DNA of 41,819 nt from IMG/VR virus record IMGVR_UViG_2721755721_000002. One strand, 5' to 3'. Positions 1 through 41,819 of the stretch are shown one piece after another. This DNA is from a virus (Duplodnaviria > Heunggongvirae > Uroviricota > Caudoviricetes). A program made the translations under genes and the position numbers. The notes beneath the pieces are model-generated. The model searched no databases. It saw only the letters and a program-made list of their open reading frames with translations, and had not been told where the DNA came from. How positions within the stretch are numbered: the first letter of the stretch is position 1; the number at the start of each line of letters is the position of its first letter.

Positions 1-174
1 TATCGCGTCCTCAACAATGAATTTTGTGATGCAGTGCCTGGTGCCTCCAGGTGACGTTAACCAGTTAACAATTAACGCCGGATACAGAGAATCCACCCAT
101 AACACTGTTTTTGGTTTTAACTGTTCCGCGTGCGCTCAGCCGCATTCACCGCATCACAAAATTCACTTTAAAAA

Positions 175-227
175 GGGCGGCAGAGCAGTCACGGAGTAAA
201 ACTGATACCGCCAAACGTCACCAGAAA
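175..227 (-). ncRNA. dicF: DicF small regulatory RNA (53 nt), followed on the minus strand by a T-run
   Basis: Reverse complement of 175-227 reads TTTCTGGTGACGTTTGGCGGTATCAGTTTTACTCCGTGACTGCTCTGCCGCCC, which I recognise from memory as E. coli DicF; it lies downstream of ydfA/B/C-like ORFs as in the Qin dicB operon. Not database-verified. Confidence 0.75.
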
Positions 228-568
228 ATTGATAACAGAGGGCGTTGCAGCGGGGTTGTCACTTAAGCGTATGGTCAACCTGACAACCCGGTGTCCTCAA
301 CGGGGGAAGGAATAACCCCGCCATACTTACCGCCGCGCCATTTCGCGGATTGCCACAACCGGAAGCGCACGGTCGACGAAAATTTAACGACAGGCTATCT
401 ATGAACCAGCTACCTCGCCGTGCGCTTTCGCGTTATGGTCTGACTTTTCAGGGAAATATCCTTTCAGTAAACTGTCAATGCCGGATGCTCACCCGTGTCC
501 GGCGCACGCACTCCACCTCACCCGTGGAGAACTCCTTAATTACTAACCTTAGCTTTGTTGATTAGCTA

Positions 569-787
569 CTAACGCGGGTATGTAATCATTCTGGCAATGC
601 TTAATGCCGCTGCTTTTTCCAGATTGGTGATATCCTGCTCCAGAGCGGACAGATTTTCAGCCTGCTTAGCTCTGGCTTCATTGGCCCATTTCAGATCCTG
701 CGCTGCATTAATTTTCTGGTGCATCCACTCATAAAGTTCATCATCGGTATAGTCTGGCGCGATGATGACGGGTTCTCGTTTCTGCAT
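569..787 (-). CDS. ydfC: YdfC-like small protein (72 aa) of the dicB operon
   Basis: 72-aa ORF MQKREPVIIAPDYTDDELYEW...; position between ydfB-like ORF and DicF matches Qin prophage gene order; size matches YdfC. Confidence 0.55.
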   Translation of the reverse strand: MQKREPVIIAPDYTDDELYEWMHQKINAAQDLKWANEARAKQAENLSALEQDITNLEKAAALSIARMITYPR

Positions 788-816
788 ACTGATTCCTCGC
801 GGTGCTGTTTCGCTTA

Positions 817-945
817 TCAGCCGTTAGATTTTGCCGAACTGGAAAGCGCCTGTTTAAATTCGTTGAAGCTGAGAGCTTCTTCGCCTTCGGCAAGACCTTC
901 GAAGTATTCTTCGTAAGCCTTTTCCATGATTGTGTCGAAATCCAT
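817..945 (-). CDS. ydfB: YdfB-like small protein (42 aa)
   Basis: Minus-strand ORF below the track size cutoff: MDFDTIMEKAYEEYFEGLAEGEEALSFNEFKQALSSSAKSNG; start 1 nt after the ydfA-like stop; size and position match YdfB. Confidence 0.5.
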   Translation of the reverse strand: MDFDTIMEKAYEEYFEGLAEGEEALSFNEFKQALSSSAKSNG

Positions 946-946
946 A

Positions 947-1102
947 TCACTCACCTGAGTTTCTTTCCAGCCAGCGACGGGCACCATTTTCGGTTTTAAA
1001 CGTTTTGCTTTTGGTATACGTCATCGCGGTGAACGTACCGTCCTGGTTGGGAAACACGCCGTACACCAGAGATTCGTTGTTGCCAAGATCGATAGTATCC
1101 AT
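947..1102 (-). CDS. ydfA: YdfA-like small protein (DUF1391-like, 51 aa); internal Met of track ORF 947..1183
   Basis: MDTIDLGNNESLVYGVFPNQDGTFTAMTYTKSKTFKTENGARRWLERNSGE; first gene downstream of the repressor on the same strand, as in Qin dicA-ydfA-ydfB-ydfC-dicF. Confidence 0.55.
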   Translation of the reverse strand: MDTIDLGNNESLVYGVFPNQDGTFTAMTYTKSKTFKTENGARRWLERNSGE

Positions 1103-1286
1103 GTTGACCTCATTTCCCCTTAACGCCGGGGTAGCGGAACAAAAACCTGCTGCATAGTTATTAAAGTTGAACCCTGCCGTCATGTTCTTACGCCTCGGGC
1201 TGGCTACTTAACCCCTGACCACTGCCTGGTAACTCGAAGTATTGCCCTGCATTCTGTGGGGTGGGGTGGGTTGGTATGAAAGGAAG

Positions 1287-1327
1287 GATACCCATGGGTA
1301 TCCAAAAAGTAAATACCCATGGGTAAT
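1287..1327. promoter_or_regulatory. Two identical 12-bp perfect palindromes TACCCATGGGTA (1289-1300 and 1314-1325): candidate repressor operators at the dicB-operon promoter
   Basis: Seen directly; perfect dyad symmetry, 25 bp centre to centre, between the repressor stop and the ydfA-like start. Confidence 0.5.
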
Positions 1328-1367
1328 TTTTTGATGTGTCTTAACTGGTGACTGGTTGTTTGGTGAG

Positions 1368-1787
1368 TTATGATGCGTTTTGTGCTTTCTTTTTACGGAT
1401 TTCTTCGTAGATCATATTGTAATACTGTTTTTTCTCTTCAAGAGTTTTTAATAAGTTATCCGCTTCACTTTCTGGCAGTTCGTCTAAGAGATCTAAAAAA
1501 ATACGTTGTCGTGGCGTTAGAACCCTTGTTTCATAATTGGAGGCTGTGTTCGTTGATGATGAAACGATACCATCCATCCATCCCCGGGGTAACCCAAAGG
1601 ACTCTTCTATAATCTCCACCATATCATCAGCGATCCGTTTTTTTCCTTTTTTCCCCTCTGGGTACAACATTCTTGATACATAAGAAGGCTCGCGACCGAT
1701 CTTTCTGGCCACGTTAACCGCTTTACCATCGCATTTCTCATCACGAATTTTGATGAGTTGTTGTCGTCTAAATTCATATTTGTCCAT
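1368..1787 (-). CDS. Prophage repressor, DicA/CI-like HTH protein (139 aa from internal Met)
   Basis: HTH-like segment VNVARKIGREPSYVSRML; C-terminal FLDLLDELPESEADNLL resembles the DicA C-terminus from memory; divergent from a Cro-like gene. Track ORF starts at TTG 1829; ATG at 1787 preferred. Confidence 0.65.
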   Translation of the reverse strand: MDKYEFRRQQLIKIRDEKCDGKAVNVARKIGREPSYVSRMLYPEGKKGKKRIADDMVEIIEESFGLPRGWMDGIVSSSTNTASNYETRVLTPRQRIFLDLLDELPESEADNLLKTLEEKKQYYNMIYEEIRKKKAQNAS

Positions 1788-1807
1788 AGGTAAATAATAG
1801 ATGCGAT

Positions 1808-1860
1808 TACCGCAAGGTAAACAACCCAAGGGTATTGACTTTTGTTTACCTGTGGGTATT
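1808..1860. promoter_or_regulatory. Divergent promoter/operator region with three imperfect dyads related to TACCC-N2-GGGTA
   Basis: TTACCGCAAGGTAA (1808-1821), AACCCAAGGGTAT (1823-1835), TACCTGTGGGTA (1848-1859) in the 100-bp gap between repressor and Cro-like starts. Confidence 0.4.
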
Positions 1861-1887
1861 CTTTGCTGTGTTTACTAAGGAGTAGCT

Positions 1888-2169
1888 ATGGAAGAATTAA
1901 GAATATTTCTCAATTCTCTTTCGTCAGATGAACAGCGTATGTTTGCATGTGAGTGTGGTACTAGCATCGGTTATCTAAGAAAGGCATTGAGTAAAGGTCA
2001 AATGTTAGGGGCATCGTTATGTGTCCTTATTGAGCGAGCCAGTAATGGTGAAGTTACACGTCAGCAACTAAGGCCTTTTGATTGGATGAATATTTGGCCC
2101 GAGCTGGAAGATACCAAAACGTTAACACAACCACTTACTAGGAGCTTGATTCATGAAAATCAAGCATGA
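1888..2169 (+). CDS. Cro/DicC/YdaS-like small HTH regulator (93 aa)
   Basis: Small ORF divergent from the repressor; HTH-like segment GTSIGYLRKALSKG; RBS AAGGAG upstream. Confidence 0.55.
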   Translation: MEELRIFLNSLSSDEQRMFACECGTSIGYLRKALSKGQMLGASLCVLIERASNGEVTRQQLRPFDWMNIWPELEDTKTLTQPLTRSLIHENQA

Positions 2170-2578
2170 ACACATCCGCATGGCGATGAATGCCTGGGCG
2201 CGTCCTGATGGCGAAAAAGTTCCAGCAGCTGGAATAACCCAGGCTTATTTTGAGTTGGGTATGACGTTTCCTGAACTGTATGACGACAGCCATCCGGAAG
2301 CCCTGGCTCGCAATACCCAGAAAATTTTCCGCTGGGTAGAGAAAGACACCCCTGATGCAGTTGAAAAAATTCAGGCGTTGTTACCAGCGATCGAAAAGGC
2401 AATGCCACCTTTGCTGGTGGCCAGAATGCGCAGCCACAGTTCAGCTTATTTTCGGGAGTTGGTGGAGACGCGGGAGCGACTGGTGAGAGACGCTGATGAT
2501 TTTGTCGCAGTGGCAATCGCCGGTTTCAATCAGATGAACCGTGGTGGCCCGGCAGGAAATGCTGTGGCAGTACATTGA
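2153..2578 (+). CDS. YdaT-like protein (141 aa)
   Basis: N-terminus MKIKHEHI... matches my memory of Rac YdaT; start overlaps the preceding gene as in ydaS-ydaT. Confidence 0.55.
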   Translation: MKIKHEHIRMAMNAWARPDGEKVPAAGITQAYFELGMTFPELYDDSHPEALARNTQKIFRWVEKDTPDAVEKIQALLPAIEKAMPPLLVARMRSHSSAYFRELVETRERLVRDADDFVAVAIAGFNQMNRGGPAGNAVAVH

Positions 2579-2643
2579 CTGACAATAGCCATATCGAATC
2601 GCTTCCGGCAATTCGTGAGTAAAAAGATTCGGTATCAGAAGAG

Positions 2644-3078
2644 GTGAGTATGGCTAACGCCTGGCTCAGATTATGGCATGACATGCCAAATGACCCTAAG
2701 TGGCGAACAATTGCCAGGGTGTCAGGGCAGCCAATTGCAACAGTGATGGCAGTGTATATCCACCTCCTGGTGAGCGCGTCACGAAATGTCACGCGAGGTC
2801 ACATTGATGTCACGACAGAAGATTTGGCAAGTGCGCTCGACGTGACAGAAGAGGTAATTGATTCAATTTTGCAGACGATGCAGGGGCGGGTACTTGATGG
2901 TGATTTAATCACTGGATGGGAAAAACGCCAGGTGCTTAAAGAGGACAACGGCAATATTTCGCAAACCGCAAAATCTCCGGCAGAGCGCAAGAGGGCGCAG
3001 CGTGAGAGGGAAAGAAAGCGGGAACAAAATGGCGATTGTCACGGCGCGTCACGAAATGTCACGCACATGTCACGATGA
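2644..3078 (+). CDS. Replication initiator (O-like / replisome organiser), N-terminal part, ending at an in-frame TGA
   Basis: 144-aa ORF; contains an iteron-like GTCACG cluster; same frame as ORF 3133..3720 with only one stop between them. Confidence 0.5.
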   Translation: MSMANAWLRLWHDMPNDPKWRTIARVSGQPIATVMAVYIHLLVSASRNVTRGHIDVTTEDLASALDVTEEVIDSILQTMQGRVLDGDLITGWEKRQVLKEDNGNISQTAKSPAERKRAQRERERKREQNGDCHGASRNVTHMSR

Positions 3079-3132
3079 GTCACGACAGATAAAGATACAG
3101 ATAGAGATACAGATAAAGAAGATCAAAACACT
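3043..3132. repeat. Candidate origin: four (T)GTCACG iterons at about 10-bp spacing followed by a purine-rich GATA(A/G)AGATACA repeat tract; a related iteron cluster lies at 2773-2819
   Basis: CGTCACGAAATGTCACGC is duplicated at 2776 and 3046; GATAAAGATACAGATAGAGATACAGATAAAGAAGATC follows the second cluster; location inside the replication gene resembles lambda ori inside O. Confidence 0.45.
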
Positions 3133-3720
3133 ATGGTCCATGGCGTAAAAAACGCCACGAACCATGTAGGGGATGTTCAGACCGTCACTCCTGGCCAGCC
3201 CGCAGGCACGACACCGGAAGCCGATTCAGCGTATGCGCTGAAAGCCGATTCGGGCGCTGTGCAGCAGGCGATGACCGCTGGGCCGGAGCAATCACACCAA
3301 CTGCAGCAGCCTGAAGCCGATTCCGCCATTCAGCGGGAAGCCGATCGGGTAGTCCCGGAAAACACCGGGCAGCCTGTGGGACGAGTGGATTATCCGGATG
3401 TGTTCGAACAGGTCTGGCGGGAATACCCGTTACGAGCCGGGGCAAACCCGAAGAAATCCGCTTTCAGTGCCTGGAAGGCCAGATTACGCGAGGGGGTGCC
3501 ACCAGAGGCCATGCTGGATGGTGTAAGGCGTTACACAAGATACCTGGCTGCTACCGGGAAAACGGGAACGGAATTTGTTCAGCGAGCGACGACGTTTTTT
3601 GGACCGGACCGGAATTTTGAAAACCCCTGGTTGCTCCCGGTAAGCGGCACGAACAACCAGCGTTGTGTTAATCATATTTCTGAACCGGACACCGAAATTC
3701 CGCCGGGATTCAGAGGGTAA
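3133..3720 (+). CDS. Replication initiator, C-terminal part (195 aa), in frame with 2644..3078
   Basis: Contains FEQVWREYPLRAGANPKKSAFSAWKARL, a motif I associate with phage/plasmid replication proteins; frame continuity with the upstream ORF. Confidence 0.45.
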   Translation: MVHGVKNATNHVGDVQTVTPGQPAGTTPEADSAYALKADSGAVQQAMTAGPEQSHQLQQPEADSAIQREADRVVPENTGQPVGRVDYPDVFEQVWREYPLRAGANPKKSAFSAWKARLREGVPPEAMLDGVRRYTRYLAATGKTGTEFVQRATTFFGPDRNFENPWLLPVSGTNNQRCVNHISEPDTEIPPGFRG

Positions 3721-3757
3721 CAGATTTCAGGTCATGGGGTAATTTTCAGGAGGGCTT

Positions 3758-4033
3758 GTGGCAAAAGTTTTTACTCCCGAACTGCGGGAAGAAGTGAAGG
3801 CGCGCATTGTGGAACTGGTACGCAGAGATGGGCGAAAAACGCGTAAACAACTGGAAAATGAAACCGGGGCGACGAGACACCTGATAGAAGTTCTGGTGAA
3901 AGAGCTGGTAGTTAGTGGCGCAGTATATGGTTCAGGACATGGAATATTTCCTTCGGAGCAGGCTCGTAAGGACTGGGGAAAAGCCCGCAAAAAAAATGTC
4001 GAGAGCGGCAGTGAAAAAGAAGAGCGACCCTGA
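3758..4033 (+). CDS. Hypothetical small basic protein (91 aa, GTG start)
   Basis: ORF with AGGAGG-like RBS; no family recognised; overlaps the next ORF across an A8 tract. Confidence 0.35.
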   Translation: MAKVFTPELREEVKARIVELVRRDGRKTRKQLENETGATRHLIEVLVKELVVSGAVYGSGHGIFPSEQARKDWGKARKKNVESGSEKEERP

Positions 4034-4166
4034 CCTGATTTATTCATTGCTAGATGGCGAAATACGCCGTTACAACAGACGACAGAATATAATTTGTCGC
4101 GAGTGTCGTCAGAGCGAAGTTATGCAGCGCATACTGGAATTTTATCAGGGAAATGTTCGGTATTAA
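3996..4166 (+). CDS. Hypothetical small protein with CxxC (57 aa from ATG 3996; track ORF from 3915)
   Basis: MSRAAVKKKSDPDLIYSLLDGEIRRYNRRQNIICRECRQSEV...; ATG lies at the end of the A8 run 3989-3996. Confidence 0.3.
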   Translation: MSRAAVKKKSDPDLIYSLLDGEIRRYNRRQNIICRECRQSEVMQRILEFYQGNVRY

Positions 4167-4409
4167 TTGAAGTGACGAAATTAAAGAGCATTAGTTCAGA
4201 TATTAATTGACACTTCGATGGCACAGGCCCAGACCTAGTCTGGTTGTCAGCTTTGAGCTAGGTGAACGTTGGTATCGTTAGTTTGTATTAATCAACGGAG
4301 AATAGGCCAAATGACTTTTCTTTGCCTCTTTTAATTATAATTCAAGTTCAATTGATTACATTGAAGTACTAATGTGAGTCCGTCAAACAAATAGCTCAAG
4401 GAATAGGTC

Positions 4410-7208
4410 ATGTGGGGAAGTGAAAACAAACAAAATCTGGACGTACTGGATCCTGTGCAGTTGGTGCGTATCGAAGCGGTACACCGGGGGTTCCTTTACC
4501 AGCATCTTTACGCTGTAGGCTGCTTACTTTTGGCGCAGAGGGCAGCTATGGACTCAGTAACTGTCGAGCTTGATGAGGATATTGAGCTGAAATCCAAACA
4601 GGAACGTCTCTACATTCAGGTTAAAACCCGTTCAAAACCTATTATGCCCAACGATGTGTCGGGGGCTCTGGAGCGATTTGTAAAGCTCAGAAATGAGCAT
4701 ACTTCGGCAAACCGCGAAGGGGTGGCTTCTTTTGTGATTATTGTAAACCAGGCGCCTGGACCGCTGCTTCAGAAGATGATTGACGATAAAAAGCTTCCTT
4801 CTGATGTTCTTATTGTCTGGCCCCAGTCGACAGCTGGACGTCACCCGGCACTTCCGCCCGCATGGAGTACTCTGGCTGATGCGGCCACATGGTGTATCGC
4901 AGAAGCAGAAAAGCTGAAATTTTCACTATTGTCCCCAGAATCCTTGATTTGGAAGTTAGCAGGATTGGTTCAGCTTGCCGCCACCGGAGGCGATACCAAT
5001 GGACAACATACGTTTTTCACGGAAGAACTTACTGAACTATTTGAACAGTTGATCGTTCAGCTACAGGACTTTCCTGCACCACCAGCACTGTACCGCCCAC
5101 AGAACGAAGAACCTTCTCTCACATCTGGTGAGCGGATCCGTATCCTTTGTGGACTCTCAGGTGCAGGCAAGACAGCTTGGGCCGCACAGGCCGCATTACA
5201 CTCCACTGCACTTTGTGCTTATTACGACACCGGTGATCTTCCCGGTCCAGCTCTGGCCAGTACGCTGGTGCGCGAGATGGCTGCTAGATTTACAGCCCGT
5301 GACCAAGACGGTTTGCGCAGGATTTTGCTCCCCGGTGCCAGTGGTTTTGAGGCTCTTAGGAGTTTTGATACCTACCTGAAAGAGCAGGGTACCACCTTGG
5401 TGCTGGTTCTGGATAACGCCCATCGTGTACCTGCGGAAAATCTACTGGATGTTCTGAATGCAACTACACATATTCGTTTTGTGCTGTTGTGCCAGCCTCA
5501 CGAAAACGTTCGCGAACTGGAGGTCATGACGGGGCTACAGCGCGAGGGCCTGCAGGGATGGAATCTCGATACGGTAGCTGTCGTTGTAAACGATATCGGA
5601 GGATTTGCCACCGCTATGGGATACGAGCAGCTACGGGCTTACACTGGTGGTCTTCCCCTGTATGTAGAGAGCGCCGCAAAAATCGCCGTTTCTGATTATG
5701 AGCGTAATGTCGATGCTCTGTGTGCTGAACTCCAGCAACAAACCCATACTGCGGAAACCGCCCAAGAAATTATTCTGTCACGTGTATTTCAGGGATTTGA
5801 ATCACTACTTCAGAGCGCGCTGGCATTGTTCAGTCTCTCTGACGTAGGGCTGAGTCGCGAAGAGATTTCTACGCTCCTAATCAATTCGCTGAACATTTCA
5901 CCAAGCAGTGCTGCTTCTTTAATTAGGAAAATGCGCGCTACTGGCACTATTGAAATTTATGGAAACCAGACCCTGAAGGTACATGATGCTGTCAGGGGGC
6001 TAGGACTGCAACATCTGGAACTGATGGATCAGGGTATATCGAACAAAGCGCTACTAGCGCTGAAAGACCTTTTAGTTGAAAGTCTTCATAATACCCGCAA
6101 TACAAAACGGTTATCGTTGTTGACTCAACTTTATATTAAGCTCAATGATGTCACGACGTTGATCGAACTCTCAGGCCAAGAAATGTTTTATGAGATGGGC
6201 GTGACGGTCGACATTCTTGCAAGCTTGGAGCGTGCTGCAACATCGGACTTATTGGGACCTGTTCATAAATTCTGGGCATTGGATGGCCTTGTTTTCGTTG
6301 AGCTTAAAGACGGAATATCCGACCACATTGCTCAGAGGTTAAACATCATGGGAGCTTTACTTGCGGAGCACAAGTTCGGCTATCAAGAAGAGATGGCCTA
6401 TGCAATGAAACGAATGTTATTTTCGGCAGAAAGCAATGATGCACGAGAAGTTCAAAAGCTGGCACAGGAAGTCCGCCCCCAACTCCCAGATGAAGAACAT
6501 AAACGCATCTTTGACTACAACCATGCCATTGCACTCTGGAGATTAAAAAAACTCAAGGATGCTGAAACATTAAGCTGTAATGTTATACAAGGGTACTATT
6601 CTTTATTTGGTATCACACCTGCTGATGTCATAGGAAAAAACGCCGACGCATTATGGAAAACTATTAATCATTCCGAAAATATGCAGGAACACTTTAAACA
6701 TATGGCTGATGCTCTGGAGTTGCTGGCCAGAATTCGTGATGCGCAGGGAAAACTGTCACCATTACTGCGTATTCATTCGATGAAGTTCTACAATCTGGCC
6801 ATGGCCCCGGAATCCATGGTCAGGGTGGGCCAAGATCTGGCGGATGAGTTTGTTGCCATAAAGGATTACGACGGTGCCAAGGAAGTCATGGAGCAACATG
6901 TCCTGCCGGTTGTCAATGAGGCAGGTCTAGTACATCGACTGATTCAGGTTCGAAGCCAATACGCAGTCATATTAGCACTATCGGGTCAGCATAAAGCAGC
7001 TGATGTCGAAATGCAGCGCCTTGCTCCCTATATCGAAGGCCTCACAGGTGTACAGCGTCAAGAAATCCAAAATCAATCAAATTACATCGTACAGCTTGCC
7101 CATAAAGCAGCAAAGACTAAATTAACTGAAGTTTTTGGTGCGGTCGGCCGGAATGAACAATGCCCCTGTGGCTCGGGAATAAAGTACAAAAAATGTCACG
7201 GTGCCTGA
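4410..7208 (+). CDS. Large STAND-type P-loop NTPase with candidate N-terminal PD-(D/E)xK-like effector, C-terminal helical repeats and SEC-C zinc knuckle; putative single-gene antiphage protein
   Basis: 932-aa ORF; Walker A GLSGAGKT (aa 248-255), Walker B LVLVLDNAH (aa 330-338); N-terminal VELDEDIEL...YIQVKTRS; C-terminal CPCGSGIKYKKCHG; lower GC than flanking phage genes, AT-rich upstream. Confidence 0.75.
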   Translation: MWGSENKQNLDVLDPVQLVRIEAVHRGFLYQHLYAVGCLLLAQRAAMDSVTVELDEDIELKSKQERLYIQVKTRSKPIMPNDVSGALERFVKLRNEHTSANREGVASFVIIVNQAPGPLLQKMIDDKKLPSDVLIVWPQSTAGRHPALPPAWSTLADAATWCIAEAEKLKFSLLSPESLIWKLAGLVQLAATGGDTNGQHTFFTEELTELFEQLIVQLQDFPAPPALYRPQNEEPSLTSGERIRILCGLSGAGKTAWAAQAALHSTALCAYYDTGDLPGPALASTLVREMAARFTARDQDGLRRILLPGASGFEALRSFDTYLKEQGTTLVLVLDNAHRVPAENLLDVLNATTHIRFVLLCQPHENVRELEVMTGLQREGLQGWNLDTVAVVVNDIGGFATAMGYEQLRAYTGGLPLYVESAAKIAVSDYERNVDALCAELQQQTHTAETAQEIILSRVFQGFESLLQSALALFSLSDVGLSREEISTLLINSLNISPSSAASLIRKMRATGTIEIYGNQTLKVHDAVRGLGLQHLELMDQGISNKALLALKDLLVESLHNTRNTKRLSLLTQLYIKLNDVTTLIELSGQEMFYEMGVTVDILASLERAATSDLLGPVHKFWALDGLVFVELKDGISDHIAQRLNIMGALLAEHKFGYQEEMAYAMKRMLFSAESNDAREVQKLAQEVRPQLPDEEHKRIFDYNHAIALWRLKKLKDAETLSCNVIQGYYSLFGITPADVIGKNADALWKTINHSENMQEHFKHMADALELLARIRDAQGKLSPLLRIHSMKFYNLAMAPESMVRVGQDLADEFVAIKDYDGAKEVMEQHVLPVVNEAGLVHRLIQVRSQYAVILALSGQHKAADVEMQRLAPYIEGLTGVQRQEIQNQSNYIVQLAHKAAKTKLTEVFGAVGRNEQCPCGSGIKYKKCHGA

Positions 7209-7485
7209 GTCTTTGTACGACCATGCGGGCCTTATTGTCTTGCTATTGCTCTTATGGTTCGCCTTTCTGATTGATTTCATATTGGCGAGGTGACGGGAGT
7301 TAAGTAGAATGGCTGCGGGTGCTTGAGGCTATCTGTCTCAGGCATGAACACCAAAGGCAGATAGAGAAAAGCCCCAGTTAACATTACGCGTCCTGCAAGA
7401 CGCTTAACATTAATCTGAGGCTCAATCTATGAACGGCAAATCTAGGTTAGCCTCTTACGTGCCGAAAGGCAAGGAGAAGCAGGCT

Positions 7486-7641
7486 ATGAAGCAGCAAAAG
7501 GCGATGTTAATCGTCCTGATCGTCATCTGTTTAACCGTCATAGTGACGGCACTGGTAACGAGGAAAGACCTCTGCGAGGTACGAATCCGAACCGGCCAGA
7601 CGGAGGTCGCTGTCTTCACAGCTTACGAACCTGAGGAGTAA
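7486..7641 (+). CDS. hok: Hok/Gef-family type I toxin (51 aa)
   Basis: MKQQKAMLIVLIVICLTVIVTALVTRKDLCEVRIRTGQTEVAVFTAYEPEE is near-identical to HokD/RelF as I remember it; AAGGAG RBS; the track ORF 7429.. is an in-frame upstream extension. Confidence 0.85.
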   Translation: MKQQKAMLIVLIVICLTVIVTALVTRKDLCEVRIRTGQTEVAVFTAYEPEE

Positions 7642-7710
7642 GAGACCAGGCGGGGGAGAAATCCCTCGCCACCTCTGATGTGTCAGGCATCCTCAATGCA
7701 CCCGCACTTA

Positions 7711-7737
7711 ACCCGCTTCGGCGGGTTTTGTTTTTTC
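7711..7737 (+). terminator. Rho-independent terminator after hok
   Basis: ACCCGC-TTCG-GCGGGT hairpin followed by TTTTGTTTTTT. Confidence 0.55.
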
Positions 7738-7808
7738 CTGGCATTCTGGTTTACAATTCGCACGCCAGCCTGAACAACTGGCACCTGCTGCGCCAGCAGA
7801 GACAACCG

Positions 7809-8087
7809 ATGGCGCACGATACCAAATTACACAATTCTAATGATTCTGCTGTCTTTGCCAGCAGGTGCGGACGGCGTTTTCACGCATTCACATCAGACTG
7901 GTTCCAGCATCCTCCATGCACTGAAGAGCAGGCTGAATGGATAATTCAGTGTTACCGCAGGCGTGGATACGAGGTTAAGAAAGCTCTTAGTCTCGACTAT
8001 CGTCACTGGATAATCTCAGTCAGACTCCCTTACTCCGAACGCCCACCGCGTCCGTCCCGCACATTCCAGCAACGCATCTGGAGGTAA
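7809..8087 (+). CDS. Hypothetical protein (92 aa from ATG 7809)
   Basis: The track ORF 7680.. would run through the hok terminator hairpin, so the internal ATG is preferred; no family recognised. Confidence 0.35.
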   Translation: MAHDTKLHNSNDSAVFASRCGRRFHAFTSDWFQHPPCTEEQAEWIIQCYRRRGYEVKKALSLDYRHWIISVRLPYSERPPRPSRTFQQRIWR

Positions 8088-8088
8088 C

Positions 8089-9144
8089 GTGCGGGTATTA
8101 CTTCGACCTGTTCTGGTACCGGAACTCGGGCTGGTGATCGTTAAGCCGGGCCGTGAATCCATGCCGGTATTCCACAATACCCGGGTACTGGTGGAGCCGG
8201 AACCGAAAAGCATGCGTAATCTGCCGTCCGGGGTCGTTCCTGCCGTTCGCCAGCCGCTGGTGGAAGACAAAACATTGCTGCCGTTTTTCAGTAACGCACG
8301 GGTGATTCGTGCTGCTGGTGGTGCTGGTGCATTGTCTGACTGGCTGTTGCGCCATATTAAATCCTGCCAGTGGCCACACGGCGATTATCATCACAGCGAA
8401 ACCGTCATTCACCGTTATGGTACCGGCGCAATGGTGTTGTGCTGGCACTGCGACAACCAGTTGCGTGACCAGACCTCCGAATCACTCGGGCAACTTGCTC
8501 ATCAAAACCTGTCAGCATGGATGATTGACGTCATCGGTCACGCAATAAGCGGTACGCAGGAGCGTGAATTATCTCTGGCTGAATTATCCTGGTGGGCGGT
8601 CCGCAATCAGGTGGCGGACGCGCTACCGGAAGCGGTATTACGTCGTTCGCTGGGGTTGCGTGCGGAAAAAATCCGCTCAATGTACCGTGAAAGCGACATC
8701 GTGCCGGGAGAGCAGACCGCCACCAGCATACTGAAGCAGCGCACAAAAAATCTTGCGCCGATGCCTCACGCCCACCAGCAAAACCCGCCACAGGAAAAGA
8801 CGGTGGTAAGCATTGCCGTTGATCCGGAGTCACCGGCTCAGTATCTCCAGCGCCAGAAACCACAACGGGAAGAGATGCCCGTATACACGCGCTGGGTAAA
8901 AACGCAGAAATGCATGACGTGTGACAATCAGGCAGATGATCCGCATCACATCATTGGTCATGGACTAGGAGGGATGGGAACGAAGGCTGACGATTTGTTT
9001 GTTATTCCGCTGTGCCGTAAATGTCATAACGAACTGCACGCCGGGGTAAAAGATTTTGAAGAAAAACACGGCAGCCAGCTGTTGTTGCTGATTCGTTTTT
9101 TAATGCACGCGAGAAATTCGGGCGTCCTGAAGTGGAAAGCATAA
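8089..9144 (+). CDS. DUF968 / YdfU-like protein with C-terminal HNH-like zinc motif
   Basis: 351-aa ORF before rusA and Q, as ydfU is in Qin; C-terminal CMTCDNQADDPHHIIGH...CRKCHNELH resembles an HNH/zinc-finger signature. Confidence 0.5.
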   Translation: MRVLLRPVLVPELGLVIVKPGRESMPVFHNTRVLVEPEPKSMRNLPSGVVPAVRQPLVEDKTLLPFFSNARVIRAAGGAGALSDWLLRHIKSCQWPHGDYHHSETVIHRYGTGAMVLCWHCDNQLRDQTSESLGQLAHQNLSAWMIDVIGHAISGTQERELSLAELSWWAVRNQVADALPEAVLRRSLGLRAEKIRSMYRESDIVPGEQTATSILKQRTKNLAPMPHAHQQNPPQEKTVVSIAVDPESPAQYLQRQKPQREEMPVYTRWVKTQKCMTCDNQADDPHHIIGHGLGGMGTKADDLFVIPLCRKCHNELHAGVKDFEEKHGSQLLLLIRFLMHARNSGVLKWKA

Positions 9145-9510
9145 ATGACTGAACGCATAGAATTTGTTTTGCCTTACCCGCCAACGGTGAATACTTACTG
9201 GCGACGTCGTGGCAGCACATATTTTGTATCAAAAGTCGGTGAGCGTTATCGCCGTGATGTGGCACTAATTGTTCGCCAGCAGCGGTTGAAATTAAACCTG
9301 TCCGGAAGGCTGGCAATAAAAATTATTGCAGAGCCACCGGATAAGCGCCGTCGTGACCTGGACAATATCCTGAAGGCACCACTGGATGCACTGACGCATG
9401 CGGGGCTGCTCATAGACGACGAGCAGTTTGATGAAATCAATATTGTGCGCGGTCAGCTTGTTCCTGGTGGGCGGTTGGGGATAAAAATCACAGAACTGGG
9501 GTGCGCATGA
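9145..9510 (+). CDS. rusA: RusA-like Holliday junction resolvase
   Basis: 120 aa; VLPYPPTVNTYW...RRRDLDNILKAPLDALTHAGLLIDD parallels E. coli RusA from memory. Confidence 0.85.
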   Translation: MTERIEFVLPYPPTVNTYWRRRGSTYFVSKVGERYRRDVALIVRQQRLKLNLSGRLAIKIIAEPPDKRRRDLDNILKAPLDALTHAGLLIDDEQFDEINIVRGQLVPGGRLGIKITELGCA

Positions 9511-10196
9511 ATAACCAGTATTTACAGTTTGTGCGTGAGCAGCTCATTATCGCCACCGCTGATTTGAGTGGGGCAACAAAAGGTCAGCTTGAAGCCTGGC
9601 AGGAGAATGCCATGTTCGATACAGGGCGTTACAGGCGTAAAAAAATCCGGTACCGCGATGAAGTGACTGGAAAAATGATAACGCGGGATAATCCCCCAAT
9701 CCCGGGAAAGCAATCGCTGGCGAAGGGGACGTCAATTCCTCTGGTCAGTCCGATTGAGTTTTCGACATCATCGTGGCGGCGGGCTGTTCTGTCTCTTGAA
9801 GAACATCATAAAGCCTGGTTGTTGTGGTGTTACAGCGGGAGTATTTGTTGGGAATATCAGATCGCGATAACACAGTGGGCGTGGAATGAATTTAATACTC
9901 AATCCGGTACCAGAAAAATTGCAGGGAAAACGCAGGAACGCCTGAAAAAATTAATCTGGCTGGCGGCGCAGGCAGTAAAAGCAGAACTTTTTGGTGGGGA
10001 AGGTTATGAATACAAGGAGCTGGCATTACTGGTGGGAGTGACAACTAAAAACTGGTCCAAAACATTTACTCGTCACTGGGTTGCAATGAAACACATTTTT
10101 CACCGACTGGATAGTGAGGCTTTATTGTTTGTAATGAGAACGCGTTCAAAACAAAAGGCGGCATTTTCAAAGCAAAGTGTTGCAAAAGTAGATTGA
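9507..10196 (+). CDS. Late-gene antiterminator Q-like protein
   Basis: 229-aa ORF overlapping the rusA stop (ATGA), directly upstream of a strong terminator and the tRNA/late region; family assignment is by position. Confidence 0.55.
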   Translation: MNNQYLQFVREQLIIATADLSGATKGQLEAWQENAMFDTGRYRRKKIRYRDEVTGKMITRDNPPIPGKQSLAKGTSIPLVSPIEFSTSSWRRAVLSLEEHHKAWLLWCYSGSICWEYQIAITQWAWNEFNTQSGTRKIAGKTQERLKKLIWLAAQAVKAELFGGEGYEYKELALLVGVTTKNWSKTFTRHWVAMKHIFHRLDSEALLFVMRTRSKQKAAFSKQSVAKVD

Positions 10197-10261
10197 AAGG
10201 CATATATTTCATGCAAATCTGATATTTTGCCGATTTTGTACGTGATGGCAAAAGCAAACAA

Positions 10262-10288
10262 AACCCGCCCACAAGCGGGTTTTTTTGT
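10262..10288 (+). terminator. tR'-like rho-independent terminator after Q
   Basis: ACCCGC-CCACAA-GCGGGT hairpin followed by TTTTTTT. Confidence 0.65.
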
Positions 10289-10406
10289 GCCACTTATCTC
10301 GGATAGACATGGTGAATGCGCTGGTGGAGGAAGCAAGGGTAATTTTTAACCAGGTGATTCTTGAATGCTTGCAACATTGATTTCGTAACGTTATTATCCT
10401 GCGCCC

Positions 10407-10482
10407 GGCCCTTTAGCTCAGTGGTGAGAGCGAGCGACTCATAATCGCCAGGCCGCTGGTTCAAATCCAGCAAGGGCCACCA
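10407..10482 (+). tRNA. tRNA with CAU anticodon (Ile2-lysidine or Met type), encoded CCA
   Basis: Cloverleaf by hand: acceptor GGCCCTT/AAGGGCC, D-stem GCTC/GAGC, anticodon loop CTCATAA, T-arm GCTGG-TTCAAAT-CCAGC. Confidence 0.8.
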
Positions 10483-10489
10483 TCACATA

Positions 10490-10566
10490 CCGCCATTAGC
10501 TCATCGGGATAGAACGCCAGCCTTCGAAGCTGGTTTCGCGGGGTTCGAGTCTCCGATGGCGGTCCA
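10490..10566 (+). tRNA. tRNA-Arg (anticodon UCG), encoded CCA
   Basis: Acceptor CCGCCAT/ATGGCGG, anticodon arm CCAGC-CTTCGAA-GCTGG, T-arm CGGGG-TTCGAGT-CTCCG. Confidence 0.7.
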
Positions 10567-10579
10567 TTATCGGTATTCT

Positions 10580-10656
10580 GCGTTTTTAGCTCAGCCGGAC
10601 AGAGCAATTGCCTTCTAAGCAATCGGTCACTGGTTCGAACCCAGTACAACGCACCA
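10580..10656 (+). tRNA. tRNA-Arg (anticodon UCU), encoded CCA
   Basis: Anticodon arm ATTGC-CTTCTAA-GCAAT, T-arm ACTGG-TTCGAAC-CCAGT, D-stem GCTC/GAGC; one acceptor-stem mismatch. Confidence 0.7.
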
Positions 10657-10826
10657 CACTTATTTTCCCTCGCTCGCTTTTGCGGACCTTTTTTGTATCC
10701 GCACCACGCCCGGCGCATACCAACCACAGAGCCTTTCGGGGGGAGCTTATGGAGTGGTCAGTGTGACTTTCTCTGTGGGCAGATCGCTCCCGGGCGTTGG
10801 CTCACCCACCCAAAGGAACGTCACGA

Positions 10827-11258
10827 TGTTTGGTATTTTTGGTAAAAAAAGCCCGCAGAGCGGCAACGGAAATTAGAAAGTTTGAAAAACGCGATCTGGC
10901 ACAGGTGGTGATTAACGCCGCATACCTGGTGGCCTGTGCAGATGGTGAATGTGAGGCTTCCTAGAAAGCGAAGATCGAACAGGTACTGCGTAATCAGCCT
11001 GCGCTGTACGCGTTTACGTCAGAAATTAATGCGATTAGCGCAACCATTATCGGTCAGCTGGATACGAACTTTAAAACTGGTCGTCGTGCGGCGTTACGTG
11101 AGATCGAGGATGTGAAACACGATACGCGTGAAGCGGAAGATGTGCTGGATGTGGCGGTGGCCATTGCGGAGGCAGACGGCGAAATTGAGCCGGAAGAGCG
11201 CAAGGTGCTGGAAGAGATTGCCGGTGTTCTGGGTCTTCGTCTGGAGAATTACCTGTGA
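10827..11258 (+). pseudogene. TerB-like (tellurite-resistance family) gene remnant, disrupted by a frameshift and an in-frame TAG
   Basis: Frame 2 gives ...LAQVVINAAYLVACADGECEAS*KAKIEQVLRNQ...AIAEADGEIEPEERKVLEEIAGVLGL; the ATG frame stops after 16 codons near an A7 run; TAG at 10961-10963. Confidence 0.5.
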
Positions 11259-11422
11259 CGGTAAAACTGCGCCTGACTGTGGCTGCACTCCTGCTGTTTC
11301 TGGTGGTGATGGTGGATTTCACCAGCAGAATCATGTCGGTGCTGGCGGATGGGGTGCTGGTCTGCGGCATTATGGTATTGCTGTGGCCGGTGATAAAAAG
11401 AAACAGCCTGCATAATGCTTGA
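11255..11422 (+). CDS. Hypothetical small membrane protein (55 aa, GTG start overlapping the TerB-like stop)
   Basis: VTVKLRLTVAALLLFLVVMV...GVLVCGIMVLLWPVIKRN; hydrophobic; GTGA overlap suggests coupling. Confidence 0.3.
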   Translation: MTVKLRLTVAALLLFLVVMVDFTSRIMSVLADGVLVCGIMVLLWPVIKRNSLHNA

Positions 11423-11623
11423 TTTTTTTGTTTGCTGTTTATTAAAAACACTTCTGCATGGTGAATCCCCCTGTGCGGTGGGGCAATCAGCAAGAAGGAA
11501 TATGGGGTAATCGCGGATTCAGGTGCTGATACTGAATTCACCGGGAGGCACCCGGCACCATGCTTTGCCACAAAAGTGTTATTTCTGTTTTTCTCAAACT
11601 ATCATCGTTATCCCTTTATTTTC

Positions 11624-11650
11624 GGCTGCGCATGGCGCGGCCTTTTTTTT
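11624..11650 (+). terminator. Rho-independent terminator upstream of the esterase gene
   Basis: GGCTGCGC-ATG-GCGCGGCC hairpin followed by T8. Confidence 0.5.
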
Positions 11651-11736
11651 ACGACCAGCCACTGGCAGATGGTCATCCTGTGATTTGATTCCGCTTCCGG
11701 CTTTTTAACTCTGTTCCTCTACACGGGAGAAATTCG

Positions 11737-13587
11737 ATGTCGATTAAACATTATGATGTTGTCAGGGCGGCGTCGCCGTCAGACCTTGCGGAAAAGCTGA
11801 CACACAAACTGAAAGAGGGCTGGCAGCCATACGGCGGACCGGTTGCCATTACGCCGTACACACTGATGCAGGCGGTGGCTATTGAAGGAGAGCCACAGGT
11901 CGGCCCTTCATCTGAGCCGGATTGGTACTACGTCATCGTACTGGCCGGGCAGTCCAATGCCATGGCTTACGGTGAAGGGCTTCCGCTGCCGGATTCATAC
12001 GATGCTCCGGATCCGCGCATTAAACAGCTGGCGCGCCGCAGTACAGTGACGCCGGGCGGGGCTGCCTGCAGATATAACGATATTATTCCGGCTGACCACT
12101 GTCTGCATGATGTGCAGGATATGAGTACGCTGAATCATCCGAGGGCTGACCTGAGCAAAGGGCAGTACGGCTGTGTCGGCCAGGGTTTACATATTGCCAA
12201 AAAACTGCTCCCGTATATCCCGAATAACGCGGGGATCCTGCTGGTACCATGCTGTCGTGGTGGTTCGGCATTTACCCAGGGCGCGGAGGGGACATTCAGC
12301 GAGTCCACGGGGGCCAGTCAGGATTCGGCACGCTGGGGGGTGGGCAAGCCGTTATATCAGGATCTGATTTCCCGCACAAAAGCGGCATTGCAGAAAAATC
12401 CCAAAAACGTTCTGCTGGCCGTCTGCTGGATGCAGGGTGAGTTTGACATGAGCGCCGCCACCCACGCACAGCAACCTGCGCTGTTTACAGCCATGCTGAC
12501 ACAGTTTCGTGCTGACCTCTCCGTGTTTAACGCGCAGTGCCATGGTGGCAGCGCTGCAGATGTGCCGTGGATTTGTGGTGACACGACGTATTACTGGAAA
12601 AATACATACGCTACCCAATACGACACCGTGTACGGCGGGTATAAAAACAGGGAGAGTGAGGGCGTTTATTTTGTGCCCTTCATGACAGACGGTAACGGCG
12701 TCAATACCGCCACTAACGCGCCGGCAGAAGATCCGGATATTCCGGCATCAGGATATTACGGTGCGGCATCGAGAACGAATGGAAACCAGGTATCATCAAA
12801 CCGCCCGACACATTTCAGTTCATGGGCGCGCAGGAGCATTATTCCGGATCGTCTGGCAACCGCTATTCTGAACGCAGCCGGGCGCACCTCAGCCTTCATC
12901 AGTGGTAAGGCACCGGAAATCAAACCCTCGCCCGGCGGCAACACACCATCGGGTCCGTCTGCAGATACGTCCGTTCGCACAATCTCCCTGCTGCCGACAG
13001 CCGGAGAGGCTGCTGCGCAGGGCTGGACCATTAAGGACGGCGGAATTCAGTTGTCGGGTGGTGTATTTAAGATCGCCAAGCAGAGCAATAAAACCTGGTC
13101 CCTGACGCATCCGGTGGATGACGCAATTACCCTGCTGACACAGGGCGGCAGACTGACCTGTAAGTTCCGCCTGTCAGGCGCACTGACCAACAATCAGTTC
13201 GGGCTGGGGATTTATCTGTATACGGATGCTCCCGTTCCTGATGGTGTGGCGATGACGGGTACCGGTAATCCGTTCCTGATGTCGTACTTCACTCAGACCA
13301 CTGACGGCAGAGTGAATCTGATGCATCACAGGAAAGCCGGAAACACGAAGCTGGGGGAGTTCGGCGATTACGGTAACGACTGGCAGACGCTGGAGCTGGT
13401 GTTCACCGCCGGCAGTGCCACGGTTACTCCGAAACTGAATGGAGTGGCTGGCCCGGCATTCCAGGTTATAAAAGACAGTCTGACACTGGGACTGAATGCG
13501 CTGACGCTGACGGATGTTACAAAAAATGCAGCGTATGGCGTTGAGATAGAAAGTCTGGTGCTGGAGATAAATGCACCGGCAGCATAA
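11737..13587 (+). CDS. nanS-p: NanS-p-like prophage sialate O-acetylesterase (DUF1737 N-terminus + SGNH/SASA esterase + C-terminal binding domain)
   Basis: 616 aa; N-terminal MSIKHYDVVRAASPSDLAEKL...; esterase motif VLAGQSNAMAYGEG; located between Q/tRNAs and the holin as in Stx-type phages. Confidence 0.8.
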   Translation: MSIKHYDVVRAASPSDLAEKLTHKLKEGWQPYGGPVAITPYTLMQAVAIEGEPQVGPSSEPDWYYVIVLAGQSNAMAYGEGLPLPDSYDAPDPRIKQLARRSTVTPGGAACRYNDIIPADHCLHDVQDMSTLNHPRADLSKGQYGCVGQGLHIAKKLLPYIPNNAGILLVPCCRGGSAFTQGAEGTFSESTGASQDSARWGVGKPLYQDLISRTKAALQKNPKNVLLAVCWMQGEFDMSAATHAQQPALFTAMLTQFRADLSVFNAQCHGGSAADVPWICGDTTYYWKNTYATQYDTVYGGYKNRESEGVYFVPFMTDGNGVNTATNAPAEDPDIPASGYYGAASRTNGNQVSSNRPTHFSSWARRSIIPDRLATAILNAAGRTSAFISGKAPEIKPSPGGNTPSGPSADTSVRTISLLPTAGEAAAQGWTIKDGGIQLSGGVFKIAKQSNKTWSLTHPVDDAITLLTQGGRLTCKFRLSGALTNNQFGLGIYLYTDAPVPDGVAMTGTGNPFLMSYFTQTTDGRVNLMHHRKAGNTKLGEFGDYGNDWQTLELVFTAGSATVTPKLNGVAGPAFQVIKDSLTLGLNALTLTDVTKNAAYGVEIESLVLEINAPAA

Positions 13588-13953
13588 TAAAAAAAGAGCC
13601 AGCGACTGACCTGAAAGAAGACGCTGGCTAAAAGGCCTTATATGTTTGTAGAGACTTATTTTTCACAGACAGCAATGATGCCTGTCAATATATTATCAAT
13701 ATGCGGATTGTTTCAGTTACAGATGCTTTATTAAGGAAAAAAACAGCCAGCACTGACTTTCGGTGGAGAGGTGCTGGCTCAGAAGGATAGTTGGATTTCA
13801 CATGATACTTATGCCTGGCGGTATATTTTCTGACAGACAGTGACGGGTGTTGTCAAGATATTGTGTCATTTATAACCTGAATCAGGGGAGGCCGGAATGT
13901 TATCTGGCATTTTTAGCAGAGCCTGAATGCCATAATCACGGCTCCCGGAGTTG

Positions 13954-13983
13954 GCCGTCAGTGGGTGACACTGGCGGTTTTTT
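13954..13983 (+). terminator. Rho-independent terminator immediately upstream of holin S
   Basis: CCGTCAGTG-GGTGA-CACTGGCGG hairpin (one mismatch) followed by T7. Confidence 0.5.
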
Positions 13984-14034
13984 TGTTTTTCTTTACTTTC
14001 ATTTTCTGTCGGCGGTGACGGAGACATACATCAG

Positions 14035-14241
14035 ATGGAAAAAATCACAACGGGTGTGTCATACACCACGTCAGCGGTGGGGACGGGATACTGGTTACTG
14101 CAGCTGCTGGACAAAGTCTCTCCGTCCCAGTGGGTGGCAATCGGTGTGCTGGGGAGTCTGCTGTTTGGCCTGCTGACGTATCTGACTAACCTTTATTTCA
14201 AGATTAAAGAAGATAAGCGTAAGGTGGCGCGGGGAGAGTAG
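14035..14241 (+). CDS. S: Holin, phage 21 S21-like pinholin
   Basis: [68 protein letters not shown] closely parallels S21 from memory. Confidence 0.85.
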
Positions 14242-14496
14242 TCGATGAATAAACAATACGAACTGGTTGTAAAATGAATATTTCTAACTGAAAAAACGTT
14301 CCATGAGGTAAGAAAAGGTCACAGGCAATCAATAACAGGACGTGATGAAAGACCCTTGCATTTGTGCGCTTTCTCTTTAGATAGCAGCAGATACTGAAAA
14401 TCTGAGTTGTCGGGGAGTCAGGGATACAGCTGTGCAAGAGTTGGTCATTGTGATTCCATTGAAATCCTGTATGCCATGAAGGGCAGGATTTTATGG

Positions 14497-14811
14497 CTAC
14501 CTGAGCTTTGGTGATAGTAAGTTGAAAATTCGCATTTTTTGCTGACATGCGTAACGAGAATCCCATAAGCAGGGAGGACTTAATTCTTCATTAACCCATG
14601 CGTTGATATTATGTTTCAGCCGTTGAAGCATCAGCGGTGTTAATGTTGTGGTAATAATATCCAGCGTTTTATGTGAGATCTTACCGTAAGGGTCTGCAAG
14701 AATGCTGCTTGTTGCTTCGTTATTATCTGCCATCAGAAGAAGTAACTCTGATTTAACGTTTTCTGTCATTAGTTGTAAAAATCTTCTGCGCAAACTTTCT
14801 TTACTGTTCAT
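14497..14811 (-). CDS. Hypothetical protein (104 aa) on the opposite strand between holin and endolysin; possibly YdfR/DUF1327-like by size and position
   Basis: Only plausible ORF in the 690-bp S-R gap; lower GC; no motif recognised. Confidence 0.35.
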   Translation of the reverse strand: MNSKESLRRRFLQLMTENVKSELLLLMADNNEATSSILADPYGKISHKTLDIITTTLTPLMLQRLKHNINAWVNEELSPPCLWDSRYACQQKMRIFNLLSPKLR

Positions 14812-14928
14812 TTATATGGCTTCATTTGTTGTAATCTGCTGCGTCTCAAGGGATATGTTTATGAGAGCGACCATGAGTGTTGGATTATATACCTAACATA
14901 TCAAGGGATTAGAAATCGATAAATCCCC

Positions 14929-15462
14929 ATGAACGAAAAAATAAAATACGGCCTGTCGGCTGCCGTTCTGGCGCTGATTGGTGCAGGTGCTTCTGCGCCT
15001 GAAATCCTCGACCAGTTTCTGGATGAAAAGGAAGGTAACCACACCACGGCATACCGTGATGGTGCGGGGATCTGGACCATCTGCCGTGGTGCCATTCTGG
15101 TGGATGGTAAGCCTGTTATTCCTGGCATGAAGCTGTCAAAGGAAAAATGCGACCGGGTTAATGCCATCGAACGTGACAAGGCTCTGGCATGGGTGGAGAA
15201 AAACATCCGGGTGCCGCTGACCGAACCCCAGAAAGCGGGGATCGCGTCATTCTGTCCGTACAACATTGGCCCCGGTAAGTGCTTCCCGTCGACGTTTTAT
15301 AAACGAATTAATGCAGGCGATCGAAAAGGTGCCTGTGAGGCGATTCGCTGGTGGATTAAGGACGGTGGCAGAGACTGCCGTATCCGTTCAAATAATTGCT
15401 ACGGTCAGGTCTCACGGCGTGACCAGGAGAGCGCGCTGGCGTGCTGGGACATCGACAGATAG
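14929..15462 (+). CDS. R: SAR endolysin (T4-type lysozyme with N-terminal signal-anchor-release domain)
   Basis: N-terminal Gly/Ala-rich hydrophobic YGLSAAVLALIGAGASA; catalytic E...D...T spacing in EGNHTTAYRDGAGIWTICRG; pairs with a pinholin. Confidence 0.85.
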   Translation: MNEKIKYGLSAAVLALIGAGASAPEILDQFLDEKEGNHTTAYRDGAGIWTICRGAILVDGKPVIPGMKLSKEKCDRVNAIERDKALAWVEKNIRVPLTEPQKAGIASFCPYNIGPGKCFPSTFYKRINAGDRKGACEAIRWWIKDGGRDCRIRSNNCYGQVSRRDQESALACWDIDR

Positions 15463-15682
15463 CAGAATATTTTCCTGAAAAATGACGTTGGCCAACGCGG
15501 GTGGATAACACGAAATCCTGAAAACTGGTAAAACCTAAGTGAATAAAAGTAAAAACCCCGTTTGTTGGCAGCAAGCGGGGTTTTGTGTTTTCTGACCTTG
15601 AGTAAGGCAAGGGAGAAATTATGGGTAGGGAGGTACTTTCCCTGTGAGGAAGTATAAAAGATTCTTTCTGAGGTTGTCCATT

Positions 15683-15796
15683 ATGAAAGGCATTGAAGTG
15701 GAGACGCCAGCCAGTCTGGATTTAACAAGAGCGGCAGCTTTTGCCATTCGTATTGTGGCCATTGCTGTTCTGGTCTGGGCAATCCGTTGGTGGTGA
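15683..15796 (+). CDS. Possible small membrane protein (37 aa) between endolysin and Rz
   Basis: MKGIEVETPASLDLTRAAAFAIRIVAIAVLVWAIRWW; GAGG about 11 nt upstream; stop 1 nt before the Rz ATG. Below track cutoff; speculative. Confidence 0.25.
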   Translation: MKGIEVETPASLDLTRAAAFAIRIVAIAVLVWAIRWW

Positions 15797-15797
15797 T

Positions 15798-16265
15798 ATG
15801 AACCGTGTTCTGTGCGTGGTTATCATTGTCCTGCTGGTGGCCTGTGGTGCGCTTAGTCTGGGGCTGAATCATTACCGTGATCACGCCATCATCTACAAAG
15901 AGCAGCGCGATAAAAAAGCCAGTGAGCTGGAGCTGGCGAACGCGACAATTACTGATATGCAGATACGCCAGCGTGATGTCGCTGCACTTGATGCCAGATA
16001 CTCGAGGGAATTAGCCGATGCGAGAGCTGAAAATGAAACTCTGCGTGCTGATGTTGCCGCTGGTCGTAAGCGCCTGCGGATCAACGCCACCTGCTCCGGT
16101 ACCGTGCGTGAAGCCACCGGCACCTCCGGCGTGGATAATGCAACCGGCCCCCGACTGGCAGACACCGCTGAACGGGATTATTTCATCCTCAGAGAACGGC
16201 TGATGGCAATGCAGAAGCAACTGGAAGGAGCACAGGAATATATCCGTACCCAGTGTATACCGTGA
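15798..16265 (+). CDS. Rz: Rz i-spanin
   Basis: MNRVLCVVIIVLLVACGALSLGLNHYRDHAIIYKEQRDK... parallels lambda Rz; internal Met of track ORF 15741... Confidence 0.8.
   Translation: MNRVLCVVIIVLLVACGALSLGLNHYRDHAIIYKEQRDKKASELELANATITDMQIRQRDVAALDARYSRELADARAENETLRADVAAGRKRLRINATCSGTVREATGTSGVDNATGPRLADTAERDYFILRERLMAMQKQLEGAQEYIRTQCIP
16033..16203 (+). CDS. Rz1: Rz1 o-spanin lipoprotein embedded in Rz in another frame
   Basis: MKLCVLMLPLVVSACGSTPPAPVPCVKPPAPPAW...; lipobox VSAC; proline-rich. Confidence 0.7.
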   Translation: MKLCVLMLPLVVSACGSTPPAPVPCVKPPAPPAWIMQPAPDWQTPLNGIISSSENG

Positions 16266-16730
16266 TGTTTTGTTATGAAGGTGTTACTGGTAACGTTAAG
16301 GTAATTTAACAAAGAGTCAGTTCCGGACTTTATAGTGTGCTCAGTTCATGGCCAAAAACGATTTCTGTGATAAATATTTTGAATATTATTTACAGGTAAA
16401 TGGAGTGGGGCACATGGATAGAAATATTACAATAGAGAATGAAGTATATGCCCGTATTGTATGGGCAGAGAAGGCAAAAACACGGTAATTCCGTGTGTTG
16501 CCATGATACCTGATTGGCAGAATAGTTGTTTGGTTTTGAGTATATAGTCAGCGTTTTTTGTTCAGTAATTGCTCCCTCAAAAAATAATAAAATAAGGTGA
16601 TTATTTTTGTTTATTATTTAGTTTTTTTTGTGTGTTGTTTTATTGTTTTTGCGTGGTTTGTTTTTTATTGTTATTTCATTAAGGGAAGGTAAATTCAGGA
16701 TGGCAGTCTGTAGATAATCGGAGGTCACTT

Positions 16731-17045
16731 ATGCTACATGATCACGTGGCAGAATGTCTGGAGAAAAAAGGACTGTACCGGAGAGCAGCTGAACGATGGG
16801 CAAAAGTGATGGTACAGCTAAGTGATGACCAGAAAAGAAAAGTGGCGGCACAGAAACGAGCAGAGTGTTTGCGTAAGGCGCGCCGGACTCCGGTTTCACC
16901 GGTGAACCTGACCGAAATAAAACAAGCGGTCAACAGACTACATTCTGAGTTGGGAATGGGATTTGAAGAGCGGCGGGTATTCCGACGATATAAAGGGACA
17001 GGAGAACAGAATACGTCCGGAAACGCGCGGTCAAAAAAATGCTAA
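16731..17045 (+). CDS. pch: PerC/Pch-family transcriptional regulator
   Basis: 104 aa; LEKKGLYRRAAERWAKVM matches the PerC-family signature as I recall it; AT/T-rich upstream region; GGAGG RBS. Confidence 0.6.
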   Translation: MLHDHVAECLEKKGLYRRAAERWAKVMVQLSDDQKRKVAAQKRAECLRKARRTPVSPVNLTEIKQAVNRLHSELGMGFEERRVFRRYKGTGEQNTSGNARSKKC

Positions 17046-17080
17046 AAAATATCTGAGAGAGTTATTGCCTGTTACCATAA

Positions 17081-17108
17081 GAAAAAGCGACTTTAGTGGT
17101 CGCTTTTT
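17081..17108. terminator. Bidirectional terminator between pch and the downstream minus-strand gene
   Basis: AGCGAC-TTTAGTG-GTCGCT hairpin flanked by an A-run 5' and T-run 3'. Confidence 0.55.
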
Positions 17109-17126
17109 GTGTCATATATAAGTCGT

Positions 17127-17351
17127 TTAAGTAAACCTGTCTGAACAGGTGCTCTGGTCGTGTTTGTCTTTGTTGGGTACAAATTGAGCATGTTTTTCAT
17201 TAATTAATCTTCTTCTGCAGGCTTCAATAACCCACGCTGAAAAATTACCTGAACCTTTCAGGTCAAGAGCGATGTTAATTTGTTCAATTATCTGGTTTGG
17301 AAATCGGATGTTGCGGGTTGTTGTTCTGCGGGTTCTGTTCTTTGATGACAT
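17127..17351 (-). CDS. YlcI/YnfO-like small protein (DUF3950-like), next to cos/terminase
   Basis: 74-aa ORF next to the Nu1 homologue, as ynfO/ylcI lie next to nohA/nohD in K-12 prophages; assignment by position and size. Confidence 0.4.
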   Translation of the reverse strand: MSSKNRTRRTTTRNIRFPNQIIEQINIALDLKGSGNFSAWVIEACRRRLINEKHAQFVPNKDKHDQSTCSDRFT

Positions 17352-17558
17352 AATGTTGCCCCGTATTCAGTGTTGCTGATTTGTATTATCTGAAGTTGCT
17401 TTTACGCTAATTTGATGCAGATCAATTAATACGATACCTGCGTAATAATTGATTATTTCTCGTGGTTTGATGGCGTACACACATGTCGTGATAAACCTCA
17501 TGTAGATGATAATTATTATCATTTTCGTGGGTCCTTTCCGGCGATCCGACAGGTTACG

Positions 17559-17570
17559 GGGCGGCGACCT
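17559..17570. other. cosN cohesive-end site (GGGCGGCGACCT) with flanking cosB-like repeats
   Basis: GGGCGGCGACCTCGCGGGTTTTCGCTATTTATGAAAATTTTCCGG matches the lambda left end from memory; CCGGACATG repeats at 17608-17616 (inverted), 17668-17676 and 17698-17706. Confidence 0.75.
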
Positions 17571-17753
17571 CGCGGGTTTTCGCTATTTATGAAAATTTTC
17601 CGGGATCCATGTCCGGTTTCTCTTCAAGTTAACTATATGAAAAATATAAAAACAGGTCTTCTGTGAACCGGACATGAACAAAAAACAGACATGTAAACCG
17701 GACATGACCGGTTTTGTTGTGATTGTGAGGTGAGAGTTTTTGCGAGGTGAGGA

Positions 17754-18263
17754 GTGGCTACGCAGACTGAAGTTGCCAGGCATTTAAGTCTGACCGATCG
17801 CCAGCTTCGCAGATTGCAGAAATTGCCGGGTGCCCCGATATCGAATAAGCGAGGGCAACTGGATCTGGATGCCTGGCGCGATTTTTACATATCGTATCTG
17901 AGGAGAAGTAAAAACGATGTGCCTGATGGCGATAGCGAAGACGACTATGAGGAGAAATTGCTTATTGCCAGATGGGAACTGACAGCAGAACAGGCTGTTA
18001 CACAGCAGTTAAAAAATGAGGTGTCAAAAGGAAAACTTATTGACACCGGGTTCTGTATTTTTGCCCTCAGTAAGCTGGCAATGGCGTTATCCAGTACGCT
18101 TGATTCCATCCCTTTATCCATGCAGCGACAGTTTTCTGATTTAACACCGCGCCATCTTGACCATCTGAAAACCCTTATTGCTAAGGGGGCAAATCAGTGT
18201 GCGCGGGCAGGGGATAAATTACCGGATTTACTCGATGAATATATCAGAGCAACAACTGAATAA
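17754..18263 (+). CDS. nu1: Terminase small subunit (Nu1-like), GTG start
   Basis: N-terminal HTH and the block TGFCIFALSKLAMALSSTLDSIPLSMQRQFSDL parallel lambda Nu1. Confidence 0.85.
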   Translation: MATQTEVARHLSLTDRQLRRLQKLPGAPISNKRGQLDLDAWRDFYISYLRRSKNDVPDGDSEDDYEEKLLIARWELTAEQAVTQQLKNEVSKGKLIDTGFCIFALSKLAMALSSTLDSIPLSMQRQFSDLTPRHLDHLKTLIAKGANQCARAGDKLPDLLDEYIRATTE

Positions 18264-20163
18264 TATGATGGCTGCCGTTTCGGTTGCGCTGCAGCCTCTG
18301 GTCAGGGTTGTACCGATGACGGCAGTTGAATGGGCTGATCAAAATTATTATCTGCCTAAAGAATCCTCATACGGTGACGGCGAATGGAAAACGCTGCCAT
18401 TCCAGATCGCCATCATGAACAGTATGGGGAATGATCAGATCCGCACTGTTAATCTGATTAAATCTGCCCGTGTTGGCTATACAAAGATGTTGCTGGGGGT
18501 GGTCGGGTATTTTATTGAGCATAAATCCCGAAACAGTCTGCTTTTTCAGCCCACGGATTCTGCCGCTGAAGATTTTATGAAGTCTCACGTGGAGGCGACG
18601 ATTCGGGACGTGCCATGCCTGAAAGACCTTTCCCCATGGCTGGGTCGTAAACATCGTGACAATACTCTCACGCTGAAACGCTTTTCATCGGGTGTGGGCT
18701 TCTGGTGCCTGGGCGGCGCTGCCGCCAAAAACTACCGTGAAAAATCCGTGGATGTGGTCTGTTATGACGAGCTTTCCTCGTTCGAACCGGATGTTGAAAA
18801 AGAGGGGTCGCCAACCCTGCTGGGGGATAAACGTATCGAGGGCTCTGTATGGCCAAAATCCATTCGCGGCTCGACGCCTAAAATCAAAGGCTCCTGCCAG
18901 ATCGAAAAAGCCGCTAACGAGTCGGCACACTTCATGCGTTTTTATGTGCCCTGTCCGCACTGTGGGGAGGAGCAGTATCTGAAATTTGGCGATGATGCCT
19001 CGCCTTTCGGTCTTAAGTGGGAGAAGAATAAGCCAGAAAGTGTTTTCTACCTTTGTGAGCATCATGGCTGTGTGATCCATCAGTCTGAGCTTGACCAGAG
19101 TAACGGGCGGTGGATCTGTGAAAACACGGGCATGTGGACCCGTGACGGCCTGATGTTTTTCAGCGCCCGGGGTGATGAAATTCCGCCGCCGCGCTCCATC
19201 ACTTTCCATATCTGGACGGCGTACAGTCCGTTCACCACATGGGTACAGATTGTCTATGACTGGCTGGATGCACTGAAAGATCCCAACGGCCTGAAAACCT
19301 TTGTGAACACCACGCTGGGCGAGACCTGGGAAGAGGCCGTGGGCGAAAAACTCGATCACCAGGTACTGATGGATAAGGTTGTGCGTTACACGGCGGCGGT
19401 GCCTGCCCGGGTGGTTTATCTGACGGCGGGCATTGACTCGCAGCGAAACCGTTTTGAGATGTATGTCTGGGGATGGGCTCCGGGAGAGGAAGCCTTTCTG
19501 GTGGATAAAATCATCATTATGGGGCGTCCCGATGAGGAAGAGACGCTGTTACGTGTGGATGCGGCGATCAACAAAAAATACCGCCATGCAGACGGAACCG
19601 AAATGACTATTTCTCGTGTCTGCTGGGACATCGGGGGGATCGATGGCGAAATCGTTTATCAGAGGTCAAAAAAACACGGTGTTTTCCGGGTGCTGCCGGT
19701 AAAAGGCGCATCTGTCTATGGCAAGCCGGTGATCACCATGCCAAAAACCCGCAATCAGCGGGGCGTGTATCTGTGTGAAGTGGGGACGGACACCGCAAAA
19801 GAAATTCTCTATGCCCGTATGAAAGCCGATCCCACGCCTGTGGATGAAGCCACGTCGTATGCCATCCGTTTTCCTGATGATCCGGAGATTTTTTCGCAGA
19901 CAGAGGCGCAGCAACTGGTCGCGGAAGAGCTTGTGGAGAAGTGGGAAAAAGGAAAGATGCGTCTGCTGTGGGATAACAAAAAGCGGCGTAACGAAGCGCT
20001 GGACTGCCTGGTGTATGCCTACGCGGCATTACGTGTGTCCGTGCAACGCTGGCAGCTTGATCTGGCTGTACTGGCAAAATCCCGGGAAGAAGAGACGACC
20101 CGGCCAACCCTTAAAGAACTGGCAGCGAAGCTGTCCGGAGGAGTGAATGGTTACAGTCGCTGA
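18235..20163 (+). CDS. A: Terminase large subunit (gpA-like)
   Basis: MNISEQQ...TAVEWADQNYYLPKES...; collinear with lambda gpA; internal ATG of track ORF 18178... Confidence 0.9.
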   Translation: MNISEQQLNNMMAAVSVALQPLVRVVPMTAVEWADQNYYLPKESSYGDGEWKTLPFQIAIMNSMGNDQIRTVNLIKSARVGYTKMLLGVVGYFIEHKSRNSLLFQPTDSAAEDFMKSHVEATIRDVPCLKDLSPWLGRKHRDNTLTLKRFSSGVGFWCLGGAAAKNYREKSVDVVCYDELSSFEPDVEKEGSPTLLGDKRIEGSVWPKSIRGSTPKIKGSCQIEKAANESAHFMRFYVPCPHCGEEQYLKFGDDASPFGLKWEKNKPESVFYLCEHHGCVIHQSELDQSNGRWICENTGMWTRDGLMFFSARGDEIPPPRSITFHIWTAYSPFTTWVQIVYDWLDALKDPNGLKTFVNTTLGETWEEAVGEKLDHQVLMDKVVRYTAAVPARVVYLTAGIDSQRNRFEMYVWGWAPGEEAFLVDKIIIMGRPDEEETLLRVDAAINKKYRHADGTEMTISRVCWDIGGIDGEIVYQRSKKHGVFRVLPVKGASVYGKPVITMPKTRNQRGVYLCEVGTDTAKEILYARMKADPTPVDEATSYAIRFPDDPEIFSQTEAQQLVAEELVEKWEKGKMRLLWDNKKRRNEALDCLVYAYAALRVSVQRWQLDLAVLAKSREEETTRPTLKELAAKLSGGVNGYSR

Positions 20164-20353
20164 ACTGCAGGCGCTGCGTCAGGCGCGCCTTGATTTATTA
20201 ACCGGTAAACGGGTGGTGTCTGTCCAGAAAGATGGTCGCAGAATTGAATATACGGCGGCTTCTCTGGATGAGCTTAACCGGGCGATCAATGATGCGGAGT
20301 CGGTACTGGGGACAACCCGGCGTCGCCGTCGTCCGCTGGGAGTGAGGTTATGA
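20147..20353 (+). CDS. W: Head-tail joining protein gpW-like
   Basis: 68 aa; LLTGKRVVSVQKDGRRIEYTAASL parallels lambda W. Confidence 0.85.
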   Translation: MVTVAELQALRQARLDLLTGKRVVSVQKDGRRIEYTAASLDELNRAINDAESVLGTTRRRRRPLGVRL

Positions 20354-21942
20354 AACGAACGCCTGTCCTGATTGATGTGAACGGCGTTCCGCTTCGTGAG
20401 AGTCTCAGCTACAACGGGGGCGGTGCAGGATTTGGCGGGCAAATGGCTGAGTGGTTGCCACCGGCGCAGAGTGCCGATGCGGCCCTGCTGCCCGCGTTGC
20501 GTCTGGGGAATGCCCGGGCAGATGATCTGGTGCGCAATAACGGAATAGCGGCTAATGCGGTGGCTCTGCATAAGGATCACATTGTCGGGCATATGTTTCT
20601 GATCAGCTACCGTCCGAACTGGCGCTGGCTGGGGATGCGGGAGACCGCAGCAAAAAGCTTTGTCGATGAGGTGGAGGCGGCCTGGTCGGAATACGCCGAA
20701 GGGATGTCTGGCGAGATCGACGTGGAAGGAAAACGCACGTTCACGGAATTTATCCGTGAAGGTGTGGGCGTTCATGCGTTTAACGGCGAAATCTTTGTGC
20801 AGCCGGTTTGGGATACGGAAACCACGCAGTTATTCCGTACGCGTTTTAAAGCCGTGAGTCCGAAACGGGTGGACACGCCTGGACACGGTATGGGGAACCG
20901 TTTTCTGCGGGCCGGTGTGGAGGTCGATCGATATGGCCGTGCCGTCGCGTACCATATCTGTGAGGATGATTTTCCGTTCTCTGGTAGTGGACGATGGGAA
21001 CGGATCCCGCGTGAACTTCCCACCGGGCGTCCGGCCATGCTGCATATTTTCGAGCCGGTGGAGGACGGGCAGACCCGTGGGGCTAATCAGTTTTACAGCG
21101 TCATGGAACGGCTGAAGATGCTCGATTCCCTGCAGGCAACACAGCTTCAGTCGGCCATAGTGAAGGCGATGTATGCAGCGACGATTGAAAGTGAACTTGA
21201 TACCGAAAAGGCCTTTGAATATATCGCCGGTGCGCCGCAGGGGCAGAAGGATAATCCGCTTATTAATATTCTGGATAAGTTCTCCACCTGGTATGACACG
21301 AATAGCGTGACGCTGGGCGGTGTCAAAATTCCGCACCTTTTCCCCGGGGATGATCTGAAACTACAGACTGCGCAGGATTCAGACAATGGATTTTCGGCGC
21401 TTGAACAGGCGCTGCTGCGGTATATCGCCGCCGGTCTTGGCGTTTCCTACGAACAGTTGTCCCGTGATTACTCGAAGGTCAGTTATTCAAGTGCCAGGGC
21501 CTCTGCCAATGAGTCGTGGCGCTATTTTATGGGGCGGCGAAAATTTATTGCGGCCCGGCTGGCCACGCAGATGTTTTCCTGCTGGCTGGAAGAGGCACTT
21601 CTTCGGGGGATTATCCGTCCGCCACGGGCGCGTTTTGATTTTTATCAGGCGCGATCAGCCTGGTCACGGGCAGAGTGGATTGGTGCCGGAAGAATGGCCA
21701 TTGACGGGCTCAAGGAGGTTCAGGAATCGGTGATGCGCATTGAGGCCGGACTGAGCACGTATGAGAAAGAGCTGGCGCTGATGGGCGAGGATTATCAGGA
21801 CATTTTCCGCCAGCAGGTCAGGGAATCTGCAGAGCGGCAAAAAGCCGGACTCTCACGTCCGGTGTGGATAGCGCAGGCGTATCAGCAGCAGATAGCGGAG
21901 AGTCGCAGGCCGGAAGAGGAGACAACACCCCGTGAGACGTAA
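20350..21942 (+). CDS. B: Portal protein gpB-like
   Basis: 530 aa, collinear with lambda B (NARADDLVRNNG, HIFEPVEDGQTRGANQFYSVMER...). Confidence 0.9.
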   Translation: MKRTPVLIDVNGVPLRESLSYNGGGAGFGGQMAEWLPPAQSADAALLPALRLGNARADDLVRNNGIAANAVALHKDHIVGHMFLISYRPNWRWLGMRETAAKSFVDEVEAAWSEYAEGMSGEIDVEGKRTFTEFIREGVGVHAFNGEIFVQPVWDTETTQLFRTRFKAVSPKRVDTPGHGMGNRFLRAGVEVDRYGRAVAYHICEDDFPFSGSGRWERIPRELPTGRPAMLHIFEPVEDGQTRGANQFYSVMERLKMLDSLQATQLQSAIVKAMYAATIESELDTEKAFEYIAGAPQGQKDNPLINILDKFSTWYDTNSVTLGGVKIPHLFPGDDLKLQTAQDSDNGFSALEQALLRYIAAGLGVSYEQLSRDYSKVSYSSARASANESWRYFMGRRKFIAARLATQMFSCWLEEALLRGIIRPPRARFDFYQARSAWSRAEWIGAGRMAIDGLKEVQESVMRIEAGLSTYEKELALMGEDYQDIFRQQVRESAERQKAGLSRPVWIAQAYQQQIAESRRPEEETTPRET

Positions 21943-23437
21943 TCTTTCACACATTATTGCCGCAGCATTCAATGAACCGCTGCTTCTGGAGCCCGCCTAT
22001 GCGCGGGTTTTCTTTTGCGCGCTCGGGCGCGAGATGGGGGCAGCAAGTCTTTCGGTACCACAACAGCAGGTACAGTTTGATGCTCCCGGAATGCTGGCTG
22101 AAACGGACGAGTACATGGCCGGAGGTAAACGACCGGCCCGTGTTTACAGGGTGGTGAACGGTATTGCTGTACTGCCGGTGACCGGCACGCTGGTGCACCG
22201 GCTGGGGGGTATGCGGCCATTTTCCGGAATGACAGGCTATGACGGTATTGTCGCCTGTCTTCAGCAGGCAATGGCGGATAGCCAGGTGCGGGGCGTACTG
22301 CTGGACATTGACAGTCCGGGCGGGCAGGCCGCCGGCGCGTTTGACTGCGCTGACATGATTTACCGCCTCCGTCAGCAGAAGCCGGTCTGGGCACTGTGCA
22401 ATGACACGGCCTGTTCTGCAGCCATGCTGCTGGCGTCGGCCTGCTCCCGACGGCTGGTTACCCAGACATCCCGTATCGGCTCCATTGGCGTGATGATGAG
22501 CCATGTCAGCTATGCCGGTCATCTGGCGCAGGCCGGTGTGGATATCACGCTGATTTACTCAGGGGCGCACAAGGTGGATGGCAATCAGTTTGAAGCCTTA
22601 CCGGCAGAGGTTCGCCAGGACATGCAGCAGCGCATTGATGCGGCGCGCCGGATGTTTGCCGAAAAAGTGGCGATGTTTACCGGTCTGTCTGTTGATGCCG
22701 TCACGGGAACAGAGGCCGCCGTTTTTGAAGGTCAGTCCGGCATTGATGCCGGGCTGGCGGATGAATTAGTCAATGCGTCGGATGCCATCAGTGTGATGGC
22801 CACGGCGCTGAACAGTAATGTCAGAGGAGGCACTATGCCGCAATTAACTGCAACGGAAGCCGCCGCGCAGGAGAACCAGCGAGTGATGGGGATCCTGACA
22901 TGCCAGGAAGCGAAAGGACGTGAACAGCTTGCCACGATGCTGGCAGGACAACAGGGCATGAGCGTTGAACAGGCCCGGGCGATTCTGGCCGCGGCGGCAC
23001 CACAGCAGCCGGTGGCATCCGCGCAGAGTGAAGCCGATCGCATTATGGCGTGTGAAGAAGCGAAAGGTCGTGAACAACTGGCGGCAACGCTGGCGGCGAT
23101 GCCGGAGATGACGGTGGAAAAAGCCCGCCCGATCCTGGCTGCTTCACCGCAGGCGGATGCCGGACCCTCACTCCGTGATCAGATCATGGCACTGGATGAG
23201 GCAAAAGGGGCTGAGGCGCAGGCTGAACAGCTGGCTGCCTGCCCGGGAATGACTGTGGAGAGCGCCCGGGCTGTGCTGGCTGCGGGATCAGGTAAGGCAG
23301 AACCGGTCTCTGCATCCACAACCGCCATGTTTGAACGCATCATGGCGAACCATTCACCGGCAGCGGTACAGGGTGGCGTGCCACAGACGTCAGCAGACGG
23401 TGATGCGGACGTGAAAATGCTCATGGCCATGCCATGA
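21932..23437 (+). CDS. C: Head maturation protease/scaffold gpC-like (S49 peptidase with Nu3-like C-terminal region), GTG start
   Basis: AFNEPLLLEPAYARVFFCALG... parallels lambda C; C-terminal region carries three copies of an EAKGREQLA...ARAILAA module. Confidence 0.85.
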   Translation: MRRNLSHIIAAAFNEPLLLEPAYARVFFCALGREMGAASLSVPQQQVQFDAPGMLAETDEYMAGGKRPARVYRVVNGIAVLPVTGTLVHRLGGMRPFSGMTGYDGIVACLQQAMADSQVRGVLLDIDSPGGQAAGAFDCADMIYRLRQQKPVWALCNDTACSAAMLLASACSRRLVTQTSRIGSIGVMMSHVSYAGHLAQAGVDITLIYSGAHKVDGNQFEALPAEVRQDMQQRIDAARRMFAEKVAMFTGLSVDAVTGTEAAVFEGQSGIDAGLADELVNASDAISVMATALNSNVRGGTMPQLTATEAAAQENQRVMGILTCQEAKGREQLATMLAGQQGMSVEQARAILAAAAPQQPVASAQSEADRIMACEEAKGREQLAATLAAMPEMTVEKARPILAASPQADAGPSLRDQIMALDEAKGAEAQAEQLAACPGMTVESARAVLAAGSGKAEPVSASTTAMFERIMANHSPAAVQGGVPQTSADGDADVKMLMAMP

Positions 23438-23473
23438 AGCCAATGCTGACCATCAACAGGAGGTTTTTACAAT

Positions 23474-23821
23474 ATGGTGACGAAAACTATCACTGAACAG
23501 CGTGCGGAAGTACGTATTTTTGCCGGTAATGATCCGGCTCATACCGCCACAGGCAGCAGCGGGATTTCCTCGGCAACACCGGCACTGACGCCCCTGATGC
23601 TGGATGAGGCCACCGGGAAACTGGTGGTCTGGGACGGACAAAAAGCCGGTAGTGCGGTTGGCATACTGGTACTGCCGCTTGAAGGCACAGAGACGGCGCT
23701 GACCTATTACAAGTCGGGGACCTTTGCGACGGAGGCAATCCGCTGGCCTGAAAGTGTGGATGAACACAAAAAGGCCAACGCCTTTGCCGGCAGTGCCCTG
23801 AGTCACGCGGCGCTGCCGTAA
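23474..23821 (+). CDS. D: Head decoration protein gpD-like
   Basis: DPAHTATG...TPLMLD...KLVVWDG...AVGILV...YKSGTF parallels lambda D. Confidence 0.85.
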   Translation: MVTKTITEQRAEVRIFAGNDPAHTATGSSGISSATPALTPLMLDEATGKLVVWDGQKAGSAVGILVLPLEGTETALTYYKSGTFATEAIRWPESVDEHKKANAFAGSALSHAALP

Positions 23822-23878
23822 CACGTTATCAGGCCACCGCGGTGGCCTGACTGATTTCTGAATGAAAGGAACTGATTT

Positions 23879-24907
23879 ATGGGATTGTTTACGACCCGCC
23901 AGTTACTCGGTTATACCGAACAAAAAGTGAAATTTCGTGCGCTGTTTCTGGAGCTGTTTTTCCGCCGTACGGTGAATTTCCATACCGAAGAGGTGATGCT
24001 GGACAAAATTACCGGAAAAACGCCGGTGGCGGCCTATGTTTCCCCGGTTGTTGAAGGAAAAGTGCTGCGTCATCGTGGTGGTGAAACCCGCGTGTTACGT
24101 CCGGGCTACGTCAAGCCGAAACACGAATTTAATTACCAGCAGGCGGTTGAGCGTCTTCCCGGTGAAGATCCGGCTCAGCTGAACGACCCGGCCTACCGTC
24201 GTCTGCGTATCATCACTGATAACCTCAAACAGGAAGAGCACGCCATTGTCCAGGTGGAAGAAATGCAGGCGGTGAATGCCGTGCTGTATGGCAAATACAC
24301 GATGGAAGGAGACCAGTTCGAGAAAATTGAGGTCGATTTTGGCAGGTCGACGAAGAATAACATCACTCAGGGTAGTGGTAAGGAGTGGTCAAAACAGGAT
24401 CGTGACACGTTCGATCCTACACATGATCTTGACCTCTACTGCGACCAGGCCAGCGGTCTTGTGAATATTGCCATTATGGACGGTACCGTCTGGCGTCTGC
24501 TGAATGGCTTTAAATTGTTCCGCGAAAAACTGGATACCCGTCGCGGCTCTAATTCGCAACTCGAAACAGCGGTGAAAGACCTGGGCGCGGTGGTGTCCTT
24601 CAAAGGGTATTACGGCGATCTGGCCATTGTGGTGGCAAAAACGTCTTATGTGGCAGAGGACGGTACCGAAAAACGTTATCTGCCTGAGGGCTCGCTGGTC
24701 CTGGGGAATACGGCAGCAGAGGGCATTCGTTGCTATGGTGCCATTCAGGATGCGCAGGCGTTGTCCGAAGGTGTGGTGGCCTCTTCCCGTTATCCGAAAC
24801 ACTGGCTGACGGTAGGGGATCCCGCCCGTGAATTTACCATGACGCAGTCCGCGCCGCTGATGGTGTTGCCGGACCCGGATGAGTTTGTGGTGGTACAGGT
24901 GAAATAA
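23879..24907 (+). CDS. E: Major capsid protein gpE-like
   Basis: 342 aa, collinear with lambda E (TRRGSNSQLETAVKDLG, PAREFTMTQSAPLM). Confidence 0.9.
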   Translation: MGLFTTRQLLGYTEQKVKFRALFLELFFRRTVNFHTEEVMLDKITGKTPVAAYVSPVVEGKVLRHRGGETRVLRPGYVKPKHEFNYQQAVERLPGEDPAQLNDPAYRRLRIITDNLKQEEHAIVQVEEMQAVNAVLYGKYTMEGDQFEKIEVDFGRSTKNNITQGSGKEWSKQDRDTFDPTHDLDLYCDQASGLVNIAIMDGTVWRLLNGFKLFREKLDTRRGSNSQLETAVKDLGAVVSFKGYYGDLAIVVAKTSYVAEDGTEKRYLPEGSLVLGNTAAEGIRCYGAIQDAQALSEGVVASSRYPKHWLTVGDPAREFTMTQSAPLMVLPDPDEFVVVQVK

Positions 24908-24958
24908 TCCGTGAGCGGGGGCGAAATGCCCCCGTGTCTTTTTTCACAGGGGGATGAT

Positions 24959-25333
24959 ATGGCAACGAAAGAGCAAAATCTGAAACGGCTTGATGAACTG
25001 GCCCTGATTCTGGGGCGTGAGCCGGATATATCCGGGAGTGCCGCAGAGATAGCGCAGCGGGTGGCAGAATGGGAAGAGGAAATGCAGTCATCCGGCGATG
25101 ATGTACAGGTTATGAATATGGATATCCGGGAGAGGGAAAACGCGGCTCATGATGTTCGTGAGGAAACATCCGGCGCGTTAACGCGCATCAGAGTTCTGAC
25201 CTGCCTCCATCTCTGTGGCGTTGATGGTGAAACGGGGGAATCCGTTGAGCTTGCGGATGTTGGTCGGGTGATTCTGATTATGTCCTCAGATGCAAAAACA
25301 CACGTTGATGGTGGAATGGCTGTTTATGCGTGA
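24959..25333 (+). CDS. FI: DNA-packaging protein gpFI-like
   Basis: Position between E and FII; acidic protein; internal ATG with AGGGGG RBS. Confidence 0.6.
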   Translation: MATKEQNLKRLDELALILGREPDISGSAAEIAQRVAEWEEEMQSSGDDVQVMNMDIRERENAAHDVREETSGALTRIRVLTCLHLCGVDGETGESVELADVGRVILIMSSDAKTHVDGGMAVYA

Positions 25334-25679
25334 TTTTCAGAATGCCTTTGATGCCGCCCTTGCCGGGGTGGACAGTACGATTGTTGAAGTGATGGGCATC
25401 AGTGCGCAGTTCACCTCCGGTGCACAGCGTGGCGGCGAAGTTCAGGGGGTTTTTGACGATCCGGAGTCGCTGGGGTTTGCCAGTAGTGGGATCCGTATTG
25501 AAGGAAGCAGCCCGTCATTATTTGTGCGGACGGATACGGTTCGTGCCGTGCGGCGTGGTGACACGTTGACCATTAATGGTGAGATGTTCTGGGTGGATCG
25601 TGTTTCTCCGGATGACGGGGGCAGTTGTTATCTCTGGCTGAACCGTGGGCAACCACCCGCAGTTAACCGGCGACGATAA
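25326..25679 (+). CDS. FII: Head-tail connector gpFII-like
   Basis: GVFDDPES...GSSPSLFVRTD...RRGDTLTI...FWVDRVSPDDGGSCYLWL...PPAVNRRR parallels lambda FII. Confidence 0.85.
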   Translation: MRDFQNAFDAALAGVDSTIVEVMGISAQFTSGAQRGGEVQGVFDDPESLGFASSGIRIEGSSPSLFVRTDTVRAVRRGDTLTINGEMFWVDRVSPDDGGSCYLWLNRGQPPAVNRRR

Positions 25680-25693
25680 ACGCAGGGTGAATT

Positions 25694-26269
25694 ATGGCGA
25701 TAAAAGGGCTTGATCAGGCGATTGAAAATCTGAGCCGGGTTCGTAAAAACGCCATTCCGTCGGCTTCAGCAATGGCTATTAACCGCGTGGCTACAACGGC
25801 GATTAATCAGTCTTCATCACAGGTTGCCCGGGAGACCAGGGTGAGCCGGAAACTGGTAAAGGAACGGTCCAGACTGAAACGGGCGACGGTCAGAAATCCG
25901 AATGCCAGAATTATCGTTAACCGCGGTGATCTCCCTGCTATTAAGCTGGGGATCAGGATGCTTGGTCATCGTCCGAACAGCATACTTAAAGCCGGTCAGC
26001 ATCGTTATCAGCGGGCATTCATCCAGCGATTAAATAATGGGCGCTGGCATGTTATGCAACGTTTGCCAGAAGCCCGGTATGCGAAGGGCAATGACGATAA
26101 AGGAAGGAAAAAGCGTAATCGTCTTCCCATTCAGGTGGTTAAAATTCCGATGGCGGCCCCACTGAAGCAGGCTTTTGATGAGAACGTTAACCGTATCCGG
26201 CGAGAACGTCTGCCAAAAGAACTGGGCTATGCGTTGAAACAACAACTAAGGATTGTGATAAAGCGATGA
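25694..26269 (+). CDS. Z: Tail completion protein gpZ-like
   Basis: MAIKGLDQAIENLSR...FIQRLNNGRWHVMQR...RERLPKELGYALKQQLR parallels lambda Z. Confidence 0.85.
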   Translation: MAIKGLDQAIENLSRVRKNAIPSASAMAINRVATTAINQSSSQVARETRVSRKLVKERSRLKRATVRNPNARIIVNRGDLPAIKLGIRMLGHRPNSILKAGQHRYQRAFIQRLNNGRWHVMQRLPEARYAKGNDDKGRKKRNRLPIQVVKIPMAAPLKQAFDENVNRIRRERLPKELGYALKQQLRIVIKR

Positions 26270-26661
26270 AACATACTGATATCCGTGCTGCAGTGCTGGA
26301 TGCACTCGAGCAGCATGAACACGGGGCGACGCTGTTTGATGGTCGCCCCGCTGTTTTTGATGAGGCGGATTTTCCGGCAATTGCTGTTTATCTCACCGGC
26401 GCTGAATACACGGGCGAAGCGCTGGACAGCGATACCTGGCAGGCGGAGCTGCATATTGAAGTTTTCCTGCCTGCTCAGGTGCCGGATTCAGAGCTGGATT
26501 CGTGGATGGAAAGCCGGATTTATCCGGCGATGAGTGCGATCCCGGCACTGTCAGGCCTGATTACCACGATGGTTACGCAGGGCTATGAGTATCGTCGTGA
26601 TGACGATATGGCGTTATGGAGTTCTGCTGATTTGACTTATTCCATTACATACGAGATGTGA
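26266..26661 (+). CDS. U: Tail terminator gpU-like
   Basis: [51 protein letters not shown]... near-collinear with lambda U. Confidence 0.9.
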
Positions 26662-26668
26662 GGACGAT

Positions 26669-27421
26669 ATGCCAACACCAAATCCTCTGGCACCGGTAAA
26701 AGGTGCCGGTACCACCCTGTGGGTTTATAACGGTCAGGGTGATGCCTATGCAAACCCGTTGTCAGACGATAACTGGCAGCGACTGGCACAGGTAAAGGAT
26801 CTGACGCCGGGCGAGATGACGGCAGAACCCTACGATGATAACTACCTGGATGATGAAGACGCGGACTGGACTGCGACCGGGCAGGGGCAGAAGTCTGCAG
26901 GAGATACCAGTTTTACGCTGGCCTGGAAACCGGGAGAAGAAGGTCAGAAAGGGCTTATAGGCTGGTTTGAAAGCGGGGATGTGCGGGCCTATAAAATCCG
27001 TTTCCCGAACGGCACGGTGGATGTGTTCCGTGGCTGGGTCAGCAGTATCGGTAAGGCCGTAACGGCGAAGGAAGTGATCACCCGTACGGTGAAAGTGACC
27101 AACGTGGGTAAACCTTCTGTGGCGGAAGAACGCAGCGAAATTACGCCGGTCACTGCGATTAAGGTGACGCCGACATCTGGTACGGTGGCAAAAGGGAAAA
27201 CAACAACCCTGACGGTTTCTTTTGAGCCGGAAAGTGCAACCGACAAAACGTTCAGAGCGGTTTCCGCCGATCCGTCAACGGGAACCATTGCTGTGAAAGA
27301 TATGGCGATCACTGTGACGGGGGTTAAGGCTGGAAAAGTGAGTATCCCCGTGATTTCCGGTAATGGTCAGTTTGCCACGGTAGCTGAAGTCACCGTTACT
27401 GAAGCGGGCGCTGCAGGGTAA
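26669..27421 (+). CDS. V: Major tail protein gpV-like with C-terminal Ig-like domain
   Basis: GAGTTLWVY...[39 protein letters not shown] parallels lambda V. Confidence 0.9.
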
Positions 27422-27434
27422 ACGGAGGTAATAC

Positions 27435-27866
27435 ATGTTTCTGAAAACCGAACAATTTGAATATAACGGTGTGTCCGTCACGCTTTCCGAATTGTCTGCG
27501 CTGCAGCGTATTGAGCATCTTGCCCTCCTGAAACGGCGTGCAGAACAGGCAGAATCCAGCGGCAACCTGCAGGTAAGCGTGGAAGATCTCGTCAGAACCG
27601 GCGCGTTTCTGGTGGCGATGTCCCTGTGGCATAACCATCCGCAGAAAACGGCATCACCGTCAATGAATGAGGCTGTGATGCAGATCGAACAGGAGGTGCT
27701 CACCACCTGGCCTGCGGATGCCATTGCCCGGGCGGAAGATGTGGTGTTGCGTCTGTCCGGGATGAGCGGGGCTGTTCATGCGGATACTGACAGCACCGAA
27801 GTGGCGAAAAATAACGCGCTGACTGATGATGATTTTTCTGCGGGAAAGTCTTCGACGGCGAGCTGA
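27435..27866 (+). CDS. G: Tail assembly chaperone gpG-like
   Basis: [34 protein letters not shown]... parallels lambda G; ends just after slippery GGGAAAG. Confidence 0.9.
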   Translation: MFLKTEQFEYNGVSVTLSELSALQRIEHLALLKRRAEQAESSGNLQVSVEDLVRTGAFLVAMSLWHNHPQKTASPSMNEAVMQIEQEVLTTWPADAIARAEDVVLRLSGMSGAVHADTDSTEVAKNNALTDDDFSAGKSSTAS

Positions 27867-28306
27867 ATTTTGCCCTCAGACTGGCGCGTGAGATGGGGAG
27901 GCCTGACTGGCGCGCCATGCTTGCCGGGATGACATCCACCGAATATGCCGACTGGCGACATTTTTACCGTACGCATTATTTTCTCGATACCCAACTGGAT
28001 ATGCATTTTTCCGGGCTGACGTACGCCGTACTCAGCCTGTTTTTTTGCGATCCGGATATGCATCCCTCTGATTTCAGTCTGCTTGCCCCCCGGCGTGAGG
28101 AAGCGCAGACGGAGATGCCGGATGAGGAAAAAATGCTGATGCAGAAAGCGGCAGGACTTGCCGGAGGCGTCCGGTTTGGTGGGGACGGAGGGCGTGAGAT
28201 TTTATCGTCTGCGGATGTGGCGGATGTCAGCGAGGATGATGTCGCATTAATGATGGCTTCAGCGGGGATTTCCGGAGGTGTGAGATATGTCCCAGCCGGT
28301 TGGTGA
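27435..28306 (+). CDS. T: gpG-T fusion made by -1 programmed frameshift at GGGAAAG (27842-27848)
   Basis: Slippery heptamer G GGA AAG in the G frame; the -1 frame is open from there to 28306 and matches track ORF 27893..28306. Confidence 0.8.
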
Positions 28307-30866
28307 TCTTGTTATTGACCTGAGTCTGGATGCGGTCCGTTTCGATGAGCAGATGAGCCGGGTAAGGCGTCATTTTTCCGGACTGGAGACTGACGCCAGA
28401 AAAACCGCCGGTGTTGTTGAGCAGAACCTGAGTCGTCAGGCGCTGGCTGCACAAAAAGCCGGGATTTCCGTCGGGCAGTATAAAGCGGCCATGCGAACCC
28501 TGCCCGCACAGTTTACGGATATCGCCACGCAGCTTGCCGGTGGTCAGAATCCCTGGCTGATCCTGCTGCAACAGGGCGGTCAGGTGAAGGACTCCTTCGG
28601 CGGGATGATCCCCATGTTCAGGGGACTTGCCGGTGCGATCACCCTGCCGATGGTCGGGGTCACCTCGCTGGCGGTGGCGACAGGTGCGCTGGCGTACGCC
28701 TGGTACCAGGGGGATTCCACGCTTTCAGCGTTTAATAAAACCCTGGTTCTTTCCGGTAATCAGTCCGGACTGACTGCCGATCGCATGCTGACGCTCTCCA
28801 GAGCCGGACAGGCCGCAGGGCTGACGTTTAACCAGACGAGTGAGTCACTGGCAGCCCTGGTGAATGCCGGTGTGCGTGGTGGTGAACAGTTTGATGCCAT
28901 CAACCAGAGTGTCGCGCGTTTTGCGTCTGCATCCGGTGTGGAGGTGGACAAGGTTGCAGAGGCTTTCGGAAAACTGACTACCGACCCGACGTCGGGACTG
29001 ATGGCGATGGCGCGCCAGTTCCGTAACGTGACGGCAGAGCAGATTGCGTATGTTGCACAGCTGCAGCGTTCCGGAGACGAGGCCGGGGCATTGCAGGCGG
29101 CGAACGATATCGCCACGAAAGGCTTTGATGAGCAGACCCGTCGCCTGAAAGAAAACATGGGAACACTGGAGACCTGGGCGGATAAAACAGGGAAGGCATT
29201 CAAATCGATGTGGGATGCCATTCTGGATATCGGTCGTCCTGAGTCCTCAGCGGATATGCTCGCCAGTGCACAGAAGGCATTTGATGAGGCGGATAAAAAA
29301 TGGCAGTGGTACCAGAGCCGGAGCCAGCGCCGGGGAAAAACCGCCTCTTTCCGGGCCAACCTTCAGGGCGCATGGAATGACCGGGAAAATGCCCGTCTGG
29401 GGCTGGCAGCGGCCACGCTGCAGTCGGATATGGAAAAAGCCGGTGAACTGGCCGCCAGGGACCGGGCCGAACGGGACGCATCACAGCTGAAGTATACCGG
29501 AGAGGCGCAGAAGGCGTATGAGCGTCTGCTGACGCCGCTGGAGAAATATACCGCCCGTCAGGAAGAACTGAATAAGGCCCTGAAAGACGGGAAAATCCTG
29601 CAGGCGGATTACAACACGCTGATGGCGGCGGCGAAAAAGGATTATGAATCGACGCTGAAAAAGCCGAAGTCGTCAGGAGTCAAAGTGTCAGCCGGTGAGC
29701 GTCAGGAAGACCAGGCGCATGCTGCCCTGCTGGCGCTTGAAACCGAGCTCCGGACGCTGGAAAAACACAGCGGTGCGAATGAGAAAATCAGCCAGCAGCG
29801 TCGCGATTTATGGAAAGCGGAAAATCAGTATGCGGTCCTGAAAGAGGCAGCCACGAAACGGCAGTTATCTGAGCAGGAAAAATCCCTGCTGACCCATGAG
29901 AAAGAGACGCTGGAGTACAAACGCCAGCTGGCTGAGCTGGGAGACAAAGTTGAACACCAGAAACGGCTGAATGAGCTGGCACAGCAGGCTGCGCGGTTTG
30001 AACAGCAGCAGAGTGCGAAGCAGGCGGCAATCAGCGCAAAAGCCCGCGGACTCACCGACCGTCAGGCGCAGCGGGAGTCGGAAGAGCAGCGCCTTCGTGA
30101 CGTGTACGGTGATAATCCGGATGCGCTGGCGAAGGCCACATCTGCACTGAAGAACACCTGGTCTGCGGAGGAGCAGCTTCGTGGAAGCTGGATGGCCGGT
30201 CTGAAGTCCGGCTGGGGCGAGTGGGCAGAAAGTGCGACGGACAGTTTTTCGCAGGTTAAAAGCGTGGCCACGCAGACCTTTGACGGTATTGCACAGAATA
30301 TGGCAGCGATGCTGACCGGCAGCGAACAGAGCTGGCGTGGTTTCACCCGTTCTGTGCTCTCCATGCTGACAGAGATTTTTCTGAAGCAGGCCATGGTGGG
30401 GATTGTCGGGAGTATTGGCAGCGCCATGGGTGGTGCTTTCGGTGGTGGGGCGTCTGCCTCCACGGGGACGGCCATTCAGGCTGCGGCGGCGAACTTCCAT
30501 TTCGCGACCGGAGGATTTACGGGAACCGGTGGCAAATACGAACCTGCCGGTATTGTCCACCGCGGGGAGTTTGTCTTCACGAAGGAGGCAACCAGCCGGA
30601 TTGGCGTCGGCAACCTGTATCGTCTGATGCGCGGGTATGCGGAAGGTGGTTATGTGGGCGGTGCCGGAAGTCCGGCGCAGATGCGGCGGGCGGAAGGCAT
30701 TAGTTTTAATCAGAACAATCACGTGGTGATTCAGAACGACGGCACCAACGGACAGGCGGGGCCGCAGCTGATGAAGGCGGTGTATGACATGGTCCGCAAG
30801 GGGGCGCAGGATGAGATTCAGGCGCAGATGCGTGATGGCGGCGTCTTTTCCGGAGGCAGGCGATGA
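28287..30866 (+). CDS. H: Tail tape measure protein gpH-like
   Basis: 859 aa, collinear with lambda H (N-terminal VGDLVIDLSLDAVRFDEQM, C-terminal FATGGFTGTGGKYEPAGIVHRGEFVFTKEATSRIGVGNLYRLMRGY). Confidence 0.9.
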   Translation: MSQPVGDLVIDLSLDAVRFDEQMSRVRRHFSGLETDARKTAGVVEQNLSRQALAAQKAGISVGQYKAAMRTLPAQFTDIATQLAGGQNPWLILLQQGGQVKDSFGGMIPMFRGLAGAITLPMVGVTSLAVATGALAYAWYQGDSTLSAFNKTLVLSGNQSGLTADRMLTLSRAGQAAGLTFNQTSESLAALVNAGVRGGEQFDAINQSVARFASASGVEVDKVAEAFGKLTTDPTSGLMAMARQFRNVTAEQIAYVAQLQRSGDEAGALQAANDIATKGFDEQTRRLKENMGTLETWADKTGKAFKSMWDAILDIGRPESSADMLASAQKAFDEADKKWQWYQSRSQRRGKTASFRANLQGAWNDRENARLGLAAATLQSDMEKAGELAARDRAERDASQLKYTGEAQKAYERLLTPLEKYTARQEELNKALKDGKILQADYNTLMAAAKKDYESTLKKPKSSGVKVSAGERQEDQAHAALLALETELRTLEKHSGANEKISQQRRDLWKAENQYAVLKEAATKRQLSEQEKSLLTHEKETLEYKRQLAELGDKVEHQKRLNELAQQAARFEQQQSAKQAAISAKARGLTDRQAQRESEEQRLRDVYGDNPDALAKATSALKNTWSAEEQLRGSWMAGLKSGWGEWAESATDSFSQVKSVATQTFDGIAQNMAAMLTGSEQSWRGFTRSVLSMLTEIFLKQAMVGIVGSIGSAMGGAFGGGASASTGTAIQAAAANFHFATGGFTGTGGKYEPAGIVHRGEFVFTKEATSRIGVGNLYRLMRGYAEGGYVGGAGSPAQMRRAEGISFNQNNHVVIQNDGTNGQAGPQLMKAVYDMVRKGAQDEIQAQMRDGGVFSGGRR

Positions 30867-31192
30867 AAACATTTCGCTGGAAAGTGAAGCCGGATATGGA
30901 GGTGAACTCGCAGCCATCGGTGCGTGAAGTGCGTTTTGGTGACGGGTATTCGCAGCGTATGGCGGCGGGGCTGAATGCTGACCTGAAAACATACCGTGTG
31001 ACGCTTTCCGTGACCCGGGAGGAGGCCCGACATCTGGAGGCATTCCTGGCAGAGCACGGTGGCTGGAAGGCGTTTCTGTGGACACCGCCTTATGCCTGGC
31101 GGCAGATAAAGGTGACCTGTGCCGCCTGGTCATCACGGGTTCGCATGCTGCGGGTTGAATTCAGCGCGGAGTTTAAGCAGGTGGTGAACTGA
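30863..31192 (+). CDS. M: Minor tail protein gpM-like
   Basis: MKTFRWKVKPDM...VRFGDGYSQR...FLWTPPYAWRQIKVTC parallels lambda M. Confidence 0.9.
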   Translation: MKTFRWKVKPDMEVNSQPSVREVRFGDGYSQRMAAGLNADLKTYRVTLSVTREEARHLEAFLAEHGGWKAFLWTPPYAWRQIKVTCAAWSSRVRMLRVEFSAEFKQVVN

Positions 31193-31890
31193 TGCAGGAT
31201 ATTCACGAAGAAAGTCTGAACGAGTCGGTTAAATCAGAGCAGTCACCGCGGGTGGTACTCTGGGAAATCGACCTGACGGTACAGGGTGGTGAGCGGTATT
31301 TTTTCTGCAATGAGCTGAATGAAAAAGGGGAGGCGGTTACCTGGCAGGGGCGGCAATATCAGGCATACCCGATTGACGGCAGTGGCTTTGAGATGAACGG
31401 GAAGGGCAGCAGTGCCCGCCCGTCGCTGACGGTGTCCAATCTGTTCGGTCTGGTCACCGGAATGGCGGAGGACCTGCAGAGCCTGGTGGGGGCCACGGTG
31501 GTCCGCCGCCGGGTGTATGCCCGTTTTCTGGATGCGGTGAATTTTGTGGCGGGCAATCCGGAAGCGGACCCGGAGCAGGAGCTGAGCGACCGCTGGGTGG
31601 TGGAGCAGATGTCAGAGCTGACGGCCATGACGGCCTCGTTTGTGCTGGCAACACCGACGGAGACGGACGGAGCGCTGTTTCCCGGTCGCATCATGCTGGC
31701 GAACACCTGTATGTGGGATTACCGGGGAGATGAATGCGGGTATAACGGTCCTGCGGTGGCGGATGAGTTCGATAAACCCACCACCGATATCCGTAAGGAC
31801 AGATGCAGCAAGTGCATGCGCGGGTGTGAGATGCGCGGCATGGTGGCTAATTTTGGCGGTTTCCTTTCCATTAACAAACTTTCGCAGTAA
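31192..31890 (+). CDS. L: Minor tail protein gpL-like
   Basis: 232 aa at the conserved position between M and K; cysteine-rich C-terminus. Confidence 0.8.
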   Translation: MQDIHEESLNESVKSEQSPRVVLWEIDLTVQGGERYFFCNELNEKGEAVTWQGRQYQAYPIDGSGFEMNGKGSSARPSLTVSNLFGLVTGMAEDLQSLVGATVVRRRVYARFLDAVNFVAGNPEADPEQELSDRWVVEQMSELTAMTASFVLATPTETDGALFPGRIMLANTCMWDYRGDECGYNGPAVADEFDKPTTDIRKDRCSKCMRGCEMRGMVANFGGFLSINKLSQ

Positions 31891-31895
31891 ATCCA

Positions 31896-32639
31896 ATGAC
31901 ACAGACAGAATCAGCGATTCTGGCGCATGCCCGGCGGTGTGTGCCTGCGGAGTCGTGCGGCTTCGTGGTGAGAACGCCGGAGGGGGAGCGGTATATCCCT
32001 TGTGTGAATATCTCTGCAGAGCCGGAGGCGTATTTTCGTATTGCACCGGAAGACTGGCTGCGGGCAGAGATGCAGGGGGAGATTGTGGCACTGGTCCACA
32101 GTCATCCCGGTGGTCTGCCCTGGCTGAGCGAGGCCGACCGGCGGCTGCAGATAAAAAGTGCACTGTCCTGGTGGCTGGTCTGCCGGGGGGAAATTCATAA
32201 ATTCCGCTGTGTGCCACATCTGACAGGACGGCGCTTTGAGCACGGGGTGACGGACTGTTACACGCTGTTCCGGGATGCCTACCATCTGGCGGGAATTGAT
32301 ATGCCGGATTTTGAGCGTGAGGATGACTGGTGGCGCAACGGTCAGAACCTGTACCTGGACAATATGGAGGCGACTGGTTTTTACAGGATTTCCCTGCCTT
32401 CCGCACAGCCTGGCGATATCCTGCTGTGCTGCTTTGGCGCATCGGTGGCCAATCATGCCGCCATATACTGCGGCAACGGTGAGCTGCTTCACCATCTGCC
32501 TGAACAACTGAGTAAACGGGAGAGGTATTCCGAAAAATGGCAACGACGAACGCATTCAGCCTGGCGTCACCGCCACTGGCACGTATCTGCCTTCACGGGG
32601 ATTTACAACGATTTGGCCGCCGCCTCAGCCTGTATGTGA
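31896..32639 (+). CDS. K: Tail assembly protein gpK-like (JAB/MPN + NlpC/P60-type)
   Basis: MTQTESAILAHARRC.PAESCGFVV.TPEGERY...EIVALVHSHPGG near-collinear with lambda K. Confidence 0.9.
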   Translation: MTQTESAILAHARRCVPAESCGFVVRTPEGERYIPCVNISAEPEAYFRIAPEDWLRAEMQGEIVALVHSHPGGLPWLSEADRRLQIKSALSWWLVCRGEIHKFRCVPHLTGRRFEHGVTDCYTLFRDAYHLAGIDMPDFEREDDWWRNGQNLYLDNMEATGFYRISLPSAQPGDILLCCFGASVANHAAIYCGNGELLHHLPEQLSKRERYSEKWQRRTHSAWRHRHWHVSAFTGIYNDLAAASACM

Positions 32640-33217
32640 ACACGGCAGCGGAAGCCATCCGTGCCCTGTCGATGCAGATGCCGGGATTCCGCCGTCAGAT
32701 GAACGAAGGCTGGTACCAGATACGTATTCGCGGTGAGGACACGGCACCGGAGGCGGTGTACGCCCGTCTTCACGAACAGCTGGGTGAGGGAACGGTCATC
32801 CACATTGTGCCGCGACTGGCCGGGGCCGGAAAGGGTGGACTGCAGATTGTGCTGGGGGCGGCAGCCATCGTGGGCTCTTTCTTCACTGCCGGGGCATCAA
32901 TGGCGTTATGGGGTTCAGCCCTGGCAGCCGGTGGTTTTTCTGCCACCACGATGCTGTTTTCTCTGGGGGCCAGCATGATTCTGGGTGGTGTGGCTCAGAT
33001 GCTGGCCCCGAAGGCTAAAGTACCGGAGTACAAAAGCACGGATAACGGCAGACAGAACACGTATTTTTCGTCACTGGACAACATGATTGCCCAGGGTAAC
33101 CCGATGCCGGTGCCTTACGGGGAAATGCTGGTTGGCTCCCGCCGTATATCCCAGGACATCAGTACCCGTGATGAAGGCGGGGGCGGAAAGGTCGTGGTTA
33201 TCGGGCGGCAGGCATAA
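32537..33217 (+). CDS. I: Tail assembly protein gpI-like
   Basis: ARICLHGDLQRFGRR...QIVLGAAAIVGSFFTAGA...NTYFSSLDNMIAQGN parallels lambda I. Confidence 0.85.
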   Translation: MATTNAFSLASPPLARICLHGDLQRFGRRLSLYVNTAAEAIRALSMQMPGFRRQMNEGWYQIRIRGEDTAPEAVYARLHEQLGEGTVIHIVPRLAGAGKGGLQIVLGAAAIVGSFFTAGASMALWGSALAAGGFSATTMLFSLGASMILGGVAQMLAPKAKVPEYKSTDNGRQNTYFSSLDNMIAQGNPMPVPYGEMLVGSRRISQDISTRDEGGGGKVVVIGRQA

Positions 33218-33336
33218 AAGCGAAAAAATCCCGCAGTGCTCACGGACAGGAACTGCGGGAGCGTTACGAAGATTGAGTGTAAGGAATTATTCTTATGTCA
33301 CGACAAAAACATTAACTCAGAGGTAATGACTCCAAC

Positions 33337-33702
33337 TTATTGATAGTGTTTTATGTTCAGATAATGCCCGATGACTTTGTCATGCAGCTCCACCGATTTT
33401 GAGAACGACAGCGACTTCCGTCCCAGCCGTGCCAGGTGCTGCCTCAGATTCAGGTTATGCCGCTCAATTCGCTGAGTGTAACGCTTGCTGATTACGTGCA
33501 GCTTTCCCTTCAGGCGGGATTCATACAGCGGCCAGCCATCCGTCATCCATATCACCACGTCAAAGGGTGACAGCAGGCTCATAAGAAGCCCCAGCGTCGC
33601 CATCGTGCGTTCACCGAATACGTGCGCAACAACCGTCTTCCGGAGCCTGTCATACGCGTAAAACAGCCAGCGCTGGCGCGATTTAGCCCCGACTAGCCCC
33701 AC
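33337..33702 (-). CDS. insB: IS1 InsB transposase reading frame
   Basis: [34 protein letters not shown]...[42 protein letters not shown] matches IS1 InsB. Confidence 0.9.
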
Positions 33703-33757
33703 TGTTCGTCCATTTCCGCGCAGACGATGACGTCACTGCCCGGCTGTATGCGCGAGG

Positions 33758-34033
33758 TTACCGACTGCGGCCTGAGTTTTTTAAGTGACGTAAAATCGTG
33801 TTGAGGCCAACGCCCATAATGCGGGCTGTTGCCCGGCATCCAACGCCATTCATGGCCATATCAATGATTTTCTGGTGCGTACCGGGCTGAGAAGCGGTGT
33901 AAGTGAACTGCAGTTGCCATGTTTTACGGCAGTGAGAGCAGAGATAGCGCTGATGTCCGGCAGTGCTTTTGCCGTTACGCACCACCCCGTCAGTAGCTGA
34001 ACAGGAGGGACAGCTGATAGAAACAGAAGCCAC
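33758..34033 (-). CDS. insA: IS1 InsA
   Basis: (M)[50 protein letters not shown]... matches IS1 InsA; GTG start. Confidence 0.9.
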
Positions 34034-34154
34034 AGGAGCACCTCAAAAACACCATCATACACTAAATCAGTAAGTTGGCAGCATCACCTAACTCAGAGAG
34101 GGAGGATGTGCCGTTCTTTTCAGGGAGAAAGGATTTATCGTCCTGAGGAATAAA

Positions 34155-34176
34155 GGTAAGGGGCCCGCCCCTTACC
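34155..34176. terminator. GC-rich hairpin downstream of sodC
   Basis: GGTAAGGGG-CCCG-CCCCTTACC perfect 9-bp stem; weak T-run on the minus strand. Confidence 0.4.
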
Positions 34177-34183
34177 TGACTGA

Positions 34184-34711
34184 TTATTGAATGATGCCGC
34201 AGGCCATTCTCGCACCACCACCGCCCAGGGGCTCCGGATGGTCATGATGGTTATCACCGCCAGCATGAAGCATGAGAGAACGCCCTTTAATCTCTTTTAA
34301 TGAGTTCAGTCTCGGGGCCAGGACCGGGTAGTTCGCTTTTCCGTCATGCGTCACGAACAGCGCAGGGAGGTCGCCCAGGTGTCCATCCGGAGACCAGGGG
34401 CCAAGATGTTTGCCGGTGTTTTTCGGGTCAAAGTGACCGCCAGCCGATAATGCTGCGACCGGTTTTCCGTCTTTCAGTGCCGGGGCGCAATTTCCTTTTT
34501 CGTGCACATGAAAACCATGAATGCCTTCAGACAGAGAGTGAAGGGCTGGTGTGAACAGCAGACCGTAGGGGGTCTCCTGAATGGTTATTTTTCCAATGCT
34601 GACTTCTTTTCCGTCAGCACTGACAAGGTTCATTGGGACTTCCTGTTCTGCTGCGTATCCGCATGATGCTGCTGTCAGCATGGCAATGGCAGCAATGATT
34701 TTACATTTCAT
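34184..34711 (-). CDS. sodC: Periplasmic Cu,Zn superoxide dismutase (SodC), prophage moron
   Basis: [20 protein letters not shown] signal peptide; [29 protein letters not shown] are Cu,Zn-SOD signatures. The track ORF runs on to 35218 antisense to J; the real start is the internal ATG. Confidence 0.85.
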
Positions 34712-34844
34712 AAAACCCTCATTAATTCCGTTAACAGACTGAGCTTGCTGGTTACAGGGTAACAAACAGCGTTCTGATGATATCGCGCAATAGCTGTGCA
34801 ATATCCTATCACTGCGATTAATAATACCAATTGAGAGGAACATT

Positions 34845-37800
34845 ATGGGCAAAGGTGGCGGCAGGGCGCACACGCCTCGAGAGGCGAAGGATAATCTCAA
34901 ATCCACGCAGATGATGAGTGTGATTGATGCGATTGGTGAGGGACCGATAGAAGGCCCGGTGAAGGGGCTGCAGAGTATCCTGGTGAACAAAACCCCGCTG
35001 ACGGACACGGACGGTAATCCCGTGATACACGGTGTGACGGCGGTCTGGCGCGCCGGGGAGCAGGAGCAGACACCACCGGAAGGCTTTGAGTCCTCCGGAG
35101 CTGAAACCGGACTGGGCGTGGAAGTGACGAAGGCAAAGCCGGTAACGCGCACCATTACATCCGCGAACATTGACCGCCTGCGGGTCACCTTCGGGGTGCA
35201 GTCACTGTTGGAGACCACCTCAAAGGGCGACCGTAATCCCTCTTCTGTCCGACTGCTGATTCAGTTGCAGCGTAACGGTAACTGGGTGACGGAAAAGGAT
35301 GTCACCATTAACGGCAAGACCACCTCACAGTACCTGGCGTCGGTGATTCTGGAGAATCTGCCTGAGCGGCCCTTTAACATCCGGATGGTCCGGGAGACAG
35401 CGGACAGCACCTCGGACCAGCTGCAGAATAAGACGCTCTGGTCGTCATACACCGAAATCATCGATGTGAAACAGTGCTACCCGAACACGGCGATTGTGGG
35501 GCTGCAGGTGGATGCGGAGCAGTTTGGCGGTCAGCAGATGACGGTGAACTACCATATCCGCGGTCGCATCATCCAGGTACCGTCAAACTATGACCCGGAA
35601 AAACGCACGTACAGCGGCATCTGGGACGGCAGCCTGAAACCGGCATACAGCAACAACCCGGCCTGGTGCCTGTGGGACATGCTGACTCACCCGCGCTACG
35701 GCATGGGAAAACGTCTGGGGGCGGCAGACGTGGACAAATGGGCGCTGTATGCCATCGGGCAGTACTGCGACCAGACGGTCCCGGATGGTTTCGGGGGCAC
35801 AGAGCCGCGGATGACCTTTAATGCGTACCTGTCACAACAGCGTAAGGCGTGGGACGTTCTCAGTGATTTCTGCTCGGCGATGCGCTGTATGCCGGTATGG
35901 AACGGCCAGACGCTGACGTTCGTTCAGGACCGCCCGTCGGATGTGGTGTGGCCGTACACCAACAGCGATGTGGTGGTGGATGATAACGGCGTGGGGTTCC
36001 GCTACAGCTTCAGTGCCCTGAAGGACCGGCACACGGCGGTGGAGGTGAATTACACCGACCCGCAGAACGGCTGGCAGACCTCCACGGAACTGGTGGAAGA
36101 CCCGGAAGCCATACTGCGCTACGGGCGCAACCTGCTGAAGATGGATGCGTTCGGTTGCACCAGTCGCGGTCAGGCCCACCGTGCCGGGCTGTGGGTGATA
36201 AAGACCGGACTGCTGGAAACGCAGACGGTGGATTTCACGCTCGGGTCACAGGGGCTGCGTCACACACCCGGTGACATTATTGAAATCTGTGATAACGACT
36301 ATGCCGGGACCATGACCGGCGGACGTATCCTGTCCATCGATGCCGCCAGCCGCACCCTGACACTGGACCGTGAGGTGACCCTGCCGGAGACAGGTGCCGC
36401 CACGGTGAACCTGATTAACGGCAGCGGTAAGCCGGTGAGCGTGGCCATCACTGCACACCCCGCGCCGGACCGGATACAGGTCAGCACCCTGCCTGATGGT
36501 GTGGAGACATACGGTGTATGGGGACTCTCCCTGCCGTCACTGCGTCGTCGCCTGTTCCGCTGTGTCTCCATCCGGGAAAACACGGACGGCACCTTTGCCA
36601 TCACGGCGGTGCAGCACGTACCGGAAAAAGAAGCCATTGTGGATAACGGGGCCAGCTTTGAGCCACTGTCCGGTTCGCTGAACAGCGTCATCCCGCCGGC
36701 TGTGCAGCACCTGACGGTGGAGGTGAGCGCGGCTGACGGTCAGTATCTGGCACAGGCGAAATGGGACACGCCGCGGGTGGTGAAGGGGGTGCGCTTCAGT
36801 CTGCGCCTGACCAACGGAAGCGGAGAAGACAGCCGTCTGGTGACCACCGCCATCACTGCGGATACAGAGCATCGTTTCAGTGGTCTGCCGCTCGGGGAAT
36901 ACACCCTGACAGTCCGGGCAATTAACAGTTATGGCCAGCAGGGCGAACCGGCCACCACCACCTTCCGGATTAACGCGCCAGCAAAACCCGCCACCATTGA
37001 ACTGACGCCGGGGTATTTTCAGATAACGGCGGTCCCGCGTCTTGCGGTGTATGACCCGACGGTACAGTTTGAGTTCTGGTTTTCGGAGGCAAAAATCGCA
37101 GACACATCTCAGGTGGAAACCTCTGCCCGTTATCTGGGGACCGGCAGTCAGTGGAGTGTATCCGGCCCGCACATTAAGCCCGGGAAGGATTTCTGGTTTT
37201 ACGTGCGCAGCGTCAACCTGGTGGGGAAATCTGCGTTTGTGGAAGTCAGCGGGCAGCCCAGCAATGATGGTGAAGGGTATCTGGAATTTTTCCGGGAAAA
37301 AATAGGAAAACTGCATCTGGCTCAGGGGCTATGGGAGCTGATAGACAACAGCCAGCTTGCGGATGAGATGGCGGAGATGAAGACCACCATCACCGAAACC
37401 CGCAATGAAATCACACAGACGGTCAGTAAAACGCTGGAAGACCAGAGCGCCACCATTCAGCAGATACAGCGCGTGCAGAAGGACACAAATGATGACCTGG
37501 CTGCGCTGTACATGCTGAAGGTTCAAAAAACGAAAGACGGCATTCCCTATGTGGCCGGGATTGGTGCAGGGATTGAGGATACTGATGGCCAGCCACTGAG
37601 CAACATACTGCTGCTGGCTGACCGTATCGCGATGATAAATCCGGAGAGCGGCAACAGCACTCCGTTATTTGTGGCGCAGGGGAATCAGCTGTTCATGAAC
37701 GACGTGTTCCTGAAGCGTCTGTTTGCGGCGAGTATCACGTCATCCGGCAACCCCCCGACGTTTTCCCTGACGCCGGAAGGGAAGCTGACAGCCAGGAACG

Positions 37801-41819: not shown

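What the first reader, a model, noticed from the sequence alone, without database searches (positions are those of the whole stretch)
1287..1327. Twin perfect 12-bp palindromes (TACCCATGGGTA) between the repressor and the ydfA-like gene
Two identical perfect dyads 25 bp apart sit where the dicB-operon promoter lies in Qin, which DicA represses. Three weaker versions occur in the divergent repressor/cro region (1808-1859).
Basis: partly seen in the sequence, partly recalled or inferred. Interest (0 to 1): 0.45.

Follow-up and report, generated by a model that had tools for sequence, protein, structure and literature searches.

The report
Left operators of a prophage repressor
The two identical palindromes are most likely the "left operator" sites where this E. 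coli prophage's repressor sits on the promoter of the ydfA-dicF-dicB cell-division-inhibitor operon; this is a textbook lambda-type arrangement, but its DNA specificity (TACC-N4-GGTA) is not described in the literature I could search and turns out to be conserved in phages across many Proteobacteria.

Summary
TACCCATGGGTA occurs exactly twice in 41.8 kb, at 1289-1300 and 1314-1325, 25 bp centre to centre. The looser TACC-N4-GGTA occurs four times, all in the immunity region (0.21 expected). The dyads lie 43-79 bp downstream of the 139-aa repressor gene. They are interleaved with a leftward sigma-70-like promoter (-35 TTTACT, 17 bp, -10 TATCCT) that heads ydfA-ydfB-ydfC-DicF(-dicB).

In 40 loci fetched through the repressor's N-terminal domain, plus phage mEp043, TACC-N4-GGTA dyads sit at fixed offsets upstream of most repressor genes (OR1/2/3). 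In 31 of the 42 regions compared they also occur as a twin 25-26 bp apart downstream, always with a promoter in the same register. The reverse test agrees: of 120 viral contigs retrieved by the DNA cassette alone, 103 carry the matching repressor and/or Cro family, always in PL or PR geometry.

Best reading: these are OL1/OL2 of a PL-type promoter. Binding itself is inferred, not shown.

The repressor is a chimera. Its N-terminal domain is shared with mEp043 cI and with S24-type repressors. Its C-terminal domain is DicA-like.

Verdict: a new member of a known kind, of moderate-to-low interest.

The parts
1314..1325 (.). OL2, the promoter-distal operator dyad TACCCATGGGTA; it abuts the -35 of PL
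   Evidence: Exact palindrome. In 31 regions the distal dyad of the twin is followed directly by the -35 hexamer.
1289..1300 (.). OL1, the promoter-proximal operator dyad TACCCATGGGTA (core of the 16-bp palindrome 1287-1302); its last 2 nt begin the -10 of PL
   Evidence: In 31/31 regions with a twin, a TAnnnT hexamer starts at the last two bases of the proximal dyad.
1308..1313 (-). Predicted PL -35 hexamer TTTACT (read on the minus strand, 1313..1308)
   Evidence: Read. Same register as TTGAC(A) in relatives and as TTGACA in Rac. It is below the threshold of the generic promoter scan (8/12; one search did not list it).
1285..1290 (-). Predicted PL -10 hexamer TATCCT (1290..1285), 17-bp spacer; predicted start near 1277-1278
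   Evidence: Homology to Rac and many other phages begins at 1278, i.e. at the predicted +1.
1184..1278 (-). Conserved leader of the leftward operon, shared (about 91-100% identity in the listed hits) with Rac and many phages that carry other immunity modules
   Evidence: RNA fold unremarkable (z +1.2).
1368..1787 (-). 139-aa prophage repressor: helix-turn-helix N-terminal domain (aa 1-75) plus DicA-like helical C-terminal domain (aa 84-136)
   Evidence: No Pfam hit. PHROG 5736 transcriptional regulator. C-terminal domain matches NF007257 DicA, E 2.5e-5. AF2 model pLDDT 86. Best Foldseek hit is the SPC32H Rep-Ant repressor 5D50.
1808..1819 (.). OR3, TACCGCAAGGTA; overlaps the -35/spacer of PRM
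   Evidence: Same offset (start about 32-33 nt before the repressor ATG) in most related loci.
1823..1834 (.). OR2, AACCCAAGGGTA (family-typical one-sided variant ..GGTT on the repressor strand); abuts the -35 of PR
1847..1858 (.). OR1, TACCTGTGGGTA; lies between -35 and -10 of PR and overlaps the -10
1835..1862 (+). PR: TTGACT-16-TATTCT, driving the cro-like and cII-like genes
   Evidence: Promoter scan.
1794..1821 (-). PRM: TTTACC-16-TATTAT; the -10 ends 6 nt before the repressor ATG (1787), which implies a leaderless repressor mRNA
   Evidence: plus reading. Leaderless cI and paaR2 are described in PMC8630535.
1888..2169 (+). Cro-like (YdaS-family) gene, probably the second protein that uses the same operators
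   Evidence: The Cro family is co-conserved with the operators.
947..1102 (-). ydfA-like (DUF1391), first gene of the operon under PL
   Evidence: Pfam E 1.7e-28; annotation of an identical E. coli locus.
569..945 (-). ydfB (945..817) and ydfC (787..569)
175..226 (-). DicF sRNA; dicB follows just beyond the window start
   Evidence: Rfam RF00039, 76.7 bits; dicB is annotated in L001.

Best explanation
The twin palindromes are OL1 (1289-1300) and OL2 (1314-1325). They are the left operators of a lambda-type immunity region in a Rac/Qin-like lambdoid prophage of E. coli.

Proposed mechanism:
- Dimers of the 139-aa repressor bind the two dyads through the helix-turn-helix N-terminal domain, probably cooperatively, since the centres are 25 bp apart.
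- Binding blocks RNA polymerase at the embedded leftward promoter PL. Its -35, TTTACT, directly follows OL2. Its -10, TATCCT, starts inside OL1.
- This keeps the ydfA-ydfB-ydfC-DicF-dicB operon silent in the lysogen; that operon encodes cell-division inhibitors.
- The same protein, and probably the Cro-like YdaS homologue, uses three related dyads (OR1-3, 1808-1858) to run the divergent PR/PRM switch.

What is shown:
- the sites, their clustering, and their register with promoter hexamers;
- conservation of that register in 31 regions;
- co-inheritance of the sites with the repressor N-terminal domain and with the Cro family.

What is inferred:
- actual binding and cooperativity;
- any OL-OR looping (about 520-550 bp apart);
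- the transcription start;
- release of the repressor by an antirepressor, since it has a DicA-like tail and no S24 protease domain. This last step is the least supported.
For: 1. Clustering. The exact 12-mers occur only here, and the copies with up to 2 mismatches occur only in the repressor/cro intergenic region. TACC-N4-GGTA occurs 4 times against 0.21 expected, all in the immunity region.

2. Forward comparative test. Forty genomic loci were fetched through the N-terminal domain alone, from Enterobacterales, Aeromonas, Xanthomonas/Stenotrophomonas, Neisseria, Burkholderiales, Nitrosomonas and Ferrovum. With mEp043 and the window they hold 121 exact TACC-N4-GGTA sites against 3.8 expected. 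Of these, 63 lie 20-90 bp upstream of the repressor start, 57 lie downstream of the gene, and 1 lies elsewhere. The upstream sites start at fixed offsets of about -73, -48 and -33. The downstream sites form a twin 25 bp (23 regions) or 26 bp (8 regions) apart.

3. Promoter register. In all 31 twins a -35 hexamer directly follows the distal dyad, with a mean of 4.55/6 matches against 1.55 in the opposite direction. A -10 with A2 and T6 starts at the last 2 nt of the proximal dyad in 31/31. The spacer is 17-18 bp, and the promoter reads away from the repressor.

4. Reverse test. Of 120 IMG/VR contigs retrieved by the DNA cassette alone, 79 have an N-terminal-domain homologue. All 83 of their cassettes are in PL geometry (78) or PR geometry (5), and none in any other. 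In total 103 of the 120 have the N-terminal-domain and/or Cro family.

5. A cultured phage. In the lambdoid phage mEp043 the twin lies between cI (plus one ORF) and the N gene, which is the classical PL position.

6. Microevolution. In E. coli copies about 97% identical, substitutions fall in the central 4 bp while TACC/GGTA stay fixed, apart from one OR3 change.

7. Parallel design in Rac and Qin. Rac aligns column for column, with its own dyads and TTGACA/TAGTTC in the same places. Homology between Rac and the window starts at the predicted +1. In Qin one clear TTAG-N6-CTAA dyad lies between a TTGACC (-35) and a TAATCT (-10), with a degenerate copy read by eye upstream.

8. Published precedent. 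DicA represses dicBp in Qin (PMC10448788), and PaaR2 and YdaS repress a PL with OL1-3 in CP-933P (PMC8630535).
Against: - No binding or expression data exist for this repressor/operator pair, and none was found in the literature searched.
- The window's PL hexamers match consensus only 8/12, and the generic promoter scan did not list them.
- The link between recognition helix and operator is imperfect. A subgroup of viral loci (for example L084) keeps the same cassette and the same Cro family, but its repressor N-terminal domain is only remotely related (hhalign E 4e-5, different helix 3). The operators may therefore be constrained at least as much by Cro.
- Eleven of the 42 regions showed no twin within the DNA fetched.
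- No antirepressor was found: there is no Rem homologue and no LexA box in the window. How repression would be lifted is unknown.
Confidence: 0.85

Rival explanations
1. The two palindromes act mainly as RNA. On the minus strand they pair with each other into a 16-bp hairpin that terminates the repressor (PRM) transcript before it can read into the toxic dicF/dicB operon.
For: The terminator scan lists a 16-pair stem, 1325..1289 on the minus strand, followed by TCCTTCCTTT. The RNA fold gives -25.4 kcal/mol, z = -4.0, with 0 of 200 shuffles folding as well. No other terminator-like element lies between the repressor stop codon and ydfA. A stop to read-through is functionally needed there.
Against: - Any two copies of one palindrome can pair, so the hairpin follows automatically from two identical operators.
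- Across 31 related twins the central tetranucleotides are not complementary to each other (mean 1.5 of 4, close to the roughly 1 of 4 expected by chance), so the long stem is not conserved.
- The tail is C-interrupted and a poor U-tract.
- In many relatives the twin lies 0.4-2.2 kb from the repressor gene, with other genes in between.
- The conserved promoter register is not explained by a terminator.
- At most this is an added, lineage-specific function.
Confidence: 0.1
2. The dyads are recognised chiefly by the Cro-like YdaS homologue (1888-2169), the lytic repressor, and the 139-aa protein acts elsewhere or only at OR.
For: The Cro family travels with the cassette even more consistently than the repressor N-terminal-domain family: 94 against 79 of 120 viral loci. 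This includes 24 loci where the repressor N-terminal domain is not detectably of this family. In CP-933P YdaS does repress PL (PMC8630535).
Against: - In every characterised lambdoid switch the repressor and Cro share operators (lambda; also PaaR2/YdaS, PMC8630535).
- DicA, not DicC, is the repressor that keeps dicBp off (PMC10448788).
- A lysogen needs the maintenance repressor to silence dicB.
- N-terminal-domain homologues down to 39% identity keep the SYVSRMLY helix and the dyads, and two Advenella loci with a different helix lack them.
Confidence: 0.04
3. The palindromes are a chance or duplication relic with no function.
For: None beyond the fact that the count at up to 3 mismatches is not enriched.
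Against: The exact copies, their positional clustering, and their conservation in register with promoter elements across Gamma- and Betaproteobacteria.
Confidence: 0.01

Closest known systems
Phage lambda OL/PL (CI and Cro operators)
   Same: Dyad operators lie downstream of the repressor gene on a leftward early promoter. One site overlaps the -10 and the next abuts the -35. Neighbouring sites are about 24-25 bp apart centre to centre. A three-site OR runs divergent PR/PRM. The repressor mRNA is predicted to be leaderless. (Lambda facts are from established knowledge and PMC8630535.)
   Different: The sites are 12 bp (TACC-N4-GGTA), not 17 bp. OL has two sites rather than three. OR2 and OR3 are only 15 bp apart. 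The repressor has no S24 self-cleavage domain. The cargo operon is ydfABC-dicF-dicB, not N.
Qin prophage DicA / dicBp (E. coli K-12)
   Same: The controlled operon is the same (ydfA, ydfB, ydfC, DicF, dicB). The operators have the same position relative to the repressor gene. The repressor tail is homologous (aa 84-136 against DicA 79-131), and the repressor is short and lacks S24 (PMC10448788).
   Different: The DNA-binding domain is unrelated by sequence. Qin's sites are TTAG-N6-CTAA-like, and there is no TACC-N4-GGTA in Qin. DNA homology to Qin starts only about 40 bp before ydfA. The Rem antirepressor of Qin is absent from this window.
Rac prophage RacR / ydaS-ydaT immunity region
   Same: The leader of the leftward operon is near-identical from the predicted +1. 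Rac has twin dyads 25 bp apart with the -35 between them, and three dyads in the divergent region. Both have YdaS/YdaT-type cro and cII genes and an exact YdaT-box at the ydaT start (PMC11879457).
   Different: RacR is a different protein and its dyads are TAGG-N5-CCTA. The downstream genes differ (ydaG/ydaF/kilR against ydfABC-dicF-dicB).
Phage mEp043 cI and its relatives (S24-type 'LexA family' repressors of Salmonella, Pantoea, Klebsiella, Edwardsiella and Xanthomonas prophages)
   Same: The N-terminal DNA-binding domain is 70-85% identical among Enterobacterales (76% by tblastn to mEp043 cI). They share the Cro family, the same TACC-N4-GGTA operators, and the same OR1-3 and OL1-2 geometry.
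   Different: Those repressors are 221-242 aa with an S24 autoprotease domain, which implies RecA-dependent induction. This one carries a DicA-like helical tail instead.
CP-933P PaaR2 / YdaS / PL933P, and SPC32H Rep-Ant
   Same: These are short helix-turn-helix repressors with helical oligomerisation tails that lack self-cleavage. PaaR2 has OL and OR operator sets and a leaderless mRNA (PMC8630535). SPC32H Rep is the best structural match to the model (5D50).
   Different: PaaR2's operator sequence differs (GTTTAGTAA-type repeats). There is no toxin-antitoxin pair after this repressor, and no antirepressor gene was identified here.

Membership tests
Lambdoid OL/PL operator-promoter | Two or more dyad-symmetric sites of the same type as those in the repressor/cro intergenic region | tested here: met
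   TACC-N4-GGTA at 1289, 1314, 1808 and 1847, plus a one-mismatch copy at 1823; none elsewhere in 41.8 kb.
Lambdoid OL/PL operator-promoter | Located downstream of the repressor gene and upstream of the leftward early operon, overlapping a sigma-70 promoter that reads leftward | tested here: met
   The position follows. The hexamers TTTACT-17-TATCCT are in the register conserved in 31/31 twins, with the opposite direction as control. The window's own hexamers are weak (8/12).
Lambdoid OL/PL operator-promoter | Sites are bound by the prophage repressor (and Cro), and binding represses PL | not testable with these tools
   Only co-inheritance of sites with the repressor N-terminal domain and the Cro family is available.
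Lambdoid OL/PL operator-promoter | Neighbouring sites spaced to allow pairwise cooperative binding (about 24-25 bp) | tested here: met
   25 bp here, and 25 or 26 bp in all 31 related twins. Cooperativity itself is untested.
DicA regulon (Qin) | Repressor is a DicA orthologue | tested here: not met
   NF007257 scores 24 bits against a cutoff of 101, and the match covers residues 84-136 only. The N-terminal domain belongs to another family.
DicA regulon (Qin) | DicA-type operator sequence | tested here: not met
   Qin has TTAG-N6-CTAA sites and no TACC-N4-GGTA.
DicA regulon (Qin) | Controls the ydfABC-dicF-dicB operon | tested here: met
   Gene content by Pfam, Rfam and RefSeq annotation. Control itself is inferred.
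mEp043-type immunity module (N-terminal domain + Cro + TACC-N4-GGTA) | N-terminal DNA-binding domain with the conserved SYVSRMLY helix and KKRIA loop | tested here: met
   72-76% identity to mEp043 cI over the N-terminal domain.
mEp043-type immunity module (N-terminal domain + Cro + TACC-N4-GGTA) | Three dyads at about -73/-48/-33 from the repressor start, plus a downstream twin | tested here: met
   Window offsets are -72/-47/-32, and the twin lies 43/68 nt after the stop codon.
mEp043-type immunity module (N-terminal domain + Cro + TACC-N4-GGTA) | S24 (LexA-like) self-cleaving C-terminal domain | tested here: not met
   No S24 match. The C-terminal domain is a DicA-like helical hairpin.
Rho-independent terminator | GC-rich hairpin followed by a U-tract, conserved among relatives | tested here: inconclusive
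   The hairpin is strong. The tail, UCCUUCCUUU, is poor. The inter-dyad stem is not conserved in the family, but is kept (with one G-U) in close E. coli relatives.

The most novel reading that the evidence does not exclude
TACC-N4-GGTA, together with its fixed promoter register and its Cro partner, defines a single immunity specificity that has stayed frozen across temperate phages of Gamma- and Betaproteobacteria. Meanwhile the repressor's signal-sensing half has been swapped repeatedly: several S24 autoprotease types, a DicA-like antirepressor-type tail, and longer forms. In one subgroup even the N-terminal domain has drifted almost beyond recognition. If so, phages of different genera would be cross-immune at the operator level. 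The same switch could then be wired to RecA cleavage or to antirepression simply by exchanging tails. In this E. coli lineage the two operators have additionally become identical perfect palindromes, which may double as the terminator of the repressor transcript.
Probability: 0.4. Interest if true: 0.5.

Novelty: new member of a known kind. Interest (0 to 1): 0.33.

Why it matters
- This immunity module is present in 822 of 5,426 complete E. coli genomes. There it is presumably what keeps the division inhibitors DicF and DicB silent.
- Its repressor is annotated only as 'hypothetical protein' and matches no Pfam family.
- Naming the operator gives a directly testable repressor-operator pair.
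- It predicts homoimmunity with phage mEp043.
- It offers a natural series for asking how induction chemistry is exchanged without touching DNA specificity: one DNA-binding module joined to different sensor tails.
- Mechanistically it is a standard lambda-type arrangement, so no established idea is overturned.

Tried and rejected
- **Literature on the motif.** Full-text searches for the 12-mer and for several ways of writing TACC-N4-GGTA found nothing. Searches on mEp043 found no operator study.
- **Protein family of the repressor.** Pfam gave no family. A sequence search of the PDB gave only non-significant winged-helix (Z-alpha) hits.
- **Structured RNA in the leader.** I folded the conserved leader to look for a nut/put-like element. 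The fold was unremarkable (z +1.2).
- **Route of induction.** There is no Rem homologue. The ORF next to hokD that I first suspected to be Rem is a different, unnamed 92-aa protein, and relatives carry rem as an extra gene at that spot. There is no CTGT-N8-ACAG LexA box in the window.
- **Generic promoter scan.** It did not list PL. The promoter call rests on register and on conservation.
- **A miscounted statistic.** A first count of -35/-10 conservation mixed both orientations and was uninformative. It was redone strand-specifically.
- **A weakened argument.** I expected recognition helix and operator to correlate cleanly, but the L084-type loci weaken that.
- **Megablast against phage genomes.** It matched only the leader (window 1184-1278), not the operators or the repressor.

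Full report
**1. Observation**

TACCCATGGGTA is present exactly at 1289-1300 and 1314-1325. The two centres are 25 bp apart. These are the only exact copies in the 41,819-bp window. The only copies with up to 2 mismatches are at 1823-1834 and 1847-1858, in the repressor/cro intergenic region.

The count at up to 3 mismatches (14 against 13.3 expected) is not informative. The relaxed pattern TACC-N4-GGTA is: 4 matches (1289, 1314, 1808, 1847) against 0.21 expected, and 0 of 100 shuffles reached 4. The first copy is the core of a 16-bp perfect palindrome (1287-1302).

**2. Context**

Reading leftward on the minus strand, the region contains:
- a 139-aa repressor gene (1787..1368);
- 42 bp of spacer;
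- the two dyads;
- a 95-bp leader (1278..1184);
- ydfA-like DUF1391 (1102..947), ydfB (945..817) and ydfC (787..569);
- the DicF sRNA (226..175; Rfam 76.7 bits).

In an E. coli chromosome that is 100% identical over 1184-1900 (and differed at only one of about 1,200 bases compared at 2600-3800), dicB follows. Rightward from the divergent region lie a YdaS-like cro gene (1888-2169) and a YdaT/CII-like gene (2153-2578). The rest of the window is a lambdoid prophage: a Q-like antiterminator, RusA, large ORFs laid out like a lambda-type head and tail region (not checked against protein families), and other functions.

**3. Promoters**

The scan finds two promoters in the divergent region:
- PR is TTGACT-16-TATTCT (1835-1862, + strand).
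- PRM is TTTACC-16-TATTAT (1821..1794, - strand). Its -10 ends 6 nt before the repressor ATG, which implies a leaderless mRNA, as for lambda cI and paaR2 (PMC8630535).

OR1 (1847-1858) lies between the -35 and -10 of PR and supplies the first two bases of the -10. OR2 (1823-1834) abuts the -35.

On the minus strand the twin dyads show the same design: OL2, then TTTACT, then 17 bp that contain OL1, then TATCCT (1290..1285), which starts with the last two bases of OL1. These hexamers match consensus only 8/12, and the generic scan did not list them. The call therefore rests on the comparative data below.

**4. Mosaic boundary**

Megablast against phages and against 5,426 E. coli genomes shows that window 1184 to about 1278 is shared, at about 91-100% identity in the listed hits, with thousands of prophages that carry other immunity modules, including Rac of K-12. 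The homology stops just before the dyads. The whole operator-repressor-operator module (1184-1900) is present in 822 of 5,426 genomes.

Aligned with Rac, the two regions correspond column for column. Rac has its own dyads (TAGG-N5-CCTA, also 25 bp apart), TTGACA between them and TAGTTC after them. Identity with the window begins at CATACC, about 7 nt after the -10, which is the predicted +1.

In Qin, one clear TTAG-N6-CTAA dyad lies between a TTGACC (-35) and a TAATCT (-10) upstream of ydfA, with a degenerate copy read by eye upstream, and related sites occupy the dicC/dicA region. Neither Qin nor Rac has a TACC-N4-GGTA site.

**5. The repressor**

- It matches no Pfam family but matches PHROG 5736, 'transcriptional regulator'.
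- Residues 84-136 match the C-terminal part of DicA (NF007257, E 2.5e-5, far below the full-length cutoff).
- Residues 1-75 are 70-85% identical to the N-terminal domains of 221-242-aa S24/LexA-type repressors of Salmonella, Yersinia, Edwardsiella, Pantoea and Klebsiella. They are 76% identical to cI of the cultured lambdoid phage mEp043.
- An AlphaFold model (pLDDT 86) gives a helical N-terminal domain with a helix-turn-helix (helices 23-30 and 34-40), a basic loop (41-53), a disordered linker (76-87) and a C-terminal helical hairpin.
- The best PDB match is the antirepressor-controlled Rep of Salmonella phage SPC32H (5D50). After it come XRE-type helix-turn-helix proteins, but all of these lower hits are non-significant (E above 0.03).

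The protein is therefore a chimera: an mEp043-type DNA-binding module joined to a DicA-type tail.

**6. Forward comparative test**

Forty genomic loci were fetched through the N-terminal domain alone. They come from Enterobacterales, Aeromonas, Xanthomonas/Stenotrophomonas, Neisseria, Burkholderiales, Nitrosomonas and Ferrovum.

- Together with mEp043 and the window, they hold 121 exact TACC-N4-GGTA sites against 3.8 expected. Of these, 63 lie 20-90 bp upstream of the repressor start, 57 lie downstream of the gene, 1 lies elsewhere and none lies inside the gene.
- The upstream sites start at about -73, -48 and -33. The middle one is typically a one-sided variant, as in the window.
- Downstream, 31 of the 42 regions have a twin 25 bp (23 regions) or 26 bp (8 regions) apart. 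The twin lies 43 to about 2,200 bp after the stop codon, and the intervening and downstream genes differ from locus to locus. In mEp043 the twin precedes the N gene.
- In all 31 twins a -35 hexamer follows the distal dyad, with a mean of 4.55/6 matches against 1.55 in the opposite orientation. A TAnnnT hexamer starts at the last two bases of the proximal dyad in 31/31. The spacer is 17-18 bp.
- The half-site consensus is (A/T)TACC(C/T)(A/G).
- The divergent Cro-like gene is a co-conserved family in these loci.

**7. Reverse test**

IMG/VR was scanned with the DNA cassette alone (TACC-N4-GGTA-TTGAC-N7-9-TACC-N4-GGTA).

- 79 contigs hold an N-terminal-domain homologue. All 83 of their cassettes are either on the repressor's strand downstream of it (78, PL-type) or divergent within 150 bp upstream of it (5, PR-type). 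None has any other geometry.
- Counting the Cro family as well, 103 of the 120 hold one or both partners. Many of the remaining 17 have the cassette close to an end of the fetched stretch.
- 24 loci have the Cro family but no detectable N-terminal-domain homologue. In one of them (L084) the repressor N-terminal domain is only a remote relative (hhalign E 4e-5) with a different third helix, yet the operators are the same.

This last point tempers a tidy helix-operator correlation. Homologues down to 39% identity keep SYVSRMLY and the dyads, and two Advenella loci with a different helix lack them. The L084 case suggests that Cro constrains the operators at least as much as the repressor does.

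**8. Microevolution**

Three E. coli copies about 97% identical to the window differ from it mostly in and next to the operators. The changes fall in the central four bases (CATG to CATA or CACG; CCAA to CTGT) or in the spacer, and TACC/GGTA are kept apart from one OR3 change. The 'perfect identical palindromes' are thus a feature of this lineage. What is conserved more widely is the outer 4+4.

**9. Rival: terminator**

On the minus-strand RNA the two dyads pair into a 16-bp stem (-25.4 kcal/mol, z -4.0) followed by UCCUUCCUUU. No other terminator-like element separates the repressor gene from the toxic operon.

However, any two identical palindromes pair. Across the family the dyad centres are not complementary to each other (mean 1.5/4), and the tail is a poor U-tract. 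I rate this as a possible, lineage-specific second function and not as the primary one.

**10. Mechanism**

The mechanism I commit to is this: repressor dimers on OL1 and OL2 occlude the -10 and -35 of PL and silence ydfABC-dicF-dicB. The same protein at OR1/OR2 shuts PR, and from OR2 it may stimulate PRM. Cro uses the same sites.

The basis for each step is as follows.
- Shown: the site anatomy, the promoter register, the conservation and the co-inheritance.
- Inferred from lambda, from Qin DicA/dicBp (PMC10448788) and from CP-933P PaaR2 (PMC8630535): binding, cooperativity, OL-OR looping over about 0.5 kb, and release by an antirepressor.
- Unresolved: no Rem homologue and no LexA box were found in the window, so the induction route is open.

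**11. Verdict**

The thing is an ordinary kind of element, the left operators of a lambdoid immunity region. Its specificity is not described in the searchable literature, and it proves to be very widely conserved and coupled to interchangeable repressor tails. I rate it a new member of a known kind, of moderate-to-low interest.

Noticed in passing
window 2146-2163: An exact YdaT-box, TTGATTCATGAAAATCAA (TTGATT-N6-AATCAA), has the ydaT-like start codon (2153) in its spacer. It is identical to the site reported for the CP-933P YdaT and one base different from the Rac YdaT-box (PMC11879457). It is the only match in the window.
   Followed up: partly
window 3076 (ORFs 2644-3078 and 3133-3720): The O-like replication initiator is cut by a single C-to-T nonsense change (CGA to TGA). 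A near-identical E. coli prophage (L001) has the intact 356-aa gene. This prophage copy is therefore probably replication-defective.
   Followed up: yes
window 4410-7208 (+): A 932-aa protein sits between the ren-like gene and hokD. It ends in a SEC-C-type CPCGSGxKYKKCH motif and is annotated 'SEC-C metal-binding domain-containing protein' in RefSeq. It matches no PHROG family. It looks like a moron, possibly a defence gene.
   Followed up: partly
window 7429-7641 and 7809-8087: A HokD-type toxin gene is followed by a 92-aa unnamed ORF just before the DUF968/HNH gene. In some relatives (L047) the Qin antirepressor gene rem is inserted between them. It is absent here, and tblastn finds no Rem anywhere in the window.
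   Followed up: yes
window 1787-1821 (minus strand): The PRM -10 (TATTAT) ends 6 nt before the repressor ATG and there is no Shine-Dalgarno sequence, so the repressor mRNA is predicted to be leaderless, as for lambda cI and paaR2. The same layout (a TAxAAT-like hexamer a few nt before the ATG) is visible in many related loci.
   Followed up: partly
window 1184-1278: A 95-bp leader is conserved at about 91-100% identity (in the listed hits) across thousands of E. coli prophages with unrelated immunity modules, including Rac. It begins exactly at the predicted PL start. The predicted RNA fold is unremarkable, and why it is so conserved is unexplained.
   Followed up: partly
L084 4281-5640 (and L088, L091, L098, L107, L117, L131, L139, L165): These are viral contigs, by Cro similarity close to the Stenotrophomonas/Xanthomonas loci. 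They have the same TACC-N4-GGTA PL and PR cassettes and the same Cro family. Their S24 repressor has an N-terminal domain only remotely related to the window's (27% identity, different third helix).
   Followed up: partly
L038 and L042, about 2930-3000 (Advenella): N-terminal-domain homologues with a changed recognition helix (HPASISHMLY) lack TACC-N4-GGTA. Instead they show a longer inverted repeat of the type ATACCGC...GCGGTAT upstream of the gene, which may mark a shifted specificity.
   Followed up: no
L002 2604-2641 and 3245-3308 (Rac, K-12): Rac has TAGG-N5-CCTA dyads as a twin 25 bp apart downstream of racR, flanking a TTGACA, and as three sites 25-26 bp apart in the racR/ydaS region. 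This is the same geometry as in the window with a different sequence.
   Followed up: partly
whole window: There is no CTGT-N8-ACAG LexA box anywhere in the 41.8-kb prophage, and no S24 domain in the repressor. An SOS-linked induction route is therefore not apparent.
   Followed up: partly

Follow-up and report, generated by a model that had tools for sequence, protein, structure and literature searches.

A premature TGA in the replication initiator gene of a lambdoid Escherichia coli prophage, probably a recent nonsense mutation within a presumed internal origin

The two open reading frames located between positions 2644 and 3720 of the window (the whole stretch of viral DNA analyzed here, 41,819 nucleotides in length) appear to be one gene, encoding the replication initiator of a lambdoid Escherichia coli prophage that also carries T3SS effector genes, and this gene has most probably been inactivated by a recent C-to-T change; a probability of approximately 0.88 is assigned to this explanation as a whole. 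Judged by comparison with its relatives, the broken initiator seems to be an ordinary, young and lineage-specific pseudogene of a well-populated family. The two ORFs are better annotated as a single pseudogene that contains an internal stop than as two genes, and the stop has little importance beyond this. The family itself is widespread in E. coli and, with its presumed internal origin, DnaT-like tail and lack of a loader gene, might reward further work more than the stop codon would; to our knowledge, no biochemical study of this initiator family has been reported so far.

One gene interrupted at codon 143

Translation of positions 2644-3720 in one frame yielded 359 codons with a single internal stop, the TGA at 3076-3078. 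The 54 nt between the two ORFs (3079-3132) were open, with the frame unbroken and no in-frame start within them, and the first in-frame ATG of the 3' part was found at 3133. These results bear out the first-pass annotation, which had described two ORFs in one frame split by a lone TGA. Its description of an otherwise 358-codon gene was right as to a single open gene and needed correction as to length: the start annotated in homologues is not GTG 2644 but ATG 2650, preceded by a good SD (pairing energy of -7.1 kcal/mol), so that the intact initiator gene has 356 codons (2650-3720). Numbered from this start, the stop occupies codon 143 and ATG 3133, further downstream, codon 162. The gene lies on the plus strand and is thus divided into a 5' part (codons 1-142, 2650-3075), delimited by its profile match, the pLDDT of the predicted structure and the SD; the premature TGA, which comparison with relatives traces to Arg143 CGA through C-to-T at 3076; and a 3' part (codons 144-356, 3079-3720), delimited by its profile match and pLDDT and comprising the rest of the linker and the C-terminal domain. 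The repaired protein matched phrog_3729, annotated as 'replication initiation protein', over positions 1-356 of 356 (E = 5.5e-253), and the two parts matched the same profile separately, at 1-142 of 356 for the 5' part (E = 3e-99) and 162-356 for the 3' part (E = 1.5e-133).

A region corresponding to the 1,077 nt was detected at ~97% identity in 1,647 complete E. coli genomes and seven phage records, and the family is present in about 30% of complete E. coli genomes. One uninterrupted CDS of 1071 nt has been annotated in phages Tritos, Evi and vB_EcoS-640R1 as well as in two E. coli chromosomes. An alignment with intact homologues, which had been asked for in the first-pass annotation, was made at base level from the window and five E. 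coli and phage relatives, including Tritos; it placed the TGA opposite the Arg codon CGA in Tritos, Evi and 640R1 and opposite CAA (Gln) in one strain, 2013C-3492. Compared with strain Z1322HEC0003 (NZ_CP148579.1), the closest complete genome, C-to-T at 3076 was the sole change not only in the 1,077 nt but also over window positions 1333-8402 (7 kb). Among 80 loci fetched from IMG/VR, 69 had a complete gene; residue 143 was Arg in every one of these 69, 67 were uninterrupted from the MANAWLRL start, and 54 encoded exactly 356 aa. Full-length homologues at 46-60% identity were also single proteins (302-376 aa), with R, Q, S, H or K at the corresponding site and no stop. The orthologues therefore have a sense codon where the window has a non-conserved stop created by one base, and the part behind it has no translation signals of its own. 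Taken together, these comparisons argue strongly that the stop arose as a recent C-to-T nonsense mutation from CGA (Arg143) to TGA. A Dcm hotspot (CCWGG) was considered as the cause of this transition and rejected, as the context of position 3076 is GACGAG.

Domain architecture, iterons and the presumed origin

Structure prediction by AlphaFold from an alignment of 18 sequences gave usable domain boundaries within an overall model that was poor (pLDDT 58, pTM 0.30). A helical N-terminal domain was predicted at approximately residues 1-80 (pLDDT about 57-85), followed by a basic helix at residues 110-127, a low-confidence linker at residues 128-244 which contains both the codon 143 stop and Met162, and a helical C-domain at residues ~245-332 (pLDDT 74-93). 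In intact relatives, both terminal domains are conserved. Searching PDB with Foldseek returned nothing with E < 1 and only low-probability winged-helix regulators, so no fold was assigned. Similarly, no Pfam family was found for either half at E <= 0.01, and at E <= 1 HTH_Crp_2 and Phage_rep_org_N were alone, both sub-threshold; neither half had a match in PADLOC. The alignments to the phage_rep_org_N models span the whole profile with scores below their cut-offs (12.8 vs 23.3 bits for PF09681 and 18.7 vs 49.8 bits for TIGR01714), and homologues are named 'phage replisome organizer' by NCBI, making a distant kinship to the phage replisome organizer N-terminal domain plausible. Each module was also found joined to other partners, the N-module to different C-modules and the C-module to different N-modules, indicating that they are separable units; in Pseudomonas phages, the N-module occurs upstream of a primase/helicase gene.

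The DNA encoding this protein contains nine GTCACG-type copies within ~310 bp, arranged in two clusters. Cluster 1 (2778-2846, plus strand), recognized by its GTCACG/A copies and one inverted copy, lies inside the region encoding the N-domain, with copies at 2778, 2788, 2798 (GTCACA) and 2809 and the inverted copy at 2841-2846. Cluster 2 (3038-3084, plus strand), which is presumed to be the origin core, consists of five direct GTCACG copies at 3038, 3048, 3058, 3069 and 3079 with a spacing of 10-11 bp. The hexamer is more frequent in the window than expected (35 occurrences vs 19.95 +/- 4.4 in shuffles), and five copies in 47 bp are far beyond chance, since the shuffle density predicts ~0.02 copies per 47 bp, and all five hexamers of cluster 2 were invariant across six aligned sequences. 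The iterons are adjoined by a stretch at 3089-3135 (plus strand) of 72% A+T with GATA[AC]AGATACA repeats, whose composition suggests an unwinding element; it encodes an acidic DKDTD linker and differs in length among homologues. Iterons and an adjoining A+T-rich element are thus present within the coding sequence and between two domains, as in a lambda-type layout, cluster 2 and the A+T-rich repeats being situated in the DNA of the linker, whose length also varies among homologues. Distant homologues have other repeated peptides at both iteron places, and some have an additional unit in the region of cluster 1; differing repeats at the same two places would be expected if the iterons and the binding domain co-evolve. 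As proposed in the first-pass annotation, the stop was confirmed to lie inside the iteron cluster, flanked by copies 4 and 5 (CATGTCACGA-TGA-GTCACGACAG). Base 3076 occupies a spacer position that is variable among iterons and strains and, because the changed base sits in such a spacer, the origin DNA is probably intact in cis.

The last 24 residues of the initiator (window 3649-3720; …NHISEPDTEIPPGFRG / NNQRCVNHISEPDTEIPPGFRG) share 15 of 24 identities with the C-terminus of host DnaT (E = 0.018-0.065). The likeness is confined to this tail: the DnaT equivalog NF002770 scored 18-19 bits, far under its 201-bit cut-off, and at profile positions 156-179 alone, so the initiator was not accepted as a DnaT homologue; no match to the DnaT domain PF17948 was found in this C-module, and when PDB sequences were searched with a profile, the tail similarity was not extended and the match disappeared. 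It is marginal and should be taken only as a lead. In sister initiators that have another C-module, the Pfam DnaT DNA-binding domain PF17948 is present instead, and the C-terminal domain of DnaT is known to dock on PriA and to form filaments on single-stranded DNA (PMC13377028). The DnaT-like tail and the PF17948 domain may be two ways into the host restart primosome.

In phage lambda, ori-lambda is located within the O gene and has four 19-bp repeats. The window initiator resembles lambda O in its place in the early rightward operon after cro and cII analogues, in having iterons and an A+T-rich stretch in a coding sequence that links a presumed N-terminal origin-binding module to a presumed C-terminal recruiting module, and in the swapping of modules among lambdoid phages. 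It differs in showing no recognizable sequence relationship to lambda O (no Pfam Phage_rep_O match was found even at E <= 1), in having iterons of ~10-11 bp in two clusters instead of four 19-bp repeats, in the absence of a P-like or DnaC-like loader gene downstream, and in being broken by a stop. By analogy, this initiator may function in the manner of lambda-type initiators whose origin is internal. The Stx phages POCJ13 and 75/02 share the same C-module in a gene named 'primosomal protein I' (82% nucleotide identity over window 3242-3720); they have another N-module, and downstream of their gene lies one of the IstB/DnaC AAA+ type (PF01695, E = 2.5e-18), for which the window family has no counterpart. 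The term 'initiator-solo' is reportedly used in a 2006 review for a class of replication modules; no use of the term was found in the literature searched, and it was not adopted as a classification here.

Consequences of the stop, the TGA allele and alternative readings

In the proposed working of the intact 356-aa protein, the N-domain would bind the GTCACG iterons in its own gene, a role to which the weak family matches point. The A+T-rich DNA would then open, and the C-domain would bring in the host helicase-loading machinery, since a loader is not encoded by the family itself. The stop would leave a 142-aa fragment with the presumed iteron-binding N-terminal module alone, and the C-terminal part, having no usable ribosome-binding site, would be untranslated or poorly translated: SD pairing at ATG 3133 was only -1.8 kcal/mol, the weakest nearby, vs -5.4 to -10.8 kcal/mol for neighbouring genes. 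With only the N-terminal fragment made, origin recognition would be uncoupled from helicase recruitment, and, once induced, the prophage would not be able to initiate its replication by itself. Several bypasses can be envisaged. Among stop codons, read-through in E. coli is most frequent at UGA, and some full-length protein may arise in this way; weak re-initiation might occur at ATG 3133, and the two halves might associate with each other; and an intact initiator of the same specificity could be supplied by a co-resident prophage, such complementation in trans being plausible because related initiator genes occur in up to four copies per genome. On balance, the prophage is likely to be replication-defective and otherwise intact. 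A replication-defective prophage had also been suggested in the first-pass annotation, and this remains a reasonable deduction from the stop itself, whereas the loader absence and the TerB pseudogene, which had been called upon as well, give it no support.

Although the TGA allele is rare, its occurrence outside the window indicates that it is real. An exact 60-mer centred on the TGA was found in none of 1,524 complete E. coli genomes having the stretch, and a 39-mer with the TGA had no match in IMG/VR, JGI metagenomes or GTDB representatives, compared with at least 120 IMG/VR matches for the 39-mer with CGA. A draft contig (GCA_017119405.1), said to occur in two samples, is identical to window 2818-9720 (6,903 nt) with the TGA included, and the exact 195-aa downstream ORF is on record in four contigs under three other accessions. 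Recurrence in a few independent draft assemblies thus implies a real allele that marks one lineage, and T3076 could serve as a handy marker for this E. coli lineage. Its persistence in several isolates means that it is not strongly selected against, as would be expected for a repressed prophage gene. The number of records of the 142-aa product (36 contigs, in a cluster of 1,121) is no measure of the TGA allele: among the eight places listed of the 36 contigs, seven were cut off within the iteron cluster by the end of their contig, and the intact C allele was present at all six of the places whose flank matched the probe. Likewise, six of eight draft contigs with the N-terminal half (L006-L009, L012 and L013) end exactly at the equivalent of position 3076 (…GTCACGAC). 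Assembly graphs evidently branch within the iteron cluster, the junction of the exchangeable N and C modules, and breaks at this junction have inflated the database counts of 'partial' 142-aa proteins. In addition, a separate lesion was found at the same codon in another contig (L011, 5256-6304; GCA_049982705.1), where a deletion between short repeats has joined GTCACGA to TAGATAAAG, creating a TAG and giving an identical 142-aa product together with a 195-aa ORF. Slippage seems to occur readily at the iteron and A+T repeats.

Several other readings of the stop have been weighed against a recent nonsense mutation. A broad one, which has a small chance of being correct, holds that the 142-aa fragment acts as an origin blocker, immobilizing the effector prophage or excluding related phages, and/or that the intact family is a loader-less initiator using the host PriA/PriB/DnaT-DnaB/DnaC restart pathway via its DnaT-like tail. 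A narrower proposal, that truncation has been selected and the iteron-binding fragment kept as a blocker which locks the prophage or excludes phages with the same iterons, is rather less probable. The fragment does retain the whole N-terminal module, the native promoter and the SD, the rest of the prophage is intact with its host-useful T3SS effector genes, and the independent deletion in L011 yields an identical product; however, this coincidence is more simply explained by repeat-mediated slippage at the iterons, and an allele so rare and so young gives no sign of spread or selection. Moreover, the early lytic operon of lambdoid phages is repressed in the lysogen, and the initiator belongs to this operon, in which it comes after the genes of the Cro-like and YdaT-like proteins, so repression would extend to the fragment.

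It is very unlikely that the two ORFs form a genuine two-protein arrangement, in which origin-binding and recruiting domains are made separately and act together. Both folded domains would remain whole, as the linker in which both the stop and ATG 3133 are located is predicted to be disordered, and split versions do exist in some (pro)phage genomes, given that PHROGs includes families of 157 aa matching the N-half alone (phrog_21423) or the C-half alone (phrog_18526); the gene of L011 was also split independently. But that lesion is of a different kind, a deletion leading to TAG, and points to recurrent decay rather than a common design, the downstream ORF of the window has no SD, and the stop, absent from the complete genomes, IMG/VR and metagenomes mentioned above, is separated from an intact allele by a single nucleotide in 7 kb of sequence that is identical at every other position. 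Furthermore, every functional or distant homologue is fused. Phage Tritos, for which plaques, propagation and electron microscopy images have been reported (PMC9928086), carries the single uninterrupted 1071-nt CDS, as do other phage records. The two-protein alternative, which the first-pass annotation had kept alongside the defective prophage, was rejected because functional phages have the fused gene, the opposite of a two-ORF layout with a conserved stop.

Equally slight is the chance of a sequencing or assembly error, by which the T at 3076 would be absent from the real genome. The difference is a single base within a short-repeat region at which draft assemblies frequently break; nevertheless, the typical mistake in such repeats is an indel and not a substitution, the same T is present in the independent assembly described above (GCA_017119405.1), identical over 6.9 kb, and the downstream ORF was called in the four contigs from three further accessions. 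Programmed recoding, in which the UGA would be read as selenocysteine (UGA being the codon used for Sec and the most prone to read-through) or by regulated read-through to give a full-length protein, is the least probable of all: apart from the open frame beyond a stop that happens to be UGA, it meets with an allele that is rare and one mutation old, with homologues that have Arg, Gln, Ser, His or Lys and never a stop at the site, and with an A-rich downstream RNA that folds no better than shuffled sequences (z = -0.73) and has no SECIS-like hairpin, so that a SECIS or read-through structure after the UGA was discarded. Low-level leakiness of the UGA without any programme is possible and belongs to the nonsense-mutation explanation.

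Neighbouring genes and the state of the prophage

Upstream of the initiator, the immunity and early operon region comprises a repressor gene (1368-1787, minus strand), a YdaS-like Cro gene (1888-2169, plus strand) and a YdaT-like cII analogue (2153-2578, plus strand), all 100% identical to those of Z1322HEC0003; the Cro and YdaT-like genes place the initiator in the early rightward operon. Downstream, no helicase-loader gene follows in the window: the initiator is succeeded by a DUF977 gene (3758-4166, plus strand; PF06163, E = 1.7e-14), which is frameshifted into ORFs of 91 aa and 83 aa, and then by the gene of a 932-aa SEC-C protein. The lack of a loader was therefore observed correctly in the first-pass annotation, where it had been read as pointing to a defect, yet it is normal for the family and no sign of decay, because plaque-forming Tritos also has none; 57 of 63 IMG/VR loci likewise have no DnaC-like gene within 3 kb, the remaining six having one. 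A DUF977 match was present at most 3 kb downstream in 61 of the 63 loci, with a median start 41 nt after the initiator, and this near-constant position suggests a role of DUF977 in replication. Tritos, which is prophage 3 of E. coli LF82, resembles the window in the order of repressor, Cro, YdaT-like gene, initiator and DUF977 and in its 97% nucleotide identity over the 1,077 nt; it differs in that codon 143 is CGA, DUF977 is intact (141 aa) and plaques are formed, whereas the window has the TGA and a frameshifted DUF977.

The TerB pseudogene, cited in the first-pass annotation as further evidence of a replication defect, fails to serve as such, TerB being unrelated to replication and the same lesion occurring in a relative with an intact initiator. 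This TerB-family gene (window 10830-11258) has one internal stop, is identical in Z1322HEC0003, where PGAP annotates it as a pseudogene, and adjoins three phage tRNA genes (10407-10653) and the sRNA STnc100 (11427-11599). The DUF977 frameshift is also found in Z1322HEC0003 and, as both lesions are common to this strain with its intact initiator, they tell nothing specific about the TGA allele.

The remainder of the prophage is well preserved. No internal stop was seen in 46 genes of the window whose counterparts in the relative are intact, among them those for terminase, portal, capsid, tail, lysis, Q and immunity, with gene Z aligned over 369 of 534 nt only. Compared with NZ_CP148579.1, the only window-specific lesions are the TGA and an IS1 insertion, so that what may be seen here is the earliest step of prophage domestication, amounting to one initiator base and one insertion. 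The cryptic prophages e14 and CPS-53 of E. coli K-12 carry decayed O-like pseudogenes; they are similar to the window in that a lambdoid initiator has been disabled by a point lesion and the element kept by the host, and different in that decay has just begun in the window, with one initiator base changed and the structural, lysis and regulatory genes intact. With its morphogenesis and lysis genes intact, the prophage bearing nleB2 and related effectors is probably unable to replicate alone. The IS1 copy (33322-34089) is intergenic, between the tail-assembly gene I and sodC (34184-34711, minus strand, within the tail-gene region), is absent from NZ_CP148579.1, and contains ORFs for InsA (33758-34033, minus strand) and an InsB-like protein (33337-33702, minus strand).

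Other cargo was also recorded. The 932-aa protein (window 4410-7208), encoded between the replication genes and hokD, has a C-terminal SEC-C motif and an N-terminus with a weak LmuA/Cap4-nuclease-like match in PADLOC (5e-07) and a weak AAA_22 match in Pfam; it is 100% identical in the relative and may be anti-phage defence cargo. Two RNAs typical of Qin-like prophages were detected at full Rfam score, the DicF antisense RNA (window 175-226, minus strand) and the sok antitoxin RNA of the hokD locus (7317-7491, plus strand). At the right end, the T3SS effector gene nleB2 (40839-41819, plus strand) is cut by the window edge, and the relative carries nleC, nleH and nleF beside nleB2, which together identify an effector-carrying prophage of an EPEC/EHEC-type strain.

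Follow-up and report, generated by a model that had tools for sequence, protein, structure and literature searches.

The Avs (antiviral STAND / AVAST) proteins, reportedly the subject of Gao et al. 2022, include members with Cap4 effectors (SeAvs3, 8DGC; SeAvs7, 9N00/9YIX) in which a nuclease, a STAND NTPase and a TPR-like sensor are joined in a single chain, and they are carried by mobile elements and found within defence islands. Nucleases of the same fold with a D...QxK motif are found as Cap4 in CBASS, LmuA in Lamassu, HamA in Hachiman and DUF4297 in HerA-DUF4297, where they are controlled from the same operon by SAVED and cyclic oligonucleotides, an SMC protein, a helicase or HerA. Among solved structures, the best relatives of the STAND-TPR part described below are PH0952 from Pyrococcus horikoshii (6MFV), which combines a STAND module with a TPR sensor, and MalT (8BOB), which is a transcription regulator and not an immune protein. 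According to the accessible part of a STAND census (Lee et al. 2026, bioRxiv 10.64898/2026.01.04.697583), SeAvs7 and SeAvs3 are Cap4-STAND-TPR proteins that work by the mechanism considered here, and its 656 seed STANDs are known or predicted defence STANDs, candidates located near defence genes, or BLAST finds with Cap4, Mrr, Trypco2 or MBL effectors.

The window analysed here is a stretch of 41,819 nucleotides from a Caudoviricetes virus (IMG/VR record IMGVR_UViG_2721755721_000002), in which an E. coli lambdoid prophage carries a gene for a 932-aa protein with the same three-part layout and a similar mobile and defence-island setting (Table 1). The open reading frame is real, and the layout of effector, STAND NTPase and repeat sensor set out in the original prediction is borne out, with Pfam matches to the nuclease, the NTPase and the SEC-C tail and structure matches to the NTPase and the sensor; the AF2 model of the protein has a mean pLDDT of 78.8. 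A presumed ribosome-binding site, AAGGAATAGG, is located 3 nt 5' of the ATG, and the region upstream of the gene accompanies it, being at least 99% identical in the gene-carrying E. coli genomes listed, out of 16 carriers in all. A scan for consensus promoters and terminators revealed nothing convincing 5' or 3' of the gene, and since it gave no site within the upstream region, the promoter there is only presumed. The 'lower-GC block' in which the gene was said to lie comprises the upstream region (0.42-0.43) and the 3' half of the gene (0.43-0.45) but not the 5' half, where GC is 0.49-0.53.

Table 1. Features of the 932-aa gene and its upstream region, in window coordinates
Feature	Position	Strand	Residues and details	Basis
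STAND-nuclease gene	4410..7208	+	932 aa, ATG start	
Upstream region, cargo-specific, AT-rich, presumed promoter and RBS	4259..4409	+		Sister-prophage comparison
Cap4/DUF4297-type PD-(D/E)xK nuclease domain, predicted effector	4446..5048	+	aa ~13-213	Pfam, PADLOC, Foldseek
Nuclease catalytic motif	4566..4625	+	E53-x-D55-E56-D57 ... Q70-V-K72	Conservation alignment
STAND NTPase: nucleotide-binding (NBD), helical (HD) and winged-helix (WHD) domains	5130..6023	+	aa ~241-538	Profile, Foldseek
Walker A	5151..5174	+	GLSGAGKT (K254)	G251, G253, K254 invariant (104/104)
Walker B	5397..5423	+	LVLVLDNAH (D335-N336)	D335 104/104; N336 94/104, remainder D
GxP motif, STAND helical domain	5646..5660	+	GGLPL, aa 413-417	P416 104/104, G414 96/104, L417 97/104
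Winged-helix His-Asp	5982..5987	+	H525-D526 (KVHDAVR)	H525 99/104, D526 94/104
All-helical TPR-like repeat region, predicted sensor	6030..7136	+	aa ~541-909	
SecA-like metal-binding tail after short variable linker	7143..7202	+	VGRNEQCPCGSGIKYKKCHG, aa 912-931	Pfam SEC-C

The nuclease-like N-terminus proves to be of the Cap4/DUF4297 type. Cap4_nuclease (PF14130) matches aa 25-77 with 27.1 bits, just over the Pfam cutoff of 26.2, PADLOC v2 gives a domain-level match to LmuA over aa 26-119 (5e-7), and Foldseek matches the domain to HamA (8zue_A) and Cap4 (6wan), with AF2 pLDDT at about 80-90 across aa 30-170. The motifs originally quoted are placed as claimed, both here (VELDEDIEL, aa 52-60; YIQVKTRS, aa 68-75) and further along the protein (GLSGAGKT, aa 248-255; LVLVLDNAH, aa 330-338; the CPCGSGIKYKKCHG tail, aa 918-931). 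In an alignment of the query with 103 cluster representatives at 29-47% identity, 104 sequences in total, the nuclease residues D57, Q70 and K72 are kept in 104/104, D55 in 103/104 and E53 in 102/104. Unlike Cap4, LmuA, HamA and DUF4297, which answer to partners from the same operon, this nuclease is fused to a STAND module; no Lamassu, Hachiman or CBASS partner (LmuB SMC, HamB helicase, CD-NTase with SAVED) is adjacent here or in five other loci, and Pfam finds no SAVED domain within the protein itself.

The central module belongs to the STAND superfamily, as it has Walker A and B motifs, a GxP motif, a winged-helix histidine and an NBD-HD-WHD arrangement resembling that of a solved STAND. 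Pfam AAA_22 matches aa 239-364 (32.6 against a cutoff of 27) and AAA_16 matches weakly, whilst the family profile finds the STAND PH0952 (6mfv) in the PDB over profile positions 235-542 (E 5.8e-6). The same structure is the best Foldseek match of the model (6mfv_A, E 3e-12, 731 columns, TM on the target 0.54), and a wheat NLR resistosome and Cdc6 are among the others. The alignment to PH0952 covers solely the NBD-HD-WHD-TPR part, at about 14% identity, and leaves the nuclease domain and the SEC-C tail unmatched. In the AF2 model H525-D526 directly follows a beta-hairpin (E514-517/E521-524), and we infer that the pair is equivalent to the NLR 'MHD' histidine; this winged-helix His would then touch the nucleotide. 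Beyond the NTPase as bounded in the census (aa 227-435) the chain continues for 497 aa, about 370 of them TPR-like, and this sensor is the most variable portion of the protein across the 103 representatives.

Homologues are numerous, far beyond chance, with 933 in one search and 735 cluster representatives in another, and most of them are about 900-960 aa long and can be aligned end to end. Across the 103 representatives, D57/Q70/K72 of the nuclease, K254/D335 of the Walker motifs and P416 are 100% conserved, and H525 is conserved in 95%. Relatives are present on 54 plasmid records, 21 of which are typed as conjugative. A near-identical protein has already been listed, and the supposition that the gene is 'undescribed' is not supported: WP_021564393.1 (E. 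coli) differs from aa 227-435 at two residues across the NTPase domain, and its NTPase appears as seed 193 (Table S1) in the census, the accessible part of which bounds the domain at aa 227-435 (Lee et al. 2026). No experiment on the 932-aa protein or a close homologue was found in the literature searched, accession searches included, and Bechon et al. 2024 deals with Avs2 only.

The protein could not be assigned over its full length to any named defence family, given that PADLOC v2, NCBIfam and PHROGs give domain-level matches only; those from PADLOC v2 are LmuA, the tails of E2/PDC-S12, DUF4297 and HamA, with E values up to 1. There is no PADLOC AVAST match to the models of Avs1-5 (AVAST types I-V), and the protein is a member of none of these as modelled in PADLOC v2. 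The PDB sequence and profile searches match SecA/YchJ tails and PH0952 alone, and the solved Avs3/4/7 chains appear neither there nor among the best 50 Foldseek matches. In the absence of a full-length PADLOC match and of a match to a solved Avs3/4/7 chain, the analogy with Avs spans distinct STAND clades. In the broad sense of the term the protein does resemble Avs, with a tripartite layout, at least 400 aa after the NTPase, and a defence-island and mobile association in the loci sampled. It differs from the Avs proteins with Cap4 effectors in being much shorter and in its SecA-like Zn tail, and its sensor (~370 aa) is smaller than those of Avs1-4. If confirmed, it would be another compact (932 aa) Cap4-STAND-TPR receptor among the growing number of bacterial NLR-like sensors, which will not surprise specialists, since published work already covers systems of this kind, the logic by which they operate and even the family itself.

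The gene is a discrete piece of cargo (~4259-7231) in a variable slot flanked by DUF977 and hokD. Where sister prophages are without it, homology to them stops at 4158 or 4258, and comparison of six sister prophages shows that the same slot may hold PD-T7-1 (E 9e-157), or a pair made up of cll and a PD-Lambda-2_C/beta-like partner. The expectation that a helicase-loader gene should be located here is not upheld, as the slot contains unrelated cargo in the sister prophages; replacement of a helicase loader was likewise rejected in view of the variable slot and of the replisome-organizer and DUF977 genes upstream. Elsewhere, homologues adjoin Gabija and AbiH in Vibrio cholerae, Gabija in Yersinia, AbiH in Pseudomonas, and DruA with a DruE-like helicase (Druantia) in Variovorax, a defence-island context that was sampled in five loci. 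The neighbours change from locus to locus, which argues that the gene acts as a single gene. If its role is confirmed, the gene would also mark the DUF977-hokD slot in lambdoid prophages of the Rac/Qin-like type as a hotspot to be mined for defence genes.

Taken together, the protein is very likely a single-protein antiphage receptor resembling Avs and bacterial NLRs, carried as prophage cargo that shields the lysogen from other phages, and its targets may be competing temperate phages, given that the carrier is a lambdoid prophage. Direct support comes from the domain identities, the invariance of catalytic and nucleotide-binding residues, the likeness to the STAND-TPR fold and the mobile defence-island and hotspot context; the probable antiphage role assigned in the original prediction is upheld by the domain layout, the invariant catalytic residues and the mobile, defence-island setting. 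The remaining steps, namely triggering by a phage protein, oligomerisation, cutting of DNA and abortion of the infection, are proposed by analogy with Avs3/Avs4/Avs7. The resting state would be an autoinhibited, ADP-bound monomer whose TPR-like region binds a protein of the infecting phage. Binding would open the NBD/helical/winged-helix module and lead to nucleotide exchange and oligomerisation, which would gather the N-terminal Cap4-type domains into an active, non-specific dsDNA nuclease. Destruction of phage and host DNA would then kill the infected cell and abort the infection. The SecA-like knuckle on its flexible linker would be an accessory, most likely either a tether to a host partner (SecB or the ribosome) or an element of autoinhibition.

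The best matches of the nuclease in the defence libraries are LmuA, DUF4297 and HamA, with HamA (8zue_A) also recovered by Foldseek, and several recent papers describe a common control logic for nuclease-NTPase systems. The protein could accordingly be imagined as a nuclease-NTPase whose signal is the state of nucleic acids or nucleotides and not a protein of the phage, as in Hachiman, Lamassu, Gabija or HerA-DUF4297, with a Cap4/DUF4297-like nuclease that is restrained by the ATPase and freed by aberrant DNA or ATP depletion, and with a TPR region that serves solely for self-assembly. We regard this as improbable, because the ATPase is a STAND with GxP motif, winged-helix His and large TPR array and not an SMC protein, helicase or HerA, because LmuB, HamB or HerA is adjacent in no locus examined, and because all characterised Cap4-STAND-TPR proteins sense proteins.

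A role in the life cycle of the prophage, either as a replication or partition ATPase (an ORC/Cdc6-like initiator or loader) or in lineage-specific superinfection exclusion or addiction, is very improbable. It is favoured by the position immediately behind the genes for the replisome organizer and DUF977 and by AAA_22 and Cdc6/ORC folds among the matches; however, sister prophages fill the slot with unrelated cargo that includes known defence genes, and the gene is present in only 16/5426 complete E. coli genomes as against 3431 in which the replication-module stretch upstream of it is matched. Moreover, homologues from other genera are located in defence islands and on plasmids and not in prophage replication modules, and an invariant nuclease active site is unexpected for a loader. 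It is harder still to credit a non-immune signalling STAND of the MalT/AfsR/PH0952 kind, responding to a cellular metabolite and using its N-terminus to bind DNA but not to cut it. Although PH0952, MalT and AfsR, and not Avs, are the closest solved relatives by profile and fold, Pfam detects neither an HTH nor any other output domain for transcription, the PD-(D/E)xK catalytic triad is strictly conserved, and the genes are found in mobile, defence-rich surroundings and not in operons with metabolic genes.

The probable antiphage receptor set out above ends in a tail that resembles the C-terminal metal-binding domain of SecA and the SEC-C motif proteins YchJ/YecA. The Pfam SEC-C match covers aa 914-931 (38.8 bits, cutoff 20.4, 8e-10), the tail shares 16/20 residues with the SecA tail peptide 1sx0, among them the conserved Ser and Tyr and the C-x-C...C-H ligands, and the family profile matches SecA and YchJ tails at ~1e-9 in the PDB search. 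The motif C-x-C-x8-C-[HC] with Gly-Ser-Gly and Tyr is found in full as CPCGSGIKYKKCH (aa 918-930). A tail is present in 64/103 full-length cluster representatives (~62%), and C918, C920, S922 and C929 are invariant in 61 tail-bearing members. A SEC-C motif is also known from the validated antiphage proteins Rugutis (PMC11381338) and DS-23, the latter a protein of 719 aa whose relatives and domains are listed as a nuclease of the Mrr/Upx type and a zinc finger of the SEC-C type, with no ATPase domain recorded (PMC13092281); outside the tail, the 932-aa protein has no relationship to SecA, Rugutis or DS-23. The suggestion that such a tail is new fails for defence proteins in general, in view of Rugutis, DS-23, PDC-S12 and E2; no report of SEC-C on a STAND protein was found in the literature searched. 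The accessible text of Lee et al. 2026 mentions a SEC-C tail 0 times, and neither Kaur et al. 2020 nor the 2026 domain-centric screen mentions SEC-C or Cap4-STAND.

The SecA-like zinc tail alone is the unusual feature of the 932-aa protein, and it is the sole feature able to teach something new. Host co-factors have already been shown for bacterial STANDs, EF-Tu in the case of SeAvs7 and DnaJ in that of bNACHT25. The SecA tail itself has SecB and the ribosome as partners (bioRxiv 10.1101/613315). By analogy, the tail could recruit SecB or the ribosome as a structural co-factor or guarded target of the immune complex, such that the STAND would monitor or exploit the export or translation machinery in the course of infection; this is a speculative and rather unlikely proposal, which the co-factor precedents and the partners already established for the tail of SecA make directly testable. 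Recruitment of this kind would account for the recurrence of SEC-C in the unrelated Rugutis, DS-23 and PDC-S12, the last of which shares SEC-C-like tails with E2 in the PADLOC models.

The gene at 4410-7208 (+) is a real ORF that opens with ATG and runs for 932 codons to a stop, and all the motifs quoted in the original prediction are found at the positions it had assigned to them. Three of the four parts of the encoded protein score above curated Pfam cutoffs (a match to AAA_16 is weaker than that to AAA_22), and a model was computed with AlphaFold2 from a 25-sequence alignment (mean pLDDT 78.8). Together with the conserved motifs, these bear out the predicted architecture of an effector, a STAND NTPase and a repeat sensor.

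Features of the 932-aa protein, of its prophage and of the loci compared with it
Feature	Position	Strand	Source or detail
Alpha/beta N-terminal domain			AlphaFold2 model
Cap4_nuclease (PF14130)	aa 25-77		Pfam, 27.1 bits vs cutoff 26.2
VELDEDIEL	aa 52-60	+	ORF translation
YIQVKTRS	aa 68-75	+	ORF translation
Linker, poorly ordered	aa ~214-240		AlphaFold2 model
Rossmann-like NBD			AlphaFold2 model
AAA_22	aa 239-364		Pfam, 32.6 bits vs cutoff 27
Walker A GLSGAGKT	aa 248-255, nt 5151-5174	+	
Walker B LVLVLDNAH	aa 330-338, nt 5397-5423	+	
Helical domain			AlphaFold2 model
GxP motif GGLPL	aa 413-417		
Winged helix with beta-hairpin	hairpin aa 514-524		AlphaFold2 model
Helical-hairpin array, uninterrupted	aa ~541 to 909		AlphaFold2 model
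SEC-C	aa 914-931		Pfam, 38.8 bits vs cutoff 20.4
SEC-C tail CPCGSGIKYKKCHG	C-terminal end	+	
DUF977 gene, frameshifted	window 3758-4166	+	frame stops ~4031, resumes in +1 frame
Conserved region upstream of hokD	window ~7232-7480		hok/sok-like
hokD	window 7486-7641	+	type I toxin gene
Three tRNA genes	window 10407-10656	+	CAT anticodon, Arg-TCG, Arg-TCT
IS1-like insertion, 766 bp	window ~33323-34088	-	InsA/InsB-like ORFs
sodC	window ~34184-34711	-	periplasmic Cu/Zn superoxide dismutase
nleB2	window 40839-41819	+	type III effector
cll-like and PD-Lambda-2_C/beta-like genes	L004 7942-9577		E 2e-28 and 2e-41
PD-T7-1	L007 8148-9497	-	E 9e-157
Vibrio cholerae island	L009 3363-9778 and 15984-18263		GCA_001402285.1

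A word-indexed search returned 933 homologues, the best 120 of which are nearly all 927-944 aa long and include proteins of Serratia, Providencia, Klebsiella, Yersinia, Vibrio, Shewanella, Aeromonas, Alteromonas, Pseudomonas and Variovorax. Among cluster representatives at 50% identity, an exhaustive search with HMMER gave 735 matches (287 with E <= 1e-30), and relatives with as little as 29% identity are still ~900-960 aa long and align from residue ~10 to ~931. Judged from these sequences, the family is old and its architecture fixed. When the query was aligned with 103 full-length representatives (n=104), D57, Q70 and K72 of the nuclease, G251, G253 and K254 of Walker A, D335 of Walker B and P416 of the GxP motif were each present in 104/104 sequences, followed by the nuclease residues D55 (103/104) and E53 (102/104) and by H525 of the winged-helix motif KVHDAVR (99/104). 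STAND NTPases (NB-ARC/NACHT proteins) are typified by the GxP motif and by a histidine in the winged helix. Both the nuclease site and the STAND nucleotide switch are intact and selected in this family; the TPR array is variable. The D...QxK pattern of the N-terminal domain is the Cap4/DUF4297/LmuA/HamA variant of PD-(D/E)xK, and this group supplied the sole defence-library matches to the nuclease region.

The protein has the same anatomy as the Avs proteins, and by this analogy it is probably an Avs-type immune sensor. Following SeAvs3, EcAvs4 and SeAvs7 (Gao et al. 2022; Lee et al. 2026), the TPR array would capture a phage protein monomer, which would lift autoinhibition and let ATP replace ADP; the NTPase domains would then oligomerise and the Cap4 domains come together as an active dsDNA nuclease, aborting the infection. 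The defence role originally predicted holds as a likely interpretation, resting on the conserved catalytic sites and a mobile, defence-rich context. Its STAND-TPR anatomy, and the lack of partner genes beside it in the loci compared, make it unlikely that the protein is instead a nuclease-NTPase sensing the state of DNA or nucleotides in the manner of Hachiman or Lamassu. A replication or maintenance function for the prophage is less probable again, as the slot is variable and homologues occur in non-prophage contexts, and a non-immune regulator resembling MalT is the least plausible of all, given a conserved nuclease triad and no HTH.

The neighbours of homologues vary between genera, yet defence genes recur, with GajA/GajB, AbiH and a PIN_12 protein in Vibrio cholerae (on an element bearing an integrase and umuDC), Gabija in Yersinia enterocolitica, AbiH in Pseudomonas and DruA with a DruE-like helicase in Variovorax. 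Relatives also occur on plasmids (54 records, of which 21 concern plasmids typed as conjugative), among them large ones of E. coli, Klebsiella and Pseudomonas, and on two uncultured phage contigs. The family is a stand-alone gene in a mobile, defence-rich context. The V. cholerae island is dense, comprising PIN_12, AbiH, Gabija, an AAA_13 ATPase, umuDC-like genes, an integrase and several large genes without assignment (536 and 1104 aa), and could be an ICE hotspot that holds more defence genes still to be characterised.

The gene is found in 16/5426 complete E. coli genomes, and the replication-module stretch just upstream has a match in 3431 of them. Homology to sister prophages (n=6) ends at window 4158 or 4258 and restarts at 7232 or ~7300, so that the gene and ~150 bp of AT-rich upstream DNA form a discrete cargo module. 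The lower GC content noted originally applies to the 250 bp upstream and the 3' half of the gene (0.42-0.45) but not to its 5' half, which resembles the surroundings (0.49-0.53). Sister prophages carry small nin-like ORFs, an IS3 element, a cll-like gene with a PD-Lambda-2_C/beta-like gene, or PD-T7-1 in the same slot. The original idea that a helicase loader is missing from this place does not hold: the DUF977-hokD slot of Rac/Qin-like lambdoid prophages is variable and looks like an unexploited defence hotspot. Besides PD-T7-1, L007 contains two genes without assignment (313 and 326 aa) and a fragment of an integrase. In RefSeq the DUF977 gene of the reference strain is a pseudogene, and the integrase is frameshifted there too. 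Immediately 3' of the cargo lies hokD, preceded by a conserved stretch that corresponds to the hok/sok region (sokW antisense RNA) annotated in 933W and other Stx phages.

The protein can no longer be called undescribed, because the near-identical WP_021564393.1 (Escherichia), with two differences within NTPase aa 227-435, is seed 193 in Table S1 of the census by Lee, ..., Koonin, Gao 2026 (bioRxiv 10.64898/2026.01.04.697583) and the family is therefore already catalogued as a candidate defence STAND. The seeds of that census comprised STANDs already known or predicted to act in defence, candidates from the vicinity of defence genes, and proteins retrieved by BLAST with Cap4/Mrr/Trypco2/MBL effectors; Avs7-24 were named and 30 further sensor clusters tested, with a focus on Enterobacteriaceae. 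There is a real chance that the 932-aa protein is already among the named Avs.

The SecA-like tail is the one feature that could repay an experiment, the rest being a sound candidate of a well-understood class. The last 21 residues show 16/20 identity to the SecA tail peptide 1sx0 and follow a linker that is short, variable and of low confidence in the alignment and the AlphaFold2 model, an arrangement resembling the flexible linker and metal-binding domain of SecA. SecB and ribosomes are binding partners of that domain in SecA (bioRxiv 10.1101/613315). The tail is present in 64/103 diverged representatives and is therefore ancestral and repeatedly lost. SEC-C motifs have precedents among defence proteins, in Rugutis (PMC11381338), in DS-23, a validated 719-aa nuclease and Zn-finger protein (PMC13092281), and in the PADLOC models PDC-S12 and E2; for STANDs, a literature search found no report of the motif. 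EF-Tu serves SeAvs7 as a structural co-factor (Lee et al. 2026), and DnaJ is reported to mediate sensing by bNACHT25; with these precedents a host-factor role for the tail is a reasonable, if rather doubtful, idea.

Elsewhere in the prophage, three clustered tRNA genes lie downstream of the Q antiterminator gene. The one with a CAT anticodon is Met according to ARAGORN and Ile in RefSeq, and is thus probably of the lysidine-modified Ile2 type; the set varies among sister prophages (Ile/Lys/Thr/Gly in L002). The IS1-like insertion, which is not in the reference prophage, is located between a tail assembly gene and the sodC/host-specificity J region. At its late end the prophage carries virulence cargo, sodC and nleB2, which points to an EPEC/EHEC-type host; the window ends with nleB2, and fragments of nleC and nleH come next in the reference genome.

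What the first reader, a model, noticed from the sequence alone, without database searches (positions are those of the whole stretch)
7210..7740. hok type I toxin directly downstream of the STAND gene
A near-canonical 51-aa Hok with an in-frame upstream extension (Mok-like position) and its own terminator. An antisense Sok-like RNA is expected in 7210-7485 but I cannot delimit it. The region 3758-7740 could be one acquired immunity/addiction island.
Basis: partly seen in the sequence, partly recalled or inferred. Interest (0 to 1): 0.45.

Follow-up and report, generated by a model that had tools for sequence, protein, structure and literature searches.

The report
Intact prophage hok/mok/sok toxin cassette
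This is a complete but ordinary copy of the well-known hok/sok killer-gene cassette, found in about 70% of complete E. coli genomes; it belongs to the prophage backbone and was not acquired together with the neighbouring STAND-like gene.

Summary
The window holds a 51-aa Hok ORF (7486-7641), an in-frame 70-codon mok ORF (from 7429) and a terminator (7710-7727 plus a T run).

Hok matches Pfam HOK_GEF at E 1e-22 and is 50/51 identical to K-12 HokD. The leader scores 110 bits against Rfam RF01794.

All regulatory elements defined for plasmid R1 hok/sok can be placed:
- hok promoter 7282-7310 and mRNA start G7317
- tac 7317-7328 pairing with fbi 7691-7703
- the alternative tac/ucb pairing (7369-7375)
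- mok Shine-Dalgarno (SD) sequence 7417-7420 and dcb 7449-7454

Its promoter is TTGCCT-17-TAACCT (7472-7444). That promoter stretch is identical to that of hokW-sokW, which has been tested experimentally.

The cassette is at least 80% covered in 3810 of 5426 complete E. coli genomes, and RefSeq annotates it as hokD. The STAND-like SEC-C gene occurs in only 16 genomes. It sits in a variable cargo slot that holds CBASS, Kiwa and other defence genes in related prophages. The "single island" reading is therefore not supported.

One possibly new detail: the predicted Sok 5' tail is the most variable part of the cassette.

Verdict: already known, low interest.

The parts
7282..7310 (+). hok/mok promoter: -35 TTGGCG (7282-7287), 17-nt spacer, -10 TAGAAT (7305-7310)
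   Evidence: Promoter scan, 9 of 12 matches. The -10 lies 7 nt before G7317, which aligns with the R1 hok mRNA 5' end. The -10 marks the left edge of conservation in many relatives.
7317..7737 (+). Full-length hok (mok-hok) mRNA, about 420 nt, from G7317 to the terminator T run
   Evidence: Start placed by homology to R1 GGCGCUUGAGG and by position 1 of the Rfam model. MFE -170.6 kcal/mol, z -7.46. 94.9% of cells paired across 69 distinct relatives; 14 pairs with changes on both sides against 3.1 in shuffles. Both ends are inferred, not mapped.
7317..7328 (+). tac (translational activator element), GGGUGCUUGAGG
   Evidence: Pairs with fbi in the full-length MFE, with 7369-7375 once the 3' end is removed, and with 7335-7347 in the nascent 40-mer, giving the metastable hairpin. 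Invariant in 69 relatives. The roles are those described for R1 in PMC9841398.
7369..7375 (+). ucb (anti-SD of mok), AAGCCCC
   Evidence: In the full-length fold, 7370-7373 pair with 7419-7422, which overlap the mok SD. In the truncated fold, 7369-7375 pair with tac. The tac/ucb helix has 7 pairs and is 100% conserved.
7417..7420 (+). mok Shine-Dalgarno (SD) sequence, GAGG
   Evidence: 8 nt upstream of ATG 7429. Invariant in 69 relatives.
7429..7641 (+). mok ORF, 70 codons, in frame with hok (19-residue N-terminal extension MNGKSRLASYVPKGKEKQA)
   Evidence: ORF list. The ATG is invariant. Most relatives have the same 70-codon in-frame ORF; one group has a 19-codon mok that ends in a UGA overlapping the hok AUG.
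7449..7454 (+). dcb (downstream complementary box), AGCCUC, which pairs with GAGGCU 7417-7422 in the processed mRNA to form the Sok target hairpin 7417-7454
   Evidence: Truncated fold. The isolated hairpin folds at -14.7 kcal/mol, z -3.2. The basal five pairs are invariant or nearly so.
7471..7479 (+). hok Shine-Dalgarno region, AAGGAGAAG
   Evidence: Read from the sequence; 6 nt before ATG 7486. Conserved with R1 (AAGGAGAAGAAGG).
7486..7641 (+). hok ORF, 51 aa, MKQQKAMLIVLIVICLTVIVTALVTRKDLCEVRIRTGQTEVAVFTAYEPEE
   Evidence: Pfam PF01848, E 9.8e-23. 50/51 identical to K-12 HokD. RefSeq calls it hokD, WP_021570068.1.
7624..7627 (+). TACG at Tyr47 followed by GAA: sequence motif of the TadA A-to-I editing class (Tyr to Cys)
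   Evidence: Read from the sequence. The class is described in bioRxiv 10.1101/2025.08.07.668861. Editing at this site was not tested.
7691..7703 (+). fbi (fold-back inhibitory element), CCUCAAUGCACCC
   Evidence: 12 base pairs with tac in the MFE structure. 99.3% paired in 69 relatives; the only failure is an IS-truncated plasmid copy.
7710..7737 (+). Intrinsic terminator of hok mRNA: 7-bp stem, loop TTCG, T run
   Evidence: Terminator scan and fold.
7444..7472 (-). sok promoter: -35 TTGCCT (complement of 7467-7472), 17-nt spacer, -10 TAACCT (complement of 7444-7449)
   Evidence: Read from the sequence. The stretch 7441-7485 is identical to that of the hokW-sokW locus of Stx2 phage I. In that system, -10 mutations abolish antitoxin activity and sokW is seen on northern blots (PMC8621323). 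The simple promoter scan missed it because the -10 matches only 3 of 6.
7366..7437 (-). Predicted Sok antisense RNA, about 69-72 nt. It has a 5' single-stranded tail (7437-7424) that covers the mok AUG, a long hairpin (7423-7369) that covers the mok SD, and a 3' end GGGGCUUUUC.
   Evidence: The start is placed 7 nt after the -10, at an invariant C7437 (G in Sok). MFE -30 kcal/mol, z -5.08. The length agrees with the 71 nt reported for sokW. Both ends are inferred, not mapped.
7422..7443 (.). Hypervariable zone: Sok nt 2-6 and 10-16 plus the sok discriminator, equal to mok codons 2-5 and the spacer between the mok SD and AUG
   Evidence: Mean pairwise identity is 0.64 at 7432-7443 (17 alleles in 12 nt), against 0.91-0.96 in the flanking leader. 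The per-column profile shows the ATG, the SD, C7437 and the -10 core as invariant.

Best explanation
The region 7282-7737 is a complete, probably functional hok/mok/sok type I toxin-antitoxin cassette of the HokD/HokW subfamily. It sits in the early-right region of a Qin/Rac-like lambdoid prophage of E. coli.

Mechanism, inferred by homology to plasmid R1 hok/sok and to Sp5 hokW-sokW:
1. A weak constitutive promoter makes a stable mRNA of about 420 nt. Its 5' end (tac) first folds on itself and then pairs with the 3' fbi element.
2. In this closed form, ucb masks the mok ribosome-binding site, so neither mok nor hok is translated and Sok cannot bind.
3. Slow 3' trimming removes fbi. tac then pairs with ucb, and the mok SD/AUG hairpin (7417-7454) is exposed.
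4. While the cassette is transcribed normally, the short-lived antisense Sok (about 70 nt, minus strand, 7437-7366) binds the exposed hairpin through its single-stranded 5' tail. This blocks mok translation and, with it, the coupled hok translation. The duplex is cut by RNase III.
5. When Sok synthesis stops, the processed mRNA pool is translated. Hok, a 51-aa single-helix inner-membrane peptide, depolarises and kills the cell.

Most likely biological role here (about 0.4): as shown for the 93%-identical hokW-sokW, Sok is lost on prophage induction and Hok advances lysis and phage release. Prophage retention and abortive infection are the alternatives.

What is shown here: the sequence elements, the predicted pairings and their conservation. 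What is inferred: the transcripts, the processing, the toxicity and the role.
For: Identity of the cassette:
- Hok family match and near-identity to HokD.
- Rfam leader match of 110 bits.

Regulatory pairings:
- tac/fbi, tac/ucb, SD/dcb and the metastable hairpin are all reproduced by unconstrained folding.
- Folding z-scores are -7.5 for the mRNA and -5.1 for Sok.
- tac/fbi is 99.3% paired and tac/ucb 100% paired in 69 distinct relatives. Across the whole structure, 14 pairs show compensatory change against 3.1 in shuffles.

Conserved signals:
- The mok SD, the mok ATG, the predicted Sok +1 and the -10 core are invariant inside an otherwise variable stretch.
- The sok promoter region is identical to that of sokW, which is functional (PMC8621323).

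Distribution:
- The cassette is kept in 3810 of 5426 genomes and in 102 phage records.

The R1 mechanism is as summarised in PMC9841398.
Against: - No transcript, toxicity or antitoxin data exist for this allele.
- The sok -10 (TAACCT) matches the consensus at only 3 of 6 positions, and the hok -35 is weak.
- Chromosomal hokA, hokB and hokC loci were reported not to mediate post-segregational killing or to respond to rifampicin (cited in bioRxiv 10.1101/2025.08.07.668861).
- With mok in frame, ribosomes that start at mok would make a 70-aa extended Hok, whose activity is unknown.
- hokW sits in a different part of its phage (near int and ea), so its role may not transfer.
- The effects reported for hokW are modest: a 2-fold change in phage yield.
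Confidence: 0.85

Rival explanations
1. Decayed or silent locus: the cassette looks complete but is not active, like the chromosomal hok loci of K-12. It would persist only by hitch-hiking in the prophage.
For: Chromosomal hok loci were reported inactive in post-segregational killing and rifampicin tests. K-12 hokD itself is truncated. The promoter hexamers here are weak.
Against: There is no IS element, frameshift or deletion here. Every R1-defined element is present and pairs as expected. tac, ucb, fbi, the SD, the ATG and the Sok +1 are invariant in 69 relatives while neighbouring bases vary freely, which indicates purifying selection. The 93%-identical hokW-sokW is active.
Confidence: 0.08
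2. One acquired immunity/addiction island (3758-7740), in which hok/sok is functionally tied to the STAND-like SEC-C gene as its effector or as its addiction module.
For: The two genes are adjacent and on the same strand, with no terminator between 7208 and 7282. In one search, 16 records match from query position 1 (immediately after the SEC-C stop), and, 16 genomes carry the SEC-C gene. Apart from NZ_CP148579.1, I did not verify that these are the same genomes. In K-12, hokD lies directly downstream of relBE; co-transcription there is recalled from the literature, not tested here.
Against: The hok cassette is in 3810 genomes and the SEC-C gene in 16. Only 1 of 80 phage loci with the same Hok has the SEC-C gene. 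In the other loci, the same flanks enclose 767-4112 bp of unrelated cargo falling into 48 protein clusters. hok has its own promoter and terminator. No repeats flank the cargo. Genome-wide, hok is not enriched near defence systems (12% against 9.4% expected).
Confidence: 0.04
3. Same cassette and mechanism, but the main role is retention of the prophage or its cargo: cells that lose or silence the element are killed.
For: This is the paradigm role of R1 hok/sok. hok is enriched 4-fold in prophages. Here the cassette borders a slot of exchangeable cargo.
Against: Post-segregational killing was not seen for the chromosomal hok loci that were tested. Deleting hokW-sokW did not affect growth, and the reported phenotype concerned induction. 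A single-copy chromosomal element is rarely lost by segregation.
Confidence: 0.25
4. Same cassette and mechanism, but the main role is abortive infection: an incoming lytic phage shuts off host transcription, Sok decays and Hok kills the cell before the burst.
For: R1 hok/sok on a high-copy plasmid reduced T4 plating by 42% and plaque size by about 85%. The cassette lies next to a slot that holds CBASS, Kiwa, PD-Lambda-2-like, PDC-S15 and PDC-S39 genes in relatives.
Against: The T4 effect was weak and needed high copy number. hok is not enriched near defence systems genome-wide. Hok has no PADLOC model hit.
Confidence: 0.2

Closest known systems
hokD (relF) of the Qin prophage, E. coli K-12
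   Same: The Hok peptide is 50/51 identical (A10V). The hok SD, coding region, 3' UTR, fbi and terminator are the same. Both lie in the same kind of prophage and in the same position relative to rem/ydfU (DUF968) and Q.
   Different: The K-12 copy has lost everything upstream of about window 7471, where relBE sits instead. It therefore lacks the hok promoter, tac, ucb, mok and the transcribed part of sok. The window copy is the intact form.
hokW-sokW of Sakai prophage 5 / Stx2 phages (PMC8621323)
   Same: About 93% DNA identity over 7297-7713. HokW is 46/51 identical. The stretch 7441-7485, which holds the sok promoter, is identical. mok has the same in-frame 70 codons. This is the only close relative with experimental data: toxicity, Sok antitoxin activity, partial dependence on RNase III and Hfq, and loss of Sok with production of Hok on induction.
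   Different: The Sok 5' tail and mok codons 2-5 differ (AACGGCAAATCT against CTGAACACATGT). The C-terminal five residues of Hok differ. The Stx2 phage I copy lacks the AACCCGC/GCGGGTT terminator. It lies in the int/ea region of the phage, not between the replication genes and Q.
hok/mok/sok (parB) of plasmid R1
   Same: The architecture and all named RNA elements are shared: tac, fbi, ucb, dcb, the metastable hairpin, the mok leader ORF of 70 codons, and an antisense Sok with a 5' tail plus a hairpin. tac and fbi differ in a compensating way: GGCGC/GCGCC in R1 against GGGUGC/GCACCC here.
   Different: Hok is only 22/52 identical. The leader is shorter by about 16 nt in the first hairpin. R1 mok is out of frame with hok (A116 against A174), whereas here it is in frame. 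R1 is on a plasmid; this copy is in a prophage.
Chromosomal hokC/mokC (gef), hokA, hokB and hokE of E. coli
   Same: Same family. From my own knowledge of the K-12 annotation, mokC also shares its stop codon with hokC, so it is in frame as here.
   Different: These are different subfamilies: NCBIfam HokA scores only 38.9 bits against a cut-off of 89. In K-12 they are mostly inactivated by IS elements or point mutations (my own knowledge of Pedersen and Gerdes 1999, not read here).

Membership tests
[quoted passage not shown] | Small (about 50 aa) Hok/Gef peptide with an N-terminal transmembrane helix and a conserved periplasmic tail | tested here: met
   Pfam PF01848, 79.9 bits against a cut-off of 22, covering profile positions 1-42 of 42. 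50/51 identical to HokD.
[quoted passage not shown] | Conserved hok mRNA leader in sequence and structure | tested here: met
   Rfam RF01794, 110 bits against a gathering score of 59, full length 1-157, on the plus strand.
[quoted passage not shown] | Long-range 5'-3' pairing (tac/fbi) that closes the full-length mRNA | tested here: met
   12 base pairs, 7317-7328 with 7691-7703, in the unconstrained MFE structure. 99.3% paired in 69 relatives. This is computed, not probed.
[quoted passage not shown] | Alternative tac/ucb pairing and SD/dcb hairpin after 3' truncation, and a metastable 5' hairpin in the nascent RNA | tested here: met
   Folds of 7317-7688 and 7317-7356. tac/ucb is invariant.
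[quoted passage not shown] | mok leader ORF with its own SD that overlaps the hok start | tested here: met
   SD GAGG 7417-7420, ATG 7429, 70 codons. The SD and ATG are invariant. It is in frame with hok, unlike R1.
[quoted passage not shown] | Cis-encoded antisense Sok gene with its own promoter and terminator hairpin, complementary to the mok translation-initiation region | tested here: met
   Promoter TTGCCT-17-TAACCT, followed by a 5' tail, a hairpin and a U run. The promoter stretch is identical to that of functional sokW (PMC8621323). This is evidence at sequence level only.
[quoted passage not shown] | The Sok transcript exists and is unstable; hok mRNA is stable and processed at its 3' end | not testable with these tools
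   Needs northern blots, dRNA-seq or a rifampicin chase.
[quoted passage not shown] | Hok is toxic and Sok neutralises it | not testable with these tools
   Shown for HokW/sokW (46/51 identical) in PMC8621323, not for this allele.
HokD subfamily (RefSeq naming) | Protein named HokD by RefSeq (NCBI PGAP annotation) | tested here: met
   The identical DNA in NZ_CP148579.1 is annotated hokD, WP_021570068.1. In the NCBIfam release searched here, only the general Hok model NF007279 matched, at 49.5 bits, below its cut-off of 73. The name therefore comes from RefSeq's annotation of the identical sequence, not from an NCBIfam model match reproduced here.
Defence island or operon with the upstream STAND-like gene | Co-occurrence of the two genes across genomes | tested here: not met
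   3810 genomes against 16. 1 of 80 phage loci.

The most novel reading that the evidence does not exclude
The predicted single-stranded 5' tail of Sok (nt 2-6 and 10-16; window 7432-7436 and 7422-7428) is the fastest-changing part of an otherwise 91-99% conserved cassette. There are 17 alleles in 12 nt, while the mok SD, the ATG, the Sok +1 and the -10 stay invariant.

This would fit diversifying selection that keeps the several hok/sok copies carried by co-resident prophages (median 2, up to 10 places per genome) from cross-silencing one another. Each prophage would then keep a private antidote.

In addition, the left edge of the cassette (7232 or about 7297) serves as the conserved right-hand recombination arm of a cargo slot in Qin/Rac-like prophages. 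That slot exchanges defence systems, including CBASS, Kiwa, PD-Lambda-2-like, PDC-S15, PDC-S39 and the SEC-C/AAA/Cap4-like gene found here.
Probability: 0.35. Interest if true: 0.4.

Novelty: already known. Interest (0 to 1): 0.12.

Why it matters
As a locus it matters little. It is a textbook type I toxin-antitoxin cassette that RefSeq already names, and it is present in about 70% of complete E. coli genomes.

Three points are useful:
- The window gives an intact reference for the truncated K-12 hokD, with every regulatory element and Sok placed to the base.
- The neighbouring STAND-like gene should be judged on its own. It is cargo in a defence hotspot, not part of a hok-linked island.
- If the hypervariable Sok tail reflects selection for orthogonality, it would explain how many near-identical hok/sok copies coexist in one genome. 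It would also supply natural sets of non-cross-reacting antisense pairs.

Tried and rejected
- The consensus promoter scan did not report the sok promoter, because its -10 matches only 3 of 6 positions. I placed the promoter by homology instead.
- The Rfam family named "sok" hit the plus strand. Its 157-nt model starts at the hok mRNA 5' end and ends at the hok AUG. It therefore models the hok leader, not Sok, and does not delimit Sok by itself.
- Covariation in the upper part of the Sok-target hairpin: no pair changed on both sides and only 73% of cells were paired in a fixed register. The variants probably pair in different registers, so there is no support from covariation there.
- tac/fbi and tac/ucb are invariant in this set, so they show conservation, not covariation. 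The only compensating difference seen is against R1.
- Testing whether co-resident copies carry different Sok tails: only four genomes in the IMG/VR sets contributed two loci, which is too few, so I abandoned it.
- PADLOC has no model that matches Hok or Mok.
- No direct or inverted repeats flank the SEC-C cargo and there is no composition break. Exchange by homologous recombination in the flanks is therefore more likely than transposition.
- A literature search for a description of this prophage hotspot found nothing specific. That does not prove it is undescribed.
- A PDB sequence search with the SEC-C protein returned only the SecA-type C-terminal zinc motif.

Full report
**Observation**

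There is a 51-aa ORF at 7486-7641, and an in-frame ATG at 7429 gives a 70-aa ORF. The protein matches Pfam HOK_GEF over the whole profile, at E 9.8e-23 and 79.9 bits against a cut-off of 22. It is 50/51 identical to K-12 HokD (A10V), 46/51 to HokW and 22/52 to R1 Hok.

A terminator (AACCCGC-TTCG-GCGGGTT followed by a T run) lies at 7710-7737. A sigma-70-like promoter, TTGGCG-17-TAGAAT, lies at 7282-7310. Rfam RF01794 matches 7317-7491 full length at 110 bits, against a gathering score of 59. The upstream 932-aa gene ends at 7208.

**What the window is**

The same DNA occurs at 100% identity in the chromosome of E. coli Z1322HEC0003. There RefSeq annotates the gene order dicB, ydfC, YdaS/YdaT, a replication gene, a frameshifted DUF977 gene, a "SEC-C metal-binding domain-containing protein", hokD, a hypothetical gene, DUF968, RusA, Q, three tRNAs and lysis genes. 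This is a Qin/Rac-like lambdoid prophage. DicF, STnc100 and the tRNAs were also found by Rfam.

**Anatomy of the hok mRNA**

The alignment with an R1-type plasmid locus, phage Rac, phage Tritos, Stx2 phage I and K-12 hokD places the mRNA start at G7317. The window reads GGGUGCUUGAGG where R1 reads GGCGCUUGAGG.

Unconstrained folding of 7317-7735 gives -170.6 kcal/mol, with z = -7.46 against shuffles. In that fold:
- 7317-7328 (tac) form 12 base pairs with 7691-7703 (fbi).
- 7370-7373 (ucb) pair with 7419-7422, which overlap the mok SD GAGG.

Removing the 3' end (7317-7688) changes the fold. tac now pairs with 7369-7375, and GAGGCU 7417-7422 pairs with AGCCUC 7449-7454 (dcb). This forms a hairpin that presents the mok start. 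The first 40 nt alone form a hairpin in which tac pairs with 7335-7347, which corresponds to the metastable structure of the nascent RNA.

This is, element for element, the R1 scheme as summarised by Le Rhun et al. 2022 (PMC9841398).

**Sok**

The Rfam family is named "sok", but it matched the plus strand. Its consensus starts at the hok mRNA 5' end and ends at the hok AUG. It therefore models the leader, not the antisense RNA.

On the minus strand I find -35 TTGCCT (complement of 7467-7472), a 17-nt spacer and -10 TAACCT (complement of 7444-7449). The start is predicted 7 nt further on, at the complement of C7437. Downstream follow a single-stranded tail of about 14 nt that covers the mok AUG, a long hairpin that covers the mok SD, and GGGGCUUUUC ending at 7366-7369. 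The RNA is about 70 nt. The candidate folded (7439-7366) has an MFE of -30 kcal/mol and z = -5.08.

The stretch 7441-7485 is identical to the corresponding stretch of the hokW-sokW locus. Takada et al. 2021 (PMC8621323) studied that system. They detected sokW by northern blot, reported 71 nt of complementarity, and abolished antitoxin activity by mutating this same -10. Their primers YO-406, YO-421/422 and YO-597 match this stretch. The ends of Sok in the window are inferred, not mapped.

**Conservation**

The 531-nt query is at least 80% covered in 3810 of 5426 complete E. coli genomes. Genomes that have any match hold a median of 2 places and up to 10, and RefSeq calls the gene hokD. The query also matches 102 phage records.

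I aligned 70 loci, of which 69 are distinct, and projected the window's full-length structure onto them. It is 94.9% paired, with 14 pairs changed on both sides. Column shuffles give 3.1 such pairs, and slid controls give 5-9. The tac/fbi helix is 99.3% paired, and its only failure is an IS-truncated plasmid copy. The tac/ucb helix is invariant.

Conservation among 67 phage-borne relatives starts at about 7300 and ends at about 7729. I take this to mean the cassette is under purifying selection and is not decayed.

**Comparison with Qin hokD**

In K-12, homology to the window begins only at about 7471 (GGAGAAGCAGGCTATG). Upstream lies relBE. K-12 hokD therefore has no tac, ucb, mok or Sok. The window carries the intact form of that locus.

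**mok**

In R1, mok is out of frame with hok: the start codons are at A116 and A174. Here mok is in frame, so its product would be Hok with a 19-residue N-terminal extension. Among relatives, most have the same in-frame 70 codons. One group (nine loci, L014 type) has a 19-codon mok whose UGA overlaps the hok AUG as AUGA. Phage Rac is annotated with an out-of-frame mok. This agrees with the published view that it is mok translation, not the Mok protein, that matters.

**The "island" idea**

The SEC-C gene region (4200-7300) is at least 80% covered in only 16 genomes. Of 80 IMG/VR loci that encode 98-100% identical Hok, one has it, and that locus is identical to the window. By contrast, 46 share DUF977 (3600-4200) and about 60 share 7680-9144.

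Between the end of DUF977 homology (about 4158 or about 4258) and the start of hok homology (7232, or 7294-7305), these loci carry 767-4112 bp of unrelated DNA that falls into 48 protein clusters. The cargo includes:
- a CBASS cyclase with a 2TM effector
- a PD-Lambda-2_C-like protein
- PDC-S15
- PDC-S39
- a KwaB-like protein with a membrane partner
- QueH, DUF551 and others

No repeats flank the cargo in the window. So hok and DUF977 are backbone, and about 4262-7231 is exchangeable cargo in a defence-rich slot.

The 932-aa protein has three recognisable parts: a weak N-terminal Cap4/LmuA/DUF4297-like nuclease signal, a P-loop domain (AAA_22) and a C-terminal SEC-C zinc motif. It matches no known defence-system model with confidence.

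A recent survey found hok enriched 4-fold in prophages but not enriched near defence systems (bioRxiv 10.1101/2025.08.07.668861).

**A detail that may be new**

Inside the conserved leader, 7432-7443 has a mean pairwise identity of 0.64 and 17 alleles. The flanks are at 0.91-0.96 and the coding region at 0.989.

Column by column, the SD (7417-7420), the ATG (7429-7431), C7437-A7438 and the -10 core never vary. Positions 7422-7425, 7427-7428, 7432-7436, 7439 and 7441-7443 vary, by up to 2.1 bits.

The variable positions are Sok nt 2-6 and 10-16 plus the sok discriminator. In R1 the 5' tail of Sok is the part that makes first contact with the target (my own knowledge of Franch and Gerdes; not read here). 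Selection to keep co-resident copies from cross-reacting is a reasonable reading. [quoted passage not shown] I could not test the prediction, because only four genomes contributed two loci each.

**Mechanism and role**

I commit to the R1-type mechanism: a closed stable mRNA, slow 3' processing, a tac/ucb switch, Sok blocking mok and hence hok, and Hok killing when Sok is no longer made. Confidence is 0.85 that the cassette is an intact member of this family and works this way.

For the biological role, the only experiment on a close relative showed the following. sokW disappears on RecA-dependent induction, HokW appears about one hour before the endolysin, lysis starts about 40 minutes earlier, and phage yield doubles. 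I rate that role at about 0.4, prophage retention at about 0.25, abortive infection at about 0.2, and no role at about 0.1.

One inference of mine bears on this. hok is co-oriented with the early-right operon, so transcription from that operon on induction would run against the sok promoter. That could explain the loss of Sok. It was not tested.

**Verdict**

This is a known, already annotated, very common cassette. Interest is low.

Noticed in passing
window 4262-7231 (flanks 4158-4261 and 7232-7305); loci L007-L086: The slot between the DUF977 gene and the hok cassette is a variable cargo site in Qin/Rac-like prophages. It holds 767-4112 bp and 48 protein clusters in 57 loci. The cargo includes CBASS (cyclase plus 2TM effector), PD-Lambda-2_C-like, PDC-S15, PDC-S39, a KwaB-like protein with a membrane partner, QueH and DUF551. 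There are two classes of breakpoint on each side.
   Followed up: partly
window 4410-7208 (+): A 932-aa protein with a weak N-terminal Cap4/LmuA/DUF4297-like nuclease signal (residues 25-119), an AAA_22/AAA_16 P-loop (239-364), a long helical region and a C-terminal SEC-C zinc motif (914-931). It is present in only 16 of 5426 genomes and makes no confident hit to any PADLOC system. It is a candidate single-gene defence protein sitting in a defence slot.
   Followed up: partly
window 7422-7443: This is the most variable stretch of the cassette among relatives (17 alleles in 12 nt). It coincides with the predicted Sok 5' tail and mok codons 2-5, while the SD, the ATG, the Sok +1 and the -10 core stay invariant.
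   Followed up: partly
L014, L024, L032, L035, L049, L064, L068 (leader region); L003: In one group of otherwise near-identical cassettes, mok is a 19-codon upstream ORF whose UGA overlaps the hok AUG (AUGA). In phage Rac, mok is annotated out of frame. In the window and most other loci it is in frame, at 70 codons.
   Followed up: partly
window 7624-7627: Tyr47 is encoded by TAC followed by GAA, giving the TACG motif of the TadA A-to-I editing class that recodes Tyr to Cys in hok mRNAs. Cys30 is present as a possible disulfide partner.
   Followed up: no
window 7317-7491 (+): Rfam RF01794, named "sok antitoxin", matches the sense strand. It spans the hok leader from the mRNA 5' end to the hok AUG, so a hit to it marks the hok leader and not the Sok transcript.
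   Followed up: yes
window 3758-4166: The DUF977 gene is split into two overlapping ORFs (91 and 83 aa). It is annotated as a frameshifted pseudogene in the identical RefSeq record.
   Followed up: no
window 7201-7293 (+): A 30-codon ORF with a strongly hydrophobic tail (LIVLLLLLWFAFLIDFILAR) ends just before the hok -10. Its last roughly 60 nt (7232-7293) are conserved in about half of the related loci, while the part upstream of 7232 is not. It may be the remnant 3' end of an older gene.
   Followed up: no
window 175-226 (-), 10407-10653 (+), 11427-11599 (+): DicF sRNA, three tRNA genes downstream of Q (annotated Ile, Arg, Arg in the identical record) and an STnc100 sRNA match. These are typical of EHEC/EPEC-type lambdoid prophages.
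   Followed up: no
phage record PP818812.1 (hit H32): A phage deposited as Actinobacillus phage vB_Apl-pPE4 carries this E. coli-type hok cassette at 97% identity. That is unexpected for a Pasteurellaceae host and suggests a mis-assigned or contaminating E. coli prophage.
   Followed up: no
window 7710-7737 (+): The hok terminator lies within the early-right operon, between the replication genes and Q. It could act like a nin-region terminator for read-through transcription. This is inference only.
   Followed up: no

Follow-up and report, generated by a model that had tools for sequence, protein, structure and literature searches.

The question raised by this locus is what occupies, in a prophage that carries no Shiga toxin genes, the slot that holds stxAB in Stx phages, and whether the gene now found there is what remained after the toxin genes were lost. 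The region is very probably the late-operon control segment of an E. coli lambdoid prophage that is mosaic and stx-free, and within the window (the whole stretch of 41,819 nucleotides that was analysed) the late-region order of Q, terminator, tRNAs, cargo, nanS-p, holin and endolysin is found on one strand, with all features given below lying on the + strand. Each of the elements named in the preliminary description, namely Q, the terminator, three tRNAs, a TerB-type gene, nanS-p and the lysis genes, was recovered in its place. The arrangement is common, already annotated and already known: the locus is another copy of a module annotated by RefSeq in hundreds of E. coli genomes and as such matters little, and the Stx-phage counterpart of the module was described with the 933W genome. 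It does provide a clean example of how the position separating the late terminator/tRNA cluster from nanS-p can be taken by Shiga toxin genes or, alternatively, by a TerB-type cassette.

The upstream end of the segment is formed by the Q antiterminator gene (9507..10196), assigned to PF06323 (E=9.5e-93) and phrog_304, and PGAP labels 100% identical DNA as 'bacteriophage antitermination protein Q'. PF06323 is the Q82 family, one of the three known Q families; the family assignment and the mechanism follow PMC9388147. A candidate late promoter pR' (TTGCAA-17-TATATT, 10180..10208), recognized by consensus scan only, overlaps the Q stop codon and is invariant in PPompW and in an O157:H7 prophage; a -10-like GATATT at 10221-10226 matches the consensus of a sigma-dependent pause element and may act as one. 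Between candidate pR' and the late genes, about 70 nt past the predicted start site, lies a tR'-like intrinsic terminator (10257..10286; CCCGC...GCGGG followed by U7), which was identified as inverted repeat I2, 92% complementary, and by folding (-25 kcal/mol for the 84-nt fold, z=-2.6). A Q gene of PF06323, with a promoter-like site within the next 70 nt and a strong terminator after it, suggests late antitermination of the phage 82 type, with pR' and the pause element as candidates recognized by consensus. Matches to isrJ/isrK and to leader peptides on the pR'-tR' transcript were weak (E 0.07-0.46) and were treated as chance.

On the model of phages 82, lambda and 933W, transcription would start constitutively at pR' (~10215) and halt at tR', giving a transcript of ~70 nt. 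After induction, the Q82-family protein would load onto RNA polymerase at pR', and the polymerase would then pass tR' as well as the terminators at 10672-10694 and 11624-11651, so that the tRNAs, tciA/tciB, nanS-p, the lysis genes and the virion genes would all be transcribed by read-through. The cargo slot of this putative operon extends from the post-tRNA terminator to the STnc100/nanS-p block; in Stx phages it carries stxAB, and here it carries tciA and tciB behind a conserved leader.

The tciA gene (10826..11258) belongs to the TerB family (PF05099) and is annotated by PGAP as a pseudogene with an 'internal stop', in agreement with its alignment to intact alleles. Relative to the intact tciA of phage JLK-2012, the window has an amber TAG in place of GAG at 10962-10964 and a run of seven rather than six adenines at 10844-10850. 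The longer run places ATG 10826 out of frame; an alternative TTG start lies 4 nt downstream, at 10830. However, the same A7 run occurs in alleles that PGAP calls intact, which encode 142-aa proteins starting at the TTG equivalent to 10830, and GAG->TAG is therefore the only clear lesion. The TerB-like gene had previously been described as a remnant broken by a frameshift near the A7 run and by an in-frame TAG; both sequence features are present, but the frameshift is not a separate lesion, and the term remnant does not apply to a gene that is full length and differs from an intact allele at 3 nt of 463. This single substitution inactivates tciA at codon 46 (of 143 in the reference frame), before most of the TerB domain is encoded, and an uninterrupted reading frame is absent from the window. 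The C-terminal part of the window gene still matches PF05099 (E=9e-8), while an intact homologue matches it at E=2.9e-16, belongs to phrog_632 and aligns over nearly its full length with K. pneumoniae TerB (PDB 2JXU, E=3e-7). Among known proteins the nearest are this tellurite-resistance protein and phage P1 TciA; the window tciA is a stand-alone phage moron outside any terZABCDE operon and is truncated at codon 46. The neighbouring tciB (DUF3927; 11255..11422; PF13064 E=1.7e-16; phrog_1470; WP_000216649.1) is intact and begins with a GTG that overlaps the stop codon of tciA (GTGA). Were the genes translationally coupled, the inactivation of tciA would probably lower the expression of tciB. 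Searches of TciA, TciB and NanS-p as defence systems gave no meaningful PADLOC or NCBIfam match.

It could be argued that the TAG allele is nevertheless expressed, through stop read-through, re-initiation that yields a C-terminal fragment, or slippage on the A7 run, and is kept by selection, considering that an exact 56-mer spanning the TAG is found in 537 complete E. coli records as compared with 98 records matching without the TAG, often in several prophages per genome. The frame past the TAG also stays open to the normal stop codon, and phrog_3920 is a PHROG family of 48-aa C-terminal ORFs. These observations have simpler explanations, as an open downstream frame is expected of a young lesion in a gene so close to intact alleles, and the abundance of the TAG can be accounted for by clonal over-sampling of O157:H7 and by recombination between prophages. 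Furthermore, the window contains no suppressor tRNA, and the first canonical in-frame start past the TAG, GTG 11112, would yield 48 aa without most of the TerB domain. Expression of the allele under selection therefore appears very unlikely, and tciA is best regarded as an inactivated gene.

The tRNA cluster upstream of the slot consists of a tRNA-Ile2 with anticodon CAU (ileZ type, 10407..10482), a tRNA-Arg with anticodon UCG (argN type, 10490..10566) and a tRNA-Arg with anticodon UCU (argO type, reading AGA/AGG, 10580..10656), in the order of the ileZ-argN-argO phage cluster. The three genes proposed earlier are real tRNA genes: all were found by ARAGORN, their Rfam scores (72.5, 44.4 and 63.3 bits, respectively) exceed the gathering score of 29 bits, and PGAP annotates the same trio (Ile, Arg, Arg) on near-identical genomes, the two tRNA-Arg genes having also been aligned to argN and argO of 933W. 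The CAU tRNA is identical to 933W ileZ at 75/76 positions and to K-12 ileX at 67/76, and from its sequence it is predicted to read AUA after lysidine modification of C34. A candidate promoter for the cluster, pT (TTGCAA-17-TATTAT, 10369..10397), was detected by consensus scan and aligns with the 933W feature 'pT; putative tRNA promoter', both hexamers being conserved; with a sigma-70 promoter of their own, the tRNAs could be made in the lysogen. The cluster is followed by a terminator (10672..10694) that aligns with a possible rho-independent terminator upstream of stx in 933W and forms the last block in common with Stx phages before the cargo, although the window copy, weakened by a G->A substitution in its 3' arm, folds weakly.

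Such genes might also be inert relics, left for example by recombination or by attachment sites, and the argN-type gene does have the lowest of the three scores. This seems very improbable, given that all three exceed the gathering threshold and form cloverleaves in ARAGORN, that the Ile2 gene encodes its own CCA end, that a conserved sigma-70-type promoter precedes the cluster and a terminator follows it, that the cluster is ~94% identical to that of 933W (14 substitutions and one 2-nt indel), and that the changes separating Ile2 from K-12 ileX include a compensatory acceptor-stem pair, positions 6 and 67.

As functional genes, the three tRNAs would supply decoders for AUA, CGA/CGG and AGA/AGG, codons that are rare in E. 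coli and concentrated in prophage accessory genes such as nleB2. The E. coli host baseline is ~4 AUA, ~2 AGA, ~1 AGG and ~3.5 CGA per 1000 codons. Among 45 clean coding sequences mapped onto the PGAP annotation (10,897 codons), ATA, AGA, AGG and CGA were used at 6.9, 5.7, 5.0 and 4.8 per 1000, respectively, and the four codons together reached 74 per 1000 in nleB2 versus 3 to 8 in the major capsid, L and terminase genes. The core late structural genes show no enrichment in the rare codons, so that virion production has no obvious need of the tRNAs. The codon bias that the tRNAs match is that of accessory/virulence genes such as nleB2 rather than that of the virion genes; nleB2 is present along with nleC, nleH and nleF effectors on the same prophage in the closest genome.

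Downstream of the slot, an STnc100-like RNA element (11427..11599; 100.8 bits with RF02076, whose gathering score is 47), which lacks the 3' terminal stem of the model itself, is followed by an intrinsic terminator (11624-11651) identified by consensus scan and folding. The nanS-p type gene (11737..13587) is 99% identical to that of the classical phage 434 and ~96% to those of Stx1a phages. Prophage NanS-p esterases are composed of an N-terminal DUF1737, a catalytic SASA domain and a C-terminal lectin-like domain (PMC8065619, PMC10462455); the window gene, with DUF1737, SASA and DUF6645, has this layout, which is also that of 933W L0105, and is encoded just upstream of the lysis cassette. Its predicted product is a sialate O-acetylesterase acting on Neu5,9Ac2. 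The lysis genes include a P21-type holin (14035-14241; PF04971) and a lysozyme (14929-15462; PF00959), both also annotated by PGAP.

The alignment to Stx-phage late regions, on which the initial comparison depended, holds. In 933W (Stx2a, AF125520) the order is Q-pR'-tR'-pT-ileZ-argN-argO-stx2AB-STnc100-nanS-p-S-R, with qut listed between pR' and tR', and the window shares with it the gene order, the strand, the same three tRNAs, the pT hexamers and the post-tRNA terminator, as well as the downstream STnc100 element, nanS-p domain architecture, P21-type holin and lysozyme. The STnc100 family follows stxB both in 933W and in a Stx1a phage, and nanS-p lies downstream in both Stx1 and Stx2 phages. 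Between the tRNAs and STnc100/nanS-p, however, 933W carries stx2AB whereas the window carries the interrupted tciA and tciB, and Stx phages match the window only to ~10705 (10657-10705 in the post-tRNA stretch) and then again from nanS-p. The AsxR/AgvB anti-sRNAs that follow STnc100 in Stx phages were absent from the window even at E<=1. Other modules differ as well: Q of 933W is of the Q21 family (PF06530) rather than the Q82 family, so the pR'/Q-binding segment is unrelated to that of 933W, and the virion module, lambda/21-like and long-tailed in the window, is of a different kind in 933W. The description of this prophage as a stx-negative relative of Stx phages is accordingly valid for the late architecture, but the relationship is modular only, since non-Stx phages and PPompW are the closest match for the early/Q module, the genes for head and tail are of lambda/21 type, and the prophage has its nearest relatives among non-Stx prophages.

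The shared flanks, with the tRNAs and post-tRNA terminator on the left and STnc100 and nanS-p on the right, would be compatible with descent from a Stx phage in which stxAB had been lost and a TerB gene remained as debris in the emptied slot. This scenario is very unlikely. The earlier statement that no stxA/stxB-like ORF is present was upheld by tblastn of Stx1A/B and Stx2A/B against the six frames of the whole window (best E=0.34), none of which holds a coding remnant resembling Stx; a complete leader-tciA-tciB cassette, also found in many non-Stx phages, fills the slot; and the Q, early and virion modules are those nearest to non-Stx phages.

The tciA-tciB pair is instead a normal and widespread occupant of the slot. 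The cassette was found in 807 of 5426 complete E. coli genomes (3123 places), after Q or tRNAs in phage JLK-2012, phage Evi and Klebsiella phages, and in Pantoea and Franconibacter prophages; JLK-2012, PPyecE_EH1910, Evi and non-Stx prophages of O157:H7 are lambdoid elements free of stx that carry it after Q and tRNAs. In JLK-2012 and PPyecE_EH1910, the leader-tciA-tciB-STnc100-nanS-p block is 93-94% identical to the window, and JLK-2012 combines its intact, A6-type tciA with a Q21-family Q and a tRNA trio of Asn, Thr and Gly. The block is 99.9-100% identical in prophages of O157:H7 (non-Stx), O157:H16, bovine, porcine and panda isolates, and RefSeq genomes with the same annotation match the 771-bp tciA-tciB stretch at 100% identity, with identical PGAP pseudogene calls in unrelated strains. 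Some sequencing platforms do make errors in homopolymer runs, but the proposal that such errors, or errors of assembly, produced the TAG and the additional A is refuted by the many complete assemblies, made independently by different laboratories from different hosts, in which the 771-bp sequence recurs (99.9-100% identity), and by exact matches of both lesion-bearing oligomers in >530 records each. Phase variation at the A-run was also considered and rejected: 556 records match an A7 64-mer exactly, length variants are confined to diverged alleles, and the constancy of the run among near-identical copies argues against it.

The one less-charted item at the locus is the conserved tciA leader, a 5' UTR of ~125 nt (10700..10825). 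Across Enterobacterales phages, its conservation far exceeds that of the gene behind it, as the leader remains 81-86% identical where the coding sequence that follows has only 41-44% protein identity, and recombination has placed it, as one unit, in front of either TerB allele. Folding predicts two structures that exclude each other: one with nested helices (10701-10713/10790-10803 and 10724-10731/10771-10778), and an alternative in which CCTTT at 10732-10736 pairs with the Shine-Dalgarno AAAGG at 10812-10816. It is conceivable, if somewhat doubtful, that the leader is an undescribed structured cis-regulatory RNA gating the translation of TerB-family accessory genes, which in lambdoid phages of Escherichia, Klebsiella, Pantoea, Pseudescherichia and Franconibacter would sit immediately behind the late terminator. 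An Rfam search of the leader returned no family, a consensus scan detected no promoter inside it, and the MFE z-score of +0.79 was not significant. Covariation analysis gave one compensatory pair with 99% pairing, a result that is not decisive because an all-against-all column scan produced many spurious 'canonical' covariations from about four lineages. A second pattern scan with the inner helix left unconstrained added one new inner-helix variant only, an A->G substitution that retains pairing as G-U. If a regulatory RNA were proven, the tciA leader would represent a new cis element in the control of phage morons. A poly-G run inside the leader varies in length from 1 to 12.

The cargo slot occupied by stxAB in Stx phages holds a leader, the TerB-family gene tciA (10826-11258) and the 55-aa DUF3927 gene tciB (11255-11422) in the window. 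The record of the Stx2a phage 933W gives the series Q, pR', qut, two terminators, pT, ileZ, argN, argO, a terminator, stx2A, stx2B, L0105, S and R. Alignment with the window begins at the candidate tRNA promoter pT, takes in the tRNA cluster (about 94% identity by hand count, with 14 substitutions and a single 2-nt indel in about 250 nt) and the post-tRNA terminator, and is lost at about 10705; in Stx2 phages generally, only 10657-10705 was matched within the tRNA-to-tciA segment. An STnc100-family element (11427-11599, 100.8 bits, without the model's own 3' stem) lies behind tciB in the window and behind stxB in 933W and a Stx1a phage, and high nucleotide identity with Stx phages returns at the start of the esterase gene nanS-p. 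The slot thus has the post-tRNA terminator as its left border and STnc100/nanS-p as its right border. In 933W and the Stx1a phage, AsxR or AgvB adjoins STnc100 on the opposite strand; no match to either was found in the window. According to a 2026 preprint, the prophage sRNAs of EPEC and EHEC typically have TerB, RusA and STnc100 as neighbours.

The preliminary description, which had placed a broken TerB-like gene where Stx phages carry stx, was essentially right, with some refinements. The absence of stxA and stxB was borne out by a window-wide search in all frames, which detected no Stx-like coding remnant (best E=0.34), and nothing points to a lost stx. The expected NanS-p esterase and lysis genes were also recovered: behind a terminator at 11624-11651 lies a 616-aa esterase with DUF1737, SASA and DUF6645 domains (11737-13587), followed by a P21-type holin and a lysozyme. 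The nanS-p gene is known from Stx as well as non-Stx prophages (PMC8065619, PMC10462455).

Both reported features of tciA are real, as alignment with the intact tciA of the non-Stx phage JLK-2012 revealed A7 in place of A6 (10844-10850) and TAG in place of GAG (10962-10964). Sequencing error is excluded by the exact TAG-bearing 56-mer in 537 records and the exact A7 64-mer in 556 records of a 5,426-genome collection, which also indicate a widespread allele, owing its spread largely to O157:H7 and related lineages. The proposed frameshift at A7 did not survive comparison with two E. coli alleles, WP_001303558.1 and WP_106912615.1, which share the run and are nevertheless PGAP-intact 142-aa proteins read from a TTG matching window position 10830; the single nonsense mutation alone therefore disables tciA. 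Nor is the gene a remnant: it is a young pseudogene of full length and differs from one PGAP-intact A7 allele at only 3 of 463 positions, including the G-to-T change creating the amber codon. The GTG start of tciB overlaps the tciA stop codon (GTGA), and the premature stop should lower tciB expression too, provided that the two genes are translationally coupled.

This late region is a very common and already annotated arrangement. The 771-bp tciA-tciB stretch has perfect matches (100% identity) on two RefSeq chromosomes and 99.9% matches on many more, and PGAP gives these chromosomes the same features; 807 complete E. coli genomes carry it, at 3,123 places in all. The tciA cassette lies directly behind Q, or behind Q and tRNAs, in JLK-2012, Evi and two Klebsiella phages, and a TciA protein search identified it in Pantoea, Pseudescherichia and Franconibacter genomes. 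The entire window aligns at 96-99% with a prophage of strain Z1322HEC0003, in which genes for a lambda-like head and tail and for the effectors nleB2, nleC, nleH and nleF follow.

The sole modestly novel lead from the region is the conserved tciA leader (125 nt, 10700-10825, from the post-tRNA terminator to the tciA start), a candidate regulatory leader analyzed in 63 distinct copies, which were drawn from several genera of Enterobacterales and their phages and prophages. It is 81-86% identical to the JLK-2012 leader where the TerB coding sequences share only 57-62% nucleotide and 41-44% protein identity (unrelated upstream DNA reaches 55-68% under the same alignment scheme), and this greater conservation spans phages of Escherichia, Klebsiella, Pantoea, Pseudescherichia and Franconibacter. 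An intrinsic terminator is always found directly 5' of the leader, which contains two nested perfect 8-bp inverted repeats and a poly-G run of 1 to 12 nt. At one locus an E. coli-type leader (98%) is joined to the divergent TerB allele, so exchange involves the leader as a unit. RNAalifold predicted an outer helix (10701-10713/10790-10803) and an inner helix (10724-10731/10771-10778), with 99% of cells paired and one C-G pair replaced by U-A in 26 of 63 sequences; a smaller alignment favours another predicted fold, with pairing between CCTTT (10732-10736) and the Shine-Dalgarno sequence that could possibly sequester the latter. The structural evidence is not decisive, since the single-sequence MFE is ordinary (z=+0.79), the pattern used in the first search already prescribed the inner helix, a second scan that left this helix free yielded a single, wobble-compatible inner-helix variant, and an all-pairs scan produced many apparent covariations from lineage structure alone. 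The leader matched no Rfam family. In PPompW prophages (L011, PPompW_132418), the IS110-family element ISEc20 lies inside the leader and window homology ends at about 10743; the next annotated genes are terminase genes, and tciA-tciB and the lysis genes are thus absent.

For the suggested kinship with Stx phages, the aligned tRNA/terminator and nanS-p flanks speak in its favour, but the Q, early and virion modules are closer to non-Stx phages, and the relationship holds per module only. The Q gene (PGAP start 9507, ORF end 10196; PF06323, E=9.5e-93; phrog_304) belongs to the Q82 family, whereas those of 933W and JLK-2012 belong to the Q21 family (PF06530); the three Q families are mutually unrelated in sequence (PMC9388147), and accordingly the pR' segments of the window and 933W are not alignable. 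The early/Q module is nearest to the non-Stx phages vB_EcoS-689R5 and Evi and to PPompW prophages (about 93% identity), the virion genes to PhiR12-type phages (93%) and phages 21 and lambda (85-86%), and nanS-p shares 99% identity with its counterpart in the classical phage 434. A DicF sRNA (76.7 bits, 175-226, minus strand) and a sok/hokD type I toxin-antitoxin locus (sok 110 bits, 7317-7641) mark the early region as Qin-like. It also contains a second pseudogene (2650-3720), with two in-frame stops where the closest genome encodes an intact 356-aa hypothetical protein. Relative to that genome, the window has a 766-bp insertion with IS1 InsA/InsB-like ORFs (33323-34088); on one side of it is tail gene I and on the other sodC (34184-34711, minus strand), which encodes a Cu/Zn superoxide dismutase.

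Late control most likely follows the standard lambdoid scheme, which we take as a working model from architecture and homology. A predicted sigma-70-like site spanning the Q stop codon (TTGCAA-17-TATATT, 10180-10208), the candidate pR', would start transcripts constitutively, and a tR'-like hairpin 60 nt past the Q ORF end (10257-10286; 12-nt arms, then seven U) would end transcription until Q is present; upon induction, Q-modified polymerase would pass tR' and later terminators into the late genes. The predicted pT (TTGCAA-17-TATTAT, 10369-10397), directly 5' of the first tRNA, would allow tRNA expression in the lysogen.

The three tRNAs read from the sequence were upheld by ARAGORN, which called exactly three in the 41.8-kb window, none of them outside 10190-11260, and by scores above the Rfam gathering score of 29: anticodon CAU (10407-10482, 72.5 bits), tRNA-Arg UCG (10490-10566, 44.4 bits) and tRNA-Arg UCU (10580-10656, 63.3 bits). 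The CAU tRNA matches ileZ at 75/76 positions and K-12 ileX at 67/76, with a compensatory 6:67 difference from ileX, and thus appears to be of the AUA-reading Ile2 type rather than a Met tRNA. Among 10,897 codons of 45 window coding sequences cleanly mapped onto the PGAP annotation, ATA, AGA, AGG and CGA occur at 6.9, 5.7, 5.0 and 4.8 per 1000; E. coli genome means are roughly 4, 2, 1 and 3.5, and the overall enrichment is therefore modest. The idea that the tRNAs serve rare codons of late and moron genes fits the morons but not the core late genes: these four codons accumulate mainly in accessory genes, such as nleB2 (74 per 1000), a YlcI/YnfO-like gene (108), a PerC-family gene (77) and hokD (78), in contrast to the major capsid gene (3), L (4) and the large terminase gene (8). 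The nleB2 gene (40839-41819), encoding a type III effector arginine glycosyltransferase, stops exactly at the window edge and is the densest among long genes (24 of 326 codons). The rare-codon-rich PerC-family transcriptional regulator gene (16731-17045) has the lysis genes on one side and the terminase genes on the other, and its product may be a virulence regulator that travels as cargo. In JLK-2012 (L002, 2754-2987), another tRNA trio (Asn, Thr, Gly) occupies the position of window 10407-10656, 5' of the same terminator-leader-tciA block; the tRNA cluster, too, is therefore an exchangeable cassette.

Follow-up and report, generated by a model that had tools for sequence, protein, structure and literature searches.

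The pchA cassette, a lambdoid prophage moron of attaching-and-effacing Escherichia coli, and the T/G-rich tract upstream of its gene

To judge from its sequence, the PerC/Pch-like gene of the window (the whole stretch of 41,819 nucleotides of viral DNA that was analyzed) is the pchA allele itself and not merely a relative of it, and it very probably forms part of the pchA cassette, a moron located between Rz and ylcI/cos in a lambdoid prophage of attaching-and-effacing E. coli. The feature, a member of the group 1 Pch regulators carried by a moron of a lambdoid prophage, is already known, and its gene, product, function, and several layers of its regulation have been published; for a genome scan, its value resides in a correct annotation and not in a discovery. 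For specialists, the concentration of variation in the T-rich, presumed promoter tract, changes in T-run length included, is mildly new, and so is the fact that a single prophage physically links dicF, pchA, and an nleB-family effector. The presence of pchA marks the window as part of a virulence-associated prophage of attaching-and-effacing E. coli, and the gene acts as a master switch that controls type III secretion in EHEC and related pathogens.

Identity of pchA and organization of its cassette

The elements of the cassette and its neighbors, in window coordinates, are as follows:

15741–16265, plus strand: Rz (Phage_lysis PF03245, E=1e-48), with Rz1 embedded; its stop codon ends at 16265
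16246–17215 (approximate, ~960 bp), plus strand: pch 'moron' cassette, delimited by pairwise alignment with the pch-less lambdoid phage YYZ-2008
16266–16575, plus strand: conserved upstream segment, unannotated, found only linked to pch
16578–16690, plus strand: T/G-rich, C-depleted hypervariable tract, defined by composition and comprising the most variable bins of the cassette; putative promoter/upstream-element region of pch
16643–16671, plus strand: candidate sigma-70 promoter TTGTTT-17 nt-TATTGT, with the -10 hexamer at 16666–16671 and a predicted start at ~16678
16720–16724, plus strand: Shine-Dalgarno (SD) sequence GGAGG of pchA, read from the sequence, 6 nt before the start codon
16731–17045, plus strand: pchA coding sequence, ATG start, 104 aa, PerC family, group 1 Pch
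17082–17108, both strands: bidirectional intrinsic terminator AAAAAGCGAC-loop-GTCGCTTTTT, of the form A5-stem-T5, between the convergent pchA and ylcI
17754–18263: Nu1 (PF07471)

The original prediction described a 104-aa PerC/Pch-like product with the sequence KGLYRRAAERW, and this description is borne out: the open reading frame is present, the motif occupies residues 13–23 of the translation of 16731–17045, and the product matches the Pfam PerC family PF06069, of which PerC of typical EPEC is the founder, over profile positions 1–89 of 90 (E=3.8e-44; 149.3 bits, cut-off 22.6), which contradicts the lack of a PerC-domain hit named beforehand as evidence against the assignment. The alignment proposed as a check was made with the Sakai reference loci pchA (ECs_1091, Sp4), pchB (ECs_2182, Sp11), and pchC (ECs_2737, Sp14), and with plasmid genes that carry a PerC-family annotation. 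The product agrees with Sakai PchA (NP_309118.1) in all of its 104 residues (100%), whereas it shares 99% identity with PchB (V6L), 98% with PchC (V6L and V58M), and approximately 46–47% with plasmid PerC over residues 2–88 (tblastn, E~1e-17). At the nucleotide level, the window and the Sakai pchA locus, compared from the Rz end through the upstream region, the SD, and the gene to the terminator, differ at 2 out of 931 positions. The product is deposited in RefSeq as WP_001303878.1, 'PerC family transcriptional regulator', and the UniRef name for the exact protein sequence is 'PchABC family transcriptional regulator'. The Pfam PerC match, the UniRef name, the identity with PchA, and the near-identical Sakai DNA together assign the locus to the pchA allele of group 1 pch. 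No frameshift or altered start was seen in the coding sequence. A sequence search of the PDB returned no relatives of the protein, and a single-sequence AlphaFold model, with four helices and a disordered tail, reaches a pLDDT of 51, too poor for fold comparison.

The limits of the cassette are evident from the comparison with YYZ-2008, where homology stops in the last Rz codons (~16245) and restarts inside ylcI/DUF3950 (~17215), leaving therefore an insertion of ~960 bp that corresponds to a classical moron. The whole cassette is absent from all 50,697 deposited phage genomes, and the records of Stx phages match its flanks only. The pch gene is present in 673 of 5426 complete E. coli genomes, with a median of 3 copies, and the 310 bp located upstream (16266–16575) are found in exactly the same 688 records and 673 genomes, always with at least 95% identity and never annotated; both elements therefore travel as one unit, and the upstream segment presumably carries regulatory sites and/or an upstream promoter. 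In addition, a stretch of 861 bp (16270–17130) is 100% identical in many EHEC/aEPEC genomes (O26, O145, O111, and others), and the terminator hairpin, which appears in the minimum free energy (MFE) fold, is identical in the Sakai pchA, pchB, and pchC loci. The cassette is one conserved unit of ~960 bp that brings along an AT-rich upstream region of its own and has a bidirectional terminator.

The window is a lambdoid prophage, and its first 25 kb reach at best 99.2% identity to any complete genome in the collection. Its 5' part comprises DicF and the ydfC-ydfB region, YdaS/YdaT, hokD/sok, RusA, Q, and three tRNAs; the middle part contains a TerB-like gene, an STnc100 sRNA, a nanS-like esterase, holin, lysozyme, Rz/Rz1, and pchA; and the 3' part ylcI (minus strand, DUF3950), Nu1, terminase, portal, head and tail genes, Lom, a tail fibre, and an NleB-family effector. 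The local order holin-lysozyme-Rz-pch-ylcI-Nu1-terminase is the same as in Sakai Sp11 and Sp14, where pchB and pchC are carried in the same cassette and at the same prophage position. The Sakai pchA locus departs from this standard Rz-pch-ylcI-Nu1 arrangement, as its lysis-pch segment is inverted and flanked by IS629/ISEc8.

Several features of the early and middle parts of the prophage can be mentioned here. A hok/sok type I toxin-antitoxin locus lies at 7317–7640 on the plus strand (sok RNA, 110 bits; hokD annotated in the closest genome). Three tRNA genes follow Q at 10407–10653 (plus strand), annotated as Ile, Arg, and Arg in the closest annotated genome, and they make up the ileZ-argN-argO set that is characteristic of lambdoid prophages of the Stx type and their relatives; no stx gene follows them, and instead there come a TerB-like gene, interrupted by a stop codon in the closest genome, and a nanS-like esterase. 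The Rfam family STnc100 matches at 11427–11599 on the plus strand with 100.8 bits, and this match looks like a member of the group of ~222-nt sRNAs of the PR' moron site, since it contains the sequences complementary to the Northern probes for EcOnc04 and EcOnc05, two prophage sRNAs bound by Hfq (Tree et al. 2014).

The T/G-rich tract upstream of pchA

The region between Rz and pchA (16266–16730) measures 465 bp and has a GC content of 33.3%, compared with 52.3% for the whole window, in agreement with the original claim of a very AT-rich upstream region of about 460 bp with T-tracts. The bias culminates at 16579–16678, whose GC content of 0.18 is the lowest of any 100-bp window in the entire 41.8 kb, and the base content of 16600–16680 is 70.4% T, 16.0% G, 11.1% A, and 2.5% C. 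Runs of four to eight T are located at 16604–08, 16622–29, 16638–41, 16646–50, and 16661–66. The further claim that these T-tracts are phased did not hold, as their centre-to-centre spacings are irregular (19.5, 14, 8.5, and 15.5 bp) and the AA/TT signal in 16590–16690 has no excess power at 10–11.5 bp, a value equaled by 25% of the shuffles. Over the wider interval 16540–16730, the AA/TT signal has a weak peak at 11.5 bp (0.003 within the band and 0.03 with any period allowed). The curvature prediction suggested for the same interval does place bends at ~16580 and ~16640 above the 99th percentile of the window, with another at ~16390, but the profile is noisy and comes from a home-made, unvalidated wedge model.

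The tract also stands out by its variability. Among 53 unique sequences, obtained from 80 IMG/VR loci with a 99–100% identical protein, the pch coding region is essentially invariant and 16266–16575 varies little, whereas 16575–16700 is several-fold more variable than its flanks. In 33 distinct IMG/VR variants, the T8 run at 16622–29 is shortened to T6 or T7 and the T6 run at 16661–66 to T5, one variant lacks 42 bp (~16620–16660), and from TTTTTATTGTT (16662 onward) up to and including the SD, the sequence is invariant again. Likewise, the substitutions that separate pchA, pchB, and pchC are concentrated in 16578–16690, where pchB and pchC differ extensively from the pchA of the window; pchB has, moreover, a C-to-T change adjoining the SD. 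The T/G tract is the sole fast-evolving part of an otherwise almost invariant cassette.

The tract would correspond to the upstream and core promoter region of pch, ending at the -10-like TATTGT, and we infer that it represents the fast-changing promoter region of pchA and not a new element. All three genes, pchA, pchB, and pchC, retain the hexamers TTGTTT and TATTGT around a variable spacer, and TATTGT is changed to TATTAT in two divergent variants; the predicted start at ~16678 would give a leader of ~53 nt. This candidate ranks only fourth by PWM score among several weak plus-strand sigma-70 candidates, with starts at ~16343, ~16533, ~16678, and ~16702, and a consensus promoter scan flagged only TTGCCA-17-AATAGT at 16498–16526. 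A plasmid paralogue with 78.6% identity has an unrelated far-upstream region and yet a T-rich tract with a GC content of 0.20 at -162 to -62, whereas distant PerC-family genes in plasmid operons have no such tract, which points to a feature of stand-alone pch promoters. Three GGA motifs precede the pchA start (16684–16686, 16698–16700, and 16721–16723, the last one inside the SD) and are invariant in 33 out of 33 variants; the trio may recall CsrA binding sites, with about one GGA expected by chance in the last 50 nt.

Two alternative or additional roles for the tract concern its effect on transcription. According to the original prediction, phased and intrinsically curved T tracts nucleate H-NS, which silences the pch promoter until a counter-silencer acts. 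The AT content of the region (66.7% over 465 bp, with the 18%-GC core), the weak 11.5-bp periodicity over 16540–16730, and the three predicted bends from the unvalidated model are in line with this reading, and H-NS in Sakai is reported to occupy ~189 phage-like loci and to lie near all the known prophage virulence genes (PMC4764244). Nevertheless, the 10–11.5-bp phasing is absent precisely inside 16600–16680 (p~0.25), the strand asymmetry (70% T versus 11% A) is not required for H-NS binding, and there is no good match to the high-affinity motif TCGATAAATT, whose single upstream occurrence, with 2 mismatches at 16303–16312, is at chance level (35 such matches window-wide versus 31.5 expected). 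In the literature, where H-NS appears as what Pch counteracts at LEE1 (PMC4456613, PMC10714755, PMC6265319), no paper reporting H-NS binding to pch or hns-dependent expression of it was found, nor anything usable on a mapped pchA start site. Taken as a whole, the nucleation reading falls short of an even chance, while H-NS silencing of the pch promoter as such is plausible on sequence grounds, in view of the AT-richness of the tract, which would make H-NS binding plausible. Another reading regards the tract as a mutational tuning knob, in which slippage in the T runs alters the spacer or the geometry of the UP element and sets the expression of each copy and strain. The shortened T runs, some of which change the candidate -35/-10 spacing among the 33 variants, and the local excess of variation would fit such a role, as would the differential regulation of pchA and pchB by LrhA (PMC4456613, PMC13012123); homopolymer length differences in draft assemblies can, however, be sequencing artefacts, and the reading depends on a predicted promoter position, so that we consider it rather unlikely. 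For the T-run length variation itself, slippage-based tuning and assembly artefact are both possible.

The other two alternatives find much less room. The minus strand of the tract could encode a C/A-rich sRNA, e.g., a GcvB-type sponge such as AgvB, or an antisense RNA of ~100 nt extending from ~16577 to a hairpin at 16496–16480, given that the minus-strand sequence AACAACACACAAAAAA resembles a GcvB target and that a promoter-like site (16613 to 16584) and a terminator-like hairpin with a U tail (16496 to 16480) are present on that strand. AgvB and AsxR, however, are located at the PR' moron site and not at this one (PMC4104026), and the window lacks their conserved 3' sequence. Of the 55 Hfq-bound Sakai EcOnc sRNAs, not one maps to the region upstream of pchA (1183680–1184145). 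The predicted promoter would leave out the C/A-rich part, pchB and pchC share a mismatch at one base pair of the hairpin, and no Rfam match appears even at E<=10; all this makes a minus-strand RNA highly improbable. It is hardly credible that the prophage is defective and its pchA copy a decaying remnant without function: collections of isolated phages lack pch-bearing prophages and the Sakai pchA segment has been rearranged by IS elements, but the coding sequence is intact and invariant across the 53 variants, the SD, the terminator, and the upstream segment are all intact, and the prophage of the window retains complete lysis, terminase, head, and tail genes. The fast-changing promoter region remains the preferred reading of the tract, and differences in its sequence and T-run length may underlie the distinct regulation of pchA, pchB, and pchC.

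Three candidate elements in this region were discarded. An AgvB-like anti-sRNA in the tract was rejected on account of the site mismatch, the absent 3' sequence, and the lack of any EcOnc RNA upstream of Sakai pchA (PMC4104026); nor was an anti-sRNA of the AgvB/AsxR type found elsewhere in the window. The antisense terminator at 16480–16496 was set aside as weak, with a break in pchB and pchC that is not compensated; the hairpin itself has a GC-rich stem of 6 bp (ACACGG-AATTA-CCGTGT) and a minus-strand U tail and is intact in the pchA allele. Finally, a 46-aa open reading frame at 16348–16488 is not a gene, having no Pfam or NCBIfam match, no annotation in RefSeq, and non-synonymous changes in pchC.

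Regarding the inputs to pch transcription, LrhA and Lrp with butyrate (PMC4456613) as well as NtrC/sigmaS (PMC10714755) have been reported, LeuO is named alongside the Lrp/butyrate input (PMC4456613, PMC10714755, PMC13012123, PMC6265319), and the SOS response raises the expression of group 1 pch (PMC6265319). SOS induction fits the geometry of the locus, since pchA is co-oriented with the Q-dependent late operon and a scan found no plus-strand terminator between Rz and pch; the induction could be explained by transcription reading through from the late operon under Q antitermination.

Function and translational control of pchA

Group 1 Pch proteins are activators of LEE1/ler (PMC4764244, PMC4456613). 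Pch activates the LEE1 promoter only under repression by H-NS/StpA/Hha/YdgT and lowers the H-NS occupancy there, and it boosts the activation, dependent on Ler, of the remaining LEE promoters and of non-LEE effector genes (PMC4764244). The window itself contains no LEE. This published role would apply to the PchA of the window, as it is the identical protein: bound to the LEE1 (ler) promoter region, PchA would relieve the silencing by H-NS/StpA/Hha/YdgT, and Ler, once switched on, would lead to the production of the type III secretion system and non-LEE effectors.

Upstream of this step, a translational control of pchA has been described by Melson and Kendall (2019), as relayed in later papers (PMC7769764, PMC7873438, PMC13138055): the SD of pchA is sequestered by an anti-SD sequence within the coding sequence, and under low oxygen DicF pairs at the anti-SD and frees the ribosome-binding site. 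This published post-transcriptional layer, i.e., the SD:anti-SD structure together with DicF, was missed by the original prediction. The elements of the window that may take part in it are the following:

172–227 or, more narrowly, 175–226, minus strand: DicF sRNA gene, which shares its prophage with pchA and matches Rfam RF00039 over the full length (76.7 bits)
16819–16830, plus strand: candidate anti-SD A, UAAGUGAUGACC, inside the coding sequence; predicted partner of the SD region with p~0.6 (MFE and partition function)
16886–16892, plus strand: candidate anti-SD B, GACUCCG; predicted SD partner with p~0.3
16811–16834, plus strand: candidate DicF site overlapping anti-SD A; pairs with DicF nt 1–25 at -23.4 kcal/mol, not clearly above chance
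16875–16888, plus strand: candidate DicF site adjoining anti-SD B, the best one for the unpaired 5' end; DicF nt 2–16, -15.4 kcal/mol, reached by 6% of shuffles

In the model of the full-length mRNA, the G, U, and C positions flanking the SD are paired with a probability of 0.8–0.95, and the predicted partner of the SD shifts with transcript length; compared with shuffles, the fold of the leader and early coding sequence is not more stable (z=-0.49). The DicF sites derive from scans of the pchA mRNA in 24-nt windows; whole-mRNA RNAduplex predictions for DicF were discarded, as unrestricted interior loops render their -48 kcal/mol duplexes meaningless. In these models, the sequence of the window appears consistent with the published DicF/anti-SD mechanism, with two candidate sites. 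Translation of pchA would accordingly be blocked in the mechanism by pairing of the SD with the anti-SD in the coding sequence and released by DicF under low oxygen. With the riboregulation described by Melson and Kendall (2019), in the form relayed by the later papers, the window shares the predicted SD sequestration, the predicted DicF complementarity by a candidate anti-SD, and the DicF gene; the difference is that here dicF and pch can be observed directly as neighbors on one prophage and two candidate pairing sites remain. The regulator gene dicF and its target pchA are physically linked on one prophage, and in Sakai, a DicF gene is carried by both Sp4 (pchA) and Sp11 (pchB), whereas no match at the gathering score was obtained in Sp14 (pchC).

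Related systems and linked virulence genes

A close counterpart of PchA outside prophages is PerC of typical EPEC, encoded by perABC on the EAF plasmid, which has the same domain and, like Pch, activates LEE1/ler (PMC4764244, PMC4456613). The genetic setting differs, as perC comes third in an operon on a plasmid and pchA is a stand-alone prophage moron, and so does the requirement, since EPEC can express the LEE without PerC under many conditions while EHEC requires Pch (PMC4764244). With respect to its organization, the cassette resembles other lambdoid morons, such as bor and lom of lambda or stx, which likewise insert, between conserved phage modules, an additional gene equipped with a terminator and a control region of its own, the pch promoter being in this case a predicted one. 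Like them, pchA is co-oriented with the late operon and hence also expressed on induction (PMC6265319), but the product that it supplies regulates transcription of a distant pathogenicity island and is neither a surface protein nor a toxin.

At the 3' end of the window, an open reading frame of 326 aa (40839–41819, plus strand) matches the Pfam family of SseK/NleB type III effectors (E=3e-181) and ends at the last base of the window; it follows Lom (38354–39013) and a tail-fibre gene (39072–40391). The prophage could be viewed as a self-contained virulence-control package, made up of an sRNA activator (dicF), the target that it controls at translation (pchA), and a secreted effector of the regulon (the nleB-family gene), in which the slippage-prone T runs of the pch tract act as a heritable rheostat for the output of each copy, a view that we regard as improbable; to our knowledge, neither the linkage of dicF, pchA, and nleB as a selected unit nor the T-run rheostat has been established.

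Distant PerC-family genes, with 37–42% identity, were also found inside operons at three plasmid loci (L093, L094, and L095). In two of these loci (L093 and L095), ssb immediately precedes the gene, and in L094, from a Salmonella plasmid, it is located two genes upstream of hha, which encodes an H-NS co-repressor. These positions offer a hint of anti-silencing by PerC-like proteins as a general plasmid-establishment function.

Follow-up and report, generated by a model that had tools for sequence, protein, structure and literature searches.

An IS1 insertion with a perfect 9-bp target duplication between tail gene I and sodC in a lambdoid prophage of Escherichia coli

Introduction

IS1 is an insertion sequence of 768 bp that generates target duplications of 8 or 9 bp (PMC12903888). 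Its transposase, InsAB', has a DDE catalytic site and is produced via frameshifting at an A6C motif, whereas InsA on its own binds the ends of the element and acts as a repressor (PMC12903888). InsAB' has a strong preference for action in cis and a weaker action in trans, and it acts in trans on IS1 elements that are otherwise immobile (PMC12903888).

Three described systems are close to the locus reported here. The first is the presence of full-length IS1 in temperate phage genomes, in DNA that is not essential for growth, as in phage P1 and Shigella phage SfIV, whose records contain 768-bp IS1 copies 98.2–98.8% identical to the present one. These cases differ from ours in the phage and in the site, which here is the spacer between tail gene I and sodC of a lambdoid prophage. 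The second is the prophage sodC 'moron' of the E. coli Stx/O157 type, in which a Cu/Zn sodC with its own terminator lies between I and J, opposite to the late operon. The sodCI gene of Salmonella Gifsy-2 is the prophage sodC of a lambdoid phage. At the present locus the sodC module is unaltered and the IS1 is placed just outside its left edge. The third is the class of non-autonomous IS copies, which combine intact inverted repeats with a broken transposase frame and can be mobilised only in trans. The present copy shares these properties but differs from the shortened, MITE-like derivatives in being full length minus one base and in still encoding InsA.

The DNA analysed was a stretch of 41,819 nucleotides, hereafter the window, from the E. 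coli genome GCA_001901405.1 (CP010238.1). A reading made from the sequence alone had reported an IS1 in it, between tail genes I and J, and the identity of this element, the history of its target site and its likely effects on the neighbouring genes were analysed by comparison with related genomes.

Results and discussion

The element at 33322–34088 matches thousands of E. coli IS1 copies. The best of these, all of them 768 bp long and annotated as IS1A-family, have 99.3% identity to it, whereas the present copy is 767 bp. Its closest known counterpart is the IS1 of E. coli K-12 (IS1A), with which it has in common the 23-bp ends, InsA, the A6C motif, the DDE_Tnp_IS1 domain and a 9-bp duplication. 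Both terminal inverted repeats have no mismatches to the IS1 consensus pattern, for which no match would be expected by chance. Both insA and insB are read from the minus strand, like sodC and against the direction of the phage late operon. The InsA protein is identical to that of K-12 strain MG1655 and to that of Z142-1, and a promoter-like site overlapping IRL coincides with the known position of the IS1 promoter PIS1 (PMC12903888). The match to the DDE_Tnp_IS1 profile covers positions 12–131 of 131, and the exact 121-aa product that contains it is on record in one contig only, CP010238.1. With a length of about 768 bp, IS1 ends, the zinc-ribbon/HTH protein, the A6C motif and the DDE_Tnp_IS1 domain sequence all present, the element belongs to the IS1 family. 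The coordinates of all features are collected in Table 1.

Table 1 Features of the IS1 insertion and of its surroundings (window coordinates)
Feature	Position	Strand	Basis
Rfam gathering-level matches	175–226 (-), 7317–7491 (+), 10407–10653 (+), 11427–11599 (+)		Rfam gathering scan
Lambda-type tail assembly protein I (gpI), 193 aa	32636–33217	+	Pfam PF06805; RefSeq annotation of empty locus
Terminator T2, hairpin TCCCGCAGT/ACTGCGGGA then T-run	33229–33260	-	Terminator prediction; also conserved in sodC-less phages
Target-site duplication, left copy TAACTCAGA	33313–33321	.	Single copy in empty site
IS1 (IS1A-type), 767 bp	33322–34088	-	99.3% identical to 768-bp IS1A copies; one 1-bp gap in alignment
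IRR terminal inverted repeat GGTAATGACTCCAACTTATTGAT	33322–33344	+	Identical to MG1655 IS1A
insB C-terminal part, orphaned, 121-aa ORF with DDE_Tnp_IS1 domain	33337–33702	-	Pfam PF03400, E=4e-68
Premature TAG stop from 1-bp deletion	33693–33695	-	Alignment, translation
insA, intact, 91 aa, zinc ribbon + HTH	33758–34033	-	Pfam PF03811 (1e-21), PF12759 (5e-31)
A6C programmed -1 frameshift motif TTAAAAAAC, intact, insA frame	33776–33784	-	Same register as reference copies
Promoter-like site CTGCCA-16-TATGAT, overlapping IRL	34054–34081	-	Promoter scan
IRL terminal inverted repeat GGTGATGCTGCCAACTTACTGAT	34066–34088	-	Identical to MG1655 IS1A
Target-site duplication, right copy TAACTCAGA	34089–34097	.	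Window sequence
Terminator T1, 10-bp-stem hairpin, 6 nt past sodC stop	34154–34177	-	Terminator prediction
Prophage sodC, Cu/Zn superoxide dismutase, 175 aa	34184–34711	-	Pfam PF00080, E=4e-32; annotation
Tip attachment protein J, 1158 aa	34845–38321	+	Pfam GpJ domains; annotation

The element is bracketed by a perfect direct repeat of 9 bp, a length within the 8 or 9 bp that is usual for the family. The 9-mer occurs nowhere else in the window on either strand, the chance expectation being 0.23 copies per window, and simple arithmetic gives 4^-9, or about 4e-6, for the chance of 9-nt identity beside two fixed element ends. The repeat seems to extend to 10 nt, TAACTCAGAG, only because each copy is followed by a G, which is the first base of IS1 on the left and the next base of the flank on the right. 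The sequence-only reading, which had placed an IS1 with both inverted-repeat ends and identical flanking 9-mers at 33313–34097, was thus exact in its coordinates; its identification of the element and of the ends also holds, and only the length departs from the canonical value.

That reading had further proposed that the 9-mers are a duplication of one ancestral site, and that IS1-free homologues should contain the empty site ...AACATTAACTCAGAGAGGGAGG... This comparison was carried out with a predicted empty site made of 400 nt from each side and one copy of the 9-mer (800 nt in total), and it was positive. The reconstructed site was found with 100% identity over all 800 nt in 10 complete E. 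coli genomes, and it was at least 80% covered in 537 genomes. When the window was aligned by BLAST with a related IS-free locus (L001), the segments for the left and right flanks overlapped by exactly the 10 nt TAACTCAGAG. After removal of the IS and one repeat copy in silico, most IS-free loci aligned with the window without gaps and colinearly at 99.0–99.7% identity. An exact 37-nt empty-site sequence was also present in 35 IMG/VR viral contigs. Finally, contigs encoding an identical 193-aa gpI were looked up in 24 of 168 index blocks; among the ten places listed, one had IS1 (the source genome), eight had an empty I–sodC spacer and one was without sodC. Empty loci therefore carry a single copy of the 9-mer between contiguous flanks, as expected for a simple insertion.

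These data bear on two other accounts of the repeat. According to one, the agreement of the 9-mers is coincidental, or faulty assembly has placed the entire IS here. Beyond the general possibility of such errors nothing speaks for this, and it can be practically dismissed, given the low probability of a chance match, the occurrence of the 9-mer at those two places only, and the fact that a misplaced repeat would not create a duplication whose single copy sits in the empty sites. According to the other, the IS1 is what remains of a rearrangement that IS1 itself mediated and that brought unrelated DNA together, be it by cointegrate resolution, inversion, deletion or recombination between copies. 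IS1 is a common mediator of such rearrangements (PMC11708052), and the site is very close to a joint in the mosaic structure of the prophage (see below). The products of rearrangement have non-matching flanks, however, whereas the duplication here is perfect; the same left-plus-right junction without IS1 exists in dozens of independent genomes and viral contigs, and the flanks are colinear and gap-free across the site. The empty-site data thus effectively refute a rearrangement scar. In sum, IS1 entered non-coding DNA of the prophage by simple transposition and duplicated 9 bp of its target; both the element and the event are of known kinds.

Three related loci are also of note. In the viral contig L051 (IMGVR_UViG_2703719355_000016) the empty-site sequence is found twice, at 3872–4171 and 4751–5050, within a 300-nt direct repeat (98% identical, 879 bp spacing) that covers the gpI 3' end and the spacer; either the gpI region has been duplicated in tandem or the contig is misassembled. 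Locus L014 (CP148401.1, 5172733–5178314) is a second gpI–sodC copy within one genome, and its DNA upstream of gpI aligns inverted to the window (from 30777 back to 28785), suggesting that it is what is left of a rearranged prophage. The closest complete-genome relative (L018, 8131–9298, NZ_CP148579.1) is integrated beside tRNA-Ser, mtfA and yeeJ, and its integrase is frameshifted. The window does not include the integration end of the source prophage.

The source genome alone yielded the occupied junction, which was absent from 5,426 complete E. coli genomes (RefSeq), 50,697 phage records, GTDB representatives, metagenome contigs and viral contigs. The insertion therefore appears to be private to the lineage of CP010238.1, with the proviso that short-read assemblies usually break at IS1, so that sister strains sharing it could be missed. 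It had been called relatively recent, which is correct in the sense that it is private to one lineage; an absolute age cannot be set, as even the nearest of the IS-free relatives identified are 0.34% divergent in the flanks. A search for papers citing CP010238 returned none.

The missing base, which had escaped the sequence-only reading together with the 767-bp length, is in insB. Alignment with IS1A of MG1655 and with the best match located a 1-bp deletion between 33693 and 33694, where GAC[A]TAGCC has become GACTAGCC; the intact reference sequence at this site is GACATAGCC. As a result, InsAB' after the -1 frameshift ends at residue 113 (...DEQWG*) instead of forming the continuous 232-aa frame of the reference copies, and the DDE domain is out of frame with the InsA-derived N-terminus, in a separate ORF. 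Translation thus predicts a copy that retains production of the InsA repressor and has lost the ability to transpose by itself, provided that the deletion is not an assembly error. As both ends are intact, it should be movable only with InsAB' supplied in trans by another IS1. The copy also has four base differences from the best match. Two of them, at 33604 and 33646, are also seen in further IS1 lineages, among them that of strain SK1144, and the other two are private: 33587 changes Arg to Leu in InsB and 33887 is synonymous in insA.

The insertion could be genuine and the deletion nonetheless a sequencing or assembly error, in which case the copy would be a normal autonomous IS1 of 768 bp. 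The deletion was seen in none of about 58,000 IS1 places in the 5,426 complete E. coli genomes, nor in GTDB representatives or metagenome contigs, and an error would be expected to be unique in this way. Polishing of an assembly is hardest in repeated elements, IS copies are prone to consensus errors, and the source genome is absent from the RefSeq complete-genome set. Against this, the window is not prone to indels: there are no gaps in 12.8 kb aligned with L001, and only two unpaired 1-bp indels, both intergenic, in about 38 kb aligned with a relative that is about 96–99% identical by segment. In addition, the deletion site GAC[A]TAG is not a homopolymer, and the substitutions, two of them common to real IS1 lineages, make the sequence resemble a genuine allele. 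We consider an assembly error unlikely. The two unpaired indels, relative to NZ_CP148579.1, are at 1327 and 25689 and consist of a T6-versus-T5 run and G-AATT versus GAAATT.

Taken as a whole, the locus is very probably explained by a single insertion of an IS1A-type element into the I–sodC spacer, with a copy that is non-autonomous. On this reading, the element entered AT-rich DNA of a lambdoid E. coli prophage, in the gap that separates tail gene I from the sodC module convergent with it, and repair of the staggered target cut gave the usual 9-bp duplication. IS1 prefers AT-rich targets, and the location of this target at the local GC minimum (40%, against 55–62% in the flanking coding DNA) fits that preference.

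The position of the insertion between the gpI stop codon and the 3' end of sodC was as first described: gpI is followed by the Cu/Zn SodC gene on the opposite strand, convergent with gpI, and then by J, and the gpI stop codon is 95 nt to the left of the duplication. The accompanying suggestion that no ORF is disrupted holds for annotated genes, as RefSeq annotates no gene between I and sodC and none spans the site. The only reading frames that cross the empty site are two mechanically defined ones on the plus strand, one of them overlapping gpI out of frame; neither is in the RefSeq annotation.

Two predicted minus-strand terminators flank the element. T1, the proximal terminator of sodC, lies between sodC and IS1, and T2 stands between the IRR end and gpI, abutting the gpI stop, so that IS1 sits between T1 and T2. 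An effect on sodC termination, which had been raised as a possibility, is therefore unlikely: with the IS downstream of T1, termination should be unchanged. Transcripts leaving the IS via IRR would meet T2 before running antisense into gpI. No intrinsic terminator was predicted on the plus strand inside the IS, and a scan for hybrid outward promoters at the IS ends gave only the element's own promoter-like site in IRL.

A sub-threshold Rfam match to STnc400 in L001 (6447–6523, minus strand, about 34144–34220 of the window) scored 23 bits against a gathering threshold of 80 (E=0.08); it covers the sodC stop and T1 and is probably terminator-hairpin similarity only. Gathering-level Rfam matches were all away from the target and comprised DicF, STnc100, sok (the antitoxin of a hokD-type module) and, downstream of Q, three tRNAs.

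The late transcription of lambdoid phages is antiterminated by Q. Between I and J of relatives that lack the IS, it already traverses about 0.86 kb of DNA that is untranslated and antisense to sodC, and the extra 0.78 kb is thus unlikely to abolish expression of J on induction. We infer that phage function is little affected. IS1 is classically polar in both orientations through Rho-dependent termination, and this polarity could reduce the expression of J should antitermination by Q be incomplete.

The insertion site is next to an older joint. When the spacer was compared with phage genomes, most matches ended at query position 113. An aligned set of sodC-less phages (JLK-2012, Stx2c and Stx1a phages, Stx2_14040, 1720a-02 and locus L011) shares sequence from the gpI stop to ...TAAC(T/G)CAGAGA, and similarity resumes exactly at the J start codon. 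In the window, similarity to these phages breaks between ...TAACTCAGAGA and GGGAGG. The sodC module is thus a discrete cassette of 745 bp (34100–34844), with 2 nt between its left joint and the IS1 duplication.

In the sodC-less lineages, the segment that the module replaces contains a minus-strand sigma70-like promoter, TTCACA-16-AATAAT, with 10 of 12 matches in locus L017; in Stx2_14040 the -10 box is a perfect TATAAT. The -10 box ends 1–2 nt before the joint. The promoter is followed by a conserved body of about 95 nt that ends in T2. This body corresponds to 33222–33323 of the window (minus strand), and the arrangement was compared in L017 (2510–2645), L016, L011, L019 and L020. The IS1 duplication covers roughly the first nine nt of the 95-nt unit. 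From its sequence organisation, this segment of the I–J spacer looks like a small minus-strand transcription unit and a candidate small RNA, which we regard as a lead rather than a finding. In a permissive Rfam scan of the empty locus, no match at E<=10 fell within the spacer. When the 106-nt minus-strand segment was folded, its stability beyond the terminator hairpin was no better than that of shuffled sequences (z = -1.6). Three known small RNAs were considered and rejected as its identity, AgvB and AsxR because they are at the PR' moron site and Esr41 because it is in SpLE1.

A more speculative proposal is that the IS1 target was not hit at random but is a reused joint between the -10 box and the start of the ~95-nt minus-strand small RNA, where first the sodC module replaced the promoter, to within 2 nt, and later IS1 inserted; we attach only a low probability to it.

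It is also improbable that the insertion matters functionally, either by cutting off the conserved unit that ends at T2 from upstream transcription or by polarity on J, so that the prophage would be altered or crippled and not just neutrally marked. In favour of the former, the duplication covers the first few nt of a segment about 98% conserved between sodC-carrying and sodC-less phages, and in five sodC-less lineages the segment is preceded by the sigma70-like promoter and ended by T2; in favour of the latter is the classical polarity of IS1. In the sodC-type prophage, however, the sodC module had taken the place of the promoter by the time of the IS1 insertion, and no promoter-like site was found there. 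Moreover, the segment has no Rfam match and an unremarkable fold, the T2 stem is invariant and so gives no covariation support, and Q-antiterminated late transcription already crosses the untranslated sodC module.

Conclusions

To the first description of this insertion the analysis adds that the copy is frameshifted and, on its sequence, non-autonomous, that the sodC terminator should be unaffected and that a joint of the mosaic borders the site. As a marker for the prophage lineage the insertion is clean and strain-private, and it is a textbook IS1 duplication with a verified empty site. For annotation, the element is best described as a frameshifted, non-autonomous IS1 still encoding the InsA repressor, and inactivation of the prophage or of sodC by IS1 should not be assumed.

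The lead of wider interest is the conserved promoter–terminator unit in the I–J spacer of Stx-type and other lambdoid phages, at whose 5' edge the joint of the sodC module and the target of IS1 both fall. If the doubtful proposal of a reused joint were true, the I–J spacer would encode an undescribed phage small RNA, and the 5' edge of this RNA would be a hotspot for foreign DNA.

Follow-up and report, generated by a model that had tools for sequence, protein, structure and literature searches.

What lies between the tail genes I and J of this prophage, and what might it do for the bacterium that carries it? In phage lambda the two genes are separated by 60 bp, whereas in the window (the whole stretch of 41,819 nucleotides that was analysed) the gap measures 1,627 bp. 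A first-pass annotation had placed there an insert carrying a Cu,Zn superoxide dismutase gene (sodC) as a moron in reverse orientation. We have dissected the interval, compared it with related loci, and related the encoded protein to superoxide dismutases (SODs) of established structure and function.

The I-J interval is composite

The interval and its two neighbours can be resolved into the following elements.

32636-33217, plus strand: gpI tail assembly protein, the upstream neighbour (Pfam Lambda_tail_I, E = 6.4e-16)
33218-33321, no strand: spacer of 104 bp following I, common to sodC-less relatives
33313-33321, no strand: left 9-bp IS1 target-site duplication, TAACTCAGA
33322-34088, minus strand: IS1 element of 767 bp (Pfam Zn_ribbon_InsA, HTH_Tnp_IS1 and DDE_Tnp_IS1)
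34089-34097, no strand: right 9-bp IS1 target-site duplication, TAACTCAGA
34098-34844, minus strand: sodC moron cassette, comprising 3′ flank, terminator, coding sequence and 5′ region up to the J start codon
34845-38321, plus strand: gpJ tail tip and host-specificity protein (seven Pfam GpJ domains, full-length at 1,158 aa)

The start of gpI was set from the 582-bp annotation in near-identical relatives, and gpJ is the downstream neighbour, divergent from sodC. Between them the interval is composite, being made up of the 104-bp spacer, the 767-bp IS1 and the sodC cassette. It had been described as a 1.6-kb insert with sodC as its content; the length is right, but it is not one sodC unit, since 767 bp of it are IS1 and 104 bp are the common spacer. 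The limits first given to the gene region, 34100-34844, fit those of the true cassette at 34098-34844. The cassette reaches the start codon of J, and it therefore also supplies the ribosome-binding site of that gene.

In an alignment with DEC5E, Z1323CEC0013, G6/7, cM8a and EDL933 the homology of the spacer ends about 2 bp past position 33321, and the flanking homology with sodC-less relatives stops at the sodC cassette. The base composition of the cassette is also distinct, with a G+C content of 52.8% in the coding sequence, 39.8% in the upstream region and 47.4% in the 3′ flank, compared with 59.6% in I and 57.9% in J. With I and J adjacent in relatives, its own hairpin terminator and this distinct composition, sodC is a self-contained moron.

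The I-J gap behaves as a variable slot, because sodC-less relatives hold other cassettes there, of 235-342 bp (L004:601-942, L005:601-835 and L006:601-940). Some I-J junction short enough to be joined (a gap of <737 bp) was found in 1,783 genomes; the gap is about 230-340 bp in the 30 genomes listed, three of which were inspected and are without sodC. The alternative cassettes share the motif GAAAATGTGAAGATATTCAGA, also seen at L007:1430. In the sodC-less cassettes a G+C hairpin with a T-run comes after the motif on the plus strand (e.g., at L004:809); the motif is absent from the window. No gene is annotated in these cassettes, which may specify a small plus-strand transcript.

Directly after the gpI stop codon lies a hairpin (33220-33260; TCCCGCAGT...ACTGCGGGA) that is conserved in the sodC-less relatives L004-L006. 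The structure at 33229-33260 has its T-run on the minus strand and a folding energy of −16.6 kcal/mol, and thus constitutes a leftward terminator-like site; a terminator scan of the spacer also gave minus-strand matches at 33246-33230 and 33234-33220. The spacer hairpin looks like a leftward terminator that shields I from antisense transcription leaving any I-J cassette.

A strain-specific IS1 element beside the cassette

The IS1 element has its terminal inverted repeats, the InsA and InsB domains and the 9-bp target duplication, and is 98.7% identical to IS1A of K-12, with 10 differences that include a 1-bp deletion. Its insA gene (33758-34033) is intact. The deletion, near position 33693, breaks insB into two pieces that encode 48 and 121 aa (33693-33839 and 33337-33702), so that the insB′ frame needed for the InsAB′ transposase is not intact; a sequencing error at the deletion is possible.

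IS1 was found at this site in none of 5,426 complete E. coli genomes. Queries spanning the site reached a best coverage of 56% or 94%, corresponding to the IS-free arrangement. The element is oriented in the same direction as sodC, lies 56 bp beyond the sodC terminator, and was inserted within about 2 bp of the end of homology with sodC-less relatives. It is a later, strain-specific insertion that lies outside the sodC moron.

The sodC product retains every catalytic residue

The features of the gene itself are as follows.

34154-34177, minus strand: intrinsic-terminator-like hairpin with a 10-bp stem, a 4-nt loop and a weak U-tail
34184-34711, minus strand: coding sequence of sodC-F1 (175 codons and a stop), matching the EDL933 gene at 100% identity
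34652-34711, minus strand: signal peptide codons (aa 1-20), with a predicted SPase I site after A20
34716-34720, minus strand: Shine-Dalgarno sequence GAGGG, 4 nt before the sodC ATG
34762-34793, no strand: invariant 32-nt block, identical at 32/32 positions between the window and cM8a alleles

Assignment of the product to the Cu,Zn SOD family is secure. It matches Pfam Sod_Cu (PF00080) with E = 3.9e-32 and 111.9 bits against a cutoff of 28.9, and with 218.4 bits it exceeds the cutoff of 165 set for the NCBIfam SodC equivalog NF007628. Bacterial Cu,Zn SODs of known structure are matched at E about 1e-62, including 1EQW (Salmonella SodCI) and 1ESO (E. coli SodC). These matches, together with the minus-strand ORF at 34184-34711, bear out the original identification of a reverse-oriented Cu,Zn SOD moron between I and J. 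A longer ORF of 344 aa with a GTG start (34184-35218) was rejected as a gene, being the sodC frame extended antisense into J.

The residues required for catalysis were located by alignment with human SOD1, whose reference sequence was verified against the PDB. The copper ligands are H68, H70, H93 and H149, corresponding to His46, 48, 63 and 120 of SOD1, and the zinc ligands are H93, H102, H111 and D114, corresponding to His63, 71, 80 and Asp83. All seven metal ligands are thus present, and a complete Cu,Zn superoxide dismutase is encoded. In the same alignment R168 corresponds to the catalytic Arg143 and C171 to Cys146. The ligand residues, R168 and C171, together with C75, are invariant across the window SodC, Gifsy-2 SodCI and Fels-1 SodCIII. 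C75 was left unpaired with C57 of SOD1 by BLASTP owing to a gap, and we infer its disulfide pairing from the bacterial structures. Inactivating mutations in the metal-ligand histidines had been named at the outset as the finding that would count against the gene; there are none in comparison with SOD1, SodCI or SodCIII, and that objection fails because all the metal-ligand residues are intact. Judged by its residues the product is an intact enzyme, and its SOD activity is taken from the literature on an identical protein.

A second prophage allele, of the cM8a type, differs from the window gene at 57 synonymous and 34 non-synonymous codons. This excess of synonymous change is consistent with purifying selection on the gene.

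The gene is sodC-F1 of E. coli O157:H7

Alignment with the EHEC and Gifsy-2 genes had been suggested as a check on the annotation, and it gave a clear answer. The locus of E. coli O157:H7 EDL933 is 100% identical in DNA sequence to the end of I, sodC and the start of J of the window, its counterpart protein being WP_000649829.1, while the identity to SodCI is 58% at the protein level. The EDL933 comparison used a 1,751-nt query, of which the non-IS1 part forms 975 bp in EDL933 and many other EHEC genomes; the sole difference between the two loci is the 767-bp IS1 of the window.

[quoted passage not shown] The coding sequence, both flanks (in the EDL933 copy) and the I-sodC-J arrangement are the same as in the window. 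Nucleotide 335 of the window gene is T, so that codon 112 is CTG (Leu112), and the allele is therefore sodC-F1.

The properties of the protein are consequently those already published. Purified SodC-F1 has an activity of 19,380 U/mg, compared with 6,290 U/mg for the chromosomal SodC; it is dimeric, resists proteinase K and EDTA, and has a Tm of 78-87 °C (PMC2569942). Its expression does not depend on RpoS and takes place in log phase and under anaerobic conditions, and the protein is detected in lysogens (PMC2569942). Deletion mutants are more sensitive to H2O2, the prophage gene being needed for full resistance, and this phenotype is not additive with loss of the chromosomal sodC (PMC2569942). 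In bacteria inside Caco-2 cells SodC-F1 is enriched 6.6-fold over SodC; a role in virulence in vivo was not shown for the EHEC enzyme in that study (PMC2569942). The gene is thus the already characterised periplasmic Cu,Zn SOD gene of EHEC prophages, sodC-F1, a correct but ordinary identification. There is no sign of a novel type of system at the locus, to which the strain-specific IS1 and the invariant block add little.

Export signal and processing

A signal peptide of its own had been ascribed to the protein, and its N-terminus indeed carries both a Sec signal and a lipobox, in agreement with the location reported for the identical protein (PMC2569942). The signal is of 20 residues, with an n-region MKCKI, an h-region of 11 residues and a c-region CGYA|A, and the mature protein is predicted to begin AEQEV. 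The lipobox AASC was found as a pattern match (codons 1-17 at 34661-34711). It overlaps the SPase I site, and Cys17 is a possible site of lipidation. SodC-F1 partitions between a soluble periplasmic and a membrane fraction, which fits dual processing by SPase I and, at AASC, SPase II (PMC2569942); the AASC/Cys17 lipobox of the window protein agrees with this dual soluble and membrane location.

Transcription signals of sodC

The hairpin terminator that had been proposed for the gene is real. The structure at 34154-34177 is G+C-rich, begins 7 nt past the stop codon and has ΔG = −17.9 kcal/mol (z = −2.8). Its T-tail is weak, however (TTATTCCT). It is 81% conserved in the cM8a allele, and the alignment shows compensated changes in the stem. 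Beyond the palindrome the plus strand reads GACTGATT, and the hairpin is therefore not terminator-like for late transcription. A match to Rfam STnc400 over the 3′ end of sodC scored 23 bits against a gathering score of 80 and is sub-threshold; we treat it as chance because it is not reproduced in EDL933, cM8a, Gifsy-2 or Fels-1.

A promoter had been asserted within 34712-34844, and here the outcome is divided. A consensus scan found no σ70 promoter in 34712-34844, and the sole σ70 match in the region is at 34081-34054 on the minus strand, in the end of IS1 upstream of insA. The best candidate from a position weight matrix, TTGGTA-N16-TGaTAGGAT at 34830-34803, scored 10.1, compared with a median of 7.4 and a 95th percentile of 11.3 for shuffled sequences, and it is not conserved in cM8a. 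On the other hand the 299 bp upstream of the gene drive expression of lacZ (PMC2569942). This fragment comprises the 133-bp intergenic region and 166 bp of J. A promoter is thus presumed to lie upstream of the gene, at a position that the sequence does not allow us to place.

Comparison with the cM8a allele points to a different part of the upstream region. Only two prophage sodC lineages were found in complete E. coli genomes in a search with the cM8a allele, and the footprinting therefore rests on a single comparison. The alleles are 79% identical in the coding sequence and 78% upstream. Within the cassette the longest identical run is the 32-nt block at 34762-34793, midway between the divergent start codons of sodC and J. 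By a rough calculation about 0.06 such runs of 32 would be expected over the cassette at a background of 78%. The Shine-Dalgarno sequence and ATG of sodC also lie within an identical run, of 21 nt. Read on the minus strand the block is CTATTGCGCGATATCATCAGAACGCTGTTTGT, which includes the −10-like hexamer TATCAT (34782-34777). By eye we noted in it an FNR/CRP-like half-palindrome, TTGCG-CGAT-ATCAT, and a PhoP-like half-site, TGTTTG; both are weak, and neither is claimed.

We regard 34762-34793 as the best candidate for a regulatory element, its strand and function being a matter of inference. It could be the site of an activator or a repressor, or part of the 5′-UTR, and could underlie the RpoS-independent, host-associated expression of the prophage sodC. 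The slot between I and J might likewise be more closely defined, since its bounds on the I side may be the conserved leftward terminator and a TAAC(N)CAG boundary, IS1 having been inserted within 2 bp of the latter. That both would hold, the block being a real cis-regulatory element and the gap a defined slot for cassette exchange, is a speculative reading, and one that we are inclined to doubt.

Relationship to other prophage and chromosomal SODs

Prophage SODs of Salmonella provide further comparisons. The Fels-1 sodCIII (STM0924), like the window gene, lies between gpI and gpJ homologues on the opposite strand, and its product is 60% identical to the window protein with all ligands conserved. 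Its junctions are unrelated to those of the window, a lambda-like hairpin being kept beside J and only 53 bp separating sodC from I. Its signal peptide, unlike that of the window protein, has no lipobox cysteine. Neither the Fels-1 nor the Gifsy-2 sodC upstream region aligns with that of the window, and no upstream motif shared with Fels-1 sodCIII or Gifsy-2 sodCI was found in alignments of these regions. Because the junctions differ and the upstream regions are unalignable, the shared I-J slot is not proof of a shared insertion event with Fels-1. As a separate observation, the tail-fibre region of Fels-1 (L003:385-663) gives a strong match to Rfam isrG, an Hfq-binding sRNA of Salmonella islands that is unrelated to sodC.

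The Gifsy-2 sodCI (STM1044) is also a reverse-strand moron in the tail block, divergent from the next tail gene, and the protein comparison given above (58% identity) refers to its product. Its slot is not I-J, however, but lies between a lom homologue (downstream of M) and L. SodCI and SodC-F1 are both dimeric and stable (summarised in PMC2569942). The chromosomal SodC of E. coli (1ESO) is of the same family and fold as the window protein (E = 1.4e-56), and is 61% identical to mature SodC-F1 (PMC2569942). In contrast to SodC-F1 it is monomeric, less stable, dependent on RpoS and confined to stationary phase, and is fully soluble (PMC2569942).

Distribution and a second allele

Of the 5,426 complete E. 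coli genomes, 547 carry the full-length 747-bp cassette (34098-34844), with at least 99% identity in 542 records and up to 5 copies per genome. The cassette is found in addition in two records of Stx2a-converting phages, and bacteria that carry it were isolated from sources that include chicken, dog, panda, echidna and seawater.

The second prophage allele (cM8a/TOE17 type) is rare, occurring in 6 complete E. coli genomes. It occupies the same I-sodC-J slot in the same orientation, and is 79% identical in DNA and 80.6% in protein, with the 32-nt block and the Shine-Dalgarno/start region unchanged. Unlike the window it retains in its 3′ flank a GAAAATGTGAAGATATTCAGA... segment known elsewhere from I-J cassettes without sodC. 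A search of one representative genome per species found no obvious donor and no extra alleles; it gave only chromosomal sodC at no more than 69% identity (Serratia, Pseudomonas and others).

Probable function of the prophage enzyme

We have very little doubt that the feature is sodC-F1, the periplasmic Cu,Zn SOD moron of lambdoid prophages in EHEC, aEPEC and their relatives, and that it acts broadly as follows. In the lysogen, where the late operon would be silent, the region upstream of sodC would drive its leftward transcription, and the mRNA would end at the hairpin 7 nt past the stop codon. Read-through in the IS-free ancestor would meet the second, conserved leftward terminator abutting I. 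The pre-protein would be exported by Sec and then cleaved in one of two ways: SPase I would cut after Ala20 and release the soluble periplasmic dimer, or SPase II would cut at the AASC lipobox and leave a fraction anchored in the membrane. Superoxide reaching or arising in the periplasm would be dismutated by the mature enzyme, and the lysogen would thereby become more tolerant of exogenous reactive oxygen species. In lytic growth late transcription would pass antisense through the sodC cassette into J. Such a scheme is the usual one for a moron. Our own contribution to this scheme is gene identity, catalytic residues, signal and lipobox, hairpin, position and population frequency; activity, dimer, stability, dual location, RpoS-independence and the H2O2 phenotype come from the literature on the identical gene.

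Three other interpretations have to be set against this scheme. The lack of a detectable consensus promoter might suggest that the ORF is a remnant without activity or a pseudogene that is not expressed. Yet it is intact, every catalytic and structural residue is present, and it carries the synonymous excess relative to cM8a; it is moreover 100% identical to a gene reported to be expressed and active (PMC2569942). The pseudogene interpretation is effectively refuted. IS1 might instead have altered the locus, either by a polar effect on J that would cripple the tails and so fix the prophage with its cargo, or by taking sense read-through from sodC before it could arrive at the conserved terminator beside I. 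IS1 insertions are classically polar, and this one lies inside the late transcription unit between I and J in the orientation of sodC, beside a hairpin with a weak U-tail and at a site free of it in all the complete genomes searched. However, the coding sequence, hairpin and upstream region of sodC are untouched and J is full length. Moreover Q-type antiterminated late transcription, if present as in lambda, reads through terminators. We consider an effect of IS1 on the locus improbable.

The remaining question is whether SodC-F serves as a specific anti-phagocyte virulence factor in the manner of SodCI, and not simply as an antioxidant that protects the periplasm of the lysogen in general. 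Protection from the phagocyte burst had been attributed to prophage sodC genes in the first-pass annotation. That property has been shown for Salmonella SodCI, whereas the EHEC enzyme has survival of H2O2 and the Caco-2 enrichment only (PMC2569942). The identity of 58-60% to SodCI and SodCIII, and the dimeric, protease-resistant and stable character common to SodCI-type enzymes and SodC-F, would accord with such a role, as would the relative enrichment inside Caco-2 cells (PMC2569942) and the fact that sodC travels with T3SS effector cargo, nleB2 being in the same prophage. Against this, the sole phenotype in the published study is survival of H2O2 in vitro, not additive with chromosomal sodC loss (PMC2569942), and the cassette is found also in the chicken, dog, panda, echidna and seawater isolates. 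The upstream region cannot be aligned with that of sodCI, and on inspection no PhoP box was seen upstream of the window sodC. Salmonella SodCI is regulated by PhoPQ, and EHEC is mainly an extracellular, attaching-effacing pathogen. A dedicated anti-phagocyte role is thus possible but rather unlikely, and we favour the general periplasmic antioxidant of the lysogen.

In EHEC and aEPEC prophages sodC is already recognised both as an accessory antioxidant and as a candidate virulence factor, and hundreds of genomes have it annotated. The value of the present analysis lies mostly in correct annotation, the dissection of the I-J interval keeping IS1 out of the moron. The invariant upstream block could guide mapping of the promoter or operator, for which the resolution achieved by D'Orazio et al. 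(2008; PMC2569942) was 299 bp.

Other cargo in the window

The ORF at 40839-41819, which reaches the end of the window, corresponds to the T3SS effector gene nleB2 (981 bp in the closest relative); in that relative nleB2 ends exactly where its match to the window ends. A 616-aa ORF at 11737-13587 has the length and relative position of a SASA-family esterase (nanS-p type) in the same relative, which also has a PerC-family (pch) gene and, further on, remnants of nleC, nleH and nleF beside zinT.
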